Shown here: positions 1 to 5,437 of the stretch, one piece after another
How the letters are laid out: each line of letters starts with the position of its first letter
How positions within the stretch are numbered: the first letter of the stretch is position 1
IMG/VR virus record: IMGVR_UViG_3300039367_000062
Span: 1 to 5,437 of that record
Reading direction: 5' to 3' (one strand)
DNA from: a virus
Lineage: Duplodnaviria; Heunggongvirae; Uroviricota; Caudoviricetes
DNA length: 5,437 bases
Notes under the pieces: model-generated
What the model was told of the DNA's origin: nothing
What the model saw: only the letters and a program-made list of their open reading frames with translations
Databases searched by the model: none
Made by a program: the position numbers and the translations under genes

Positions 1-314
1 TATTTCTCACGGATTACGGCGTCTATTTTTTCTTCCATCCGTTTATAGTCAGGAAGAAGGCGTTTCAGTGGAGCGGGAATATCCTGGCAATACGCTTCTG
101 TTGCATCATGCATTAACGCTTCAAAAGCAAATTCCTGCGGCACCAGCTGGCTGCAAAGCACCGCATGCTGGGCGACACTGTAGAAGTGTGAAAGATGTCC
201 TGCAAAGCGACAGATATTTGAAAGGGAAACCGCGATATCGTTAATCACGATGTCGTCTTTATTTATCTTGTCATAATAAAAATGCTTCCCGGAAAAAGTT
301 TTAATAAATGACAT
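1..314 (-). CDS. yfdR: HD-domain phosphohydrolase (YfdR-like), 5' part only; gene continues beyond window start
   Basis: Manual minus-strand translation from ATG at 314..312: MSFIKTFSGKHFYYDKINKDDIVINDIAVSLSNICRFAGHLSHFYSVAQHAVLCSQLVPQEFAFEALMHDATEAYCQDIPAPLKRLLPDYKRMEEKIDAVIREK, open to the window edge. It shows the H...HD metal-binding signature (GHLSH, LMHDATE). A GGAGA Shine-Dalgarno lies 5 nt upstream of the ATG. Not in the supplied ORF track because it is truncated. The symbol is from memory of the CPS-53 prophage HD protein and is less certain than the family call. Confidence 0.75.
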   Translation of the reverse strand, partial: MSFIKTFSGKHFYYDKINKDDIVINDIAVSLSNICRFAGHLSHFYSVAQHAVLCSQLVPQEFAFEALMHDATEAYCQDIPAPLKRLLPDYKRMEEKIDAVIREK

Positions 315-355
315 TTCGTTCTCCACTTTATATGCGCTGCACCGCTCTGAATTTT

Positions 356-400
356 GATTGCAGCAATCCAGCCCATTTGACATGGGATGATTGCTGCAAT
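356..400. repeat. Extended intergenic palindrome (nested hairpin) followed by a T6 tract
   Basis: GATTGCAGCAATC (356..368) pairs with GATTGCTGCAAT (389..400); inner CCCAT (372..376) pairs with ATGGG (382..386); loop TTGAC. TTTTTT at 401..406 follows on the plus strand and overlaps the rdgC-like stop codon. Confidence 0.4.
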
Positions 401-404
401 TTTT

Positions 405-1322
405 TTAAGTTGTTGGATTTTGGCTTTTATCTTCTTTGTAAGAAAGAAGGTCACACATCAAATTAACTACCTTGCTGAATTGGAAAAGGTCAGCGCCAGT
501 CTGATGACGCCACTGGAATGCTTTATCATCTTCATCATTAAATGTCTGAGATTGAGTATTGATGCGCGAAAAATGGAAATTTTCGGTAAGAATGAAGGTC
601 ACACCGCAACCGGATAACTCCATTTTATCAGCAGTGAAACTACTACTAAGGCTATCGGCCAGTTCGCTTTGAATTGACTCATGCTCAGCTGAGTAGCGAA
701 TAATTTCCTTTTGATCTGCGTAGCGCGATAGCTGAATATAATTTCCGACAGTGAATCCTTCAAATGCATTGGCTGCACCATTGATGTAGTTATTCAGGCG
801 TGTAGTCAGTCCATTCTTGATATCACTGATGTTGATTGTTTCTGTTTTCACTGAACCGACAACCTTAATCAGCATTGCGCATACCATACCGGCTATTATT
901 TTATTGGTTGTGTTGATTACCAATAATTTCTCATCAGTGCTGTACAATGCAAGAATCAGAGTAGACTTAACAAATGCCTGTTTGCATAGATCTACTCGTA
1001 CGTTATCAATAATGGCCAGTCGTTCGGCACGCTTTAATTTATTCCCGGACATATTTTCGGTTGTTTGGATTCGAGAATTAGCTTCTTTCATGACGACATG
1101 TCGGGGAATTATTTTCTGATCATGACGGATTACCATTGCGTACCCACCAGATATCGGAGTTACCAGTTCACCAGTGACAGGATTCTCTACAAAAGAGGAC
1201 CGTGAAAATTCTGTTTCCCCGATTTCAGAATAAGGGAGTTCGAGAAGATGACCTTCAATAGCCTGTATACTAGGTAATGTTGCTCGGTACACAATTGCGT
1301 TACGAAATTTTGGTAATTTCAT
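405..1322 (-). CDS. RdgC-family recombination-associated protein (phage type), about 305 aa
   Basis: Internal ATG at 1322..1320 of the 405..1694 ORF, preceded by GAGGA with 8-nt spacing. N-terminus MKLPKFRNAIVYRA matches the RdgC N-terminal pattern (F-x-N-x-x-VYR), and overall length is RdgC-like. The 124-codon in-frame extension upstream is the translation of the GC-rich noncoding island, not protein. Confidence 0.8.
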   Translation of the reverse strand: MKLPKFRNAIVYRATLPSIQAIEGHLLELPYSEIGETEFSRSSFVENPVTGELVTPISGGYAMVIRHDQKIIPRHVVMKEANSRIQTTENMSGNKLKRAERLAIIDNVRVDLCKQAFVKSTLILALYSTDEKLLVINTTNKIIAGMVCAMLIKVVGSVKTETINISDIKNGLTTRLNNYINGAANAFEGFTVGNYIQLSRYADQKEIIRYSAEHESIQSELADSLSSSFTADKMELSGCGVTFILTENFHFSRINTQSQTFNDEDDKAFQWRHQTGADLFQFSKVVNLMCDLLSYKEDKSQNPTT

Positions 1323-1357
1323 TCTATTTTCCTCTGCACAATGTATTAGTTTCTCCA

Positions 1358-1700
1358 CAAAACAGAGAAGAACACCTGCGGTGGCAGCCGCCCGGATGGA
1401 TTGGGTTATGAGCCCGTCGTCCGGTGATGCTCTTCTCTGTTTTGCAAAAAAGGACGGTACCAGCCGGAAGCAAGGGTACAAACTGGTACCGCCAGGACTA
1501 CACACAGCATAAAGTTGTGGTGCCGGGTGCCTCCCGGTGCCTGGCGAAGGTTGCACACCAGGCGGGTGGGTATCCACAGAAGGTCGACTGTCAGCCTCAA
1601 CCTTAACCCGCGTGCGCTGAGCCGCATTCACCACAACGCTAAGGATTCTCTCTGGTTGAAAATACTTAGCTGTTATGTGCCTGCTTTTAGCCACATCAGG
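1358..1700. other. GC-rich, ORF-poor structured island (candidate ncRNA or cis-acting RNA element)
   Basis: About 62% GC in sampled 60-nt blocks, visibly higher than the flanking genes. All six frames are open but give non-protein-like, P/G/R-rich translations. Perfect 13-bp inverted repeat CAAAACAGAGAAG (1358..1370) / CTTCTCTGTTTTG (1432..1444); 9-bp inverted repeat CGGTACCAG (1455..1463) / CTGGTACCG (1483..1491); GGTGCC three times in 1519..1541 with a CCGGG/CCCGG hairpin. Confidence 0.3.
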
Positions 1701-1739
1701 CGAGGTGGACCTGGTTATTCCCCAACAACAAGGATTCGG

Positions 1740-1762
1740 TTAATCTGGATATCCCCAACAAC
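1740..1762. repeat. Left arm of an imperfect inverted repeat flanking the 1779..2294 gene; also overlaps a 13-bp direct repeat
   Basis: TTAATCTGGATATCCCCAACAAC is the reverse complement, with a 2-bp indel, of the 2303..2326 arm; core ATCTGGATATCC is identical. TCCCCAACAACAA occurs twice in direct orientation (1719..1731 and 1752..1764). Confidence 0.5.
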
Positions 1763-1778
1763 AATAAGAGTATTCAAT

Positions 1779-2294
1779 GTGATCGCTGAATTAACGGCAG
1801 CAATGACGGCTATTCGTGAAACAGCCCAGATTGCAAAACTAATGAACGAGGCAAAAACTCAAGCTGAAGTAAATGCGGCTATTGGTGAGCTGAACTCAAA
1901 GCTTGCGTCTATTCAGCGCGAATGCGTGTCTCTCGTTGAACTGGTGGGCTCTTATCAAGAAATAAATGCTTCTCTCAAAGCTAAAATTGCAGAATTCGAA
2001 AACTTTGAGGCTCAGACGGAAGGCTATATCCTTAACCAACTTGAGTCGGGTACTTTTGTATACTCGAAGGAGGTAATCGTGAACGGTGGCAGCATAACCA
2101 TGCATCTTTGCCCAAAATGTTTTGGACAAAAGATAGTATCGATACTTCAACCATTCCCGGTTAGCAAAGATGAGCTTTTTCATAAAAGCAGGTGCCTCCA
2201 CTGTGAAAATAAGTTTCTGATGAATAAAAATCCGGATTACGTATCGCCTCCATCCATTGAGGAGTTGTCCAGAAAACTTAACGGCAATCTGTAG
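1779..2294 (+). CDS. Hypothetical coiled-coil plus C-terminal zinc-ribbon protein (about 171 aa); moron-like gene antisense to the early-left operon
   Basis: ORF 1515..2294; the upstream 88 codons are GC-rich and non-protein-like. Likely start is GTG 1779 (AAGAG 8 nt upstream) or ATG 1803 (no Shine-Dalgarno). N-terminal half is heptad-like (AKLMNEAKTQAEVNAAIGELNSKLASIQ...); C-terminal half has CPKC...(about 29 aa)...CLHC, a CxxC...CxxC ribbon. Codon usage is coding-like and AT-rich. Own terminator immediately downstream. Confidence 0.6.
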   Translation: MIAELTAAMTAIRETAQIAKLMNEAKTQAEVNAAIGELNSKLASIQRECVSLVELVGSYQEINASLKAKIAEFENFEAQTEGYILNQLESGTFVYSKEVIVNGGSITMHLCPKCFGQKIVSILQPFPVSKDELFHKSRCLHCENKFLMNKNPDYVSPPSIEELSRKLNGNL

Positions 2295-2302
2295 ATTGCT
2301 AC

Positions 2303-2326
2303 TGTTGTGGATATCCAGATTGTTAA
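2303..2326. repeat. Right arm of the imperfect inverted repeat flanking the 1779..2294 gene
   Basis: TGTTGTGGATATCCAGATTGTTAA; its reverse complement TTAACAATCTGGATATCCACAACA matches the left arm at 1740..1762. The GGATATCC core is itself palindromic. Confidence 0.5.
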
Positions 2327-2331
2327 AGAGC
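2319..2331 (-). promoter_or_regulatory. boxA-like antitermination motif on the leftward transcript (nutL-like)
   Basis: The minus strand reads GCTCTTTAACAAT, matching the rrn-type boxA consensus TGCTCTTTAACAA. It lies about 100 nt downstream of the pL-like promoter and directly after the 2333..2356 hairpin as read on the minus strand. Confidence 0.35.
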
Positions 2332-2332
2332 T

Positions 2333-2356
2333 AAGCGTCCTGTAGGGCGCTTTTTT
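2333..2356 (+). terminator. Rho-independent terminator for the 1779..2294 gene
   Basis: AAGCGTCC (2333..2340), loop TGTA, GGGCGCTT (2345..2352) gives an 8-bp stem with one G-U pair, followed by a T6 run at 2351..2356, 39 nt after the stop codon. Confidence 0.6.
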
Positions 2357-2436
2357 GTTGCTAATGAATCATCCTAGACTTCATATGCTCCAGGCGGCTA
2401 CTTCGTGGGCGTCCTGCCTGTTTGTTGTTTCTCTTG

Positions 2437-2450
2437 GGTACATTATGTAT
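2437..2450. promoter_or_regulatory. Operator-like site (OL candidate) overlapping the pL -10
   Basis: GGTACATTATGTAT matches 12 of 14 positions with GGTACATATTGTAT at 3262..3275 on the other side of the repressor gene, and contains the TACA/TGTA dyad. Confidence 0.35.
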
Positions 2451-2469
2451 CCCAAAGGCACATTGTCAA
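2442..2469 (-). promoter_or_regulatory. pL-like sigma-70 promoter driving leftward early transcription
   Basis: On the minus strand: -35 TTGACA (plus 2464..2469), 16-bp spacer, -10 CATAAT (plus 2442..2447). It sits immediately beyond the repressor-gene terminator and is overlapped by the operator-like site. Confidence 0.45.
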
Positions 2470-2471
2470 GT

Positions 2472-2496
2472 ATAAAAAAACCTGCCGAAGCAGGTT
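2472..2496 (-). terminator. Rho-independent terminator of the repressor gene
   Basis: Minus-strand RNA AACCUGC-UUCG-GCAGGUU (7-bp stem, UUCG tetraloop) followed by UUUUUUAUA, 13 nt after the repressor stop. Confidence 0.65.
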
Positions 2497-2508
2497 CATA
2501 AACATTGA

Positions 2509-3183
2509 TTAGGCTTTGATTTTGTATCTTCTTGGTTTTCCTGAGAAAATCACAGTTCCAATTATAGAGCAATTACCGTTGATCTTAATGTAAGGCTCAG
2601 GCCAGTTTGGGTTTAACGCTTTGAGATAACGCTGTGTCCCATCTTCTATCAACCTTTTGAAGGTGGTTTCACCTGTATCGTGCATCAATGCAATAACGTC
2701 GTCACCGTGGCAGGCAGGTACTTCAGGATCGACAAAAATCATGTCTCCCGGGCGGTACTCATCAATCATTGAATCACCTATCACCCGCAAGATATAAGTC
2801 ATTTCCCCACAGGGTACAGGGCAGGGATACGTTTCTGCTGTGCTCAAATCAACCTCAGAATATCCAACTTCTTTCCATGCTCCGGCCTGTACCCATGATA
2901 TGACAGGGACTAATGTGATTTGTTTATTAGTGATTGAAACATCAGGTTTTTTTGTGATGTTCGTTGTCTGGTGTTCTTGATCGAGCCATCCGACAGGCAG
3001 GTCGAAACATTTTTCGATGTGTCGTGCCATGCTGTCACCGATATTTTTAGTAGCACCATCTCCCATAAACCTGCTGGTCTGGGTTGGCTCGCGATCAATC
3101 ATAGTGGCAAAGGAAGAATTCCCGCCAACACCATCTCTCAGTTTTCTGGCGTTAGACCGCCGGATGTCATGGATTGTTTTCAT
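2509..3183 (-). CDS. CI-type prophage repressor: N-terminal HTH, C-terminal S24 (LexA-like) autopeptidase domain
   Basis: 224-aa ORF. C-terminal domain carries the Ser/Lys dyad signature (VIGDSM ... TTFKRL) typical of LexA, lambda CI and UmuD. N-terminal region is HTH-like (QTSRFMG...ARHIEKCFDLPVGWLD). It is divergent from the Cro-like gene, with operators between. Confidence 0.9.
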   Translation of the reverse strand: MKTIHDIRRSNARKLRDGVGGNSSFATMIDREPTQTSRFMGDGATKNIGDSMARHIEKCFDLPVGWLDQEHQTTNITKKPDVSITNKQITLVPVISWVQAGAWKEVGYSEVDLSTAETYPCPVPCGEMTYILRVIGDSMIDEYRPGDMIFVDPEVPACHGDDVIALMHDTGETTFKRLIEDGTQRYLKALNPNWPEPYIKINGNCSIIGTVIFSGKPRRYKIKA

Positions 3184-3189
3184 AACGAA

Positions 3190-3218
3190 ATTAAAACCCT
3201 TGTACCGTTAAGGTACAA
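3190..3218 (-). promoter_or_regulatory. pRM-like promoter for the repressor gene (possibly leaderless mRNA)
   Basis: On the minus strand: -35 TTGTAC (plus 3213..3218, inside the palindromic operator), 17-bp spacer, -10 TTTAAT (plus 3190..3195) ending 6 nt before the repressor ATG. No Shine-Dalgarno precedes the ATG. Confidence 0.3.
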
Positions 3219-3219
3219 G
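3199..3219. promoter_or_regulatory. Perfect palindromic operator (OR candidate)
   Basis: CTTGTACC-GTTAA-GGTACAAG: 8-bp perfect arms around a 5-bp centre, in the repressor/cro intergenic region, just upstream of the pR-like -35 and overlapping the pRM-like -35. Confidence 0.5.
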
Positions 3220-3223
3220 TATC

Positions 3224-3251
3224 TTGAAGGTTCATTTCAATCATGTAATAT
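3224..3251 (+). promoter_or_regulatory. pR-like promoter for the cro-like operon
   Basis: -35 TTGAAG (3224..3229), 16-bp spacer, -10 TAATAT (3246..3251); predicted transcript start just upstream of the GGAGG Shine-Dalgarno. Confidence 0.4.
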
Positions 3252-3261
3252 GTATACCGGA

Positions 3262-3275
3262 GGTACATATTGTAT
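3262..3275. promoter_or_regulatory. Operator-like site overlapping the cro-like ribosome-binding site and start codon
   Basis: GGTACATATTGTAT, a near-duplicate of 2437..2450; it contains the cro-like ATG. Confidence 0.35.
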
Positions 3276-3474
3276 GAAAGCGTATTGGGACTCTTTAACC
3301 AAAGAACAGCAGGGCGAGTTGGCCGGAAAAGTTGGCTCAACACCTGGCTACTTACGGCTGGTTTTCAATGGCTATAAAAAAGCCAGTTTTGTGCTGGCTA
3401 AAAAACTTGAGCAATGCACGTCAGGTGCAATTACGAAATCTGACTTAAGACCGGATATCTATCCGAAAGATTAG
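3274..3474 (+). CDS. Cro-like small HTH regulator (66 aa)
   Basis: Internal ATG of the 2971..3474 ORF, whose upstream part is antisense to the repressor gene. GGAGG at 3259..3263, 10 nt upstream. Protein MKAYWDSLTKEQQGELAGKVGSTPGYLRLVFNGYKKASFVLAKKLEQCTSGAITKSDLRPDIYPKD has a small HTH-like pattern, and the position is the first rightward gene divergent from the repressor. Confidence 0.75.
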   Translation: MKAYWDSLTKEQQGELAGKVGSTPGYLRLVFNGYKKASFVLAKKLEQCTSGAITKSDLRPDIYPKD

Positions 3475-3505
3475 CAGAACACTTTCAATTTTTAACCACA
3501 GAACG

Positions 3506-4075
3506 ATGAGGCTAATCGTGGGTAAGCATCACTGGAAAATAGAAAAACAGCCTGAGTGGTACGTGAAAGCTGTCAGAAAAACTATCGCGGCGTTGCCGGG
3601 TGGTTACGCTGAAGCGGCTGACTGGCTCGATGTAACAGAAAACGCTTTATTCAACCGCCTTCGTGCAGATGGCGATCAGATTTTCCCGCTGGGATGGGCA
3701 ATGGTTTTACAGCGTGCTGGTGGCACTCATTTCATTGCTGATGCTGTGGCGCAGTCTGCAAATGGCGTCTTTGTGTCTCTTCCTGACGTCGAGGATGTGG
3801 ACAACGCCGATATTAACCAGCGTCTGCTGGAAGTCATTGAACAGATCGGCAGTTATTCAAAACAGATTCGTTCAGCAATCGAAGACGGTGTAGTGGAACC
3901 GCATGAGAAGACAGCAATTAACGACGAGCTGTATCTCTCAATTTCGAAGCTGCAGGAGCATGCAGCACTTGTCTACAAAATTTTTTGCATTTCAGAAAGT
4001 AATGACGCCCGCGAGTGTGCAGCTCCGGGCGTCGTGGCGTCGATTGCTTCTGGTTGTGGAGAAACTAACGCATGA
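3506..4075 (+). CDS. CII-like / YdaT-like early regulatory protein (putative), 189 aa
   Basis: Second gene of the rightward operon, occupying the cII position. Alternative GTG start at 3518 has a GAGG 6 nt upstream. The functional assignment is positional and from weak family resemblance only. Confidence 0.65.
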
Positions 4076-4410
4076 ACAGTTTAACAACACACTACCGTCG
4101 CTCGCAACTGATTGCGCTTCCTGTACCGGGTGGAAAAGCGAAGGTGGAATATTGCTATGCAGTGAATGTACCAGGTGACAGGGAAATTGTAACCCACAGC
4201 TTTGCAGAGTGGGCTGTGGGGGATTTCAACCGGCAGAAGGAGACAGTCCTTTGCGACAAGTTAACCGCTGGTTCAAAGATCACTACGGAGTGCCCGTCAG
4301 AGTCATTCGTTGGGAACCGGAAACACAACGGGTTATCTACCTCCGCGAAGGCTATGAGCATGAGTGCTTCAGTCCGCTCGAACAGTTTCGTCGTAAATTC
4401 AGGGAAATAG
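4072..4410 (+). CDS. Hypothetical small protein; only the 5' part (4072 to about 4250) looks coding in this frame
   Basis: Its ATG overlaps the preceding stop (ATGA at 4072..4075), suggesting translational coupling. Codon usage is coding-like up to about 4250; after that the frame gives a Ser-rich low-complexity tail with rarer codons. Confidence 0.3.
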
Positions 4411-4430
4411 AGGTCGGTCATGAGCACTAA
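4251..4430 (+). CDS. Hypothetical small protein (about 59 aa) upstream of and overlapping the replication gene start
   Basis: TTG at 4251 with AAGGAGA 7 nt upstream (GTG 4209 is an alternative start). The translation ...[56 protein letters not shown] is protein-like with preferred codons. It overlaps the next gene by 11 nt. Confidence 0.45.
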
Positions 4431-5361
4431 ATTAACCGGCTATGTATGGGATGGTTGCGCAGCGTCAGGCATGAAATTATCCAGCGTGGCAATTATGGCC
4501 CGCCTGGCTGATTTCAGTAATGACGAAGGTGTGTGCTGGCCATCGATTGAAACCATTGCCCGCCAGATTGGCGCGGGGATGAGTACAGTCAGAACGGCTA
4601 TCGCACGGCTGGAAGCAGAAGGCTGGTTAACGCGTAAGGCGCGTCGCCAGGGTAACCGCAATGCGTCGAATGTTTATCAGCTTAACGTTGCGAAGCTTCA
4701 GGCTGCGGCATTTTCTCAACTGTCAGATTCTGACCCGTCAAAATCTGACGCATCAAAATCTGACCCGTCAAAATTTGATGCGTCGAAATCTGGCAAAAAA
4801 GCGGGTTTTCACCCGTCAGAATCTGGCGGGGATCCGTCAGTAAAATCAAAACATGATCCGTCAGATAAAAAACCTTCTCGTCCGGACGCTTCGCAACCGG
4901 ACACGCAGACGGCTGAACAGGATTTTTTAACTCGCCATCCTGATGCGGTTGTATTCAGCCCTAAAAAGCGCCAGTGGGGGACGCAGGATGATTTGACCTG
5001 CGCACAGTGGCTCTGGAAAAAAATCATCGCCCTGTACGAGCAGGCTGCCGAATGTGACGGCGAGGTGGTTCGTCCCAAAGAACCGAACTGGACAGCCTGG
5101 GCAAACGAAATTCGCCTGATGTGTGTGCAGGATGGTCGTACTCACAAACAAATCTGCGAGATGTACAGCCGCGTCAGCCGCGATCCGTTCTGGTGCCGTA
5201 ACGTGCTCAGCCCGTCGAAGCTGCGGGAAAAATGGGATGAGCTTTCCCTGCGCTTATCGCCGTCCGTAAGCACGTACACCGAAAAACGCGAAGACCCGTA
5301 CTTCAAAGCCAGTTACGACAACGTGGACTACAGCCAGATCCCGGCAGGATTCAGGGGGTAA
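4420..5361 (+). CDS. Replication initiator (lambda O-like): N-terminal HTH DNA-binding domain, repeat linker containing the origin iterons, C-terminal domain
   Basis: 313-aa ORF with GAGG 6 nt upstream. The N-terminal [13 protein letters not shown]...MSTVRTAIARLEAEGWLTRKARRQGNRNASNVYQLNV is an HTH of the type found in phage replication initiators. An internal 15-bp tandem repeat array encodes SK[SF]D[PA] repeats. It sits in the O position after the cro/cII-like genes. Confidence 0.85.
   Translation: MSTKLTGYVWDGCAASGMKLSSVAIMARLADFSNDEGVCWPSIETIARQIGAGMSTVRTAIARLEAEGWLTRKARRQGNRNASNVYQLNVAKLQAAAFSQLSDSDPSKSDASKSDPSKFDASKSGKKAGFHPSESGGDPSVKSKHDPSDKKPSRPDASQPDTQTAEQDFLTRHPDAVVFSPKKRQWGTQDDLTCAQWLWKKIIALYEQAAECDGEVVRPKEPNWTAWANEIRLMCVQDGRTHKQICEMYSRVSRDPFWCRNVLSPSKLREKWDELSLRLSPSVSTYTEKREDPYFKASYDNVDYSQIPAGFRG
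4722..4796. repeat. Iteron array (candidate phage replication origin) inside the initiator gene
   Basis: Five tandem 15-bp units: GTCAGATTCTGACCC, GTCAAAATCTGACGC, ATCAAAATCTGACCC, GTCAAAATTTGATGC, GTCGAAATCTGGCAA. Each has a GTCA...TGAC internal dyad. Degenerate copies (CCGTCAGAATCTGG, CCGTCAGTAAAATC, CCGTCAGATAAAAAA) continue to about 4875, followed by A/T-rich stretches. Confidence 0.7.
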
Positions 5362-5363
5362 TC

Positions 5364-5437
5364 ATGAGTCTTTTGAATGAAGTTCAGAAATTCATTGAAG
5401 CCCATCCGGGGTGTACTTCCGGAGACATTGCGGATGC
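5364..5437 (+). CDS. Start of the next gene (hypothetical; position suggests the second replication-module gene), truncated by the window end
   Basis: ATG at 5364 with AGGGGG 5 nt upstream, 2 nt after the initiator stop; translation MSLLNEVQKFIEAHPGCTSGDIAD... runs off the window. Confidence 0.5.
   Translation, partial: MSLLNEVQKFIEAHPGCTSGDIAD

What the first reader, a model, noticed from the sequence alone, without database searches (positions are those of the whole stretch)
1358..2360. Candidate lysogen-expressed accessory cassette in the immunity-adjacent hotspot: structured GC-rich island plus coiled-coil/zinc-ribbon protein
The rightward 1779..2294 gene is embedded antisense in the leftward early operon, between the pL-like promoter and the rdgC-like and HD-hydrolase genes. 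It has its own terminator, is AT-rich with rare codons in its 3' half, and is bracketed by roughly 24-bp inverted repeats. In lambdoid phages this interval next to the repressor is where lysogen-expressed superinfection-exclusion or abortive-infection genes (rexAB, sieB and similar) are found. The protein (N-terminal coiled coil, C-terminal CxxC...CxxC ribbon, not hydrophobic) does not resemble rexA/B or sieB that I can recognise. Directly upstream is a roughly 350-bp GC-rich noncoding structured island. Together they could be a two-part RNA plus protein system, or a moron with a long structured leader.
Basis: partly seen in the sequence, partly recalled or inferred. Interest (0 to 1): 0.75.

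Follow-up and report, generated by a model that had tools for sequence, protein, structure and literature searches.

The report
Rip1-like defence gene beside phage RNAs
A prophage gene lying backwards next to the repressor is a relative of Rip1, a recently described pore-forming anti-phage protein, while the GC-rich "island" beside it is a separate structured RNA read from the opposite strand, so the two are neighbours and not a two-part system.

Summary
The window is the immunity region of an SfV/e14-like lambdoid prophage that has no N gene. It is 99.7% identical to Escherichia phage PhiR49_1.

The 171-aa rightward ORF (1779-2294) is real. It is a full-length homologue of Rip1, "ring interacting pore 1". 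A profile of its family matches PDB 9oox at E 5e-20, Foldseek gives probability 1.0, and all four zinc-ribbon cysteines align. Rip1 is a prophage-encoded abortive-infection pore triggered by ring-shaped small terminase or portal proteins (Patel et al., Nature 2026). The gene sits antisense in the pL operon, in the same kind of slot as the homologue hkaP in HK620 and HK630.

The slot is a variable hotspot. I found at least nine different contents between the same conserved flanks.

The GC-rich island (1345-1708) is also real, but it belongs to the minus strand and to the phage backbone. It holds a pseudoknotted STnc100-like RNA (40 bits, below Rfam's cut-off of 47), an intrinsic terminator and a long hairpin. 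The island occurs without the gene, and the gene occurs without the island.

So the defence-moron reading is supported and the RNA-plus-protein reading is not.

In passing I found an undescribed, covarying RNA in the pL leader (2434-2354) and an rrn-type boxA (2331-2320).

The parts
1779..2294 (+). Rip1-family gene (171 aa): long N-terminal amphipathic helices plus a C-terminal four-cysteine zinc-ribbon beta domain
   Evidence: ORF. PHROG 1244 at 9.6e-60. PDB 9oox Rip1: single sequence 2.6e-7, family profile 5.4e-20. Foldseek probability 1.0. AF2 mean pLDDT 90.6.
2333..2358 (+). Intrinsic terminator of the Rip1-like gene (8-bp stem plus T6). Read leftward it is a weak hairpin with no U tract.
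1671..2331 (+). The mobile cassette as a unit: 108 nt of upstream sequence, the ORF, both inverted-repeat arms, and the boxA complement
   Evidence: 93.5% identical block in a different, Rac-like prophage of E. coli O157, again next to the repressor
1742..1760 (.). Left arm of the 19-nt inverted repeat that brackets the ORF
   Evidence: The arm is kept, with indels, around a different cassette in SfIV and Kati.
2303..2321 (.). Right arm of the 19-nt inverted repeat
1709..2362 (.). Variable slot (moron hotspot) between conserved backbone elements
   Evidence: Homology to SfV, SfII, mEp460_4F5 and ST64B stops at 1708 and resumes at 2363. At least 9 different contents in 25 distinct slots, 275-963 nt long.
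1511..1641 (-). Core of the STnc100-like pseudoknotted RNA (island module A). P1 1637-1629/1522-1514; P2 1626-1623/1616-1613; P3 1611-1607/1566-1562; P4 1561-1556/1546-1541; P5 1537-1533/1527-1523; pseudoknot 1603-1597 with 1553-1547.
   Evidence: Rfam RF02076, 40.3 bits, E 2.3e-6, whole hit 1667..1444. Family of 91 unique sequences with covarying P4 and pseudoknot. Fold.
1446..1493 (-). Leftward intrinsic terminator that ends the STnc100-like RNA (13-bp stem, -20.5 kcal/mol, U6)
   Evidence: Conserved in SfV, SfII, mEp460_4F5 and e14.
1351..1451 (-). Long hairpin (24-nt arms 1358-1381/1421-1444; -51 kcal/mol, z -8.0) directly upstream of the rdgC-like start. Together with the terminator this is island module B.
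   Evidence: Module B alone is about 95% identical in mEp460, cdtI and Stx2a/Stx2c phages.
2320..2331 (-). rrn-type boxA, GCUCUUUAACAA, on the leftward transcript, three bases 3' of a hairpin
   Evidence: Exact 12-mer; 0.04 expected by chance at up to one mismatch. rrn boxA sequence from PMC2724277. Travels with three cassette types.
2354..2434 (-). Conserved pL-leader RNA (P1 closing helix plus two hairpins). It lies just outside the finding's coordinates but is part of the leftward transcript.
   Evidence: 13-phage alignment: 95.6% of cells paired, 10 of 14 pairs changed on both sides, slid controls at most 44.5%. Model R1 scores 86 bits here.
2442..2469 (-). pL-like promoter, TTGACA-16-CATAAT

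Best explanation
The interval holds two independent things.

(1) The cassette. The rightward 171-aa gene is a Rip1-family anti-phage gene carried as a moron in the variable slot between the repressor/pL and the first leftward early genes. By analogy with Rip1 (inferred, not shown here), the protein is harmless on its own. When an infecting phage makes ring-shaped small terminase or portal oligomers, the C-terminal zinc-ribbon domain docks around the ring. The N-terminal amphipathic helices then assemble into a membrane pore, and the cell dies before progeny are completed (abortive infection). Because the gene lies antisense to pL, strong leftward transcription after induction should silence it by transcriptional interference and antisense RNA. 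That would spare the prophage's own packaging proteins. This step is also inferred.

(2) The island. The GC-rich island is not part of the cassette. It is backbone sequence of the leftward early transcript. It consists of a pseudoknotted RNA of the STnc100/PasD superfamily ended by a strong intrinsic terminator, then a 24-bp-arm hairpin in the 5' UTR of the rdgC-like gene. I think it most likely yields a stable structured RNA and at the same time forms the tL-type barrier that gates the rdgC-to-int operon. The phage has no N gene. Its pL transcript starts with a conserved structured leader RNA and, in this cassette type, carries an rrn-type boxA just before the roughly 550 nt of untranslated antisense RNA. 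These are candidate anti-termination and anti-Rho devices that would let pL transcription cross the cassette and the terminator.
For: Rip1 homology:
- phmmer against the PDB finds 9oox_L, 'ring interacting pore 1', at E 2.6e-7 over residues 14-150.
- A profile of 32 family members gives E 5.4e-20 over 5-152 of the profile against 15-160 of 164 in the chain, with the four cysteines aligned.
- The AF2 model (pLDDT 90.6) has 9oox_L and 9oox_M as its only significant Foldseek matches in the PDB (E 6e-7, probability 1.0, TM-score 0.53-0.71 normalised to the chain).
- Rip1 biology is taken from PMC13434031 and PMC12908700.
- Relatives are found in the Pseudomonas DMS3/JBD30/MP38 group and as HkaP in HK620, HK629 and HK630.
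- hkaP also lies rightward inside the pL operon and was annotated 'putative superinfection exclusion protein'.

Variable slot: breakpoints at 1708/2363 and at 1762/2315; contents differ. About 372 of 5426 complete E. coli genomes cover at least 80% of the 1300-2520 query, which spans the cassette, while 3047 match some part of it.

Independence of the two parts: the cassette occurs without any STnc100-like RNA in O157 and in HK620 and HK630. The island occurs without the gene in SfV, SfII, SfIV, mEp460_4F5, ST64B and e14.

Island RNA:
- Minus-strand Rfam hit and strand asymmetry in folding.
- 90 of 91 unique family members have the P4 hairpin, with many different stem sequences.
- The P4 loop is complementary to an upstream segment over 5.9 nt on average, against 2.5 nt for shuffled loops.
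- Terminator and long hairpin energies.
- Every copy examined lies between the repressor and the first leftward gene, in leftward orientation.

Leader and boxA.
Against: - No experiment here shows defence, expression in the lysogen, or a trigger.
- Identity to the solved HK446 Rip1 is only about 28%, so trigger specificity may differ.
- No sigma-70-type promoter was found on the + strand upstream of the ORF.
- PADLOC (2023) does not list the family.
- The island RNA scores below Rfam's gathering threshold (40.3 against 47 bits). Canonical STnc100/PasD genes lie in the late region near Q and the lysis genes, not here.
- What any member of that RNA family does is unknown.
- A minus-strand reading frame stays open through the island in the window and in ST64B.
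- The window's copy of the leader RNA has two mismatches in P1.
- boxA is absent from two other cassette types that also carry long antisense ORFs.
Confidence: 0.75

Rival explanations
1. The island and the ORF form one two-part RNA-plus-protein system, or the island is the long structured 5' leader of the ORF.
For: They are adjacent. In several phages a + strand ORF starts 40-70 nt to the right of the island border, and a 38-nt stretch (1671-1708) is shared upstream of unrelated + ORFs. No other promoter for the ORF was found.
Against: The RNA fold, the covariation and the Rfam hit are all on the minus strand. The island is found with at least 9 different slot contents, including an empty slot. 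The cassette is found without the island in O157, HK620 and HK630.
Confidence: 0.05
2. The protein is a Rip1 homologue by descent but does something else here, such as a zinc-ribbon regulator of prophage genes or a packaging accessory factor that binds the phage's own terminase or portal ring.
For: Only about 28% identity to the solved Rip1. All 123 database relatives are annotated 'hypothetical'. PADLOC has no entry. In Pseudomonas the gene lies between the terminase genes, which could suggest a packaging role.
Against: Homology is full length and all four zinc ligands are conserved. The gene is in a variable accessory slot, antisense to the early operon and next to the repressor, with its own terminator. 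That is typical of lysogen-expressed exclusion genes and not of morphogenesis genes. The gene is absent from close relatives of this phage, so it is dispensable for phage growth.
Confidence: 0.15
3. The island is protein-coding: an N-terminal extension of the rdgC-like gene, or a YmfH-like small protein.
For: One minus-strand frame has no stop across the island in the window (the 429-aa ORF 405..1694) and in ST64B. Public records annotate ymfH in K-12 e14 and an extended SfIVp34 over the homologous DNA.
Against: The homologous RNA in phiES15 and AH07 has stops in all six frames. Substitutions preserve base pairs, not codons. The same island precedes unrelated genes, rdgC-like here and yfdP-like in SfV. 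The RdgC domain starts at residue 6 of the ATG-1322 product, and a GAGG Shine-Dalgarno sequence lies upstream of that ATG.
Confidence: 0.05
4. The island RNA, together with the pL-leader RNA, is a cis-acting device that controls elongation of the leftward operon by RNA-based antitermination or gating, and is not a trans-acting Hfq sRNA.
For: No N homologue is present. A -20.5 kcal/mol terminator lies between pL and all the early-left genes. The leader RNA sits at the 5' end of the pL transcript in 13 phages of eight host genera. The leader and the island-type RNA co-occur on the same strand in the same order in 26 loci. Terminator-like sites follow the leader in 11 of 13 phages.
Against: The leader model does not match HK022 or HK639 put RNAs. 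Canonical STnc100 and PasD were recovered as abundant Hfq-associated sRNAs with many mRNA partners. phiES15 has the island-type RNA without the leader. None of this was tested functionally.
Confidence: 0.25

Closest known systems
Rip1 (ring interacting pore 1) of Escherichia phage HK446 and P. aeruginosa prophages (Patel et al., Nature 2026; PDB 9oox), and the orthologous HkaP of HK620, HK629 and HK630
   Same: Full-length sequence homology (profile E 5.4e-20). Same predicted fold: long N-terminal helices plus a four-cysteine zinc-ribbon beta domain. Similar size, 171 against 164 aa. Prophage-encoded. hkaP, like this gene, is a rightward gene embedded antisense in the pL operon near the repressor.
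   Different: Only about 28-30% identity, so this is a distinct enterobacterial subfamily (PHROG 1244; 123 relatives, all annotated 'hypothetical'). The original Pseudomonas gene lies between the terminase genes. Here the cassette is flanked by a 19-nt inverted repeat and carries an rrn-type boxA on its antisense strand. Trigger and phenotype were not tested.
sieB and rexAB of lambda and P22 (lysogen-expressed exclusion genes beside the repressor)
   Same: Genomic position and logic: an accessory gene in the immunity-adjacent part of the pL operon. Like sieB, it is transcribed against pL.
   Different: No sequence or profile similarity. The protein is soluble and amphipathic, not an integral membrane protein.
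STnc100 (Rfam RF02076) and PasD prophage sRNAs
   Same: The invariant CACCGGGAGGCACCCGGCACC hairpin and the UGGUGAAU junction. The same P1, P4, P5 and pseudoknot architecture. Its own intrinsic terminator. Confined to temperate enterobacterial phages.
   Different: Scores 40.3 bits, below the gathering score of 47. P2 and P3 differ (GCGGCUCAGCGCACGCGGG in place of CCCCCUGUGCGGAGGGG). It lies in the early-left operon beside the repressor, not in the late region between Q and the lysis genes. No own promoter is recognisable.
HK022 and HK639 put RNAs (cis-acting antiterminator RNAs)
   Same: The pL-leader RNA at 2434-2354 has the same position (5' end of the pL transcript), a similar size (about 65-80 nt with two hairpins) and the same genomic setting (lambdoid phage without N, terminators downstream).
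   Different: A covariance model of the leader does not detect putL or putR of HK022, or the annotated putL-like RNA of HK639. The conserved loop sequences are unrelated. No putR-like second copy follows cro.
rrn and lambda-nut boxA (NusB/NusE loading site)
   Same: Exact match to the rrn boxA core GCUCUUUAACAA. It is on the transcribed strand downstream of a promoter and is preceded by a hairpin, as in rrn leaders where boxB comes before boxA.
   Different: There is no N and no recognisable boxC. It sits at the edge of a mobile cassette and not in a fixed leader. Binding by Nus factors was not tested.

Membership tests
Rip1 family | Significant full-length sequence similarity to an experimentally characterised Rip1 | tested here: met
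   phmmer E 2.6e-7. Family profile E 5.4e-20, covering 15-160 of 164 residues of 9oox_L.
Rip1 family | Same fold as the solved Rip1 chain | tested here: met
   AF2 model, pLDDT 90.6. Foldseek against the PDB finds only 9oox_L and 9oox_M as significant: probability 1.0, TM-score 0.53-0.71 normalised to the chain.
Rip1 family | C-terminal CxxC...CxxC zinc ribbon in the ring-contacting half | tested here: met
   C111, C114, C139 and C142 are invariant in 32 homologues and align with the four cysteines of 9oox_L.
Rip1 family | N-terminal amphipathic helices that form the pore | tested here: inconclusive
   Predicted helices at residues 3-24 and 28-79. Hydrophobic moment is moderate (0.9-1.4 on the Kyte-Doolittle scale) and no transmembrane-like segment is present. 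Pore formation itself cannot be tested here.
Rip1 family | Encoded by a prophage as a dispensable accessory gene | tested here: met
   The gene lies in a variable slot of an inducible phage, PhiR49_1.
Rip1 family | Protects against phage; activated by oligomeric small terminase or portal rings; permeabilises the membrane | not testable with these tools
   Needs plaque assays, escape mutants, and pull-down, cryo-EM or liposome assays.
SieB / RexAB | Sequence or profile similarity to SieB, RexA or RexB | tested here: not met
   Pfam, PHROG and NCBIfam scans give no such hit. Only the genomic position is shared.
STnc100 (RF02076) | Covariance-model score at or above Rfam's gathering threshold | tested here: not met
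   40.3 bits against 47. Homologues in related phages score 29-43 bits.
STnc100 (RF02076) | Conserved core hairpin, closing helix and 3' terminator | tested here: met
   The core CACCGGGAGGCACCCGGCACC is identical. P1, P4, P5 and the pseudoknot are shared with 91 unique family members. Terminator.
STnc100 (RF02076) | Location in the late region near Q and the lysis genes; Hfq-associated sRNA | tested here: not met
   Here it lies in the early-left operon next to the repressor. The canonical location is seen in HK639 and reported in the literature. Hfq binding cannot be tested here.
HK022-type put RNA | Sequence and structure similarity to putL or putR | tested here: not met
   Model R1 of the pL-leader RNA gives no hit at putL or putR of HK022, or at the annotated putL-like RNA of HK639.
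HK022-type put RNA | Promotes terminator read-through in cis, dependent on the RNA polymerase beta' zinc-binding domain | not testable with these tools
   Needs reporter fusions and rpoC mutants.
boxA (Nus-factor site) | Match to the boxA consensus on the transcribed strand downstream of a promoter | tested here: met
   12 of 12 match to rrn boxA at 2331..2320 (-), about 110 nt downstream of pL.
boxA (Nus-factor site) | Binds NusB/NusE and suppresses Rho-dependent termination | not testable with these tools
   Needs nusB or nusE mutants, bicyclomycin, and reporter assays.

The most novel reading that the evidence does not exclude
Two conserved RNAs frame the slot: the undescribed pL-leader RNA at 2434-2354, and the island-type STnc100-like pseudoknot RNA with its terminator at 1641-1446. 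In this reading they form a protein-independent antitermination or gating device for the leftward early operon of N-less lambdoid phages. That would be a second family after HK022 put, and it would give the widespread STnc100/PasD RNA fold a cis-acting transcriptional role. The slot between the two RNAs would then be a protected landing pad where defence morons such as rip1 can insert without polar effects, helped by a cassette-borne boxA.
Probability: 0.2. Interest if true: 0.8.

Novelty: new member of a known kind. Interest (0 to 1): 0.5.

Why it matters
The gene adds a well-populated enterobacterial subfamily to the Rip1 pore-forming defence family. It has 123 database relatives, and roughly 7% of complete E. 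coli genomes carry this cassette. It also shows that in coliphages these genes live in the classical sieB-type slot beside the repressor. That gives a concrete candidate for exclusion phenotypes of SfV/e14-like prophages.

The comparative work also defines this slot precisely. It is framed by two conserved structured RNAs whose functions are unknown. One of them, the pL-leader RNA, is not in Rfam. How lambdoid phages without N get their early-left transcripts past terminators is an open question outside HK022 and HK639. These elements make that question directly testable with simple reporter fusions.

Tried and rejected
- Pfam, NCBIfam and PADLOC scans of the ORF gave only sub-threshold coiled-coil noise (TMF_TATA_bd, REase_I).
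- I tested whether the conserved pL-leader RNA belongs to the put family. The covariance model R1 gave no hit on HK022 or HK639 put sites, so membership is rejected.
- I looked for a sigma-70 promoter for the ORF. None was found on the + strand. Hand inspection suggests only a weak extended -10-like motif, present in e14, SfV and SfII but disrupted in the window.
- The Rfam mir-5880 hit at 4721-4795 is an artefact of 15-nt iterons inside the O-like gene.
- An 11-nt complementarity between the leader (2399-2389) and the island hairpin loop (1396-1386) (I12) is not kept in e14 or ST64B. I treat it as chance.
- Alignment A3 used wrong window coordinates and MAFFT misaligned one subgroup. It was not used. 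Helices were evaluated with an anchored script instead.
- The primary papers on Rip1 (Patel 2026) and on put-like RNAs (King 2011) are not in the library. Rip1 biology is cited from a review and a meeting report.
- A literature search for the conserved RNA core sequences found nothing.
Full report
**Setting**

The window is the immunity region of a lambdoid prophage of the SfV / e14 / CPS-53 type. Reading left to right it contains:
- an HD-domain hydrolase gene (3..314, -);
- an RdgC-like gene (405..1322, -; Pfam RdgC 2.6e-30);
- the finding itself;
- a leftward promoter, TTGACA-16-CATAAT (2469..2442, -);
- a LexA-like cI repressor (2509..3183, -);
- cro (3274..3474), a CII-like gene, a ymfM-like gene and an O-like replication gene.

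The stretch 1300-2520 is 99.7% identical to Escherichia phage PhiR49_1 from ECOR13. None of the eight proteins scanned matches an N-type antiterminator.

**The ORF**

The ORF 1779..2294 (+) encodes 171 aa from a GTG start. Its 123 database relatives, all in Enterobacterales and all annotated 'hypothetical', begin at the same MIAEL. It belongs to PHROG 1244, function unknown (9.6e-60).

A sequence search of the PDB finds a single significant chain, 9oox_L, 'ring interacting pore 1 (Rip1)', at E 2.6e-7. A profile built from 32 family members raises this to E 5.4e-20. It covers profile positions 5-152 against residues 15-160 of the 164-residue chain, and the two CxxC pairs align.

The AlphaFold model has mean pLDDT 90.6. 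It shows helices at 3-24 and 28-79 followed by a beta domain that holds the zinc ribbon. Its only significant Foldseek matches in the PDB are 9oox_L and 9oox_M, 'Escherichia phage HK446 Rip1 in complex with phage T6 small terminase' (E 6e-7, probability 1.0, TM-score up to 0.71 normalised to the chain, 28% identity).

According to a 2026 review and a meeting report, Rip1 is a prophage-encoded anti-phage protein. It is not toxic alone. Twelve copies assemble around the 11-mer small terminase ring (or the portal) of an infecting phage, and the resulting pore kills the cell prematurely. Relatives are reported to be widespread in proteobacterial prophages (PMC13434031 and PMC12908700; primary paper Patel et al., Nature 651:1060, not held). 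PADLOC-DB (2023) predates this work and has no model for the family.

**Position of the gene**

tblastn finds relatives in two groups. One is the Pseudomonas DMS3/JBD30/MP38 group. The other is HkaP of HK620, HK629 and HK630, at 29% identity.

In HK620 and HK630, hkaP is also a rightward gene inside the leftward pL operon. It lies between N/hkaQ and cIII, and was annotated in 2001 as a 'putative superinfection exclusion protein'.

**The slot is variable**

BLAST against related phages gives two nested sets of breakpoints.
- SfV, SfII, mEp460_4F5 and ST64B share 1345-1708 and 2363 onward.
- SfIV and Kati share 1345-1762 and 2315 onward. Their similarity therefore reaches into the two arms of the 19-nt inverted repeat (1742-1760 / 2303-2321).

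Between these points each phage carries something different:
- SfIV and Kati: a 144-aa rightward ORF plus a 73-aa leftward ORF;
- SfV: 81-aa and 98-aa ORFs;
- SfII: small ORFs on both strands;
- mEp460_4F5: a 124-aa leftward HTH protein;
- e14 of K-12: ymfI and ymfJ;
- ST64B: nothing.

Across the fetched loci and IMG/VR contigs, 25 distinct slots of 275-963 nt hold at least nine different contents. Three of the 25 hold the Rip1-like gene. In complete E. coli genomes, 3047 of 5426 match some part of the 1300-2520 query, but only 372 cover at least 80% of it and so carry this cassette.

The cassette itself (1671-2331) recurs at 93.5% identity in a Rac-like prophage of E. coli O157. There it again lies next to the repressor and against the leftward operon, but with unrelated flanks.

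**The island**

The interval 1345-1708 is GC-rich (0.55) and strongly structured, but on the minus strand. The fold z-score is -5.7 on the minus strand and -2.4 on the plus strand. The only meaningful Rfam match is STnc100 (RF02076) on the minus strand, 1667..1444, at 40.3 bits and E 2.3e-6. That is below the gathering score of 47. The same sub-threshold hit recurs in every related phage.

BLAST splits the island into two modules.
- Module A (about 1496-1708) is the STnc100-like core.
- Module B (1346-1494) is a leftward intrinsic terminator (13-bp stem, -20.5 kcal/mol, U6) plus a long hairpin (-51.1 kcal/mol, z -8.0) that ends about 25 nt before the rdgC-like start codon.
- Module B alone is about 95% identical in mEp460, cdtI and Stx2a/Stx2c phages.
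- Every copy looked at lies between the repressor and the first leftward gene, in leftward orientation.

A pattern scan of IMG/VR for the two invariant motifs (TGGTGAAT ... CCGGGAGGCACCCGGCACC) returned at least 120 loci. These gave 91 unique elements in 37 clusters at 90% identity. They fall into the canonical STnc100 type and an 'island type' with 14 unique sequences.

The common fold has:
- a closing helix P1 (GUUGUGGUG / CACCACAAC in the window);
- P2 and P3;
- a P4 hairpin;
- the invariant P5 hairpin;
- a pseudoknot between the P4 loop and an upstream segment (AAGGUUG / CAACCUU in the window).

P4 was found in 90 of 91 elements, with many unrelated stem sequences. The perfect complement between the P4 loop and the upstream segment averages 5.9 nt, against 2.5 nt for shuffled loops. 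The strands covary: CCAGUC/GACUGG, AUCAGCA/UGCUGAU, AAGGCUG/CAGCCUU and AGACUGACAAA/UUUGUCAGUCU. P3 also covaries within the island type: GCGGG/CCCGC, GCGGGG/CCCCGU and GCGGAA/UUCCGC.

So the island is a genuine structured RNA. It is a divergent branch of a known but functionally uncharacterised family. Canonical members lie in the late region: between Q and holin in HK639, 75 nt downstream of stx2B in Stx2 phages (PMC12370729), and PasD near Q (bioRxiv 10.64898/2026.05.13.724894). Both STnc100 and PasD are treated in that preprint as prophage-encoded sRNAs, and PasD was found by Hfq RIL-seq.

**Is the island coding?**

One minus-strand frame stays open through the island in the window and in ST64B, and some public records annotate it (K-12 ymfH, SfIVp34). 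However, the phiES15 and AH07 homologues have stops in all frames. The same island also precedes unrelated genes in different phages. I regard it as non-coding.

**Are the island and the gene one system?**

No.
- The RNA is on the other strand.
- It is present with every kind of slot content.
- The Rip1-like cassette is found with no STnc100-like RNA within 3 kb in O157 and in HK620 and HK630.

One loose end remains. A 38-nt stretch at the island's right edge (1671-1708) is shared upstream of unrelated rightward ORFs and travels with the cassette in O157. It may hold the rightward promoter, but the consensus scan finds none.

**The leftward transcript as a whole (partly outside the given coordinates)**

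Immediately after pL lies a block of about 65-80 nt (2434-2354, -). It is conserved even where promoters, operators and repressors differ. I found it in SfV, SfII, SfIV, Kati, mEp460_4F5, e14, ST64B, SPN3UB, mEp237, Yersinia YeP1, Pantoea AH07, Pectobacterium ZF40, Klebsiella phages and Aeromonas pAEv1818. In the six more distant phages whose surroundings I read (YeP1, SPN3UB, pAEv1818, ZF40, mEp237, AH07) it follows a TTGACA-type promoter, and in all but mEp237 it lies about 110-170 nt after the repressor stop codon.

A three-helix structure fits it well. 95.6% of cells are paired, and 10 of 14 pairs have changes on both sides. No shuffle out of 500 reaches the observed covariation score, and slid controls reach at most 44.5% paired.

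The element has no Rfam match. Its covariance model does not detect HK022 putL or putR, or the annotated putL-like RNA of HK639. It resembles put in place and size but is not a member of that family.

In 26 loci the leader and the island-type RNA lie on the same strand, leader first, with slots of 275-963 nt between them. Terminator-like sites follow the leader in 11 of 13 phages.

In the window's cassette type, the leftward strand also carries GCUCUUUAACAA (2331-2320), three bases 3' of a hairpin. This is an exact match to the rrn boxA core. The motif travels with three cassette types that have long antisense ORFs, and it is present in the O157 copy.

My inference is that boxA recruits Nus factors, so that pL transcription is not stopped by Rho while it crosses about 550 nt of untranslated antisense RNA. 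I also infer that the leader and/or the island RNA help RNA polymerase pass the -20 kcal/mol terminator. Neither point was tested.

**Verdict**

The inverted repeat is 19 nt, not 24. The codon-usage argument is weak. The island is on the opposite strand.

The defence-moron interpretation is supported by homology to a family published in 2026, so the gene is a new member of a known kind. The RNA-plus-protein interpretation is not supported.

The most interesting residue is RNA biology. A divergent STnc100-type pseudoknot RNA and an undescribed pL-leader RNA frame a moron hotspot in phages that lack N.

Noticed in passing
window 2354-2434 (-): A conserved, covarying three-helix RNA at the 5' end of the pL transcript. 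It is found in N-less temperate phages of Escherichia, Shigella, Salmonella, Yersinia, Pantoea, Pectobacterium, Klebsiella and Aeromonas. It has no Rfam match and is not detectably related to HK022 or HK639 put RNAs. The window's copy has two mismatches in P1.
   Followed up: yes
window 2320-2331 (-): An exact rrn-type boxA (GCUCUUUAACAA) on the leftward transcript, three bases after a hairpin. It travels with the Rip1-like cassette, the SfIV-type cassette and one other type, including the O157 copy in a different prophage.
   Followed up: partly
window 1671-1708 (+): A 38-nt stretch (TGTTATGTGCCTGCTTTTAGCCACATCAGGCGAGGTGG) shared upstream of unrelated rightward ORFs in the window, the O157 cassette, e14 ymfI, SfV and SfII. 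It is a possible rightward promoter or regulatory element. In e14, SfV and SfII it is followed by an extended -10-like TGgTATGCT or TATCCT.
   Followed up: partly
window 4729-4792: Four and a third copies of a 15-nt iteron (TCTGACCCGTCAAAA) inside the O-like replication gene, probably the replication origin. They cause a spurious Rfam mir-5880 hit.
   Followed up: partly
L142 1475-1786 (E. coli K-12 e14) and L005 1102-1782 (SfIV): The annotated CDS ymfH, and the N-terminal extension of SfIVp34, overlap the homologue of the island RNA and are probably not protein-coding. The e14 copy of the RNA core is degenerate (29 bits).
   Followed up: partly
window 1597-1603, 1580-1585 and 1547-1553 (-): The 5' strand of the pseudoknot (AAGGUUG) can pair either with the P4 loop (CAACCUU) or locally with GACCUU. 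A comparable alternative pairing is visible in the phiES15 and AH07-type sequences, so a conformational switch is possible.
   Followed up: no
L021 about 44800-45000 (HK639); L029 2318-3359: HK639, which has an annotated putL-like RNA in its left operon, also carries a canonical STnc100 between Q and holin. Some viral contigs carry two or three STnc100-like copies within about 1 kb.
   Followed up: no
L002 5951-6139 (SfV); L010 and L011 (mEp460, Stx2a_1447): isrK and C4 antisense-RNA modules (P1/P7-type immunity) lie beyond the cII-like gene, on the side away from the repressor, in relatives of this phage. The window has ymfL/ymfM-type genes there instead.
   Followed up: no
window 3199-3219 and 2436-2453: Likely operator palindromes: CTTGTACC-N5-GGTACAAG between cI and cro, and a related GGGTACATTATGTATCCC overlapping pL.
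   Followed up: no

What the first reader, a model, noticed from the sequence alone, without database searches (positions are those of the whole stretch)
1358..1700. GC-rich, ORF-free structured island between rdgC and the moron gene: candidate ncRNA or cis-acting RNA
About 62% GC in a window that is otherwise AT-biased. Every frame is open, but the translations are P/G/R-rich and non-protein-like; the open frames explain the spurious 429-aa and 259-aa extended ORFs in the track. There are several perfect inverted repeats (13 bp at 1358..1370 / 1432..1444; 9 bp at 1455..1463 / 1483..1491), GGTGCC three times, and a CCGGG/CCCGG hairpin. No N-like antiterminator ORF lies between the pL-like promoter and rdgC, so a protein-independent RNA antitermination element (put-like) on the leftward transcript is one hypothesis. 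Alternatives are an sRNA, a long structured 5' UTR of the rightward gene, or a decayed remnant of an inserted element. I could not match it to a known ncRNA, tRNA, retron ncRNA, or IS end.
Basis: seen in the sequence. Interest (0 to 1): 0.65.

Follow-up and report, generated by a model that had tools for sequence, protein, structure and literature searches.

The report
Structured leader RNA of prophage early-left operon
The GC-rich "island" is a real, conserved non-coding RNA region read leftward from the prophage's early promoter: a pseudoknotted RNA domain related to the known prophage small RNAs STnc100/PasD, then a transcription terminator, then a long hairpin, so it probably gates expression of the early-left genes, though its mechanism is untested.

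Summary
The inverted repeats and the GGTGCC triplet are there, but GC is 55%, not 62%, and only one of six frames is open.

The region is non-coding and is functional on the minus strand. It folds far better than shuffles (z -6.5, against -2.5 for the plus strand).

It has three RNA modules:
- **Core (1514-1637):** a pseudoknotted multi-helix domain that matches Rfam STnc100 (40.3 bits, E 2e-6, below the gathering score of 47). It scores 73.8 bits against a model I built only from canonical STnc100-type copies.
- **Terminator (1446-1493):** an intrinsic terminator. Four phage lineages carry different stem sequences at the same place.
- **Hairpin (1351-1451):** a roughly 25-bp stem with compensatory changes. 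Its tip is identical over 14 nt to the initiator-tRNA anticodon arm.

This variant has no promoter of its own. In at least six prophage lineages it lies between the repressor gene/pL and the first early-left gene.

My best reading is an STnc100-class leader/attenuator RNA. Put-like antitermination has no support from sequence similarity but is not excluded. The decayed-gene, IS-remnant and rightward-UTR readings are rejected. I rate it a new variant of a known kind.

The parts
2442..2469 (-). pL-like early-left promoter (TTGACA-16-CATAAT). It lies just downstream of the repressor gene's terminator (2478-2497) and is the presumed source of the leader transcript.
   Evidence: 11 of 12 consensus matches; terminator-like site 2497-2478. 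The S24 repressor at 2509-3183 is confirmed.
1691..1708 (-). Small 5' hairpin CCAC-N10-GUGG (CCACCUCGCCUGAUGUGG).
   Evidence: Read. The same hairpin, with changes in loop and stem, is seen in SfV, Lelliottia L022, Buttiauxella L053, phiES15, F1055 and Kp4866.
1514..1637 (-). STnc100-type pseudoknotted core.
- P1 closing stem: 1629-1637 with 1514-1522
- GGUGAAU: 1626-1632
- P2 hairpin: 1610-1625
- P3: GGG/CCC
- P5 hairpin: 1540-1562
- Pseudoknot: AAGGUUG (1598-1604) with the P5 loop CAACCUU (1547-1553)
- P6: CCGGG-AGGCA-CCCGG (1523-1537)
   Evidence: Rfam STnc100 at 1444-1667 on the minus strand: 40.3 bits, E 2.3e-6. Model R1, built only from canonical copies: 73.8 bits, E 5e-20 at 1507-1644. 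Covariation in P1, P2, P3 and P5. Pseudoknot test.
1494..1513 (-). Single-stranded linker UUUAUGCUGUGUGUAGUCCU. The motif UGCUGUGUGUAGUC is conserved in lineages that carry different terminators. It is a candidate seed or regulatory segment.
   Evidence: window/SfV, ST64B, phiES15, Kp4866.
1446..1493 (-). Intrinsic-terminator-like hairpin T1: a 13-bp stem (GGCGGUACCAGUU / GGCUGGUACCGUC), a 15-nt loop, then C plus U6.
   Evidence: -20.5 kcal/mol. Four lineages have different stem sequences followed by U5-U7 at the same place. Variant L013 changes U-G to C-G and to U-A. The consensus scanner missed T1 because its loop limit is 8 nt.
1351..1451 (-). Long hairpin hp2. Its basal stem of about 25 bp re-uses the U-tract of T1 and pairs it with GUGGAGAAA. 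It has a three-way junction with two apical arms (arm B: 1378-1391). It ends 28 nt before the rdgC start codon.
Evidence: Compensatory and wobble changes between the E. coli, Salmonella and Klebsiella versions.
1403..1416 (-). Tip of hp2 arm A, CGGGCUCAUAACCC. It is identical over 14 nt to the anticodon stem-loop of E. coli initiator tRNA (metY).
   Evidence: Relatives keep GGGCUCAUUACCC. ARAGORN finds no tRNA in the window.
405..1322 (-). rdgC-like gene, the first gene downstream of the leader. Most relatives have yfdP-like genes or kil here instead. The mosaic junction is at about 1346.
   Evidence: PF04381, E 2.6e-30. The junction is seen (hits start at window 1345/1346). F1055 also has rdgC in this position.

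Best explanation
Window 1351-1708 is the non-coding leader of the early-left (pL) operon of an SfV/ST64B-type lambdoid prophage that has no N protein. It is transcribed leftward.

Shown:
- It contains a pseudoknotted multi-helix RNA domain homologous to the core of the STnc100/PasD prophage sRNA family.
- This is followed by a conserved single-stranded linker and an intrinsic terminator (T1).
- A long conserved hairpin (hp2) then abuts the ribosome-binding region of the first gene.

Inferred mechanism:
- After the repressor is lost, pL transcripts fold into the core.
- A large share of them stop at T1. This releases an STnc100-like RNA (core, linker, terminator with U-tail, the architecture of the Hfq-dependent family members). 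That RNA may act in trans through the conserved linker.
- T1 keeps the early-left genes silent against stray transcription in the lysogen.
- The fraction that reads through forms hp2, a double-stranded stem of about 25 bp. This is the kind of structure RNase III cuts in the lambda N leader. Cutting would separate the leader from the rdgC mRNA.

Whether the core itself sets the read-through frequency at T1 is the open step.
For: Strand and structure:
- The minus strand folds at z -6.5, the plus strand at z -2.5.
- The full-length STnc100 match is on the minus strand.
- A model built from 85 canonical copies, none of the window's subtype, scores the window at 73.8 bits.
- Compensatory changes support P1, P2, P3 and P5.
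- The P5 loop pairs with the segment after P2 over at least 6 bp in 70% of sequences, against 27% for mismatched sequence pairs. One example is window AAGGUUG/CAACCUU against phiES15 AAGGCUG/CAGCCUU.

Non-coding: indels of 1, 13 and 19 nt, and substitutions of 19/29/32 by codon position against ST64B.

Position: the element lies between the repressor gene and the first early-left gene in SfV, ST64B, 118970_sal3, phiES15, Buttiauxella, Pantoea and Lelliottia prophages. The repressors and first genes differ among them.

Terminator: four unrelated stem sequences occur at the same site, each followed by U5-U7, at -13 to -33 kcal/mol.

hp2: covariation across three genera.

Family biology from papers:
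- STnc100 copies are transcribed in uninduced EHEC, and one was confirmed by Northern blot (PMC5331693).
- PasD1/2 are Hfq-dependent and have many RIL-seq partners (PMC8550237).
- PasD and STnc100 are considered related (bioRxiv 10.64898/2026.05.13.724894).
Against: - There are no expression data for this variant.
- It has no convincing promoter of its own (CAGCTA-16-GAGAAT, 6 of 12). A T1-terminated RNA made from pL would be about 1 kb unless it is processed.
- 8 of the 11 distinct copies of this subtype that I found have no terminator after the core and lie 36-150 nt upstream of an ORF (Buttiauxella, Pantoea, Lelliottia, Citrobacter, P1-like SJ46). There the core cannot work as a terminated sRNA. 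This points to a cis role that my mechanism does not explain.
- The Rfam score is below the curated threshold (40.3 against 47).
- The invariance of GGUGAAU and CCGGGAGGCACCCGG in my alignments is by construction of the search pattern, which also inflates the R1 score.
- RNase III cleavage of hp2 and termination at T1 are predictions only.
Confidence: 0.5

Rival explanations
1. The core is a cis-acting antitermination device. It would be a functional analogue of HK022/HK639 put RNA, or a Nus-factor (boxA)-dependent site like nut or rrn leaders. It would make polymerase that started at pL resistant to T1, to downstream terminators and to Rho on the roughly 1.1 kb untranslated leader. This would replace the missing N protein.
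For: - There is no N-like ORF.
- A strong conserved terminator lies between pL and all early-left genes, and the leader is long and untranslated.
- The core always lies upstream of that terminator, in the pL leader of several N-less prophage lineages.
- Copies without any terminator must act in cis.
- Many relatives have a boxA-like UGCUCUCUUCG or UGCUCUUUCCG immediately 5' of P1. The comparison with the rrn boxA UGCUCUUUAACAA is from my own knowledge.
Against: - There is no similarity to HK022 or HK639 put.
- The window's own boxA-like segment is degenerate (AAUCCUUAGCG).
- The core lies about 800 nt from pL, not next to it.
- There is no second copy in the right operon of the window.
- Canonical copies with the same invariant core have their own promoter and a terminator and lie just upstream of P21-type holin genes. 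An unconditional antiterminator there would drive lysis genes in lysogens.
- mEp460 and Stx2c phages carry the same T1/hp2 module with a different domain inside the same P1 frame. It matches the core model weakly in mEp460 and not at all in Stx2c.
Confidence: 0.2
2. The core is a sensor domain (a riboswitch-like aptamer, or the binding site of a protein). It would switch the downstream terminator or the translation start on or off in response to a signal. The sRNAs seen for family members would then be the terminated 'off' products.
For: - The junction and loop nucleotides are highly invariant while the helices covary, and there is a pseudoknot.
- Many copies have the promoter-core-terminator-gene layout, and tandem copies occur.
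- The element lies in 5' leaders of varied genes: P21-type holins, a KdgM-family porin, TerB, a MarR-type regulator and early-left operons.
Against: - It matches no known riboswitch class in Rfam.
- The downstream genes share no obvious metabolic theme.
- I saw no shared alternative pairing between the core and the terminators, whose sequences differ completely between lineages. I did not test this statistically.
- Part of the invariance is forced by my search pattern.
Confidence: 0.12
3. The island is a decayed protein-coding gene, an IS/REP remnant or a tRNA-gene relic with no present function. Alternatively it is the 5' UTR of the rightward gene at 1779-2294.
For: - RefSeq annotates a 'frameshifted hypothetical protein' over the equivalent of 1323-1634 in O103:H2 str. 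12009.
- One minus-strand frame is open across the island.
- hp2 carries a 14-nt tRNA-fMet identity.
Against: - Indels are not multiples of three and there is no third-position bias.
- The ORFs here match no PHROG family.
- Compensatory base changes occur in at least six helices across genera.
- There is a median of one copy per E. coli genome, always in the same prophage position.
- No tRNA is found.
- The element is present in SfV and ST64B, which lack the rightward gene.
- The plus strand folds much worse than the minus strand.
Confidence: 0.03

Closest known systems
STnc100 (Rfam RF02076) and the PasD1/PasD2 prophage sRNAs of Salmonella, EHEC and EPEC
   Same: The core is homologous:
- P1 closing stem and GGUGAAU
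- P2 hairpin with a UNNGC loop
- P3 and P5
- P6 CCGGG-AGGCA-CCCGG, then CACC

Both have a linker and then an intrinsic terminator with a U-tail. Both are of lambdoid prophage origin.
   Different: - The window scores below Rfam's gathering threshold (40.3 against 47).
- P2 is GCG/CGC instead of CCCC/GGGG.
- It has no sigma-70 promoter of its own. Many canonical copies have TTGAC(N)-17/18-TAnnnT ending about 8 nt before the core.
- It sits in the pL leader between the repressor gene and the early-left genes, not between Q and the lysis genes.
- It is followed by the extra hairpin hp2.
- Expression and Hfq binding are unknown.
put antiterminator RNAs of phages HK022 (putL/putR) and HK639 (putL)
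   Same: Both are structured RNAs in the early-left transcript of a lambdoid phage that lacks N, upstream of terminators that must be passed. The HK022 biology is from PMC9378689.
   Different: - No sequence similarity.
- The fold differs: put has two stems with a triple helix (PMC9378689), whereas this is a five-helix junction with a pseudoknot.
- It is not adjacent to the promoter.
- There is no right-operon copy in the window.
- HK639 itself carries a canonical STnc100 (52.6 bits) in its late region in addition to putL. The two are therefore different things.
Lambda nutL / N-leader region (boxA, boxB, RNase III hairpin upstream of N)
   Same: Both are leaders of the pL operon. Relatives have a boxA-like motif 5' of a structured element. 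Both have a long double-stranded hairpin just upstream of the first gene's ribosome-binding site. The lambda facts are from my own knowledge.
   Different: - There is no N gene and no boxB-type pentaloop hairpin.
- The boxA-like motif is degenerate in this window.
- RNase III cleavage has not been shown.
Terminated leader transcripts that double as sRNAs (lambda 6S RNA / StxS from pR'-tR')
   Same: Both have a phage promoter followed by a structured leader and an intrinsic terminator ahead of an operon. The short product can be a regulatory RNA. This is from my own knowledge of Sy et al. 2020, which I did not read here.
   Different: - The operon differs (early-left, not late).
- No Q-type protein is known to act here.
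- The sequences are unrelated.

Membership tests
STnc100 (Rfam RF02076) | Score at or above Rfam's curated gathering threshold (47 bits) | tested here: not met
   40.3 bits, E 2.3e-6, full model 1-206, minus strand 1667-1444. SfV scores 39.5 and ST64B 35.1.
STnc100 (Rfam RF02076) | Homology of the structured core to canonical copies | tested here: met
   Model R1 was built from 85 canonical-type copies with no copy of the window's subtype. It gives 73.8 bits, E 5e-20, full length. Caveat: both sets were picked with a pattern that fixes 22 nt.
STnc100 (Rfam RF02076) | Helices P1, P2, P3, P5 and P6 can form and covary in the family, plus the P5-loop pseudoknot | tested here: met
   (for example P1 UA:47/CG:29; P3 GC:41/AU:14/UA:14/CG:7; P5 GC:37/AU:27/CG:8). 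for the pseudoknot. The window forms all of them.
STnc100 (Rfam RF02076) | Intrinsic terminator 20-60 nt downstream of the core | tested here: met
   T1 at 1446-1493, 20 nt after P1, -20.5 kcal/mol, followed by U6.
STnc100 (Rfam RF02076) | Own constitutive sigma-70 promoter immediately upstream (independent sRNA gene) | tested here: not met
   The best candidate is CAGCTA-16-GAGAAT, 6 of 12. The scanner finds none. ST64B has GAGAAC at that place.
STnc100 (Rfam RF02076) | Location in the late region (Q / stx / esterase / holin neighbourhood) | tested here: not met
   The window copy lies between pL and rdgC. Canonical copies lie upstream of holins or between Q and holin (PMC12370729).
STnc100 (Rfam RF02076) | Stable, Hfq-dependent transcript | not testable with these tools
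   Known only for other members (PMC8550237, PMC5331693).
put antiterminator RNA (HK022 / HK639) | Sequence or structure similarity to putL/putR | tested here: not met
   blastn-short against HK022 22000-31000 and HK639 33000-38200 gave only chance hits of 16 nt or less with E of 0.26 or more. The HK639 putL sequence was read.
put antiterminator RNA (HK022 / HK639) | Lies in an early operon of an N-less lambdoid phage, upstream of terminators | tested here: met
   However, it is about 800 nt from pL and there is no right-operon copy.
put antiterminator RNA (HK022 / HK639) | Promotes terminator read-through in cis and depends on the beta' zinc-binding domain | not testable with these tools
   Needs transcription assays.
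N-dependent nut site | boxA plus a boxB hairpin, and an N protein gene | tested here: not met
   There is no N-like ORF. The window's boxA-like segment matches only 4-5 of 8 positions by eye. Relatives have better boxA-like motifs.
tRNA / tmRNA gene | Cloverleaf detected by ARAGORN | tested here: not met
   0 genes. Only a 14-nt anticodon-arm identity to metY.
Known riboswitch or other Rfam family | Covariance-model match | tested here: not met
   The permissive scan of the window returns only STnc100 and a spurious miRNA hit.

The most novel reading that the evidence does not exclude
The STnc100-type pseudoknot may not be just an sRNA body. It could be a cis-acting control domain that decides whether polymerase passes the terminator that follows it. 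In this subtype it would be the N-independent switch for the whole early-left operon of SfV/ST64B/phiES15-type phages (and the ban-operon leader of P1). That would make it a third kind of phage antitermination or attenuation RNA, beside nut and put.

A second, more speculative reading concerns the tip of hp2. It copies the initiator-tRNA anticodon arm and could act as a mimic: a decoy or sensor for tRNA-fMet-cleaving VapC-type toxins, or a binding site for the initiation machinery.
Probability: 0.2. Interest if true: 0.8.

Novelty: new variant of a known kind. Interest (0 to 1): 0.55.

Why it matters
STnc100/PasD RNAs are among the most abundant prophage transcripts in pathogenic E. coli and Salmonella, yet their conserved body has no known function.

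Three results here give the family a testable cis-regulatory hypothesis:
- The same pseudoknotted core also occurs without a promoter in the pL leader of a large group of N-less lambdoid prophages. That group is present in more than half of complete E. coli genomes.
- The core is also in phage P1.
- It is followed by a terminator that has been replaced repeatedly but never lost.

This also bears on an old gap: how SfV-type phages express their early-left genes without an N protein.

Tried and rejected
- **tRNA/tmRNA:** none found.
- **Rfam:** the permissive scan gave only STnc100 plus a spurious miRNA hit on the replication-gene iterons.
- **put homology:** I fetched HK639 and HK022. There is no similarity. 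King et al. 2011 (PMC3187212) is not held.
- **Coding potential:** rejected from the indel pattern and codon-position counts against ST64B and from PHROG scans.
- **K-12 as a source of expression data:** CPS-53 has lost the whole immunity region and the element.
- **Self-targeting by the linker:** there is no complementary site elsewhere in the window.
- **Own promoter:** none is credible.
- **Downstream 233-aa ORF in Kosakonia/Klebsiella copies:** my first guess of LpxR was wrong. It is a KdgM-family porin.
- **Literature on ST64B/SfV leader RNAs:** nothing found.
- **Alignment quality:** the MAFFT alignment A1 was too poorly aligned in the variable middle to judge P5 and the pseudoknot. I replaced it with a per-sequence test and with alignment A2.
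- **Search limits:** two searches failed on the 100-kb limit.

Full report
**Context**

The window is the immunity region of an SfV/ST64B/CPS-53-type lambdoid prophage of E. coli.
- On the minus strand lie an RdgC-family gene (405-1322, PF04381) and an S24 repressor (2509-3183).
- On the plus strand lie a cro-like gene (3274-3474), a CII-like gene (3506-4075) and a replication gene with iterons (4420-5361).
- A terminator-like hairpin follows the repressor gene (2497-2478).
- A near-consensus promoter then points leftward (2469-2442; TTGACA-16-CATAAT, 11 of 12).
- Between that promoter and rdgC lies a plus-strand gene of unknown function (1779-2294, phrog_1244). It has its own terminator and is bracketed by a 19-nt inverted repeat.
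- No minus-strand ORF in this stretch matches a phage protein family. There is no N-like gene.

**Observation check**

Two statements are wrong.
- GC of 1358-1700 is 55.4%, not 62%. The flanks are 40.7% and 47.3%.
- Only one of the six frames is free of stops.

The structure is well beyond chance and is strand-specific.
- The minus-strand RNA of 1340-1720 folds at -157.9 kcal/mol, z -6.49, and no shuffle is as good.
- The plus strand reaches -143.9 kcal/mol, z -2.53.

**It is not coding and not a dispersed repeat**
- Against Salmonella phage ST64B (about 76% identity) the region shows indels of 1, 13, 19, 1 and 4 nt. Substitutions fall 19/29/32 over the three positions of the open frame.
- RefSeq's 'frameshifted hypothetical protein' over this stretch in O103:H2 str. 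12009 is therefore an annotation artefact.
- The segment occurs in 3008 of 5426 complete E. coli genomes, with a median of one copy per genome, in prophages.
- Every top hit starts at window 1345/1346. That point is a mosaic junction where rdgC has replaced the more usual yfdP.

**Identity of the core**

A permissive Rfam scan gives one relevant hit: STnc100 (RF02076), full model 1-206, on the minus strand at 1667-1444. It scores 40.3 bits with E 2.3e-6, below the gathering score of 47. SfV and ST64B give the same sub-threshold hit at the same place.

To test the relationship independently, I scanned one genome per species with GGTGAAT-N65-95-CCGGGAGGCACCCGG.
- The scan gave 120 stretches in many Enterobacterales genera.
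- I aligned 132 distinct copies (A1).
- I then aligned the 85 canonical-type copies alone (A2).

RNAalifold and pair counts show the following helices.

| Helix | Description | Covariation seen |
|---|---|---|
| P1 | Closing stem | UA:47 / CG:29 at one pair |
| P2 | Hairpin | 99% paired, with CG, GC and UA types |
| P3 | Short helix | GC:41, AU:14, UA:14, CG:7 |
| P5 | Hairpin | GC:37, AU:27, CG:8, UA:4 |
| P6 | CCGGG-AGGCA-CCCGG | Invariant |

A per-sequence test shows that the P5 loop pairs with the segment just after P2.
- At least 6 contiguous pairs form in 70% of sequences, against 27% when loops and targets come from different sequences.
- The pairing sequences are many and different.
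- This is an H-type pseudoknot.

The window can form every one of these helices, including the pseudoknot AAGGUUG/CAACCUU. phiES15 has the doubly changed AAGGCUG/CAGCCUU. Klebsiella phage Kp4866-6 has GGUGG-AGGCA-CCACC in place of P6.

A covariance model built only from the canonical copies finds the window element at 73.8 bits, E 5e-20, full length. Two caveats apply.
- The 22 nucleotides fixed by my pattern inflate that score.
- The same fixed nucleotides make the invariance of those positions uninformative.

**Two subtypes**

Canonical copies have these features.
- P2 is CCCC/GGGG.
- There is typically a sigma-70 promoter ending about 8 nt before the core and a terminator 20-60 nt after it.
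- They lie upstream of P21-type holins, a KdgM-family porin, a MarR-type regulator and other genes.
- HK639 has one between Q and the holin gene, at 52.6 bits.

Published work shows that such copies are transcribed in uninduced cells and that PasD is Hfq-dependent (PMC5331693, PMC8550237, bioRxiv 10.64898/2026.05.13.724894).

The window belongs to a second subtype with these features.
- P2 is GCG/CGC.
- It has no credible promoter of its own.
- Its position is conserved: between the repressor gene and the first early-left gene. This holds in SfV, ST64B, 118970_sal3, phiES15 (upstream of kil) and in Buttiauxella, Pantoea and Lelliottia prophages. The repressors and first genes differ among them.
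- The same subtype sits upstream of tciA (TerB) in the ban operon of P1-like phages, including P1 itself, where it is unannotated.

**Terminator and second hairpin**

Twenty nucleotides after P1 comes T1 (1446-1493). It has a 13-bp stem, then C and six U.
- The intervening linker UGCUGUGUGUAGUC is conserved.
- The terminator stem is a different sequence in the SfV, ST64B, Kp4866-6 and phiES15 lineages. Each is followed by U5-U7, at -13 to -33 kcal/mol.
- An E. coli variant changes two U-G pairs to C-G and U-A.
- This is selection for a terminator on the minus-strand RNA.

hp2 (1351-1451) has a basal stem of about 25 bp that re-uses the T1 U-tract.
- It shows compensatory and wobble changes among the E. 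coli, Salmonella and Klebsiella versions.
- It ends in a three-way junction whose small arm also covaries.
- The tip of the other arm, CGGGCUCAUAACCC (1416-1403), is identical over 14 nt to the anticodon stem-loop of initiator tRNA metY.
- By my arithmetic the chance of such a match in this window is about 1.6e-4. I noticed it after the fact.

The T1/hp2 module also occurs in mEp460 and Stx2c phages. Those phages have a different inner domain within the same P1 frame (GUUGUGGU...ACCACAAC).

**Mechanism**

What is shown: the region is a leftward, non-coding, conserved leader with an STnc100-type pseudoknot, a terminator and a long hairpin ahead of the early-left genes.

What I infer as most likely (about 0.5):
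- The leader is an attenuator.
- pL transcripts largely stop at T1, giving an STnc100-like RNA.
- T1 also shields the early-left genes in the lysogen.
- Read-through transcripts are processed at hp2.

The main weakness is that 8 of the 11 distinct copies of this subtype lack a terminator and sit 36-150 nt upstream of an ORF. The core therefore probably has a cis function that I cannot name.

The put-like rival (about 0.2):
- It gains from the absence of N, the obligatory terminator, and boxA-like motifs next to P1 in relatives.
- It loses from the lack of similarity to put and the degenerate boxA in this window.
- It also loses from canonical copies with constitutive promoters just upstream of holin genes.

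A ligand- or protein-sensing switch (about 0.12) fits the invariant junctions and the leader contexts, but there is no direct evidence for it. Remnant, coding and rightward-UTR readings are effectively excluded.

**Verdict**

The feature is real. It is a promoter-less, leader-embedded variant of the STnc100/PasD family with two added conserved modules. I rate it a new variant of a known kind, with interest 0.55.

Noticed in passing
window 1403-1416 (minus strand): The tip of hairpin hp2, CGGGCUCAUAACCC, is identical over 14 nt to the anticodon stem-loop of E. coli initiator tRNA metY. Salmonella and Klebsiella relatives keep GGGCUCAUUACCC. Its meaning is unknown: a tRNA relic, a mimic, or a decoy for tRNA-fMet-cleaving toxins.
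   Followed up: partly
window 1742-1760 and 2303-2321: A 19-nt inverted repeat (95% complementary) brackets the plus-strand gene 1779-2294 (phrog_1244, unknown function). That gene lies antisense within the pL transcript. The repeat could mark the insertion of this gene, or form a long-range stem in the leftward RNA.
   Followed up: no
L133 2750-2960, L007 3700-3830, L134 2700-2960, L132, L080/L085/L087 (minus-strand leaders): Related leaders carry a boxA-like motif UGCUCUCUUCG (SJ46: UGCUCUUUCCG) immediately 5' of P1. Upstream of it lie two T-arm-like hairpins, CUGGUUCGAUUCCAG and GUCCGUUCAAUUCGGAC. The window has only a degenerate AAUCCUUAGCG.
   Followed up: partly
L006 3653-3801, L007 about 3700-3790, L133 about 2700-2790: mEp460, Stx2c phages and F1055 keep the same P1 frame (GUUGUGGU...ACCACAAC), linker position and T1/hp2 module. 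They hold a different inner domain. It matches the core model weakly in mEp460 (18 bits) and not at all in Stx2c and F1055. The frame looks like an exchangeable cassette.
   Followed up: partly
L008 2495-2632 (phage P1 NC_005856, about 70071-70208): Phage P1 carries a full, unannotated copy of the STnc100-type core (75.5 bits with model R1; loop AAGCA instead of AGGCA). It lies just upstream of tciA in the C1-controlled ban operon.
   Followed up: partly
L041, L056, L098 (Superficieibacter), L042, L122 (Pantoea), L125: These loci have tandem arrays of two or three STnc100-type units spaced roughly 170-580 nt apart. In several arrays each unit has its own promoter-like and terminator-like signals, and the arrays often lie just upstream of holin-like ORFs.
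   Followed up: no
L054, L110, L111, L047, L119 and other Kosakonia/Klebsiella/Enterobacter loci: A 113-nt variant of the core lies 85-230 nt upstream of a 233-aa KdgM-family porin gene (PF06178). In some loci a terminator lies between them. This looks like a 5' leader element of a porin gene.
   Followed up: partly
window 4721-4795: Iteron-like direct repeats (TCTGACCCGTCAAAA and variants) inside the replication-initiator gene produced a spurious miRNA-family hit. They are probably the phage origin. K-12 CPS-53 retains the same repeats fused next to yfdP.
   Followed up: no
L002, L003, L006, L007 (right operons): SfV, ST64B, mEp460 and the Stx2c phage carry IsrK- and C4-type RNAs in the right operon, inside the gene annotated as an antirepressor/transcriptional regulator. 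The window has no such hits.
   Followed up: no

What the first reader, a model, noticed from the sequence alone, without database searches (positions are those of the whole stretch)
1719..2331. Roughly 24-bp imperfect inverted repeats (ATCTGGATATCC core) bracket the moron gene, with a 13-bp direct repeat on the left
Left arm 1740..1762 and right arm 2303..2326 are reverse complements apart from a 2-bp indel. TCCCCAACAACAA is duplicated 33 bp apart (1719..1731 and 1752..1764). This architecture fits either terminal inverted repeats of a small inserted cassette (an insertion scar marking how the gene was acquired) or paired binding sites for a regulator controlling both ends of the locus. The right arm also overlaps the boxA-like motif of the leftward transcript.
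Basis: seen in the sequence. Interest (0 to 1): 0.55.

Follow-up and report, generated by a model that had tools for sequence, protein, structure and literature searches.

The report
rRNA-operon-like frame around prophage moron
The inverted repeats around this prophage gene are real and recur around many unrelated cargo genes; together with an adjacent boxA they copy the rRNA-operon signal-plus-long-range-helix design, probably so the phage's leftward early transcript can cross a gene inserted backwards.

Summary
In detail: arms at 1742-1760 and 2303-2321, direct repeat TCCCCAACAACAA at 1719 and 1752, and an exact boxA (GCTCTTTAACAA, 2320-2331, minus strand) overlapping the right arm.

The window is an e14/SfV/SfIV-like lambdoid immunity region. 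The repeats are not a transposon scar. They form a conserved frame found in 24% of complete E. coli genomes, about once per genome, and in Shigella, Klebsiella and other enterobacterial prophages. The frame holds at least four unrelated plus-strand cargo gene families.

In relatives with other cargo, homology breaks inside the arms. Several frame variants changed both arms together.

On the minus strand the right side reads hairpin, boxA, AAUCUGGAU. This matches the 16S-23S spacer of host rRNA operons at up to 19 of 19 bases. There, the same bases start a helix that closes around 23S rRNA.

Best explanation (confidence about 0.5, no experiment): in the leftward PL transcript the arms form an rRNA-type leader-trailer helix next to a Nus-factor boxA. 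It loops out, and perhaps lets RNase III excise, the untranslated antisense copy of the cargo gene. This is a new variant of a known kind.

The parts
1709..1741 (.). Left frame, unit 1 of a tandem duplication of about 33 bp. It contains direct-repeat copy 1 (TCCCCAACAACAA, 1719-1731). This is the left boundary of the exchangeable module.
   Evidence: D3. Homology to SfV, e14 and SfII ends at 1708. The sequence TTCCCCAACAACAAGGATTC is conserved in more than 120 viral contigs.
1742..1767 (-). Left arm. Proposed trailer (3') strand of the long-range helix in the leftward transcript. It includes direct-repeat copy 2 (1752-1764). On the plus strand it is also the CA-rich leader in front of the cargo gene's ribosome-binding site.
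   Evidence: It pairs with 2299-2321 in the minimum-energy and centroid folds. It is conserved in all 36 cassette clusters.
1779..2294 (+). Cargo (moron) gene: GTG start, 171 aa, coiled-coil N-terminal part and a C-terminal four-cysteine motif. Function unknown.
   Evidence: ORF frame. phrog_1244, E = 9.6e-60. No Pfam family above threshold, no PADLOC and no NCBIfam match. Replaced by unrelated genes in relatives.
2299..2321 (-). Right arm. Proposed leader (5') strand of the helix, directly after boxA. Its outer AAUCUGGAU is identical to the sequence after boxA in the rRNA 16S-23S spacer.
   Evidence: rRNA comparison.
2320..2331 (-). rrn-type boxA, GCUCUUUAACAA.
   Evidence: Exact match. An arm plus boxA-like motif is present in 84 of 87 loci retrieved through the left arm alone.
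2333..2358 (+). Hairpin AAGCGTCC-TGTA-GGGCGCTT plus a T-run: an intrinsic terminator for the cargo gene. Read on the minus strand it is a hairpin just upstream of boxA (boxB position), weakened by a C.A mismatch and lacking a U-run.
   Evidence: In the O157 Rac-like context a different hairpin without a T-run holds the same position before boxA.
2442..2469 (-). PL-like early-left promoter (TTGACA, 16 nt, CATAAT). It would drive the transcript that reads boxA and both arms.
   Evidence: 11 of 12 consensus matches. It lies just left of the cI/YmfK-like repressor gene at 2509-3183.
1444..1667 (-). Context: a structured non-coding stretch downstream of the trailer strand on the same transcript. 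It resembles STnc100 and ends in a hairpin plus T6.
   Evidence: 40.3 bits, below the gathering score of 47. A shared stretch occurs in the K-12 Rac kilS region.

Best explanation
The two arms are the two strands of a long-range RNA helix in the leftward early (PL) transcript. The design mimics the 16S-23S spacer of an rRNA operon.

Proposed sequence of events:
1. RNA polymerase starts at PL (about 2440).
2. It transcribes a hairpin, then an rrn-type boxA (2331-2320), which recruits NusB/NusE and the other Nus factors.
3. It transcribes the leader strand (right arm, 2321-2299), then about 530 nt of untranslated antisense cargo RNA.
4. It transcribes the trailer strand (left arm, 1767-1742).
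5. With boxA held on the polymerase, the two strands meet and close a helix of about 19-23 bp around the antisense insert.

The complex would let the polymerase cross a backwards-inserted, untranslated gene without Rho-dependent polarity. The helix would loop out the antisense RNA, and possibly offer it to RNase III for excision.

The same conserved frame also serves the plus strand as an expression frame for the cargo: a CA-rich leader on the left and an intrinsic terminator on the right. It also provides homology for swapping cargo genes between phages.

Shown: the architecture, its conservation, the sequence identity and shared register with the rRNA spacer, and the joint changes in both arms.

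Inferred: Nus-factor binding, resistance to Rho, helix formation in vivo, and RNase III cleavage.
For: 1. Recurrence. 36 k-mer-distinct cassette clusters (89 unique modules) share the frame. They cover at least four unrelated PHROG families: 1244, 5286, 7681 and 6315.

2. Breakpoints. Homology with SfIV, Kati and UTI89 breaks inside the arms.

3. Joint changes in both arms:
- ATATCC to ATGACT in UTI89-type modules
- A8 to T in SfIV
- T11 to C
- G7 to A in L369, G6 to T in L371, and a new shared core GTAACCCTC in L373
- A19 to G in Klebsiella phage Kp4882-1

4. Formal pair count on 55 distinct arm pairs: 82.2% of cells paired, against 79.0 +/- 0.5 in shuffles (0 of 500 shuffles reach it). 13 pairs have changes on both sides, against 7.8 +/- 1.4 (0 of 500). 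Slid controls give 28-49% paired.

5. Strand.
- boxA is strand-specific and adjoins the right arm in 84 of 87 loci retrieved by the left arm alone.
- Arm duplexes are more stable as minus-strand RNA in 32 of 36 clusters.
- G.U pairs number 89 on the minus-strand RNA and 22 on the plus-strand RNA.
- Full-length minimum-energy folds contain the helix in 35 of 36 modules (minus) against 29 of 36 (plus).
- The Klebsiella arms pair at 20 of 21 positions on the minus strand against 18 of 21 on the plus strand.

6. rRNA mimicry.
- GCTCTTTAA(A/C)AATCTGGAT is the boxA region of the 16S-23S spacer in Enterobacterales and other Gammaproteobacteria.
- In those operons the bases right after boxA pair best with a site just past the 3' end of 23S, about 3.0-3.1 kb downstream. 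That partner covaries in distant taxa.
- The helix starts in the same register, at AAUCUG.

7. Partner dependence. Left frames that lack a right arm and boxA have degenerate cores (AATCTGAAATCCC and others) but keep the inner CCCCAAC. So the core appears conserved only where a partner exists.

8. Published model. In rRNA operons, boxA lies next to the upstream strand of the processing helix, and tethering by Nus factors is proposed to promote loop and helix formation (PMC4807359, PMC10250234).
Against: - No transcript, cleavage or binding data exist for this locus.
- Within the 13-bp core the strand preference is weak: 95.2% against 94.0% paired, with 22 against 13 G.U pairs.
- Inner positions 14-22 pair in only 63% of cells. 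In some cassettes the helix is little more than 13 bp, whereas the 16S leader-trailer helix needs more than 17 bp (PMC10250234).
- The inner part of the left arm is more conserved than pairing requires, so it has another role.
- Other plus-strand cargo genes sit in equivalent slots without any frame: e14 ymfI, SfII orf36 and Rac sieB. The frame is therefore not obligatory.
- Loci were retrieved by exact matches to parts of the frame, which inflates the apparent conservation of the part used as bait.
- A hairpin stands just upstream of boxA. If it terminated leftward transcription efficiently, boxA would not be transcribed.
Confidence: 0.5

Rival explanations
1. The arms pair within the cargo gene's own plus-strand mRNA, joining the 5' UTR to the 3' UTR just before the terminator. 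This would protect the ends from RNases or tune translation.
For: The helix is also present in plus-strand folds of the window and in 29 of 36 modules. Arm duplexes on the plus-strand RNA also score better than controls, mean z = -1.8. The left arm lies just upstream of the ribosome-binding site.
Against: No plus-strand promoter was found upstream of the left arm, so it is unknown whether the mRNA includes that arm. Most one-sided changes give A.C mismatches on the plus-strand RNA and G.U pairs on the minus-strand RNA. This model does not explain the invariant coupling to a minus-strand boxA, nor the match to the rRNA spacer.
Confidence: 0.12
2. The arms act at the DNA level only, or are a relic. 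They would be recombination joints or a remnant of how the module arose (for example a captured piece of rRNA spacer). They would persist because the conserved frame is the homology used to swap cargo genes, with no present role for the complementarity.
For: Homology breakpoints fall in or beside the arms. The frame is more conserved than its contents: about 0.88-0.91 against 0.55-0.68 pairwise identity. Both strands resemble the rRNA spacer, which fits capture from the host.
Against: A relic should decay independently on the two sides. Instead both arms changed together at least seven times, and the left core degenerates only where the partner is missing. The arms are too short (13-20 bp) for efficient gene conversion between them (inference). 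There is no target duplication, no empty site and no dispersed copies.
Confidence: 0.15
3. The arms are paired binding sites for a DNA-binding regulator (phage or host) that loops the DNA or controls both ends of the locus.
For: The core GGATATCC is a palindrome. A third, degenerate copy lies 33 bp to the left (1709-1731). Such spacing recalls operator arrays.
Against: Conservation is asymmetric around the palindrome: AATCT occurs on the outer side only. The ATGACT and GTAACCCTC variants are not palindromic, yet both arms still match. The arms differ from the cI operators near PL and PR (direct reading of 2430-2470 and 3190-3270). No candidate protein travels with the frame, because the cargo genes are unrelated.
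Confidence: 0.07
4. The arms are recombination sites of an invertible segment, a Hin/Gin/Pin-type switch that flips the cargo gene.
For: Inverted repeats flank a gene that points against its operon. e14-like prophages encode a Pin invertase elsewhere (own knowledge).
Against: Among 89 unique modules, none shares sequence with another in the inverted orientation. In nearly all clusters the longest ORF follows the left arm on the plus strand. The arms do not resemble hix/gix sites (from memory).
Confidence: 0.02

Closest known systems
rRNA operon 16S-23S spacer: boxB-like hairpin, boxA, and the long-range helix that brackets 23S rRNA
   Same: - The order is the same: hairpin, boxA, helix strand.
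- The sequence GCUCUUUAA(A/C)AAUCUGGAU matches at up to 19 of 19 bases.
- The helix starts in the same register, at AAUCUG.
- The trailer strand ends in ...CAGAUUAA in both.
- In both, the helix closes around a long untranslated insert.
   Different: - The insert is the antisense copy of a 0.4-0.9 kb protein-coding cargo gene, not an rRNA.
- The predicted helix is shorter (13-23 bp).
- It lies in a phage early operon under repressor control.
- Processing and Nus-factor dependence are untested.
Lambda-type nutL site (boxA, then boxB, with N protein)
   Same: A boxA lies about 110 nt downstream of a repressor-controlled leftward early promoter, in a lambdoid immunity region.
   Different: - No conserved boxB hairpin follows boxA.
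- The hairpin precedes boxA, as in rRNA operons, and its loop sequence varies between modules.
- boxA has the rrn form, not the lambda form.
- No N homologue was identified in the window.
Nus-factor boxA elements outside rRNA (suhB leader, CRISPR array leaders)
   Same: A stand-alone rrn-type boxA sits in front of a long untranslated stretch. Its known job there is to suppress Rho-dependent termination (PMC5725501, PMC7665894).
   Different: Here boxA is coupled to a partner strand hundreds of bases downstream, and it travels with an exchangeable gene cassette.
Morons of lambdoid phages (cargo gene with its own promoter and terminator between operon genes)
   Same: - An extra gene is present or absent among related phages.
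- It has its own intrinsic terminator.
- It has lower G+C than its neighbours.
   Different: - It points against the surrounding operon.
- It is embedded in a conserved, reusable frame with inverted arms and a boxA for the opposing transcript.
- No promoter was recognised by the consensus scan.
Terminal inverted repeats of MITEs or insertion sequences
   Same: Short inverted repeats lie at the two ends of a variable DNA segment.
   Different: - No target-site duplication.
- No transposase.
- One copy per prophage slot.
- No empty sites.
- Conserved sequence continues outward beyond both arms.

Membership tests
rrn-type (Nus-factor) boxA element | boxA consensus GCUCUUUAACAA on the transcribed strand | tested here: met
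   Exact 12 of 12 at 2320-2331, minus strand. Retained, with at most one substitution, in 84 of 87 independently retrieved modules.
rrn-type (Nus-factor) boxA element | Lies downstream of a promoter that reads the same strand | tested here: met
   A promoter-like site on the minus strand, TTGACA-16-CATAAT at 2469-2442. This is a consensus match only; no transcript data.
rrn-type (Nus-factor) boxA element | Binds NusB/NusE and confers resistance to Rho | not testable with these tools
   Requires gel shift, ChIP or reporter assays.
rRNA-type leader-trailer helix | Complementary strands bracket a long insert, with the leader strand next to boxA | tested here: met
   Arms at 2299-2321 and 1742-1767 pair in the minimum-energy and centroid folds. 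Same register as the rRNA spacer helix.
rRNA-type leader-trailer helix | Covariation supports the pairing | tested here: met
   13 pairs changed on both sides, against 7.8 +/- 1.4 in shuffles (0 of 500). Named double changes. Caveat: the sequences are related, and the structure was derived from them.
rRNA-type leader-trailer helix | Helix long enough to function (more than 17 bp for the 16S case) and cleaved by RNase III | tested here: inconclusive
   The window has 18 of 19 bp ungapped, and 23 bp with a 3-nt bulge in the fold. Other cassettes have 13 bp plus an irregular extension. Cleavage cannot be tested here.
Lambda-type nut site | A boxB hairpin downstream of boxA, recognised by an N protein | tested here: not met
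   The sequence after boxA is the arm followed by cassette-specific sequence. No conserved hairpin was seen there across modules.
Transposable element with terminal inverted repeats (MITE-like) | Target-site duplication flanking the repeats | tested here: not met
   The bases outside the left arm vary (GGTT, GTAT, GGGT and others), while the right side is fixed boxA sequence.
Transposable element with terminal inverted repeats (MITE-like) | Many dispersed copies, and empty sites | tested here: not met
   Median 1 and at most 3 places per E. coli genome. No empty frame in viral contigs. Prophages without the module carry no repeat copy.
Invertible DNA segment | Both orientations of the segment occur | tested here: not met
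   No inverted matches among 89 unique modules.
Moron | Own terminator; present or absent among related phages | tested here: met
   Terminator at 2333-2352 plus a T-run. The gene is replaced or absent in SfV, e14, SfII, SfIV and UTI89.
Moron | Own promoter | tested here: inconclusive
   No sigma-70 consensus match on the plus strand upstream of 1779.

The most novel reading that the evidence does not exclude
The frame is a portable genetic insulator that hijacks the host's rRNA transcription machinery (the Nus/SuhB antitermination and chaperone complex, and RNase III). It would let any cargo gene sit backwards inside a phage operon. The complex would carry the polymerase across the untranslated antisense stretch. 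The boxA-tethered helix would then loop out and excise that antisense RNA, much as pre-23S rRNA is released. The frame may have been captured from the host 16S-23S spacer.
Probability: 0.35. Interest if true: 0.8.

Novelty: new variant of a known kind. Interest (0 to 1): 0.62.

Why it matters

If confirmed, this would be a widespread third context for the boxA-plus-helix design. The frame is present in about a quarter of complete E. coli genomes. It would also suggest how prophages tolerate cargo genes inserted against the direction of an essential early operon.

It would provide a small, non-essential, easily mutated model for how tethering by boxA promotes long-range RNA helices. That question is hard to study in rRNA operons themselves.

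The conserved frame also marks a hotspot where unknown cargo genes (possible exclusion or defence genes) can be harvested systematically.

Tried and rejected
- MITE or insertion scar. Rejected: no empty site, no repeat copy in prophages without the module, about one copy per genome.
- Invertible switch. Rejected: no inverted cassettes.
- Tandem cassette array, integron-like. No locus has two arm-plus-boxA units on one strand.
- cI operator or DnaA box. The arms do not resemble the operator palindromes near PL and PR. The near-match of the right arm to a DnaA box (ATATCCACA) is not conserved in other right arms.
- Lambda-type boxB after boxA. The hairpin at 2284-2299 is specific to this cassette (one search compared).
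- K-12 Rac sieB as a possible well-studied example. It has neither arms nor boxA.
- Function of the cargo protein. No Pfam family above threshold and no PADLOC or NCBIfam match; only a PHROG family of unknown function.
- GC skew as a proxy for Rho loading sites on the antisense RNA. Uninformative.
- Literature searches for a prior description of boxA framing prophage cargo genes found nothing relevant. The library is incomplete.
- The second outer pairing seen in the window's fold (UAGCAACAA with direct-repeat copy 1) is not conserved in other right flanks.

Full report
**Observation.** The inverted repeat is real. Arms at 1742-1760 and 2303-2321 are 19 nt long and 95% complementary without gaps. 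The 12-mer ATCTGGATATCC occurs once on each strand, against 0.01 expected by chance. The direct repeat TCCCCAACAACAA is exact at 1719 and 1752. By direct reading it belongs to a tandem duplication of about 33 bp spanning 1709-1775. An exact GCTCTTTAACAA lies at 2320-2331 on the minus strand and overlaps the right arm.

**Setting.** The window is the immunity region of an e14/SfV/SfIV-like lambdoid prophage. It contains:
- an RdgC-like gene at 405-1322 (minus strand)
- a cI/YmfK-like repressor at 2509-3183 (minus strand)
- a cro-like gene at 3274-3474
- a ymfL-like gene at 3506-4075
- a replication gene at 4420-5361

A strong PL-like promoter reads leftward from 2469-2442. The bracketed gene (GTG 1779 to stop 2294, 171 aa, phrog_1244, function unknown) lies on the plus strand. 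It therefore points against that leftward transcript. It ends in a plus-strand intrinsic terminator at 2333-2352.

**Relatives.**
- SfV, e14, SfII and one O18 strain share the flanks but differ over the whole block 1709-2361. They contain neither arm nor boxA.
- SfIV, Kati and UTI89 carry different plus-strand genes in the same place. Their homology to the window stops inside the arms, at 1762/2315 and 1750/2313. Each has its own inverted pair. UTI89 has AATCTGGATGACT / AGTCATCCAGATT, perfect over 13 bp.
- In O157:H7 the module, including both arms and boxA (window 1671-2331), sits in a different, Rac-like prophage.

**Breadth.** Pattern scans of viral contigs gave 89 unique modules in 36 k-mer-distinct cassette clusters. 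Cargo genes come from at least four unrelated PHROG families. All share one frame.
- Left side: TTATTCCCCAACAACAAGGATTCGGTT, then AATCTGGATATCCCCAACAAC, then the ribosome-binding site.
- Right side: a looser G/T-rich stretch, then GGATATCCAGATT, then GTTAAAGAGC, a hairpin, and usually a T-run.

The 55-nt left frame occurs in 1307 of 5426 complete E. coli genomes. The median is one place per genome and the maximum is three. It also occurs in 16 sequenced phages of Escherichia, Shigella, Klebsiella and, in degenerate form, Salmonella.

No empty frame, no tandem array and no inverted cassette was found. This rules out a MITE-like element and an invertible switch. It shows that the repeats are boundary elements of an exchangeable slot.

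**Which strand matters.** boxA works only as RNA on the minus strand. Among 87 loci retrieved through the left arm alone, 79 have a right arm followed by boxA, and 5 more have a one-base boxA variant. In the O157 context the hairpin is different and has no T-run, so it is not a terminator for the cargo gene. Hairpin, boxA (TGCTCTTTAACAA) and arm are still kept in that order.

**rRNA mimicry.** A scan of one genome per species with ATCCAGATTKTTAAAGAGC returned mainly rRNA operons. The 16S-23S spacer of Enterobacterales reads hairpin, UUUGCUCUUUAAAAAUCUGGAUCAAGCUGAAAAUU. Other Gammaproteobacteria have GCUCUUUAACAAUCUGGAU.

In E. coli, Enterobacter and Klebsiella operons, the bases right after this boxA have their best RNA partner about 3.0-3.06 kb downstream. 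The partner lies between the 3' end of 23S and 5S: GAUUUUCAGCCUGAUACAGAUUAAA, at -21 to -24 kcal/mol. In distant taxa both strands differ from the E. coli sequence but still match each other.

So in the host, boxA is followed at once by the leader strand of a helix that encloses 23S rRNA. That helix starts at AAUCUG and ends at CAGAUUAA. The phage frame has the same order, the same register, and the same outer bases on both strands. Some modules match the host spacer at 19 of 19 bases.

Published work proposes that Nus factors hold boxA on the polymerase and thereby help such leader-trailer helices form. RNase III then cleaves them (PMC4807359, PMC10250234).

**Pairing evidence.** On 55 distinct arm pairs read as minus-strand RNA:
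- 82.2% of cells form standard pairs, against 79.0 +/- 0.5 in shuffles (0 of 500 shuffles reach it).
- 13 of 22 pairs show changes on both sides, against 7.8 +/- 1.4 (0 of 500).
- Slid controls give 28-49% paired.

Independent joint changes in both arms include:
- ATATCC to ATGACT
- A8 to T (SfIV)
- T11 to C
- G7 to A (L369)
- G6 to T (L371)
- a new shared core GTAACCCTC (L373)
- A19 to G (Klebsiella Kp4882-1)

One-sided changes are mostly C to U or A to G in the boxA-side arm. These keep G.U pairs on the minus-strand RNA but make A.C mismatches on the plus-strand RNA. G.U pairs number 89 on the minus strand against 22 on the plus strand, and overall pairing is 82.2% against 76.7%.

Arm duplexes are more stable as minus-strand RNA in 32 of 36 clusters. 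The helix appears in full-length minimum-energy folds of 35 of 36 modules on the minus strand, against 29 of 36 on the plus strand. In the window it appears in both the minimum-energy and centroid structures.

Left frames that have no right arm and no boxA keep the inner CCCCAAC leader but have degenerate cores. So the core seems to be conserved only where it has a partner.

**Mechanism proposed.** The leftward PL transcript carries an rRNA-type hairpin, a boxA and a leader strand. It then carries the untranslated antisense copy of the cargo gene, then the trailer strand. The Nus complex would protect the polymerase from Rho on the untranslated stretch. It would also hold the leader strand until the trailer strand emerges. 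The resulting helix would loop out the antisense RNA and may be an RNase III site.

Rho is known to silence leftward genes such as kilR in the Rac prophage (PMC5793797). Rac has a backwards sieB gene but no such frame.

On the plus strand the same frame supplies a CA-rich leader and a terminator for whatever cargo is present. Its conserved ends give homology for exchanging cargo.

None of the RNA-level steps has been tested experimentally.

**Limits.**
- Strand preference within the 13-bp core is weak.
- The inner extension pairs in only 63% of cells.
- Some helices are barely longer than 13 bp.
- The inner part of the left arm is conserved beyond what pairing needs.
- Frameless backwards genes exist (e14 ymfI, SfII orf36, Rac sieB).
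- No promoter was found for the cargo gene.
- The loci were gathered with frame sequences as bait, although each scan left the other side free to vary.

**Verdict.** The transposon-scar and regulator-site readings are not the best fit. The most likely explanation is an rRNA-operon-like boxA plus leader-trailer helix that frames backwards-inserted prophage cargo genes. This is a new variant of a known kind, of moderate to high interest, and directly testable with compensatory arm mutations and nus or rnc mutant hosts.

Noticed in passing
window 1444-1667 (minus strand): A sub-threshold Rfam match to the prophage sRNA family STnc100 (40.3 bits, gathering score 47). Its 3' end is a hairpin, GGTACCAG...CTGGTACC, followed by T6 on the minus strand. 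That could act as a terminator between PL and the RdgC-like gene. The stretch GCCGCCAGGACTACACACAGCA also occurs in the annotated kilS sRNA region of K-12 Rac.
   Followed up: partly
window 4708-4797, inside the replication gene 4420-5361: Five to six repeats with a 15-bp period (consensus about TCAAAATCTGACCCG). They also form inverted pairs and look like origin iterons inside an O-like gene. They explain the spurious Rfam mir-5880 match.
   Followed up: partly
window 1709-1775: The 13-bp direct repeat is the core of a longer tandem duplication of about 33 bp. Each unit has CTGG(A/T)TAT, then CCCCAACAACAA, then a purine-rich stretch. The first unit contains ACAAGGAU, which resembles the CsrA binding core (from memory). 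The CA-rich leader is kept even in frames that lack the right arm.
   Followed up: partly
loci L013, L022, L027, L029, L039 and others: The extended boxA GCTCTTTAACAATCTGG also occurs in many other phage contexts, followed by unrelated sequence and with no partner arm found. An rRNA-spacer-like boxA flank may therefore be widely used by phages.
   Followed up: no
window 1896-2201 (minus strand): A codon-aligned antisense ORF of about 95-130 aa stays open inside most cassettes of this cargo family. It is probably a by-product of the sense reading frame. If it were translated, it would weaken the assumption that the antisense stretch is untranslated.
   Followed up: no
loci L351, L358, L359, L362, L374, L392: A class of modules keeps the left leader frame but has a degenerate arm core, no right arm and no boxA within 3.5 kb. 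Their architecture and cargo (starting MKRSDVF...) were not examined.
   Followed up: no
window 2333-2352 and equivalent hairpins in other modules: The terminator stem usually has a U.G pair on the plus-strand RNA. The same position is a C.A mismatch on the minus-strand RNA. This fits a terminator built to work in one direction only.
   Followed up: no

What the first reader, a model, noticed from the sequence alone, without database searches (positions are those of the whole stretch)
2319..2469. pL-like promoter followed by an rrn-type boxA (GCTCTTTAACAAT) preceded by a hairpin that doubles as the moron terminator
On the minus strand there is a near-consensus promoter (TTGACA, 16-bp spacer, CATAAT). 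About 100 nt downstream lies a hairpin and then a 13-nt match to the rRNA-operon boxA consensus. The order is hairpin then boxA, which is the rrn-type order rather than the lambda nut order of boxA then boxB. The same hairpin on the plus strand is the intrinsic terminator of the rightward gene, so one short sequence would serve convergent transcription in both directions.
Basis: partly seen in the sequence, partly recalled or inferred. Interest (0 to 1): 0.5.

Follow-up and report, generated by a model that had tools for sequence, protein, structure and literature searches.

The report
rRNA-style boxA bracket in prophage
Downstream of the repressor-controlled early-left promoter of an N-less lambdoid prophage lies an exact copy of the ribosomal-RNA antitermination signal boxA, joined to a long-range RNA helix that brackets a backward-facing accessory gene much as the same two elements bracket 23S rRNA, which suggests the phage borrows the host rRNA transcription machinery to read through inserted cargo.

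Summary
On the minus strand there is TTGACA-16-CATAAT (2469-2442), a hairpin (2352-2333) and an exact GCTCTTTAACAAT (2331-2319). The promoter lies just after the cI terminator and is overlapped by two operator palindromes of the type found between cI and cro, so it is pL.

The boxA is not chance. It is kept in relatives whose cargo protein is only 48-67% identical. It matches the functional consensus GYTCTTTAANA, and 18 of 19 bases match the E. coli 16S-23S spacer boxA.

A 66-nt leader RNA with strong covariation lies between pL and the hairpin. The bases just after boxA (AAUCUGGAUAUCC...) pair with ...GGAUAUCCAGAUU 542 nt downstream, bracketing the antisense moron. This helix covaries across at least 14 cargo types. 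In rrn operons the strand next to the spacer boxA likewise pairs with the 23S trailer.

The hairpin is mainly the plus-strand terminator.

The best reading is an N-independent, rrn-type Nus-factor module. It would give Rho-resistant transcription, and probably looping or RNase III processing, across about 1.1 kb of untranslated RNA. Nothing has been tested experimentally.

I rate it a new variant of a known kind, interest 0.7.

The parts
2478..2497 (-). Intrinsic terminator ending the cI (S24/LexA-like repressor, 2509-3183) transcript. It lies immediately upstream of pL.
   Evidence: 8-bp stem followed by TTTTTATACTT. (Peptidase_S24, E 1.5e-26).
2442..2469 (-). Early-left promoter pL: -35 TTGACA (2469-2464), 16-nt spacer, -10 CATAAT (2447-2442). 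The inferred start is near 2435.
   Evidence: 11 of 12, best in the window. The sequence upstream of about 2430 is replaced in phages of other immunity types, while the sequence downstream is conserved.
2426..2462 (.). Two OL operator-like palindromes, TGTRY-N7-RYACA, at 2446-2462 (in the promoter spacer) and 2426-2442 (over the -10 and the start).
   Evidence: all four matches in the window lie at OL or at OR (3201-3217, 3251-3267). repeat D3.
2361..2426 (-). Conserved structured leader RNA. An outer stem P1 (2425-2421 with 2368-2364, degenerate in this window) encloses an invariant 24-nt core, CAGGCAGGACGCCCACGAAGUAGCC, and hairpin P2 (2394-2389 with 2378-2373).
   Evidence: 36 distinct sequences, 89% of cells paired, 97 cells changed on both sides, 0 of 500 shuffles as good. 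Covariance model R1 scores 81.5 bits here and finds one copy per phage. There is no Rfam match.
2333..2352 (+). Hairpin AAGCGTCC-TGTA-GGGCGCTT followed by T6. It is the intrinsic terminator of the rightward cargo gene. In the leftward RNA it occupies the boxB-like position 1 nt upstream of boxA.
   Evidence: -11.7 kcal/mol on the plus strand, -7.5 kcal/mol on the minus strand. The hairpin is kept with every cargo type.
2313..2331 (-). rrn-type boxA GCTCTTTAACAAT (2331-2319). The wider stretch GCTCTTTAACAATCTGGAT matches the E. coli 16S-23S spacer boxA region at 18 of 19 positions.
   Evidence: Consensus GYTCTTTAANA from PMC5725501. Conservation.
2298..2321 (-). 5' strand of the long-range helix (AAUCUGGAUAUCCACAACA...). 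It overlaps the last 3 nt of boxA.
   Evidence: repeat I2 (19 nt, 95% complementary).. The arms joined by a short loop fold at -28.3 kcal/mol, z -7.2.
1779..2294 (+). Cargo ('moron') gene of 171 aa with a coiled coil and two CxxC pairs. It is antisense to the pL transcript and belongs to no known family.
   Evidence: RefSeq CDS in relatives; substitutions at codon positions 1, 2 and 3 number 7, 3 and 19; no Pfam or PADLOC family.
1742..1767 (-). 3' strand of the long-range helix (...UUGUUGGGGAUAUCCAGAUU).
   Evidence: repeat I2.. It co-occurs with boxA: 18 of 20 distinct boxA loci have CCAGATTA and the other 2 have alternative arms, against 0 of 48 loci without boxA.
1691..1737 (-). Constant framework 3' of the cargo slot: a second arm-like repeat (UUGUUGUUGGGGAAUAACCAGG) and the hairpin CCACCUCGCCUGAUGUGG.
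   Evidence: repeat D8; the framework is conserved after every cargo type. The hairpin is also present in SfV.
1444..1667 (-). STnc100-like RNA ending in a strong intrinsic terminator (stem 1453-1493, U-run 1446-1451). It lies on the pL transcript path before rdgC.
   Evidence: RF02076, 40.3 bits (gathering score 47), E 2.3e-6.: -20.5 kcal/mol, z -2.3.
405..1322 (-). rdgC-like gene, the first clear leftward coding gene. It starts 1,114 nt downstream of the inferred pL start.
   Evidence: PF04381 RdgC, E 2.6e-30. (length of the untranslated stretch).

Best explanation
The region is the early-left control region of an N-less lambdoid prophage of the SfV/e14/CPS-53 type.

When the cI-like repressor leaves its operators, RNA polymerase starts at pL (about 2435, leftward). 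It first transcribes a 66-nt structured leader. It then passes a hairpin that terminates only the convergent rightward transcript. Next it transcribes an rrn spacer-type boxA.

By analogy with rrn operons and CRISPR arrays, boxA RNA binds NusB/NusE. Together with NusA, NusG and SuhB this converts the polymerase into a Rho-resistant complex that stays tethered to boxA.

The bases directly after boxA form the 5' strand of a helix of about 19-23 bp. Its 3' strand is transcribed 542 nt later, on the far side of the backward-facing cargo gene. The tethered 5' strand can then pair with the 3' strand. This loops out the untranslated antisense-cargo RNA and probably exposes it to RNase III. Transcription continues towards the STnc100-like RNA and rdgC.

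This is the arrangement that brackets 23S rRNA (hairpin, spacer boxA, leader-trailer helix), with a protein-coding cargo in antisense orientation in place of the rRNA.

Shown here: the sequences, their conservation, the covariation of the helix and of the leader, the co-occurrence of boxA with the helix and with antisense cargo, and the parallel with rrn. Inferred: Nus-factor binding, resistance to Rho, looping and RNase III cleavage.
For: Evidence that the promoter is pL:
- It is the best sigma-70 match in the window, 11 of 12.
- Operators overlap it, and the only other copies are at OR.
- At least seven different promoter/operator modules are joined to the same leader at the transcription start.

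Evidence that the boxA is real:
- The match is exact, with 0 of 200 shuffles giving one.
- It is identical to the rrnB leader boxA.
- 18 of 19 bases match the K-12 spacer boxA region.
- At least 75 of 120 genome hits to GYTCTTTAANAATCTGG lie just upstream of 23S rRNA.
- It is retained in cargo homologues down to 48% amino-acid identity while the flanking sequence diverges.
- The variants seen, GTTCTTTAACA and GCTCTTTAAAA, fall on the two degenerate positions of the functional consensus GYTCTTTAANA (PMC5725501 through).
- In 1.23 Mb of related phage DNA, 27 of 31 consensus matches lie at this one site. Only 4 lie elsewhere, against 5.2 expected.
- In an O157 Rac-like prophage the same cassette follows a translated gene. 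There its boxA is preceded by GCCGGA-N12-TCCGGC, and 32 of 42 aligned columns match rrnB boxB-boxA.

Evidence for the helix:
- The arms are 19 nt and 95% complementary.
- The helix is kept across at least 14 cargo types, with spacings of 508-816 nt. Lineages differ in paired changes, for example AAUCUGGAUGACU with AGUCAUCCAGAUU, and GUAACCCUC with GAGGGUUAC.
- 88.9% of cells are paired, 8 of 18 pairs change on both sides, and 0 of 500 shuffles do as well.
- Wobble pairs favour the leftward RNA: 32 against 2 within the moron set, and 16 against 7 across cargo types.

Evidence for the association:
- boxA and the 3' arm occur together: 18 of 20 distinct boxA loci have CCAGATTA and the other 2 have alternative arms, against 0 of 48 loci without boxA.
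- boxA loci carry mostly antisense cargo: 16 of 17 against 10 of 75 (Fisher p = 2.5e-10).
- SfV, whose cargo is sense-oriented, lacks the hairpin, the boxA and both arms.

Evidence for the rrn parallel:
- In K-12 rrnB, AAUCUGGAUCAAGCUGAAAAU, right after the spacer boxA, is complementary to the 23S trailer AUUUUCAGCCUGAUACAGAUU.
- In 12 rrn operons of beta- and gamma-proteobacteria, the strand next to boxA pairs 3.0-3.3 kb downstream, with lineage-specific covariation.

Support from the literature:
- boxA is necessary and sufficient for formation of the rrn antitermination complex, and boxB is dispensable (PMC10250234).
- boxA protects untranslated CRISPR arrays from Rho, and looping mediated by boxA has been proposed for rRNA (PMC7665894).
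Against: - There are no experimental data for this element: no mapped start site, no Nus-factor binding and no test with a Rho inhibitor.
- The leftward untranslated RNA is only mildly C-rich relative to G. The highest 80-nt C/G ratio is 1.75, so Rho loading is plausible but not demonstrated.
- About nine near-identical loci carry GCTCTTTAGCAAT, which departs from the functional consensus at position 9.
- The hairpin is weaker in the leftward RNA than in the rightward RNA.
- Across cargo types the wobble bias towards the leftward strand is modest, 16 against 7, p about 0.09.
- Many of the compared sequences are close relatives, so the counts overstate the number of independent events.
- Relatives such as SfV manage with the leader alone. 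If the leader is itself an antiterminator, boxA may add little to antitermination.
- A strong intrinsic terminator (1446-1493) lies between the module and rdgC. From my own knowledge, not checked here, rrn-type complexes mainly resist Rho rather than intrinsic terminators.
Confidence: 0.6

Rival explanations
1. The module is mainly an RNA folding and processing device, not an anti-Rho device. boxA tethers the 5' arm so that the helix forms and RNase III excises the antisense-cargo RNA. That RNA could then silence the cargo mRNA during lytic growth. Antitermination would be supplied by the upstream leader RNA.
For: boxA overlaps the helix strand directly. The same layout brackets 23S rRNA, where the helix is an RNase III substrate (PMC10250234). 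The leader RNA is present in all relatives, with or without boxA. The rut-like composition is only mild.
Against: The helix is short (about 19-23 bp, with a mismatch or bulge), and cleavage has not been tested. In the O157 Rac-like context the module has no leader nearby and lies exactly where translation stops, which fits an anti-polarity role. The two functions are not exclusive in rrn operons.
Confidence: 0.12
2. The conserved 17-19-mer and the inverted repeats are DNA-level features. They would be the constant borders of a cassette-exchange hotspot, such as recombination anchors or terminal repeats of a small mobile cassette. The resemblance to rrn would reflect ancestry or chance, with no role in transcription.
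For: The outer 7-8 bp of both arms and the flanking framework are constant, while the inner parts change together with the cargo. This is what recombination within the flanks would produce. The same cassette occurs in an unrelated Rac-like prophage. Repeats at the two ends of a mobile element also change together.
Against: There is no transposase and no consistent target duplication. Wobble pairs are biased towards one strand. The boxA variants follow the NusB/E functional consensus. The type-2 version keeps boxA but replaces the hairpin with an rrn boxB-like one. The rrn helix that uses the same sequence is an RNA helix.
Confidence: 0.12
3. The boxA works as it does in suhB. Binding of NusB/E near a ribosome-binding site represses translation of a small leftward ORF, which promotes Rho termination and so dampens leftward expression.
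For: Regulation of this kind is established for suhB and for a ParE-like toxin (PMC5725501). In the SfIV/Kati cargo type, a leftward ORF with a strong GAGGAGG ribosome-binding site starts 47 nt after boxA.
Against: The window's own cassette, and most others, have no leftward start codon with a ribosome-binding site within about 50 nt of boxA. boxA co-occurs with the helix and with antisense cargo, not with a particular ORF.
Confidence: 0.07
4. The functional strand is the rightward one. Cargo mRNAs end at the terminator with a single-stranded anti-boxA sequence, AUUGUUAAAGAGC. This could pair with boxA RNA of rrn operons or of superinfecting lambdoid phages, acting as a decoy or an exclusion RNA.
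For: The complement of boxA lies immediately 5' of a good terminator with a U6 tail, a layout typical of small RNAs derived from 3' UTRs. The hairpin is optimised for the plus strand.
Against: The type-2 version keeps boxA but has no plus-strand terminator. The helix wobble bias favours the leftward RNA. The allowed variants match the NusB/E consensus as read on the leftward strand.
Confidence: 0.05
5. The region is a lambda-type nutL site. boxA would be followed by a boxB hairpin (GCAAUCUACAGAUUGC, 2299-2284) that is bound by an unrecognised N-like protein.
For: A 6-bp hairpin lies 19 nt after boxA.
Against: That hairpin overlaps the stop codon of the moron gene and is absent from the other cargo types that keep boxA. 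No ORF in the window has an N-like family match. There is no second boxA on the pR side.
Confidence: 0.02

Closest known systems
rrn operon 16S-23S spacer antiterminator plus the 23S leader-trailer helix (boxB-like hairpin, spacer boxA, helix strands flanking 23S rRNA; complex of NusA/B/E/G, SuhB and S4)
   Same: The order is hairpin, then boxA, then a helix strand directly after boxA. The sequence GCTCTTTAA(C/A)AATCTGGAT matches at 18 of 19 positions. The outermost helix base pairs are the same, AAUCUG with CAGAUU. The 3' strand lies on the far side of a long insert that is not translated in this direction.
   Different: The insert is a 0.5-0.8 kb protein-coding cargo in antisense orientation, not a 2.9 kb rRNA. 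The helix is only about 19-23 bp. The unit is driven by a repressor-controlled phage promoter. The upstream hairpin doubles as the terminator of a convergent gene. There is no boxC (UGUGUGGG). Binding of Nus factors and cleavage by RNase III are untested.
[quoted passage not shown]
   Same: A lone rrn-type boxA, with no phage N protein, is placed ahead of a long untranslated transcript, where it would protect against Rho.
   Different: CRISPR leaders have no long-range helix abutting boxA. In the phage the protected RNA is antisense to a gene.
Phage lambda nutL/nutR with N protein
   Same: The element lies in the early-left transcript of a lambdoid phage, downstream of pL. It uses a boxA of the kind recognised by NusB/NusE.
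   Different: The order is hairpin then boxA, not boxA then boxB. The boxA is the full rrn consensus rather than CGCUCUUA. No N gene and no conserved boxB are present. There is no counterpart on the pR side.
HK022 put RNAs (cis-acting antiterminator RNAs of an N-less lambdoid phage)
   Same: The 66-nt leader lies immediately downstream of pL in phages that lack N, as putL does. It is a conserved structured RNA.
   Different: The topology differs: one closing stem around a conserved core and a hairpin, against two adjacent stem-loops in put. The covariance model does not match HK022 putL. There is no second copy in the pR operon. Its function is unknown.
suhB 5'-UTR boxA (PMC5725501)
   Same: The boxA consensus is the same, and it is a non-rRNA target.
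   Different: In suhB the boxA represses translation and promotes Rho termination. Here there is no conserved adjacent ribosome-binding site.

Membership tests
rrn-type boxA (NusB/NusE binding site) | Sequence matches the functional gamma-proteobacterial consensus GYTCTTTAANA. | tested here: met
   GCTCTTTAACA at 2331-2321 is an exact match, and the 13-mer is identical to the rrnB leader boxA. Consensus from PMC5725501. Two of the three variant types found in relatives fall on the degenerate positions.
rrn-type boxA (NusB/NusE binding site) | It lies on a transcribed strand downstream of a promoter. | tested here: inconclusive
   It lies about 105 nt downstream of a near-consensus promoter that is overlapped by operators. 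No transcript data were available.
rrn-type boxA (NusB/NusE binding site) | It binds NusB/NusE and recruits SuhB, NusA and NusG. Its effect depends on the nus genes and is reversed by inhibiting Rho. | not testable with these tools
   This needs ChIP, gel-shift and genetic experiments.
rrn 23S-type bracket (spacer boxA plus leader-trailer helix) | The strand directly 3' of boxA pairs with a strand beyond the insert, and the pairing is supported by covariation. | tested here: met
   Phage: (88.9% paired, 8 of 18 pairs changed on both sides, 0 of 500 shuffles as good). rrn reference.
rrn 23S-type bracket (spacer boxA plus leader-trailer helix) | A hairpin (boxB) lies just 5' of boxA. | tested here: met
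   The hairpin 2352-2333 ends 1 nt before boxA. It is weaker in the leftward RNA (-7.5 against -11.7 kcal/mol). The type-2 relatives carry a hairpin shaped like rrnB boxB.
rrn 23S-type bracket (spacer boxA plus leader-trailer helix) | The insert is a ribosomal RNA, and the helix is cleaved by RNase III. | tested here: not met
   The insert is the antisense of a 171-aa protein gene. The element is therefore not an rrn operon but a copy or mimic of its flanks. RNase III cleavage cannot be tested here.
Lambda-type nut site | boxA is followed by a conserved boxB hairpin, and a phage N protein is present. | tested here: not met
   The order is reversed. The downstream hairpin 2299-2284 is specific to this cargo. 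No N-like family is found in the window ORFs. There is no boxA on the pR side.
HK022 put RNA | Two adjacent stem-loops of about 70 nt with conserved put residues, usually in two copies (putL and putR). | tested here: not met
   The leader covariance model gives no hit on HK022 putL and finds one copy per phage. The topology differs. The published alignment of put homologues could not be read.
STnc100 sRNA (RF02076) | The score reaches the Rfam gathering threshold. | tested here: not met
   40.3 bits against a threshold of 47, E 2.3e-6, with the full model length matched. It is best described as an STnc100/PasD-like relative (bioRxiv 10.64898/2026.05.13.724894).

The most novel reading that the evidence does not exclude
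N-less lambdoid prophages carry a portable cargo slot built from, or converged on, the flanks of 23S rRNA: a spacer-type boxA fused to the outer leader-trailer helix. The slot would recruit the host rRNA transcription and processing machinery (Nus factors, SuhB, RNase III) so that accessory genes can be inserted backwards into the early-left operon without causing Rho-dependent polarity. The antisense RNA would be looped out and excised. The upstream 66-nt leader would be a new class of cis-acting, N-independent antiterminator RNA, analogous to but distinct from HK022 put.
Probability: 0.3. Interest if true: 0.85.

Novelty: new variant of a known kind. Interest (0 to 1): 0.7.

Why it matters
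Regulation by boxA and the Nus factors was long thought to be confined to rRNA and to N-dependent phages. The suhB gene and CRISPR arrays were added only recently.

A phage module that copies the 23S bracket would be a further natural target. It would also be the first non-ribosomal one in which boxA is joined to a long-range helix. That gives a small and genetically tractable system for testing the proposed role of the rrn complex in RNA looping and folding.

The module would also explain how accessory genes can be inserted antisense into an essential early operon without polarity. It would mark a widespread exchange slot for cargo genes in E. coli, Shigella, Salmonella and Klebsiella prophages; some part of the queried 821-bp region (window 1700-2520) matched in 2,088 of 5,426 complete E. 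coli genomes.

Finally, it suggests a compact part for synthetic biology: transcription across an insert without loss of downstream expression.

Tried and rejected
- Lambda-type nut. The hairpin after boxA (2299-2284) overlaps the stop codon of the moron gene and is absent from the other cargo types. No N-like ORF was found.
- Homology of the leader to HK022 put. I fetched HK022 pL-putL and found only short shared strings. The covariance model built from 36 leaders does not match it. The paper on put homologues (PMC3187212) is not held.
- Rfam. Nothing matches the promoter, leader or boxA region. The only hits are the STnc100-like match and a spurious mir-5880 hit on repeats inside the O gene.
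- Bidirectional terminator. On the leftward strand the hairpin is followed by AGCUCUUUAAC, with no U-run, and the scan did not call it.
- A translated leftward ORF antisense to the moron (1896-2183). It has no family match. Its GGAGG is lost in a 94%-identical relative. However, long stop-free antisense frames persist in diverged homologues, and I did not resolve this.
- Mobile-element reading of the inverted repeats. There is no transposase and no consistent target duplication.
- Function of the moron. It has no Pfam family above the cut-off and no PADLOC match.
- Literature. Searches combining boxA with prophage, lambdoid, N-independent, Rac and Nus-factor terms found no description of an rrn-type boxA in N-less lambdoid phages. 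The library covers open-access papers only, so this does not prove that none exists.
- Rho loading sites. The composition shows only mild C-over-G bias, and no dedicated predictor was available.
Full report
**Context.** The window is the immunity and early region of a lambdoid prophage of the SfV/SfIV/e14/CPS-53 group. The closest complete phage is Escherichia phage PhiR49_1, 99.9% identical over 1346-5437. The genes are:

| Gene | Coordinates | Evidence |
|---|---|---|
| LexA-like S24 repressor (cI) | 2509-3183, minus | |
| cro-like HTH | about 3274-3474 | |
| CII/CP76-like | 3506-4075 | |
| O-type replication gene | 4420-5361 | |
| RdgC-family gene | 405-1322, minus | PF04381, E 2.6e-30, |

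No ORF in the window matches an N-type antiterminator family.

**Checking the observation.**
- The promoter is TTGACA (2469-2464), a 16-nt spacer and CATAAT (2447-2442) on the minus strand. It is 11 of 12 and the best match in the window.
- The hairpin is at 2352-2333.
- GCTCTTTAACAAT is at 2331-2319. It is the only match in the window, and none of 200 shuffles produced one.
- The 13-mer is identical to the boxA of the rrnB leader, which I read from E. coli K-12 rather than from memory.

**The promoter is pL.** Promoter-like matches as a class are not enriched in the window (5 found, 7.3 expected), so the context decides.
- The promoter starts 8 nt after the cI terminator (2497-2478).
- A 17-bp palindrome, TGTRY-N7-RYACA, occurs four times in the window. 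Two copies overlap this promoter (2446-2462 in the spacer, 2426-2442 over the -10 and the start). The other two lie between cI and cro (3201-3217, 3251-3267).
- In relatives of other immunity types, everything upstream of about 2430 is replaced by at least seven unrelated promoter/operator modules. The sequence downstream stays the same. A module boundary at the transcription start is typical of lambdoid immunity regions.

**A conserved structured leader RNA lies between pL and the hairpin.**
- Positions 2426-2361 (minus strand) are conserved after all those promoters.
- In 36 distinct sequences, an outer stem P1 and a hairpin P2 show extensive compensatory change. Examples for P1 are GCGAA/UUCGC, CCACC/GGUGG and UCAUC/GAUGA. 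Examples for P2 are CCUGG/CCAGG, CCGGU/ACCGG, CCGAC/GUCGG and CCCCA/UGGGG.
- Overall 89% of cells are paired and 97 cells are changed on both sides. The covariation score is 0.65 against 0.16 in shuffles, and 0 of 500 shuffles do as well.
- The stems enclose an invariant core, CAGGCAGGACGCCCACGAAGUAGCC. Part of that invariance is forced by the search pattern used.
- In this window P1 is degenerate, with two mismatches.
- A covariance model finds one copy per phage, always just after pL. It finds none in the pR operon and does not match HK022 putL. Rfam has no family for it.
- Its position in N-less phages invites comparison with put, but membership is not supported.

**The boxA is under selection and is tied to the cargo slot, not to pL.**
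- Moron homologues were collected by protein similarity, without regard to boxA. In 80 IMG/VR loci of 48-100% amino-acid identity, the 13-mer sits just past the stop codon in all but one group, which is truncated by an insertion. The surrounding bases diverge.
- The variants are GTTCTTTAACAAT and GCTCTTTAAAAAT. They fall on the two degenerate positions of the experimentally derived consensus GYTCTTTAANA (PMC5725501). A third variant, GCTCTTTAGCAAT, departs from the consensus and occurs in a few near-identical loci.
- In 120 loci (1.23 Mb) chosen only because they carry the leader, the consensus occurs 31 times. Of these, 27 lie at this one position and strand and 4 lie elsewhere, against 5.2 expected.
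- SfV itself has a sense-oriented orf33 after the leader and has no hairpin, no boxA and no arms.
- In an O157:H7 Rac-like prophage the same cassette sits after a translated DUF1391 gene, far from any leader. There the boxA is preceded by a different hairpin, GCCGGA-N12-TCCGGC. That hairpin has the shape of rrnB boxB (GCCGCU-N12-AGCGGC), and 32 of 42 aligned columns match the rrnB boxB-boxA stretch.

**A long-range helix starts inside boxA.**
- The 19 nt beginning with the last three bases of boxA (AAUCUGGAUAUCCACAACA, 2321-2303) are complementary to 1760-1742, which is 542 nt downstream in the leftward RNA. Together they bracket the antisense moron (repeat I2). Joined by a short loop, the arms fold at -28.3 kcal/mol, z -7.2.
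- At least 14 unrelated cargo types share the same frame: hairpin, boxA, AAUCUGG..., cargo...CCAGAUUA, constant 3' flank. The spacing ranges from 508 to 816 nt.
- The inner parts of the arms change together. Examples are AAUCUGGAUGACU with AGUCAUCCAGAUU, AAUCUGGAUACCCC with GGGGGUAUCCAGAUU, and a complete swap to GUAACCCUC with GAGGGUUAC.
- On 15 distinct arm pairs, 88.9% of cells are paired and 8 of 18 pairs change on both sides. None of 500 shuffles does as well, and sliding the register drops pairing to 46% or less.
- Non-Watson-Crick positions are mostly G.U in the leftward RNA and A.C in the rightward RNA. The counts are 32 against 2 within the moron set and 16 against 7 across cargo types (p about 0.09). 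This favours an RNA helix on the same strand as boxA, but it is not conclusive.
- boxA and the 3' arm occur together: 18 of 20 distinct boxA loci have CCAGATTA and the other 2 have alternative arms, against 0 of 48 loci without boxA.
- boxA loci carry mostly antisense cargo: 16 of 17 against 10 of 75, by a crude ORF criterion and with related sequences.

**The module copies the 23S rRNA bracket.**
At least 75 lie just upstream of 23S rRNA, and two are prophages of this type.
- In K-12 rrnB the 16S-23S spacer reads: hairpin, TT, GCTCTTTAAAAATCTGGATCAAGCTGAAAAT. The phage sequence GCTCTTTAACAATCTGGAT matches 18 of 19 bases. Yersinia, Rahnella and Pectobacterium spacers match 18 of 18.
- In rrnB the stretch right after the spacer boxA is complementary to AUUUUCAGCCUGAUACAGAUU, which lies 47-68 nt beyond the 3' end of 23S.
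- In 12 distinct rrn operons of beta- and gamma-proteobacteria, the strand next to boxA pairs with a partner 3.0-3.3 kb downstream, with lineage-specific covariation. Examples are AAUCUGGAAGAAGUAAAG with CUUUACUUCUUCCAGAUU, and AAUCUGGAAAGCUGA with UCAGCUUUCCGAGAUU.
- The conserved AAUCUGG/CCAGAUU therefore forms the outermost part of the 23S leader-trailer helix. The phage has the same three-part layout, with the rRNA replaced by a backward-facing protein gene.

**The hairpin.** On the plus strand it is an 8-bp stem containing a U.G pair, followed by U6 (-11.7 kcal/mol). In the leftward RNA the U.G pair becomes a C.A mismatch (-7.5 kcal/mol), and no U-run follows. It is part of the constant frame and is shared by all cargo types. 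It is therefore best read as the slot's terminator for rightward cargo transcripts, protecting pL and cI from antisense read-in. Whether it also acts as a boxB cannot be decided. rrn boxB is largely dispensable (PMC10250234).

**Most likely mechanism.**
1. On induction, polymerase leaves pL and makes the leader, whose function is unknown and which may be an antiterminator.
2. It passes the hairpin and transcribes boxA.
3. NusB/NusE bind boxA and, with NusA, NusG and SuhB, modify the polymerase. This is inferred from sequence identity and from the finding that boxA is necessary and sufficient for assembly of the rrn complex (PMC10250234).
4. The modified polymerase resists Rho across RNA that is not translated in this direction. 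The distance from the start to the rdgC start codon is 1,114 nt. This is the role shown for the boxA of CRISPR arrays (PMC7665894).
5. boxA stays tethered to the polymerase, so the adjacent 5' arm is held until the 3' arm emerges. The helix then loops out the antisense-cargo RNA and may be cut by RNase III. This is inferred from the rrn model of looping mediated by boxA, cited in PMC7665894, and from the 23S parallel.

My confidence that boxA is a functional Nus-factor site acting on the leftward transcript is about 0.6. My confidence in RNase III cleavage is lower, about 0.35.

**Weak points.**
- There are no transcript or binding data.
- The composition is only mildly rut-like.
- A variant with G at position 9 exists.
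- The sequences compared are related, so the counts are inflated.
- A strong intrinsic terminator at the end of the STnc100-like RNA (1446-1493) lies between the module and rdgC.

**Novelty.** Antitermination by boxA and the Nus factors, leader-trailer helices and lambdoid pL leaders are each well known. I found no description of an rrn spacer-type boxA fused to a covarying bracket helix around antisense cargo in N-less lambdoid prophages (open-access library only). I rate it a new variant of a known kind, interest 0.7.

Noticed in passing
window 2361-2426 (-): A 66-nt structured leader RNA lies immediately downstream of pL. It is conserved after at least seven different promoter/operator modules and shows strong covariation in two stems. 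It has no Rfam family, does not match HK022 putL, and occurs once per phage. It is a candidate cis-acting element of N-less lambdoid phages.
   Followed up: yes
window 1444-1667 (-): An STnc100/PasD-like RNA scores 40.3 bits, below the Rfam gathering score of 47. It ends in a strong intrinsic terminator (1446-1493). It lies on the pL transcript path and is overlapped by the ORF annotated as yfdP in relatives, which has no Pfam family. That ORF may be spurious.
   Followed up: partly
L003 4632-4670 (-) (E. coli O157:H7 Rac-like prophage): The same moron cassette with boxA and both arms sits after a DUF1391 gene in a Rac-like prophage. Its boxA is preceded by GCCGGA-N12-TCCGGC. This resembles rrnB boxB in stem length, loop length and flanking bases; 32 of 42 aligned columns match the rrnB boxB-boxA stretch.
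   Followed up: partly
L215-L334 (rrn operons of many Proteobacteria); L335/L336 (E. coli K-12 rrnB): The 17-mer made of boxA plus AATCTGG is conserved upstream of 23S rRNA in beta- and gamma-proteobacteria. The strand next to boxA pairs with the 23S trailer 3.0-3.3 kb downstream, with covariation. The 23S leader-trailer helix therefore appears to start directly at the spacer boxA.
   Followed up: partly
window 1719-1731 and 1752-1764 (+): TCCCCAACAACAA occurs as a direct repeat. In the leftward RNA this gives two tandem arm-like copies, UUGUUGUUGGGGAUAUCCAGAUU and UUGUUGUUGGGGAAUAACCAGGU. The second copy could be an alternative 3' partner for the 5' arm.
   Followed up: no
window 1896-2201 (-) and homologues: Stop-free frames of 104-132 codons antisense to the moron gene persist in homologues down to 48% identity. 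They have no family match and no conserved ribosome-binding site. This may be a by-product of coiled-coil codon usage or an overlapping gene.
   Followed up: partly
window 4721-4795 (+): A spurious mir-5880 hit falls on tandem direct and inverted copies of TCTGAC(C/G)C(G/A)TCAAAA inside the O replication gene. The gene encodes repeated SDPSK/SDASK peptides at this point. These are probably origin iterons.
   Followed up: no
window 2284-2299 (-): The perfect 6-bp hairpin GCAAUC-UACA-GAUUGC overlaps the stop codon of the moron gene, 19 nt after boxA. It is specific to this cargo type.
   Followed up: partly
window 354-1345 compared with L001 and L002: The rdgC-like gene replaces the YfdQ (DUF2303) gene found at the same position in PhiR49_1, SfV and K-12 CPS-53. 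This is another mosaic exchange, directly downstream of the STnc100-like RNA.
   Followed up: no
L104, L126, L205 (IMG/VR): A few loci that have the leader but no boxA keep degenerate 3'-arm-like sequences (GGGGAUUUCAGAUUA, GGGGAAUUAAAAAGAUUA) before the constant flank. They may be decayed or alternative versions of the slot.
   Followed up: partly

What the first reader, a model, noticed from the sequence alone, without database searches (positions are those of the whole stretch)
2437..3277. Two operator classes around the repressor gene: one perfect 21-bp palindrome and a duplicated GGTACAT-NN-TGTAT site at both pL and pR
The perfect palindrome CTTGTACC-GTTAA-GGTACAAG (3199..3219) sits between the divergent promoters. 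GGTACATTATGTAT (2437..2450) overlaps the pL -10 and GGTACATATTGTAT (3262..3275) overlaps the cro-like start; these two are 12 of 14 identical. The half-site GGTACA is shared, but its arrangement is everted in one class and inverted in the other. This may reflect different binding modes or different proteins (repressor versus Cro-like). The repressor mRNA looks leaderless, as for lambda cI from pRM.
Basis: seen in the sequence. Interest (0 to 1): 0.4.

Follow-up and report, generated by a model that had tools for sequence, protein, structure and literature searches.

The report
e14/SfV prophage repressor operators

Summary
The window is the e14/SfV/SfIV-type lambdoid immunity region: repressor ymfK/cohE, cro-like ymfT, CII-like ymfL. 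It is 99% identical to E. coli K-12 e14.

Comparison with 26 fully analysed relatives shows one operator architecture, TGTAYC-N5-GGTACA. These relatives come from many Enterobacterales genera, with 61-100% repressor identity. There are three strong sites:
- O-central, 3201-3217
- O-proximal, 3251-3267
- OL1, 2446-2462

Two weaker sites follow the same pattern: O-mid (3218-3234) and OL2 (2426-2442).

At pL it is the junction of OL2 and OL1 plus the pL -10. At pR it is the right half of O-proximal plus a TGTAT that is absent outside the E. coli/Shigella lineage.

The shared GGTACA half-site, the pL assignment and the leaderless repressor mRNA are correct. Published dRNA-seq puts the ymfK transcription start on the A of its ATG.

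The SfV GenBank record already marks exactly 3200-3268 as a "putative operator region". This is an ordinary, essentially known lambdoid switch. No protein-DNA binding data were found.

The parts
2426..2442 (.). OL2, a weak operator (TGTTTCTCTTGGGTACA). It lies 20 bp centre to centre from OL1 and covers about +1..+10 of pL.
   Evidence: One mismatch to TGTAYN7GTACA. It is the 5th best PWM score in the window, 10.4 bits against a mean shuffle maximum of 2.6. The homologous position is the 4th or 5th best site in many relatives and a perfect or near-perfect site in Edwardsiella (L005, L024). The distal half is lost in about 9 of 26 loci.
2442..2469 (-). pL promoter: -35 TTGACA at 2469..2464, 16-bp spacer, -10 CATAAT at 2447..2442.
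   Evidence: Consensus scan, 11/12. Both hexamers are nearly invariant across 25 relatives. A promoter is annotated at the same place in phage Ayreon.
2446..2462 (.). OL1, a strong operator filling the pL spacer (TGTATCCCAAAGGCACA). The window carries a T->C change at 2459 in the otherwise invariant GGTACA.
   Evidence: 17.8 bits, 3rd best in the window. The homologous site has 0 mismatches in all 26 analysed relatives. The N5 spacer varies freely. 117 of 120 IMG/VR copies have GGTACA and 3 have GGCACA.
2478..2497 (-). Intrinsic terminator of the repressor gene. Its T-run abuts the pL -35.
   Evidence: Annotated as a terminator in the SfV and Ayreon records.
2509..3183 (-). CI-type repressor (YmfK/CohE type), 224 aa. 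[quoted passage not shown]
   Evidence: Pfam Peptidase_S24, E 1.5e-26. 100% identical to SfIV cI. Conserved AG/S/K columns. The N-terminal domain weakly resembles SPC32H Rep 5d50, E 6e-4.
3183..3218 (-). pRM: -35 TTGTAC at 3218..3213, 17-bp spacer, -10 TTTAAT at 3195..3190, +1 = A of the ATG at 3183 (leaderless).
   Evidence: The transcription start is mapped at the first base of ymfK in K-12 (PMC4681348 Table S3), and the sequence there is identical. A TNNAAT hexamer lies 6-9 nt from the ATG, and the asymmetric flank GGTACAAGT is conserved in 26 loci. The hexamer assignment is my inference.
3201..3217 (.). Its centre is at -26 of pRM, overlapping the pRM -35 and spacer, and at about -50 of pR.
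   Evidence: 0 mismatches and the best PWM score, 23.5 bits. The arms are invariant while the N5 spacer varies freely across genera (GTTAA, GATAG, TTAAA, TCAAA, TTGTT, GGAAA and others).
3218..3234 (.). O-mid, a candidate weak operator (AGTATCTTGAAGGTTCA) overlapping the pR -35. Its centre is at -43 of pRM, the position of lambda OR2, and at about -33 of pR.
   Evidence: Two mismatches. It is the 4th best PWM score in the window at 13.1 bits; the maximum in 200 shuffles was 16. The homologous position scores 9.7-12.1 bits in the 15 loci with at least 82% repressor identity (SfV, cdtI and L007-L021 except L019) and is not recognisable in the more distant ones, although GGTTCAT stays almost invariant.
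3224..3251 (+). pR: -35 TTGAAG at 3224..3229, 16-bp spacer, -10 TAATAT at 3246..3251, with a predicted +1 near 3258.
   Evidence: It scores 8/12, below the scan threshold, so it was not listed. The hexamers align with TTGNNG and CATAAT/TATAAT in all relatives at fixed spacing. No transcription-start data were found.
3251..3267 (.). O-proximal, a strong operator (TGTATACCGGAGGTACA). It covers about -8 to +9 of pR and contains the cro-like Shine-Dalgarno GGAGG.
   Evidence: 0 mismatches, 23.3 bits. It lies exactly 50 bp from O-central in all 26 analysed loci and in 106/106 IMG/VR contigs. The repeat finder pairs 2444-2463 with 3249-3268 at 80% (family D2).
3274..3474 (+). Cro-like gene (ymfT/croE type), 66 aa, a small helix-turn-helix protein.
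   Evidence: Pfam YdaS_toxin 25.1 bits (below the cut-off of 30) and HTH_3 16.9 bits. RefSeq names it ymfT / YdaS family HTH. Annotated cro in SfV.

Best explanation
The region holds the operators of an e14/SfV-type lambdoid genetic switch, and they are of one kind: 17-bp inverted repeats TGTAYC-N5-GGTACA. These are most likely bound by dimers of the LexA-family (S24) repressor encoded at 2509..3183, and probably also by the Cro-like protein.

At pL, OL1 fills the -35/-10 spacer and the weaker OL2 covers the start site 20 bp away. Bound repressor would therefore occlude RNA polymerase.

At the right-hand region:
- O-proximal covers the pR -10/+1 and the cro ribosome-binding site, so it shuts off pR.
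- O-central overlaps the -35 and spacer of the leaderless repressor promoter pRM, so it gives negative autoregulation and is the natural target for Cro to shut off repressor synthesis.
- A weak O-mid over the pR -35 sits where lambda OR2 sits relative to pRM (-43). It may help repress pR and stimulate pRM.

SOS-activated RecA would trigger self-cleavage at the Ala-Gly site and release pR and pL.

Shown here: the sites, their conservation, their fixed geometry and their overlap with the promoters. Shown in the literature: the leaderless transcription start. Inferred: which protein binds which site, the order of affinities, cooperativity or looping, and activation.
For: Identity of the element:
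- 99.1% identical to K-12 e14 ymfK-ymfT and 98-99% to SfV/SfIV.
- The repressor is 100% identical to SfIV cI.
- S24 domain with a conserved AG site and Ser/Lys.

One motif:
- TGTAYN7GTACA with at most 1 mismatch occurs only at 2426, 2446, 3201 and 3251; 0/200 shuffles reach this count.
- In each of 26 relatives of 2-6 kb, matches with at most 1 mismatch fall only at the homologous positions, with one exception in L019.

Operator signature:
- Half-sites are invariant while the N5 spacers vary, both across genera and within the E. coli lineage.

Geometry:
- The O-central to O-proximal distance is 50 bp in 26/26 loci and 106/106 viral contigs.
- OL1 lies inside the pL spacer.

Secondary sites:
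- A PWM ranks O-mid and OL2 4th and 5th in the window and at homologous positions in most relatives.

pRM:
- The transcription start is at the A of the ATG.

Prior annotation:
- The SfV record marks 26377..26445 as a putative operator region. This equals window 3200..3268, the span from O-central to O-proximal.
Against: - No binding, footprint, ChIP or reporter data for YmfK/CohE or YmfT/CroE were found in the searchable literature.
- The motif and the PWM were derived from the same sites that they score.
- O-mid is degenerate and disappears in distant relatives, so the conserved GGTTCAT may have another role.
- O-central is as close to consensus as O-proximal. A simple lambda-like order of affinities (pR site strong, pRM site weak) is therefore not evident.
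- The pR start site is predicted only.
- The 50-bp spacing (about 4.8 helical turns) is not an obvious integral-turn phasing for looping.
Confidence: 0.8

Rival explanations
1. There are two distinct operator classes: an inverted TGTACC-N5-GGTACA site, and an everted GGTACAT-NN-TGTAT site duplicated at pL and pR. They are read in different binding modes or by different proteins (repressor versus Cro-like).
For: - The two 14-mers exist and are 12/14 identical.
- GGTACATTATGTAY at pL is nearly invariant, in 22 of 25 loci.
- In six loci the GGTACA next to the pL -10 is kept although the distal half of OL2 is lost. A half-site function of its own is therefore not excluded.
Against: - At pR the TGTAT half is absent in most genera; the sequence between GGTACA and the ATG is shortened or changed.
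- At pL the 14-mer is fully accounted for by the OL2 right half, the pL -10 (ATTATG) and the OL1 left half.
- Every strong site has the same inverted arrangement.
Confidence: 0.08
2. The motif belongs mainly to another protein, either the Cro-like YmfT alone or a host factor. The repressor would then recognise something else in these regions.
For: - No experiment assigns the motif to a protein.
- The invariant GGTTCAT (3229..3235) and the AAGT flank of O-central are conserved beyond what the palindrome needs.
Against: - The motif overlaps all three promoters that a prophage repressor must control.
- It stays constant together with the conserved putative recognition segment of the repressor N-terminal domain (T-Q-x-S-R) across 61-100% identity.
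- In characterised lambdoid switches, CI and Cro share operators. This holds for lambda, and for CP-933P PaaR2/YdaS (PMC8630535).
Confidence: 0.07
3. The central palindrome acts as an RNA hairpin or intrinsic terminator on the minus strand, just upstream of the repressor start codon, rather than as a protein-binding site.
For: The terminator scan lists CTTGTACCTTAACGGTACAAG followed by GGTTTTAATT on the minus strand.
Against: - The mapped pRM start (3183) lies downstream of it, so pRM transcripts do not contain it.
- The T-run is not conserved in other genera.
- The same half-sites recur at two other promoters, where no hairpin-plus-T-run exists.
- The arms never vary, so there is no covariation evidence for pairing.
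Confidence: 0.03

Closest known systems
Phage lambda OR/OL switch (CI, Cro, pR/pRM/pL)
   Same: - Divergent repressor and cro genes, with a leaderless repressor mRNA.
- An S24 self-cleaving repressor.
- 17-bp pseudo-palindromic operators overlapping pR, pRM and pL.
- A site at about -43 of pRM (O-mid), positioned like OR2.
- A site inside the pRM core (O-central), positioned like OR3.
- Tandem sites at pL about 20 bp apart.
   Different: - Only two strong sites on the right, always 50 bp apart, with a degenerate middle site (spacings 17 and 33 bp rather than 23-24).
- The pR-proximal site lies downstream of the -10, over +1 and the cro ribosome-binding site, rather than between -35 and +1.
- Different half-site (GGTACA).
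- The N-terminal domain is not detectably lambda-like (no Pfam HTH hit).
- No N gene is reported in SfV/SfIV.
e14 (ymfK/cohE-ymfT/croE) and SfV/SfIV cI-cro immunity regions
   Same: It is the same element.
- 98-99% DNA identity and an identical repressor protein.
- The SfV GenBank record marks the O-central to O-proximal span as a putative operator region.
- The ymfK mRNA is published as leaderless.
   Different: - The window has a minority T->C allele in OL1 (2459).
- It also has a different inserted gene cassette left of pL.
- I could not read the SfV (PMC134923) or e14 (PMC331406) papers, so I do not know how precisely they defined the sites.
CP-933P / Rac switches (PaaR2 or RacR, YdaS, YdaT)
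   Same: - A short intergenic region (97 bp there, 90 bp here).
- A leaderless repressor mRNA.
- A YdaS-like Cro analogue followed by a CII-like gene.
- Repressor and Cro analogue compete for overlapping palindromic sites, and there is a pL/OL copy (PMC8630535; PMC9638921).
   Different: - Those repressors lack the S24 cleavage domain.
- Their operators are different sequences: GTTTAGTAA-type 18-bp palindromes, four equally spaced, for CP-933P, and TAGGC-N3-GCCTA for RacR.
- Their binding has been shown by footprinting, which is not the case here.
Salmonella phage SPC32H Rep (PDB 5d50) and PaaR2-type CI N-terminal domains (7nkv)
   Same: Weak sequence similarity of the N-terminal DNA-binding domain: E 6e-4 over residues 1-73, and E 0.047.
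   Different: The similarity is marginal. The chain matched for SPC32H Rep is 199 residues. No structural comparison was made here.

Membership tests
Lambdoid CI/Cro immunity switch | Divergently transcribed repressor and small HTH (cro-like) genes separated by a short control region, followed by a CII-like gene and replication genes. | tested here: met
   - ORFs at 2509..3183(-), 3274..3474(+), 3506..4075(+) and 4420..5361(+).
- Pfam hits: S24, YdaS/HTH_3 (weak), Phage_CP76 and HTH_36.
- The intergenic region is 90 bp.
Lambdoid CI/Cro immunity switch | Repressor with a LexA-type self-cleavage module (S24 fold, Ala-Gly site, Ser/Lys dyad). | tested here: met
   Peptidase_S24 E 1.5e-26. A100-G101, S138 and K176 are invariant in three relatives with 74-79% identity. 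Cleavage itself was not tested.
Lambdoid CI/Cro immunity switch | Repeated pseudo-palindromic operators overlapping pR, pRM and pL. | tested here: met
   TGTAYC-N5-GGTACA at 2446, 3201 and 3251, with weaker copies at 2426 and 3218. Conserved at homologous positions in 26 relatives. Promoter overlaps are shown.
Lambdoid CI/Cro immunity switch | Three adjacent operators per side at about 2 helical turns (lambda, 434, P22 pattern). | tested here: not met
   On the right there are two strong sites 50 bp apart, with a degenerate site 17 and 33 bp from them. On the left there are two sites 20 bp apart, the second weak or absent in some genera.
Lambdoid CI/Cro immunity switch | Leaderless repressor mRNA from the maintenance promoter. 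| tested here: met
   Published dRNA-seq for K-12 e14 gives TSS RVS_(I)-1202156, equal to the first base of ymfK, leader length 0 (text). The K-12 and window sequences are identical from the ATG through O-central. The evidence is transferred from K-12, not measured on this strain.
Lambdoid CI/Cro immunity switch | Demonstrated binding of the repressor and Cro to the operators, and bistability. | not testable with these tools
   No data were found in 10 literature searches (for example).
e14/SfV immunity type | Near-identity of repressor, cro and control region to e14 ymfK-ymfT and SfV cI-cro. | tested here: met
   99.1% to K-12 over 2390..3300. 98.6-98.9% to SfV/SfIV. The repressor is 100% identical to SfIV cI.
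Rac/CP-933P RacR/PaaR2-YdaS-YdaT module | YdaS-family Cro analogue. | tested here: inconclusive
   Pfam YdaS_toxin scores 25.1 bits, below the curated cut-off of 30. RefSeq nevertheless names the protein a YdaS family HTH.
Rac/CP-933P RacR/PaaR2-YdaS-YdaT module | RacR/PaaR2-type repressor without a peptidase domain, and a YdaT-type CII analogue. | tested here: not met
   The repressor carries an S24 domain. The downstream gene matches Phage_CP76 and gave no YdaT-family hit.

The most novel reading that the evidence does not exclude
The e14/SfV-type switch may follow a simpler logic than lambda. In this reading, two equally good operators held exactly 50 bp apart clamp pR between them, with repressor dimers bridging about five helical turns. 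The maintenance promoter would be mainly negatively autoregulated through a site in its own core. Conserved lone GGTACA half-sites (next to the pL -10, and GGTTCA over the pR -35) would serve as "one-and-a-half-site" extensions read by a third subunit or by the Cro-like protein.
Probability: 0.15. Interest if true: 0.4.

Novelty: already known. Interest (0 to 1): 0.15.

Why it matters
This immunity type is very common. 1325 of 5426 complete E. coli genomes carry at least 80% of the 921-bp control region. It is shared by K-12 e14, the Shigella serotype-converting phages SfV and SfIV, phage cdtI and a set of Stx2c-converting phages.

A clean operator consensus and site map could help with several tasks:
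- assigning immunity groups
- predicting which prophages cross-repress
- designing reporters for SOS induction of these toxin-carrying and serotype-converting phages

Conceptually it adds nothing unexpected to the lambdoid paradigm.

Tried and rejected
1. Literature on mapped operators for e14/SfV. Ten searches found no binding data. The SfV genome paper (PMC134923) and the e14 analysis (PMC331406) are not held. The NAR 2022 "defective prophage repressor" paper concerns Rac, not e14.

2. The terminator reading of the central palindrome. I rejected it because the pRM start lies downstream and the T-run is not conserved.

3. A further operator 20 bp either side of O-proximal, or in the pR spacer at the position equivalent to OL1. 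There is no match: TTCATTTCAATCATGTA fits 5/12 half-site positions by eye, and TGTATGAAAGCGTATTG is not among the top PWM scores.

4. The PWM hit at 2802 inside the repressor gene (7.0 bits). It recurs only where the coding sequence is nearly identical, so I treat it as chance.

5. Whether the conserved pL-leader RNA is an HK022 put homologue.
- There is no sequence similarity to the HK022 immunity region.
- The covariance model found no second copy downstream of pR.

6. Whether the rrn-type boxA at 2320..2332 is a family feature. It occurs only in the window, L007 and L022.

7. The Rfam scan found nothing in 2437..3277.
Full report
**What the window is**

ORF listing and Pfam give a lambdoid immunity region:
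- A 224-aa repressor with a C-terminal S24 peptidase domain, on the minus strand at 2509..3183.
- A 66-aa HTH protein at 3274..3474 (weak YdaS/HTH_3 hits).
- A CII-like Phage_CP76 protein at 3506..4075.
- A replication-initiator-like protein at 4420..5361.
- To the left, an RdgC-like gene on the minus strand.

DNA searches identify it as the e14/SfV/SfIV immunity type.
- It is 98-99.9% identical to phages PhiR49_1, SfIV and SfV, and about 95% identical to Ayreon, cdtI and a set of Stx2c-converting phages.
- It is 99.1% identical to K-12 e14 ymfK-ymfT over 2390..3300.
- 1325 of 5426 complete E. coli genomes carry most of this control region.
- The repressor is 100% identical to SfIV cI.
- It has the Ala-Gly site, Ser and Lys expected of a self-cleaving LexA/CI-type protein.

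**Checking the observation**

- The central element has perfect 8-bp arms and a 5-bp spacer. As a 21-mer one inner pair does not match.
- The two 14-mers are 12/14 identical.
- The first 14-mer overlaps the -10 of a near-consensus leftward promoter, TTGACA-16-CATAAT at 2469..2442.
- The second overlaps the cro-like ATG (3274).
- GGTACA is over-represented: 10 copies against 1.39 expected.

**Re-registration: one architecture, not two**

Aligning the two control regions with K-12 e14, SfV, Ayreon, cdtI and two relatives at about 70% DNA identity (Hafnia phage yong2, Edwardsiella phage EPP-1) shows which bases are held.

On the right there are two conserved units:
- ATGTAY-N3-GGAGGTACA, 50 bp further on.

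On the left the conserved unit is TGTAYC-N5-GGTACA at 2446..2462.

All strong sites are therefore the same inverted repeat, TGTAYC-N5-GGTACA:

| Site | Coordinates | Sequence |
|---|---|---|
| O-central | 3201..3217 | TGTACC GTTAA GGTACA |
| O-proximal | 3251..3267 | TGTATA CCGGA GGTACA |
| OL1 | 2446..2462 | TGTATC CCAAA GGCACA |

The repeat finder had independently paired 2444-2463 with 3249-3268 (family D2).

The pattern TGTAYN7GTACA with at most 1 mismatch hits only 2426, 2446, 3201 and 3251. That is 6 strand matches against 0.35 expected, and 0/200 shuffles reach it. The pattern was derived from these sites, so this test is partly circular.

**Comparative test**

A scan of one genome per species with a three-repressor alignment returned 27 loci; 24 of them have 61-100% repressor identity and come from many genera. 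These include Pseudocitrobacter, Klebsiella, Atlantibacter, Leclercia, Phytobacter, Enterobacter, Pantoea, Trabulsiella, Kluyvera, Limnobaculum, Rahnella, Edwardsiella, Serratia, Symbiopectobacterium, Proteus and Entomohabitans.

Twenty-six non-redundant relatives were analysed in full: four phage loci plus 22 genome loci (two duplicate E. coli loci left out).
- In every one of the 26, the three sites are present with at most 1 mismatch at the homologous places.
- Within each 2-6 kb locus, such matches occur nowhere else except at the OL2 position, with one exception in L019.
- The half-sites are invariant while the central five bases of O-central and OL1 change freely. This is the classical signature of a dimer-binding operator.
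- The same holds within the E. coli lineage. Among 120 IMG/VR contigs, variation in O-central is confined to N5.
- The O-central to O-proximal distance is exactly 50 bp in 26/26 loci and 106/106 viral contigs. In contrast, the distances to the two start codons vary.

**Weaker sites**

A PWM built from the strong sites ranks two further positions 4th and 5th in the window:
- 3218..3234 (AGTATC TTGAA GGTTCA, 13.1 bits).
- 2426..2442 (TGTTTC TCTTG GGTACA, 10.4 bits).

The next score is 7.0 bits (2802, inside the repressor gene), and the one after that is -3.5 bits. Mononucleotide shuffles give a mean best score of 2.6 and a maximum of 16.

At the homologous positions these are also the 4th and 5th best sites in most relatives with at least 82% repressor identity. 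OL2 is a perfect or near-perfect site in Edwardsiella. Both fade in the most distant loci.

The two 17-mers are 20 bp apart centre to centre, and ATTATG in the junction is the pL -10.

At pR the 14-mer is the right half of O-proximal followed by TGTATG, which contains the start codon. That TGTAT arises from a two-base difference specific to the E. coli/Shigella lineage. No operator-like partner follows it.

**Promoters and geometry**

- **pL.** OL1 occupies the spacer between -35 and -10, and OL2 covers the start region. The repressor gene's terminator (2497..2478) ends directly at the pL -35.
- **pR.** TTGAAG (3224..3229), a 16-bp spacer, TAATAT (3246..3251). This falls below the scan threshold. 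However, it aligns with TTGNNG and CATAAT/TATAAT at fixed spacing in all relatives. O-proximal then covers about -8 to +9 and the GGAGG ribosome-binding site.
- **pRM.** Romero et al. 2014 list ymfK among five leaderless E. coli mRNAs. Their Table S3 gives the transcription start at the first base of the gene, leader length 0. The K-12 sequence is identical to the window from the ATG through O-central.
  - With +1 at 3183, the -10 is TTTAAT (3195..3190) and the -35 is TTGTAC (3218..3213).
  - A TNNAAT hexamer 6-9 nt from the ATG is conserved across genera. So is the asymmetric right flank of O-central (GGTACAAGT), which supplies the TTG of that -35.

O-central is therefore centred at -26 of pRM and about -50 of pR. 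O-mid is at -43 of pRM, the position of lambda OR2, and about -33 of pR. O-proximal is at about +1 of pR.

**Mechanism**

The following steps are inferred, not shown.
- Repressor dimers on OL1 and OL2 occlude pL.
- Repressor on O-proximal blocks pR.
- Occupancy of O-central represses pRM (negative autoregulation). O-central is also the logical site for the Cro-like protein to silence repressor synthesis without silencing pR.
- O-mid may add to pR repression and, by position, could stimulate pRM.

One weak hint supports the last point. The four loci whose pRM -10 has the consensus A at -11 (L019, L026, L027, L030) are all among the nine with O-mid below 5 bits. None of the 15 with a stronger O-mid has it. 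This is read by eye, and the loci are not phylogenetically independent.

The invariant 50-bp spacing is compatible with cooperation between the two strong sites across pR. It could also follow from packed promoter elements alone.

SOS induction by RecA-stimulated self-cleavage fits the S24 module. It also fits the published SOS-inducible e14 division inhibitor sfiC (cited in PMC6206680).

No binding data for either protein were found. A 2021 survey lists YmfK only as "SOS-sensitive repressor" and CroE as regulating "croE operon".

**Comparison with known systems**

In kind this is a lambda-type switch.

| Feature | This region | Lambda/434/P22 |
|---|---|---|
| Strong right-hand sites | two, at fixed 50-bp spacing, plus a degenerate middle site | three, about 23-24 bp apart |
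| pR-proximal site | over +1 and the ribosome-binding site | between -35 and +1 |
| Half-site | GGTACA | different |

The CP-933P and Rac modules share the short intergenic region, the leaderless repressor mRNA and a YdaS-like Cro analogue. Their repressors lack the peptidase domain and their operators have other sequences.

The repressor N-terminal domain is only marginally similar to SPC32H Rep and PaaR2-type domains.

The SfV GenBank record (U82619.2) annotates 26377..26445 as a "putative operator region". In window coordinates this is 3200..3268, exactly from the first base of O-central's flank to the last of O-proximal's. The right-hand sites were therefore evidently recognised in 2002. 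I could not read that paper or the e14 analysis.

**Verdict**

It is wrong on there being two classes.
- The feature is an ordinary and essentially known lambdoid operator set. The contribution here is a cleaner consensus, a five-site map and comparative support.

**Seen in passing**

- A conserved, covarying RNA hairpin in the pL leader.
- An rrn-type boxA.
- A sub-threshold STnc100-like match.
- A rare operator allele in this window.
- An inserted convergent gene.
- Iteron-like repeats in the replication gene.

Details are in the list of things noticed in passing.

Noticed in passing
window 2364..2426, minus strand (just left of the finding): A conserved block of about 63 nt lies at the 5' end of the predicted pL transcript. 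It is present in the window, K-12 e14, SfV and 11 other fetched relatives, 14 loci in all. The inner 5-bp stem shows compensatory changes (CCUGG/CCAGG, CCGGU/ACCGG, CCCGG/CCGGG, CCCCA/UGGGG) around a conserved 12-nt loop, GGCAUAUGAAGU. Pairing is 95.5%, and 0/500 shuffles reach the covariation score. There is no Rfam family, no similarity to the HK022 put region and only one copy per locus. The window's own copy does not fold significantly better than shuffles (z -1.2). It is possibly a cis-acting leader element, for antitermination or stability, in these phages: SfV and SfIV are reported to lack N.
   Followed up: partly
window 2459 (within OL1, 2446..2462): The window has GGCACA where all 26 analysed relatives, K-12 e14 and Ayreon, and 117 of 120 IMG/VR contigs, have the invariant half-site GGTACA; 3 of 120 share the C. 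This could be an operator-weakening mutation of pL control in this prophage.
   Followed up: partly
window 2320..2332, minus strand: AGCTCTTTAACAA matches the E. coli rrn boxA consensus TGCTCTTTAACAA (consensus quoted from memory) at 12/13. It lies in the orientation of the pL transcript, about 105 nt downstream of the predicted start. The exact 12-mer occurs only in the window, L007 (the same inserted cassette) and L022 (Limnobaculum) among the 35 loci held at the time. It is therefore not a feature of the family.
   Followed up: partly
window 1444..1667, minus strand: A full-length match to the Rfam sRNA family STnc100 (RF02076) scores 40.3 bits, E 2.3e-6, below the gathering score of 47. 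It lies between the inserted gene and the RdgC-like gene, in the pL transcription direction. It contains a GGTACC...GGTACA...GGTACC inverted repeat at about 1457..1495, which accounts for one of the extra GGTACA copies.
   Followed up: no
window 1776..2352, plus strand: A 172-aa ORF has a coiled-coil-like N-terminal part and two CxxC pairs, with no significant Pfam family. It has its own intrinsic terminator at 2333..2352. It is inserted convergently to pL, so pL transcripts must read antisense through it. K-12 e14 and SfV carry different genes at this place.
   Followed up: no
window 4729..4792, plus strand (inside the replication-initiator-like gene 4420..5361): There are four tandem 15-bp repeats, TCTGACCCGTCAAAA, 81% matching. 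They resemble origin iterons embedded in the initiator gene, as in lambda O. The spurious mir-5880 Rfam hit falls on them.
   Followed up: no
window 1286, 2813, 2888, 4122, 4167 (and 1475): Six copies of GGTACA lie outside the operators, against about 1.4 expected for the whole window. None has an operator-like partner, except 2802..2818 (7.0 bits, inside the repressor gene). This is unexplained. It may simply reflect local GTAC-rich composition.
   Followed up: no
window 3229..3235 and homologous positions in L004-L030: GGTTCAT, immediately after the pR -35, is almost invariant across all genera, even where the rest of the candidate O-mid site has decayed; in Proteus it reads GGTACAT. Its conservation is not fully explained by the weak-operator reading.
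   Followed up: partly

What the first reader, a model, noticed from the sequence alone, without database searches (positions are those of the whole stretch)
4072..4430. Coding signal switches reading frame near 4250: frameshifted gene, pseudogene, or two overlapping small genes
The frame starting at the coupled ATG 4072 has good codon usage until about 4250. After that the other frame (TTG 4251, strong AAGGAGA Shine-Dalgarno) looks coding, while the first frame decays into a Ser-rich tail that only ends at 4410. A paired TGTACC motif (4122..4127 and 4167..4172) and the CGCAA-CTGA-TTGCG palindrome (about 4108..4121) lie in the same stretch and could be regulatory sites. The region may be a decayed gene, a recoding event, or a small protein co-translated with the replication gene.
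Basis: seen in the sequence. Interest (0 to 1): 0.4.

Follow-up and report, generated by a model that had tools for sequence, protein, structure and literature searches.

The report
Two overlapping prophage genes: ymfM and DUF4222
The frame switch is real: a small conserved gene (DUF4222) lies out of frame inside the second half of the prophage cell-division-inhibitor gene ymfM, an arrangement kept in many related phages, so it is unclear which product gives the published ymfM phenotype.

Summary
The window is the immunity/replication region of an e14/SfII/SfIV-like lambdoid prophage of E. coli. ORF 4072-4410 is ymfM (112 aa), annotated in K-12 as the SOS-induced division inhibitor SfiC. ORF TTG4251-4430 is a 59-aa DUF4222 protein (Pfam E 3e-19). 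PGAP annotates DUF4222 and omits ymfM.

Comparative data confirm the frame switch:
- Codons 1-60 of ymfM are under purifying selection (pN/pS 0.01-0.35).
- From 4251 on, selection acts in the DUF4222 frame (0.05-0.25).
- The ymfM tail shows none (0.87-2.1) and is predicted disordered.

This is not a pseudogene or a recoding site. There is no slippery heptamer. DUF4222 has its own conserved start and GGAG in every lineage. Fused forms are sporadic indels at different positions.

The ymfM frame nevertheless stays open across DUF4222 in all 120 unique overlapped loci. That includes lineages with scrambled synonymous sites, where chance gives 0.06-0.16 each. It always stops within about 12 nt of the replication-gene ATG. 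Stop-creating synonymous codons are avoided: 0 of 58 at-risk codons against 14 of 48 controls. DUF4222 genes with no ymfM reading into them mostly carry stops in that frame.

Best reading: two real overlapping genes, with the ymfM read-through kept for translational coupling to the replication gene (inferred). The TGTACC pair and the palindrome are coding by-products.

The parts
3506..4075 (+). ymfL, a CII/CP76-like regulator. PGAP starts it at 3518. Its TGA stop overlaps the ymfM ATG as ATGA.
   Evidence: Pfam PF06892 E 1.3e-13; phrog_101 CII-like activator; annotation; sequence.
4072..4251 (+). ymfM codons 1-60, the conserved N-terminal domain. This is the part of ymfM that behaves as a protein-coding sequence.
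   Evidence: pN/pS is 0.01-0.35. There are 22 invariant residues across 18 homologues. It occurs alone as 65-78 aa ORFs in L008-L012. It is homologous to a second N-domain type (hhalign probability 97.8%). AlphaFold pLDDT is 55-71 for residues 1-67.
4252..4410 (+). ymfM tail (codons 61-112 plus TAG 4408-4410), read in the +1 frame of DUF4222. It is Ser/Thr/Ala-rich, its amino-acid sequence is unconstrained, but it is kept free of stop codons.
   Evidence: pN/pS is 0.87-2.1, and DUF4222 pS is as high as in the non-overlapped part. pLDDT is below 40. The frame is open to +157..+172 in 120/120 unique overlapped loci. At-risk codons end in A/G in 0/58 cases against 14/48 controls, p = 4.6e-6.
4237..4243 (+). 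Shine-Dalgarno AAGGAGA for DUF4222, lying inside ymfM.
   Evidence: Sequence. A GGAG/GGAGG sits at -14..-9 in every lineage although the ymfM residues it encodes differ.
4251..4430 (+). DUF4222 gene, 59 aa, TTG start (WP_001250269.1). A small SH3/Tudor-like beta-barrel. Its stop lies 8 nt inside the replication gene.
4408..4422 (+). Junction TAG-AGG-TCG-GTC-ATG. The ymfM stop overlaps the GAGG Shine-Dalgarno (4410-4413) of the replication gene, whose ATG is at 4420.
   Evidence: Sequence. In nine lineages the ymfM stop lies from 12 nt before to 10 nt after the replication-gene ATG. Where DUF4222 does not follow directly (L008-L010), ymfM still stops at or up to 20 nt beyond the next gene's start.
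4420..5361 (+). O-like replication initiator (HTH_36 N-terminus).
   Evidence: Pfam; phrog_391 E 8e-136; annotated as replication protein O or primosomal protein in phages.
4122..4172 (+). Two same-strand TGTACC(R)GGTG copies (4122-4132, 4167-4177). They encode V-P-G twice and are not operator sites.
   Evidence: D15. There is no inverted partner. The first copy is absent in most lineages.
4103..4116 (+). Palindrome CGCAA-CTGA-TTGCG within the codons for SQLIA.
   Evidence: The hairpin is -3.8 kcal/mol, z = 0.10. The stem codons are invariant in 11 lineages, but the whole ymfL/ymfM junction is unusually conserved at nucleotide level.
4218..4222 (+). G5 run. Variant P0065 switches from the ymfM frame to the DUF4222 frame at this run.
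   Evidence: The P0065 sequence (119 aa, 14 members) switches frame at ...AVGGFQP....

Best explanation
Region 4072-4430 holds two real, separately initiated genes of the early rightward operon of an e14/SfIV-type lambdoid prophage.

(1) ymfM. Its functional protein part is the first 60 or so codons. It is translationally coupled to ymfL by an ATGA overlap.

(2) A 59-aa DUF4222 beta-barrel protein. It starts at TTG 4251 with its own Shine-Dalgarno sequence inside ymfM, in the -1 frame relative to ymfM. It ends just inside the replication-initiator gene.

The Ser-rich second half of ymfM is the +1-frame read-through of DUF4222. Its amino-acid sequence is not selected. Its openness is selected, so ribosomes that started on ymfM terminate on the Shine-Dalgarno sequence of the replication gene, 9 nt before its ATG.

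Shown here:
- both coding regions are under purifying selection;
- DUF4222 has a conserved start and Shine-Dalgarno sequence;
- the tail sequence is free to vary;
- stop codons are avoided in the tail frame;
- the stop sits next to the replication-gene start in every lineage.

Inferred: the open tail serves termination-reinitiation coupling of ymfL and ymfM translation to the replication initiator. Both upstream frames would then deliver ribosomes to that start.

Consequence: the published pBAD-ymfM clone and the ymfM deletion also carry or remove DUF4222. The SfiC division-inhibitor activity is therefore not yet assigned to one product.

The confidence of 0.7 covers the whole statement. I put the two-gene anatomy at about 0.9 and the coupling role at about 0.5.
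For: Identity of the ORFs:
- 100% match to E. coli prophages. MG1655 annotates ymfM b1148 'cell division inhibitor YmfM' (112 aa) and no DUF4222. PGAP genomes annotate DUF4222 (59 aa) and no ymfM.
- Phage records (SfII, SfIV, PhiR49_1) annotate only ymfM.

Selection:
- pN/pS values are. The four MG1655 differences in the overlap are silent in DUF4222 and non-synonymous in ymfM.
- The DUF4222 family is 64-100% identical across Enterobacteriaceae with a fixed start. The ymfM tails are only about 25-50% alike.

Independence of the two genes:
- The ymfM N-domain occurs as a 65-78 aa ORF without DUF4222 (L008, L009), or separated from it by a Rha-like gene (L010-L012).

Open frame:
- In 80/80 loci fetched through DUF4222 alone, the +1 frame runs from an upstream ATG to a stop at exactly +157.
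- It is also open in lineages with only 34-47% DUF4222 identity and near-random 4-fold sites.
- Synonymous randomisation gives P(open) = 0.06-0.16 per lineage. The product for five lineages is about 7e-6.
- At the cluster level 18.7 stop-creating codons are expected and 0 are observed. A/G-ending codons are 0/58 at at-risk sites against 14/48 at control sites, p = 4.6e-6.
- 30 of 34 unique DUF4222 genes with no ymfM reading into them carry +1 stops inside the gene.

Other:
- AlphaFold predicts a disordered tail and a confident DUF4222 fold.
- The experiments used only the whole ORF or a whole-gene deletion.
Against: - There is no direct evidence here that either frame is translated. No ribosome-profiling or proteomic data were found.
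- The coupling role is inferred from geometry only. The RNA around the replication-gene start shows no significant structure that would make coupling necessary (z = +1.0).
- DUF4222 translation could by itself deliver ribosomes to that start, so the need for a second coupled frame is not obvious.
- Lineages are not fully independent, so the p-values are approximate.
- A composition-dependent role for the disordered tail is not excluded.
- In-window codon statistics do not discriminate the frames.
Confidence: 0.7

Rival explanations
1. True dual coding. The 52-residue tail is a working part of the 112-aa YmfM protein, for example a disordered Ser/Thr-rich region needed for division inhibition or for turnover. 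The frame would then be kept open for the protein's sake, not for coupling.
For: The frame is kept open in all overlapped lineages. The tails keep a Ser/Thr/Ala/Gly-rich composition. The only tested construct was the full 112-aa ORF, and it is active.
Against: Tail pN/pS is 0.87-2.1, and DUF4222 synonymous diversity is not reduced. Natural homologues of 65-78 aa lack the tail. pLDDT is below 40. The composition follows from the conserved DUF4222 codons. The stop tracks the next gene's start in every architecture.
Confidence: 0.2
2. Only DUF4222 matters downstream of 4251, and the long ymfM ORF is open by chance or by descent. There is no selection on the tail frame.
For: A single lineage has a 6-16% chance of being open. 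Many loci are close relatives. 4 of the 34 unique DUF4222 genes with no ymfM reading into them are also open.
Against: The frame is open in at least five lineages with scrambled synonymous sites. 18.7 stop-creating codons are expected and 0 are observed, and the same genes use A/G-ending codons at sites that are not at risk. The stop is made at the same place by different codons: ATA-G in the window and TTA-A in others.
Confidence: 0.05
3. Programmed -1 frameshifting joins the ymfM N-domain to DUF4222 to give a fusion of about 118 aa.
For: DUF4222 is in the -1 frame, and that frame is open from 4179. Fused proteins of 102-119 aa exist in databases. A G5 run lies at 4218-4222.
Against: There is no X_XXY_YYZ in frame, and the local fold is not significant. 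The fusion junctions differ from case to case. DUF4222 has its own conserved start and Shine-Dalgarno sequence, and it is a free-standing gene elsewhere.
Confidence: 0.02
4. A decayed or frameshifted gene, or a sequencing indel: one ancestral ORF broken near 4250.
For: The apparent frame change and the low-complexity tail.
Against: The identical arrangement is present in 1,909 E. coli genomes at 80% coverage or more, in inducible phages and in distant genera. Both parts are under purifying selection. No lineage has a conserved single ORF.
Confidence: 0.01

Closest known systems
E. coli K-12 e14 prophage gene ymfM (b1148), reported as the SOS-inducible, SulA-independent division inhibitor SfiC (Ansari et al., bioRxiv 10.1101/2020.11.19.390815)
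   Same: Same gene. There are 5 nucleotide differences in 359 nt, and the product is 112 aa with the same ymfL-ymfM-replication gene order.
   Different: The published work treats the 112-aa ORF as one protein. Here only the first 60 or so codons behave as a selected protein sequence, and a second conserved gene lies inside the rest.
Pfam DUF4222 (PF13973) / phrog_1343, small prophage proteins of unknown function
   Same: Full-length match above the curated cut-off. Identical to WP_001250269.1.
   Different: Nothing differs in sequence. What is added is its context. It always ends on the start of a replication-initiator gene. In the e14 type it is nested out of frame in ymfM.
Out-of-frame nested or overlapping phage gene pairs, such as lambda Rz/Rz1 (from general knowledge)
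   Same: One gene with its own start lies in another frame inside a longer ORF, and the arrangement is conserved across relatives.
   Different: In Rz/Rz1 both products are functional proteins. Here the overlapped part of the longer ORF shows no amino-acid constraint, only stop avoidance.
Translationally coupled gene chains with stop/start overlaps (ATGA and termination-reinitiation, from general knowledge)
   Same: ymfL/ymfM share ATGA. The ymfM stop lies 9 nt before the replication-gene ATG and the DUF4222 stop 8 nt after it.
   Different: Two different upstream frames end at one start. Coupling was not tested.
Small prophage division inhibitors: lambda Kil, Rac KilR, Qin DicB (as cited)
   Same: Small early-operon prophage products that block Z-ring formation on induction.
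   Different: No sequence or fold similarity was found. DUF4222 matches only generic SH3/Tudor-like barrels. Which of the two products acts is unknown.

Membership tests
DUF4222 (PF13973) | Match to the Pfam model above the gathering score over the whole domain | tested here: met
   68.7 bits against a cut-off of 27, model positions 1-52 of 53. Also phrog_1343, E 2e-34.
DUF4222 (PF13973) | An independently initiated small gene of about 59-70 aa with a conserved start | tested here: met
   ATG, GTG or TTG at the same position, with GGAG 9-14 nt upstream, in all lineages. It is free-standing in L010-L012 and L186-L229.
YmfM / SfiC (K-12 b1148, phrog_1170) | Sequence identity and synteny with K-12 ymfM (after ymfL, before the replication gene) | tested here: met
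   5 differences in 359 nt, same neighbours. phrog_1170 E 6e-70.
YmfM / SfiC (K-12 b1148, phrog_1170) | Inhibits Z-ring formation when expressed | not testable with these tools
   Reported for the whole ORF in K-12. That clone also contains the DUF4222 Shine-Dalgarno sequence, start and 53 of its 59 codons (inference from coordinates).
Programmed -1 ribosomal frameshift site | In-frame slippery heptamer X_XXY_YYZ | tested here: not met
   None in 4072-4405 in the ymfM frame.
Programmed -1 ribosomal frameshift site | Conserved trans-frame fusion product, with no independent start for the downstream frame | tested here: not met
   Fusions are rare and have different junctions. The downstream frame has a conserved start and Shine-Dalgarno sequence.
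Pseudogene / frameshifted gene | Relatives carry one uninterrupted ORF, and the broken copy shows relaxed selection | tested here: not met
   All lineages show the same two ORFs. pN/pS is well below 1 in both coding parts.
Dual-coding (overprinted) gene pair | Both frames stay open over the overlap across divergent relatives, more often than chance allows | tested here: met
   120/120 unique loci are open. P(open) by chance is 0.06-0.16 per lineage. 0/58 against 14/48 codon test.
Dual-coding (overprinted) gene pair | Amino-acid constraint in both frames, seen as reduced synonymous rate in the overlap | tested here: not met
   pS of DUF4222 (0.05, 0.34, 0.22) is about equal to pS of the non-overlapped ymfM part (0.06, 0.28, 0.26). 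Tail pN/pS is 0.87-2.1.
Translational coupling by termination-reinitiation | Upstream stop within a few nucleotides of the downstream start | tested here: met
   The window has TAG 4408-4410 and ATG 4420. The offset is -12 to +10 nt in nine lineages. ymfL/ymfM share ATGA.
Translational coupling by termination-reinitiation | Downstream translation depends on upstream translation | not testable with these tools
   This needs reporter fusions. No occluding RNA structure is predicted.
Repressor operator of this prophage (TGTACC-N5-GGTACA) | Inverted pair of half-sites, conserved in relatives | tested here: not met
   4122 and 4167 are same-strand half-sites whose right halves do not match. The first is lost in most lineages. 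The true palindrome is at 3199-3219.

The most novel reading that the evidence does not exclude
The SfiC cell-division block credited to the 112-aa YmfM may be caused, wholly or jointly, by the hidden DUF4222 protein. The annotated C-terminal half of YmfM would then be a sequence-indifferent read-through kept only to carry ribosomes to the replication-initiator start.
Probability: 0.3. Interest if true: 0.6.

Novelty: new member of a known kind. Interest (0 to 1): 0.45.

Why it matters
ymfM is the accepted answer to the 35-year-old question of which e14 gene is sfiC. It is now used as an SOS filamentation gene in work on uropathogenic E. coli.

The module is present in about half of complete E. 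coli genomes (2,685 of 5,426). Curated annotation and automatic annotation each show only one of the two genes there.

Every ymfM clone and deletion made so far also carries or removes a strongly conserved second gene. Two point mutations would separate the products:
- T4262A stops ymfM at codon 64 and is silent in DUF4222.
- T4251C weakens the DUF4222 start and is silent in ymfM.

The locus is also a clean natural case of a reading frame kept open without constraint on what it encodes. That bears on how overlapping ORFs should be judged in annotation.

Tried and rejected
- In-window codon-usage log-odds per frame did not separate the frames.
- Rfam at a permissive threshold gave nothing in 4072-4430.
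- The promoter and terminator scan gave no promoter and only weak stem-loops.
- RNA folds of the palindrome, the DUF4222 start and the replication-gene start were not better than shuffles.
- No slippery site was found.
- The antisense ORF 4155-4427 has a variable length in other lineages and was dropped.
- The YmfM model was too poor to search (pLDDT 52).
- The first viral-contig scan with YmfM returned only near-identical loci.
- The ymfL segment could not serve as a pS control, because pN was as high as pS, which suggests misaligned or mosaic sequence.
- The 6-bp length difference in some E. coli hits lies in ymfL, not in the overlap.
- No paper was found with both ymfM and ribosome profiling, and none of the five DUF4222 papers deals with ymfM or e14. 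The 2004 e14 analysis (PMC331406) is not held.

Full report
**What the window is.** The 5.4-kb window is the immunity and early-replication region of a lambdoid prophage of E. coli. It is 100% identical to strain ST3 over 3900-4600, and 2,685 of 5,426 complete E. coli genomes hold a match. The same module occurs in the K-12 e14 element and in inducible phages such as SfII, SfIV and PhiR49_1.

The gene order is:
- LexA-like repressor ymfK/cohE, 2509-3183 (-);
- cro-like ymfT, 3274-3474;
- CII/CP76-like ymfL, 3506-4075;
- the region in question, 4072-4430;
- an O-like replication initiator, 4420-5361.

**The observation.** ATG 4072 overlaps the ymfL stop as ATGA, and that frame ends with TAG 4408-4410 after 112 codons. 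TTG 4251, preceded by AAGGAGA at 4237-4243, opens a 59-codon frame that ends with TAA 4428-4430.

The first ORF is ymfM. MG1655 annotates it as b1148, 'cell division inhibitor YmfM', 112 aa, and annotates nothing in the other frame. The second ORF is a full-length DUF4222 domain (PF13973, 68.7 bits against a cut-off of 27). PGAP annotates it as WP_001250269.1 and leaves ymfM out, even in a K-12 derivative. Phage records annotate only ymfM. No record I looked at shows both.

**Is the frame switch real?** Codon-usage log-odds trained on the window's other genes do not separate the frames. Substitution patterns do. I used about 110 unique homologous loci, grouped by type of ymfM N-domain.

| Segment and frame | pN/pS |
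|---|---|
| Non-overlapped part of ymfM, ymfM frame | 0.01-0.35 |
| Overlap, DUF4222 frame | 0.05-0.25 |
| Overlap, ymfM frame | 0.87-2.1 |

Synonymous diversity of DUF4222 in the overlap (0.05, 0.34, 0.22) equals that of the non-overlapped ymfM part (0.06, 0.28, 0.26). The tail therefore adds no constraint on the nucleotides.

The window differs from MG1655 at five positions in 4072-4430. The four in the overlap are all silent in DUF4222 and all change the ymfM tail. DUF4222 proteins are 64-100% identical across Enterobacteriaceae and all start at the position of TTG 4251. YmfM homologues share a well-conserved N-terminal domain of about 60 residues, but their tails are Ser/Thr/Ala-rich and poorly alike. 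AlphaFold gives pLDDT 55-71 for YmfM 1-67 and below 40 for 68-112. DUF4222 folds confidently (81.5) into a five-strand barrel with a short helix.

**Not a pseudogene and not recoding.** The same two-ORF arrangement is found in every lineage. The few single-ORF fusions in the protein database (P0031, P0053, P0059, P0065) join the frames at four different places, one of them the G5 run at 4218-4222. They are therefore sporadic indels or assembly errors. There is no X_XXY_YYZ heptamer in the ymfM frame, and no significant local RNA structure.

DUF4222 has a start codon (ATG, GTG or TTG) and a GGAG 9-14 nt upstream in all lineages, although the ymfM residues encoded there differ. The two genes are also separable in nature:
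- In Entomohabitans and Atlantibacter prophages, a 75-78 aa YmfM homologue is followed directly by the replication gene, with no DUF4222.
- In Erwinia, Klebsiella spallanzanii and Mixta, a 65-aa YmfM is followed by a Rha-like gene, then a free-standing DUF4222, then the replication gene.

**The unexpected part: the tail frame is kept open.** In 80 of 80 viral loci fetched through DUF4222 alone, the +1 frame is open from an upstream ATG (-179 or -167) to a stop at exactly +157, as in the window (4408 - 4251 = 157).

The upstream N-domains fall into three types:
- the YmfM type (A);
- a second type clearly homologous to it (hhalign probability 97.8%, E 1e-12);
- a third type that is only marginally similar (probability about 46-48%).

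More distant lineages have DUF4222 only 34-47% identical to the window's over the first 33 codons, and their 4-fold sites are close to random. These were fetched through full-length YmfM homologues. They still have the ymfM frame open across the whole gene.

Several tests argue against chance:
- Randomising synonymous codons while keeping each DUF4222 protein gives an open +1 frame in only 6-16% of trials per lineage. For five lineages that share little at synonymous sites, the product is about 7e-6.
- I took one observation per sequence cluster and site. That gives 58 Val/Leu/Ile codons where an A- or G-ending synonym could create a stop. Codon usage predicts 18.7 stop-creating choices, and none is seen.
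- At those sites A/G-ending codons are 0 of 58. At Val/Leu/Ile codons of the same genes that are not at risk they are 14 of 48 (Fisher p = 4.6e-6; per-site table).
- The stop at +157 is made by different codon pairs in different lineages: ATA-G in the window and TTA-A in others.
- As a control I fetched DUF4222 genes with no ymfM-like ORF reading in. Of 34 unique genes, 30 carry +1-frame stops inside the gene, at +1 to +94.

The clusters are related, so these p-values are approximate. The direction is consistent throughout.

**Where the frame ends.** In nine lineages the ymfM stop lies between 12 nt before and 10 nt after the ATG of the replication initiator, whichever type of initiator follows. 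In the window the junction reads TAG-AGG-TCG-GTC-ATG, and the stop overlaps the GAGG Shine-Dalgarno sequence. The DUF4222 stop is also next to that start: ATGA in some lineages and 8 nt inside in the window. Where DUF4222 does not follow ymfM directly, ymfM is short but again stops at the next gene's start: 8 nt past it in L008, ATGA in L009, and 20 nt past it in L010.

**Mechanism.** The shown facts are:
- two selected coding regions;
- an independent conserved start for DUF4222;
- an unconstrained but stop-free tail;
- a stop pinned to the next start.

My inference is that ymfL, ymfM and the replication initiator form a translationally coupled chain. The ymfM read-through across DUF4222 would be kept so that ribosomes terminate at the initiator's ribosome-binding site. 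DUF4222 is translated from its internal start and delivers ribosomes to the same point. I put about even odds on this coupling role.

The main rival is that the disordered tail itself matters for the protein. Three things count against it: the free amino-acid change, the natural tail-less homologues, and the way the stop tracks the next start. It is not excluded.

**Function of the products.** Ansari et al. showed that arabinose-induced expression of the ymfM ORF blocks Z-ring formation, and that deleting ymfM reduces SOS filamentation in a sulA mutant. The earlier library clone spanned ymfL 142-185, ymfM and ymfN 1-92.

By coordinates, the cloned ORF contains the DUF4222 Shine-Dalgarno sequence, its start and 53 of its 59 codons, which covers all predicted secondary-structure elements. 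The deletion removes both genes. The experiments therefore do not say which product is SfiC.

**The proposed regulatory motifs.** TGTACC is enriched in the window: 10 copies against 1.5 expected. The prophage operator is the palindrome CTTGTACC-GTTAA-GGTACAAG at 3199-3219. The two copies inside ymfM are on the same strand and lack the inverted half. Both come from the codons T-GTA-CCN-GGT-G for Val-Pro-Gly, and the first is absent from most lineages, which have Pro-Met-Pro-Gly-Gly.

The palindrome lies at 4103-4116. It folds at -3.8 kcal/mol (z = 0.1) and encodes the invariant SQLIA. Its stem codons are invariant in 11 lineages, but the whole ymfL-3'/ymfM-5' junction is unusually conserved at nucleotide level. 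I did not explain that.

**Verdict.** Both genes are individually known. Neither the conserved nesting, nor the selection for an open but sequence-free tail, nor the resulting ambiguity about SfiC appears in any paper or genome record I examined. I rate it a new member of a known kind (out-of-frame overlapping phage genes), of moderate interest.

Noticed in passing
window 1286, 1475, 2437, 2813, 2888, 3201, 3212, 3262 (plus 4122, 4167): TGTACC/GGTACA occurs 10 times against 1.5 expected, and none of 200 shuffles reaches 10. Besides the operator palindrome at 3199-3219 and an imperfect one near 3250-3268, five copies lie in or near other genes and were not explained.
   Followed up: partly
window 1444-1667 (-): A sub-threshold Rfam match to the sRNA family STnc100 (40.3 bits, gathering score 47, E 2e-6). 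It lies in a region with GGTACC/GGTACA repeats, between the leftward genes and the 1777-2294 ORF.
   Followed up: no
window about 4013-4040 and 4056-4095: The 3' end of ymfL (GAGTGTGCAGCTCCGGGCGTCGTGGCG) and the first 25 or so nt of ymfM are nearly invariant at nucleotide level in 14 lineages whose synonymous sites are otherwise scrambled. This could be a recombination linker or an RNA or DNA site.
   Followed up: partly
L006 2680-2859 (Phytobacter sp. V91): DUF4222 has an in-frame stop at codon 7 (the conserved Trp/Arg position), while the overlapping ymfM frame stays open for 113 codons. This may be a natural DUF4222 knock-out or a sequencing error.
   Followed up: no
window 4408-4422; also L096, L183, L179, L177: ymfM and the replication gene are in the same reading frame, separated only by the stop and 1-3 codons (TAG AGG TCG GTC ATG in the window). 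Read-through of the stop would fuse them.
   Followed up: no
window about 4735-4800: Direct repeats (TCAAAATCTGAC...) inside the O-like gene encode DPSKSDASKS repeats. They look like origin iterons within the initiator gene and cause a spurious mir-5880 match.
   Followed up: no
window 4236-4253: The minimum-energy fold pairs the DUF4222 Shine-Dalgarno sequence (AAGGAG) with CCUUUG, which includes the TTG start. That could make its initiation depend on ribosomes translating ymfM. The fold is not significant (z = -1.1) and the pairing was not evident in other lineages.
   Followed up: partly
window 4155-4427 (-): A 90-codon antisense ORF spans DUF4222. The stop-free antisense run varies from 60 to 109 codons in other lineages, so it is probably a by-product.
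   Followed up: yes
proteins P0072, P0076, P0089; loci L096-L175: The region is mosaic. At least three N-domain types are joined to the same DUF4222 gene, and DUF4222 ends in at least four C-terminal variants (59, 61, 68 and 70 aa), depending on the replication gene downstream.
   Followed up: partly

What the first reader, a model, noticed from the sequence alone, without database searches (positions are those of the whole stretch)
4722..4875. Replication origin embedded in the initiator gene: five 15-bp iterons encoding a repeat linker
The tandem 15-bp units (consensus GTCAAAATCTGACNC, each with a GTCA/TGAC dyad) lie inside the O-like coding sequence and translate to SK[SF]D[PA] repeats. This matches the lambda arrangement, where ori iterons sit within gene O between its two domains. 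The unit length and sequence differ from lambda's 19-bp iterons, suggesting a distinct initiator/origin specificity group.
Basis: partly seen in the sequence, partly recalled or inferred. Interest (0 to 1): 0.45.

Follow-up and report, generated by a model that had tools for sequence, protein, structure and literature searches.

The report
Replication origin inside phage initiator gene
The short DNA repeats inside this prophage's replication-initiator gene are real and are conserved as DNA rather than as protein, so they are very probably the phage's replication origin, a compact variant of the phage lambda arrangement in a common phage type whose replication has not been studied.

Summary
Five head-to-tail 15-bp units (13-bp dyad GTCA[A/G]A[A/T]TCTGAC) lie at 4722-4794. 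A sixth copy lies at 4815-4827 and two partial copies at 4836-4872. All are inside the 313-aa initiator gene (4420-5361) and encode an S-K-S-D-x linker.

In 70 homologs from Escherichia to Proteus/Providencia, synonymous sites diverge in the N-terminal winged-helix domain but are almost frozen across 4720-4875. AAG for Lys never occurs in the units. The array (3-9 units) always travels with the N-domain, whichever C-terminal domain follows. A paralog with a changed recognition helix carries different 15-bp units. Position, adjacent A/T-rich stretch and C-terminal domain (BLASTP E 3e-26 to the 434/lambda O protein) match lambda's origin-in-O layout.

It differs from lambda in four ways: the N-domain is HTH_36, not Phage_rep_O; spacing is 15 bp, not 20-24; there is an almost invariant core with two GATC sites 24 bp apart; and no helicase-loader gene follows. 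A 2025 paper calls such "O-only" modules not yet understood.

No binding or replication experiment exists, and I found no published description of this origin. Verdict: a real, ordinary-in-kind but undescribed origin variant, present in 1944 of 5426 complete E. coli genomes. Interest is moderate.

The parts
4420..5361 (+). Replication initiator gene (313 aa, 'O-like'). It contains the whole element.
   Evidence: ORF. PHROG 391 'replication initiation O-like', E 8e-136 over the full length. 99-100% identical to the annotated replication proteins of SfIV, SfII, Kati and PhiR49_1.
4420..4716 (+). N-terminal winged-helix DNA-binding domain (aa 1-99), the presumed iteron reader.
   Evidence: Pfam HTH_36, E 4e-11, aa 23-70. 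Weaker GntR, MarR, DnaD_N and RepC-N hits. Not Phage_rep_O. Synonymous sites diverge freely here.
4722..4794 (.). Five head-to-tail 15-bp iterons, each a 13-bp dyad plus a 2-bp spacer: 4722-4734, 4737-4749, 4752-4764, 4767-4779, 4782-4794.
   Evidence: Family position matrix over 350 units: T2, C3 and A6 invariant, core TCA[A/G]A[A/T]TCTG. Codon fixation.
4795..4814 (.). Spacer: A6 tract, then GCGGG, then TTTTCAC (4806-4812). In the family consensus the last part is TTTTGAC, an inverted left half-iteron.
   Evidence: Inverted repeats I1/I2 (4724-4743 against 4806-4825, 85% complementary). TTT and CCG codons are 89-100% fixed.
4815..4827 (.). Sixth iteron, GTCAGAATCTGGC, the most conserved copy in the family.
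   Evidence: Per-base conservation 0.9-1.0 in 71 homologs. GAA 100% and TCT 97% fixed.
4828..4876 (.). Almost invariant core plus A/T-rich stretch: GATC (4831-4834), GTCAGTAAAATCA (4836-4848), GATC (4855-4858), GTCAGATAAAAAA (4860-4872). This is the candidate unwinding region.
   Evidence: 4837-4876 is 70% A+T against 47% for the gene, the A/T-richest 40 bp inside the coding sequence apart from its 3' end. GAT, TCA and GTA codons are 100% fixed. The direct repeat GATCCGTCAG(T/A) occurs twice (D7). The block is also shared by the O157 paralog, which has different iterons.
4915..5250 (+). C-terminal domain homologous to the lambda O C-terminal domain (aa 166-277), which in lambda is the replisome-recruiting part.
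   Evidence: tblastn gives 39% identity over aa 166-277 to the O proteins of 434, lambda and Stx phages. BLASTP E 3e-26 against 434 O. PHROG 277 and 2514 hits.
4209..4430 (+). Upstream DUF4222 gene that overlaps the initiator start codon and recurs in front of this initiator type.
   Evidence: Pfam DUF4222, E 3e-19. The same pairing occurs in EKP1 and in E. coli 52148.

Best explanation
This is the cis-acting replication origin of a lambdoid prophage (SfIV/SfII/PhiR49_1 type), embedded in the linker-coding part of its own initiator gene.

Shown:
- A stretch of about 160 bp (4720-4880) is under selection as DNA.
- It consists of five tandem dyad-symmetric 13-bp sites at 15-bp phasing, one separate sixth site, an almost invariant core with two GATC sites, and an A/T-rich stretch.
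- It is always inherited together with the N-terminal HTH_36 winged-helix domain.
- It sits exactly where lambda O carries ori-lambda, in front of a lambda-O-like C-terminal domain.

Inferred:
- Dimers of the N-terminal domain bind the dyad sites and build a nucleoprotein complex like lambda's O-some.
- This complex destabilises the adjacent A/T-rich stretch (about 4837-4876).
- The C-terminal domain then brings in the host helicase.

Because each unit is exactly five codons, gain or loss of units keeps the reading frame. The protein only has to tolerate a flexible S-K-S-D-x linker of variable length.

Unknown: how the DnaB helicase is loaded without a phage-encoded loader, and whether the two GATC sites make initiation sensitive to methylation.
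For: Repeat reality and enrichment.

DNA-level constraint. Synonymous heterozygosity is 0.571 over 67 N-domain columns and 0.101 over 14 linker-block columns, p = 7.6e-8. Per-codon major-codon fractions are 0.3-0.7 in the N-domain and 0.9-1.0 from 4720 to 4870. In the units, Lys is AAA 217 times and AAG never, against 580:359 in the background (p = 2e-40). The non-synonymous AAT/AAC occur in about 23% of units. Ser1 is TCA 289/353 against 213/1380 in the background.

Co-inheritance with the N-domain. 70 homologs carry lambda-O-like, Phg_2220_C or other C-domains. Recombination junctions lie at 4862-4898, just right of the element.

Co-variation. The O157 paralog is 67% identical in the N-domain. 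Its recognition helix reads STVKSAIAEL where this protein has STVRTAIARL, and its 15-bp units are TCAAnnnTTGAC. In contrast, equally or more divergent homologs that keep STVRTA also keep TCA[A/G]A[A/T]TCTG.

Generality. Four more distant HTH_36 initiators, and mEp460_4F5 with its unrelated N-domain (no Pfam match), each have their own dyad repeats right after the N-domain.

Positional match and C-domain homology to lambda/434 O. A/T-rich stretch directly downstream. Copy number varies from 3 to 9 with the sequence kept, and one E. coli allele has three extra perfect units.
Against: There is no experimental evidence of binding or of origin activity, and I found no published description.

The A/T-rich stretch is modest: 70% over 40 bp, against 80% in 434/lambda.

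The 15-bp spacing puts neighbouring 13-bp sites about 1.4 helical turns apart, unlike the 21-24 bp spacing of every compared relative. The geometry of a lambda-like wrapped complex therefore does not obviously carry over.

No helicase loader is encoded nearby, so the step after binding is unexplained.

The co-variation argument rests on two specificity groups only.

Codon identity among units within one array is partly inherited through unit duplication. The cross-genus comparison and the non-repeated core do not have this weakness.
Confidence: 0.77

Rival explanations
1. The sites are initiator-binding sites, but they serve autoregulation or copy control (titration or handcuffing, like incA of P1 or plasmid control iterons), while the true start site of replication lies elsewhere in the phage.
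For: Iteron arrays can serve control as well as initiation (established knowledge of iteron plasmids). The A/T-rich stretch is only moderately A/T-rich. Nothing here measures where synthesis starts.
Against: The motif is found almost only at this one locus in the 45-kb phage genome, so no second array exists that could be the origin. The position is equivalent to ori-lambda in a protein with a homologous C-domain. An almost invariant core with an A/T-rich stretch flanks the array.
Confidence: 0.1
2. The repeats are only a low-complexity, slippage-generated protein linker with no function as DNA.
For: The peptide S-K-S-D-x is a typical flexible linker. Copy number varies. RefSeq even labels one truncated copy a 'pentapeptide repeat-containing protein'.
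Against: Synonymous sites are frozen while amino acids are allowed to change: AAG is never seen although AAT/AAC are, and the spacer codon varies freely. The non-repeated core 4807-4875 is conserved base by base across genera, while the adjacent N-domain has saturated synonymous sites.
Confidence: 0.03
3. The conserved DNA serves something other than initiator binding. Candidates are a structured RNA or single-stranded hairpin, a binding site for another phage or host protein, a preferred recombination junction between initiator modules, or an overlapping reading frame on the opposite strand.
For: The region folds far better than shuffles (RNA MFE -53.2 kcal/mol, z = -5.66). Module junctions fall at its right edge, 4862-4898. 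One minus-strand frame stays open across the element in 50 of 70 homologs. The right-hand core is shared between two iteron specificity groups, so at least that part may be read by a common, possibly host, factor.
Against: The good fold follows automatically from tandem palindromes, and copy number ranges from 3 to 9, which a defined RNA fold would not tolerate. Rfam has no credible match: the only hit there is a chance microRNA hit at 30.7 bits against a gathering score of 97. The minus-strand frame is broken in 20 of 70 homologs, and all three codon positions are constrained. The unit sequence changes together with the N-domain recognition helix. No DnaA box with 1 mismatch or fewer lies in or near the gene.
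Confidence: 0.08

Closest known systems
ori-lambda within gene O of phage lambda/434 (and the equivalent origins of other lambdoid phages such as phi80)
   Same: The origin lies inside the initiator gene, between an N-terminal DNA-binding domain and a C-terminal recruiting domain. It has tandem repeats with internal dyad symmetry and an A-rich centre, followed on the right by an A/T-rich stretch. The repeats are translated into a linker. The C-terminal domain is homologous (39% identity over aa 166-277; BLASTP E 3e-26).
   Different: The N-domain is Pfam HTH_36, not Phage_rep_O, and a profile comparison finds no similarity. Units are 13-bp dyads at a strict 15-bp in-frame period, against 17-19-bp sites at 20-24 bp. 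The A/T-rich stretch is weaker (70% against 80%). There is an extra invariant core with two GATC sites. No P-type loader gene follows.
Other HTH_36 'O-like' phage initiators (Stx2a_F403/Min27-type O, Klebsiella RothC, Vibrio D67, Aggregatibacter S1249)
   Same: They have the same N-domain family and the same place for the repeats, directly after the N-domain, with a dyad inside each repeat.
   Different: Their repeats are 21-24 bp apart and have unrelated sequences. Two of them (RothC and S1249) are followed by a P-like loader gene.
E. coli O157-type prophage initiator in the YdaT / HTH / DnaC-like module (L088)
   Same: It is the closest paralog, 67% identical in the N-domain. It has the same 15-bp in-frame period, the same right-hand GATCCGTCAG...GATCCGTCAGATAAAAG core and the same lambda-O-like C-domain.
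   Different: The units read TCAAnnnTTGAC and encode D-P-S-x-V/I. The recognition helix differs (K and S in place of R and T). An IstB/DnaC-like ATPase gene follows.
Iteron-type plasmid origins (P1 oriR/RepA, F RepE, R6K pi, pSC101 RepA)
   Same: A winged-helix initiator binds direct repeats next to an A/T-rich region. In P1 oriR, GATC sites lie in the opening region; this point is from general knowledge and was not tested here.
   Different: Plasmid iterons are 17-22 bp at about two-turn spacing, lie outside the rep gene, and are accompanied by DnaA boxes. Here no DnaA box with 1 mismatch or fewer lies within 4056-5437.

Membership tests
Lambda-type origin embedded in the initiator gene (ori-lambda / gene O module) | Tandem repeats with internal dyad symmetry inside the initiator ORF, between the N- and C-terminal domains | tested here: met
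   Positional comparison with 434/lambda O.
Lambda-type origin embedded in the initiator gene (ori-lambda / gene O module) | A/T-rich stretch immediately to the right of the repeats | tested here: met
   4837-4876 is 70% A+T against 47% for the gene. The 434/lambda stretch is 80%. The feature is present but weaker.
Lambda-type origin embedded in the initiator gene (ori-lambda / gene O module) | C-terminal domain homologous to the lambda O C-terminal domain | tested here: met
   39% identity over aa 166-277. BLASTP E 3e-26.
Lambda-type origin embedded in the initiator gene (ori-lambda / gene O module) | N-terminal domain of the Phage_rep_O family (PF04492) | tested here: not met
   The window protein hits HTH_36 only. 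434 O hits Phage_rep_O at E 6e-36. hhalign probability is 0.1%.
Lambda-type origin embedded in the initiator gene (ori-lambda / gene O module) | Iterons of about 18-19 bp spaced about two helical turns (20-24 bp) | tested here: not met
   The period here is 15 bp. 434/lambda spacing is 20, 24 and 23 bp.
Lambda-type origin embedded in the initiator gene (ori-lambda / gene O module) | Cognate helicase-loader gene (P or an analogue) directly downstream | tested here: not met
   The next genes are PerC/YfdN, a LexA-like gene, KilA-N and DUF968 in SfIV, and YfdN, Dam, a LexA-like gene and RusA in PhiR49_1. Among 65 related loci there was only 1 lambda-P hit and 1 IstB hit.
Lambda-type origin embedded in the initiator gene (ori-lambda / gene O module) | Initiator binds the repeats, and the fragment supports initiator-dependent replication | not testable with these tools
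   This needs EMSA or footprinting and a mini-replicon assay.
HTH_36 'replication initiation O-like' phage initiators (PHROG 391) | HTH_36 winged-helix N-domain and a full-length match to the family profile | tested here: met
   Pfam HTH_36, E 4e-11. phrog_391, E 8e-136, aa 1-313.
HTH_36 'replication initiation O-like' phage initiators (PHROG 391) | Lineage-specific dyad repeats directly after the N-domain coding part | tested here: met
   Present here, in four distant HTH_36 initiators and in the HTH_36 paralog L088. mEp460_4F5, whose N-domain has no Pfam match, also has its own repeats at that place.
Iteron plasmid origins | Iterons in an intergenic origin together with DnaA boxes | tested here: not met
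   The array is intragenic. No DnaA box with 1 mismatch or fewer lies between 4056 and 5437.

The most novel reading that the evidence does not exclude
The compact array of 15-bp in-frame iterons, together with the almost invariant GATC-bearing core, is the complete origin of a loader-independent ('O-only') mode of lambdoid replication. In this mode the initiator recruits the host helicase machinery directly. The two GATC sites, 24 bp apart, couple initiation to adenine methylation by the phage methyltransferase that lies within two genes downstream in 38 of 65 related loci. The methylation could license the origin or let it escape SeqA sequestration.
Probability: 0.2. Interest if true: 0.65.

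Novelty: new variant of a known kind. Interest (0 to 1): 0.42.

Why it matters
Origins inside initiator genes are textbook for lambda, so the principle is not new. This particular initiator/origin pair, however, is carried by 1944 of 5426 complete E. coli genomes, by the Shigella serotype-converting phages SfII and SfIV, and by prophages across the Enterobacterales.

It belongs to the 'O-only' replication modules. A 2025 survey found these in 34 of 314 lambdoid phages and described them as never studied and not understood (PMC12315714).

Pinning the cis element down to about 160 bp, with a defined binding motif, a candidate opening region and two conserved methylation sites, makes that question directly testable. 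A mini-replicon, footprinting and host-mutant dependence experiments would do it. The result also explains why this linker is conserved and why annotation pipelines mislabel it, for example as a 'pentapeptide repeat' protein.

The element is also a clean example of a protein-coding segment whose sequence is dictated by a DNA function. That matters for codon-based evolutionary analyses and for recoding or synthetic-phage work.

Tried and rejected
Literature. The SfIV genome paper does not mention an origin. The iteron sequence returns only unrelated human primer hits. Searches on SfV/iterons, replication protein O/prophage and PF13730/iteron found no description of this origin. The SfV paper was not held in the library. 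The Stx 'Eru' replication-region paper and the Serratia phage paper gave nothing on iterons. The oriJ/Rac search gave two papers that I did not open.

Solved structures by sequence gave only weak MarR-type hits.

A profile comparison of the N-domain with the lambda O N-domain found no similarity.

The viral-contig scan with an N-domain alignment returned 80 loci, all 100% identical to the O157 paralog. It therefore added little copy-number and point variation and no new specificity groups.

Rfam gave only a chance microRNA hit on the palindromes.

The promoter scan found nothing in 4300-5437. A minus-strand terminator-like hairpin at 4802-4815 is not conserved in the family consensus.

The overlapping-ORF idea was rejected because the only mostly open alternative frame is interrupted in 20 of 70 homologs.

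A right-hand palindrome like lambda's is present in most relatives (GTCCGGTTGC/GCAACCCGAC in L017) but is degenerate in this window.

I did not run structure prediction or the very large protein searches, because the verdict does not depend on them.
Full report
**Context.** The window is the immunity and replication region of a lambdoid prophage. Its genes are:
- an S24 repressor at 2509-3183 on the minus strand;
- a CII/CP76-type regulator at 3506-4075;
- a DUF4222 gene at 4209-4430;
- a 313-aa ORF at 4420-5361.

The segment 4420-5437 is 98.5-99.9% identical to Escherichia phage PhiR49_1 and to Shigella phages SfIV and SfII, where the ORF is annotated as replication protein O or primosomal protein. 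The protein is 100% identical to the Escherichia phage Kati protein. It matches PHROG 391, 'replication initiation O-like', over its whole length (E 8e-136). Its N-terminus is a Pfam HTH_36 winged-helix domain (E 4e-11, aa 23-70). Residues 166-277 are 39% identical to the C-terminal domain of the O proteins of lambda, 434 and the Stx phages (BLASTP E 3e-26 against 434 O).

**The observation.**
- Tandem Repeats Finder reports a period-15 array at 4729-4792 (4.3 copies, 81% matches).
- The repeat finder places copies every 15 bp from 4722 to 4796, plus one more 33 bp further on.
- Read from the sequence, the 13-bp dyads lie at 4722-4734 (GTCAGATTCTGAC, a perfect palindrome), 4737-4749, 4752-4764, 4767-4779 and 4782-4794. 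A sixth (GTCAGAATCTGGC) is at 4815-4827. Partial copies are at 4836-4848 and 4860-4872.
- The motif TCARAWTCTGAC with at most 1 mismatch occurs 8 times in the window, all in this spot. Shuffles give 0.12 expected, and none of 200 reaches 8.
- In the 45-kb PhiR49_1 genome, 8 of the 10 hits are here.
- The units are in frame and encode S-[DK]-[SF]-[DG]-x.

**Is it DNA or protein that is conserved?** A scan of one genome per species returned 79 loci that encode a relative of the N-domain. Seventy non-identical homologs, from Escherichia, Citrobacter, Kosakonia and Yersinia to Providencia and Proteus (72-91% identity in the N-domain), were compared codon by codon.
- In the N-domain, conserved amino acids use 2-6 codons, with major-codon fractions mostly 0.3-0.7.
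- From window position 4720 to about 4875 the major codon is used in 0.9-1.0 of sequences, often with only one codon.
- Mean synonymous heterozygosity is 0.571 over 67 N-domain columns and 0.101 over 14 columns of the non-repeated block (Mann-Whitney p = 7.6e-8).
- Within 353 units, the first Ser is TCA in 82% (background 15%), the second Ser is TCT in 75% of Ser codons (background 9%), and Lys is AAA 217 times and AAG never (background 580:359).
- The non-synonymous AAT/AAC (Asn) are tolerated at the Lys position in about 23% of units, but the synonymous AAG is not. This is the signature of a constraint on the bases, not on the peptide.
- The least conserved bases are the spacer and the outer end of each unit. 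The core is TCA[A/G]A[A/T]TCTG.
- Downstream of the array lies a block that is nearly invariant base by base across all genera: TTT[G/C]ACCCGTCAGAATCTGGCGGGGATCCGTCAGTAAA[A/T]TCAA...GATCC[A/G]TCAGATAAAAAACC.

**Who reads it?**
- The array always accompanies the N-domain. Homologs with a lambda-O-like C-domain (this window, a Klebsiella phage, the Providencia/Proteus group), with a Phg_2220_C C-domain (Citrobacter phiNP, Yersinia YeP3 and, on a crude sequence-pattern classification, most of the genome loci) or with yet another C-terminus (EKP1) all keep 3-9 units.
- mEp460_4F5 shares the C-domain at 97% nucleotide identity from window position 4862 onwards. It has an unrelated N-domain and different repeats (GGTCAAARTGRC at 23-24 bp).
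- A paralog common in E. coli O157-type prophages is 67% identical in the N-domain. Its presumed recognition helix reads STVKSAIAEL where this protein has STVRTAIARL. It carries 15-bp in-frame units of a different sequence (TCAAnnnTTGAC, encoding D-P-S-x-V), while the right-hand core and the C-domain are kept.
- Homologs that are as divergent or more so (57-72% identity; for example EKP1 and the Ewingella locus L062) but keep the S-T-[V/I]-R-T-A helix keep the TCA[A/G]A[A/T]TCTG core.
- Four more distant HTH_36 initiators (Stx2a_F403, Klebsiella RothC, Vibrio D67, Aggregatibacter S1249) each have their own dyad repeats at the same place.

Together this is the classical pattern of an initiator with its cognate iterons. 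The co-variation rests on few groups, and binding itself is inferred.

**Comparison of the layout with lambda.**
- In 434/lambda O, the four iterons encode aa 117-145.
- The 80% A+T stretch there encodes aa 145-160 and is followed by a 28-bp palindrome.
- Homology with the protein in this window starts near aa 171.
- Here the units encode aa 101-125 and 133-136.
- The A/T-richest 40 bp inside the gene, apart from its 3' end, is 4837-4876 (70% against 47% for the gene) and encodes aa 140-153.
- The homologous C-domain starts near aa 166.

**Differences from lambda.**
- The N-domain belongs to a different Pfam family, and a profile comparison finds no similarity.
- The spacing is 15 bp (about 1.4 turns), against 20-24 bp in lambda and 21-24 bp in all other relatives examined.
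- An extra conserved core carries two GATC sites.
- No helicase loader is encoded. The following genes are PerC/YfdN, a LexA-like gene, KilA-N and DUF968 in SfIV, and YfdN, Dam, a LexA-like gene and RusA in PhiR49_1.
- Among 65 related loci, the two ORFs downstream gave only one lambda-P hit and one IstB hit.

A 2025 survey states that 34 of 314 lambdoid phages encode only an O homolog, that none has been studied, and that their replication 'is not yet understood' (PMC12315714).

**Mechanism proposed.** The shown steps are the domain architecture, the DNA-level constraint, the site structure and the co-inheritance. The inferred steps are:
- N-domain dimers occupy the dyads;
- the complex strains the adjacent A/T-rich stretch, which opens;
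- the lambda-O-like C-domain recruits the host helicase machinery directly.

The five-codon unit length lets the array expand or contract without breaking the frame. One E. coli allele has three additional perfect units. The 15-bp phasing implies neighbouring sites on nearly opposite faces of the helix, so the complex may differ in shape from lambda's wrapped O-some. Alternatively, the junction palindrome TGAC-NN-GTCA could be the unit that is read. This cannot be decided here.

**Rivals.**
- A pure protein linker is contradicted by the frozen synonymous sites.
- An overlapping minus-strand ORF is unlikely, because that frame is broken in 20 of 70 homologs and all three codon positions are constrained.
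- A structured RNA is not supported. The strong fold (z = -5.66) follows from tandem palindromes, copy number varies, and Rfam has no real match.
- A control array rather than the origin itself cannot be excluded, but there is no second array in the phage genome.

**Novelty and literature.** I found no description of this origin. The general idea that HTH_36 'O-like' genes may contain iterons is in the literature (PMC5509034). I therefore class it as a new variant of a known kind. The principle is that of lambda. What differs is the DNA-binding fold, the compact in-frame spacing, the GATC-bearing core and the absence of a loader gene.

**Prevalence.** 1944 of 5426 complete E. coli genomes carry at least 80% of the 4640-4960 segment. 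E. coli K-12 (CPS-53) retains the element in an N-terminally truncated pseudogene.

Noticed in passing
window 5365-5437; L001 6939-10126; L087 8035-9891: The replication module is 'O-only'. The gene after the initiator is a PerC/YfdN-type regulator, and no P, DnaC or DnaB gene follows in SfIV or PhiR49_1. Among 65 related loci, only 1 lambda-P hit and 1 IstB hit were found in the next two ORFs. PMC12315714 says this module type is unstudied.
   Followed up: partly
window 4831-4834 and 4855-4858; downstream genes in L002-L078: Two GATC sites 24 bp apart are conserved in the core: 69 of 72 homologs have at least 2 GATC in the linker, and the first two are 24 bp apart in 58 of 72. GATC density is 10.8 per kb in the linker against 2.2 per kb in the rest of the gene. 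An adenine methyltransferase gene lies within two genes downstream in 38 of 65 loci. This may indicate methylation control of the origin. It was not tested.
   Followed up: partly
L088 1039-2001 (E. coli O157:H7 Z563 prophage); L095-L174: A paralogous initiator (67% identical N-domain) carries different 15-bp in-frame units (TCAAnnnTTGAC) but has the same right-hand GATC core and the same C-domain. It is flanked by a YdaT-family gene upstream and an IstB/DnaC-like ATPase gene downstream. 873 E. coli records match only the right part of the element at 80-90% identity; the one such record examined (L088) is of this type.
   Followed up: partly
L090 1502-2209 (K-12-lineage strain, CPS-53 prophage): The K-12 cryptic prophage CPS-53 keeps the iterons and the core inside a pseudogene that lacks the N-terminal DNA-binding domain. 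It is an orphan origin without its reader.
   Followed up: no
L089 581-1567; H117: An E. coli allele has eight tandem units instead of five, with three extra perfect GCATCAAAATCTGAC copies. RefSeq annotates one truncated copy of this gene as a 'pentapeptide repeat-containing protein'.
   Followed up: partly
window about 4862-4898: Module junctions fall just right of the element. Homology with mEp460_4F5 starts at 4862, and homology with Citrobacter phiNP ends at 4898. The C-terminal domains in the family are of at least three kinds: lambda-O-like, Phg_2220_C and other.
   Followed up: partly
L086 1467-1494 (434/lambda ori): The 28-bp palindrome to the right of lambda's A/T-rich region, GTCAGAGAATTC/GAATCCTCTGAC, has the same outer arms (GTCAGA...TCTGAC) as the iterons here. 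This may be coincidence.
   Followed up: no
window 4072-4430: Two overlapping ORFs are annotated differently in different records: 4072-4410 ('YmfM', no Pfam match) and 4209-4430 (DUF4222, E 3e-19). DUF4222 recurs directly upstream of this initiator type and overlaps its start codon.
   Followed up: no
window 1444-1667 (-): A sub-threshold Rfam match to the sRNA family STnc100 (40.3 bits against a gathering score of 47, E 2e-6) lies in a stretch crowded with short overlapping ORFs.
   Followed up: no
window 405-1694 (-): An RdgC-like ORF (Pfam RdgC, E 8e-30) lies in the early-left region. Only about 60% of window 1-2500 aligns to PhiR49_1, so the left arm is mosaic.
   Followed up: no
L017 2961-2983 and most group members; window 4876-4898: Most relatives have a 10-3-10 palindrome (GTCCGGTTGC / GCAACCCGAC) directly right of the A-rich stretch, reminiscent of lambda's right-hand palindrome. 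It is degenerate in this window.
   Followed up: partly
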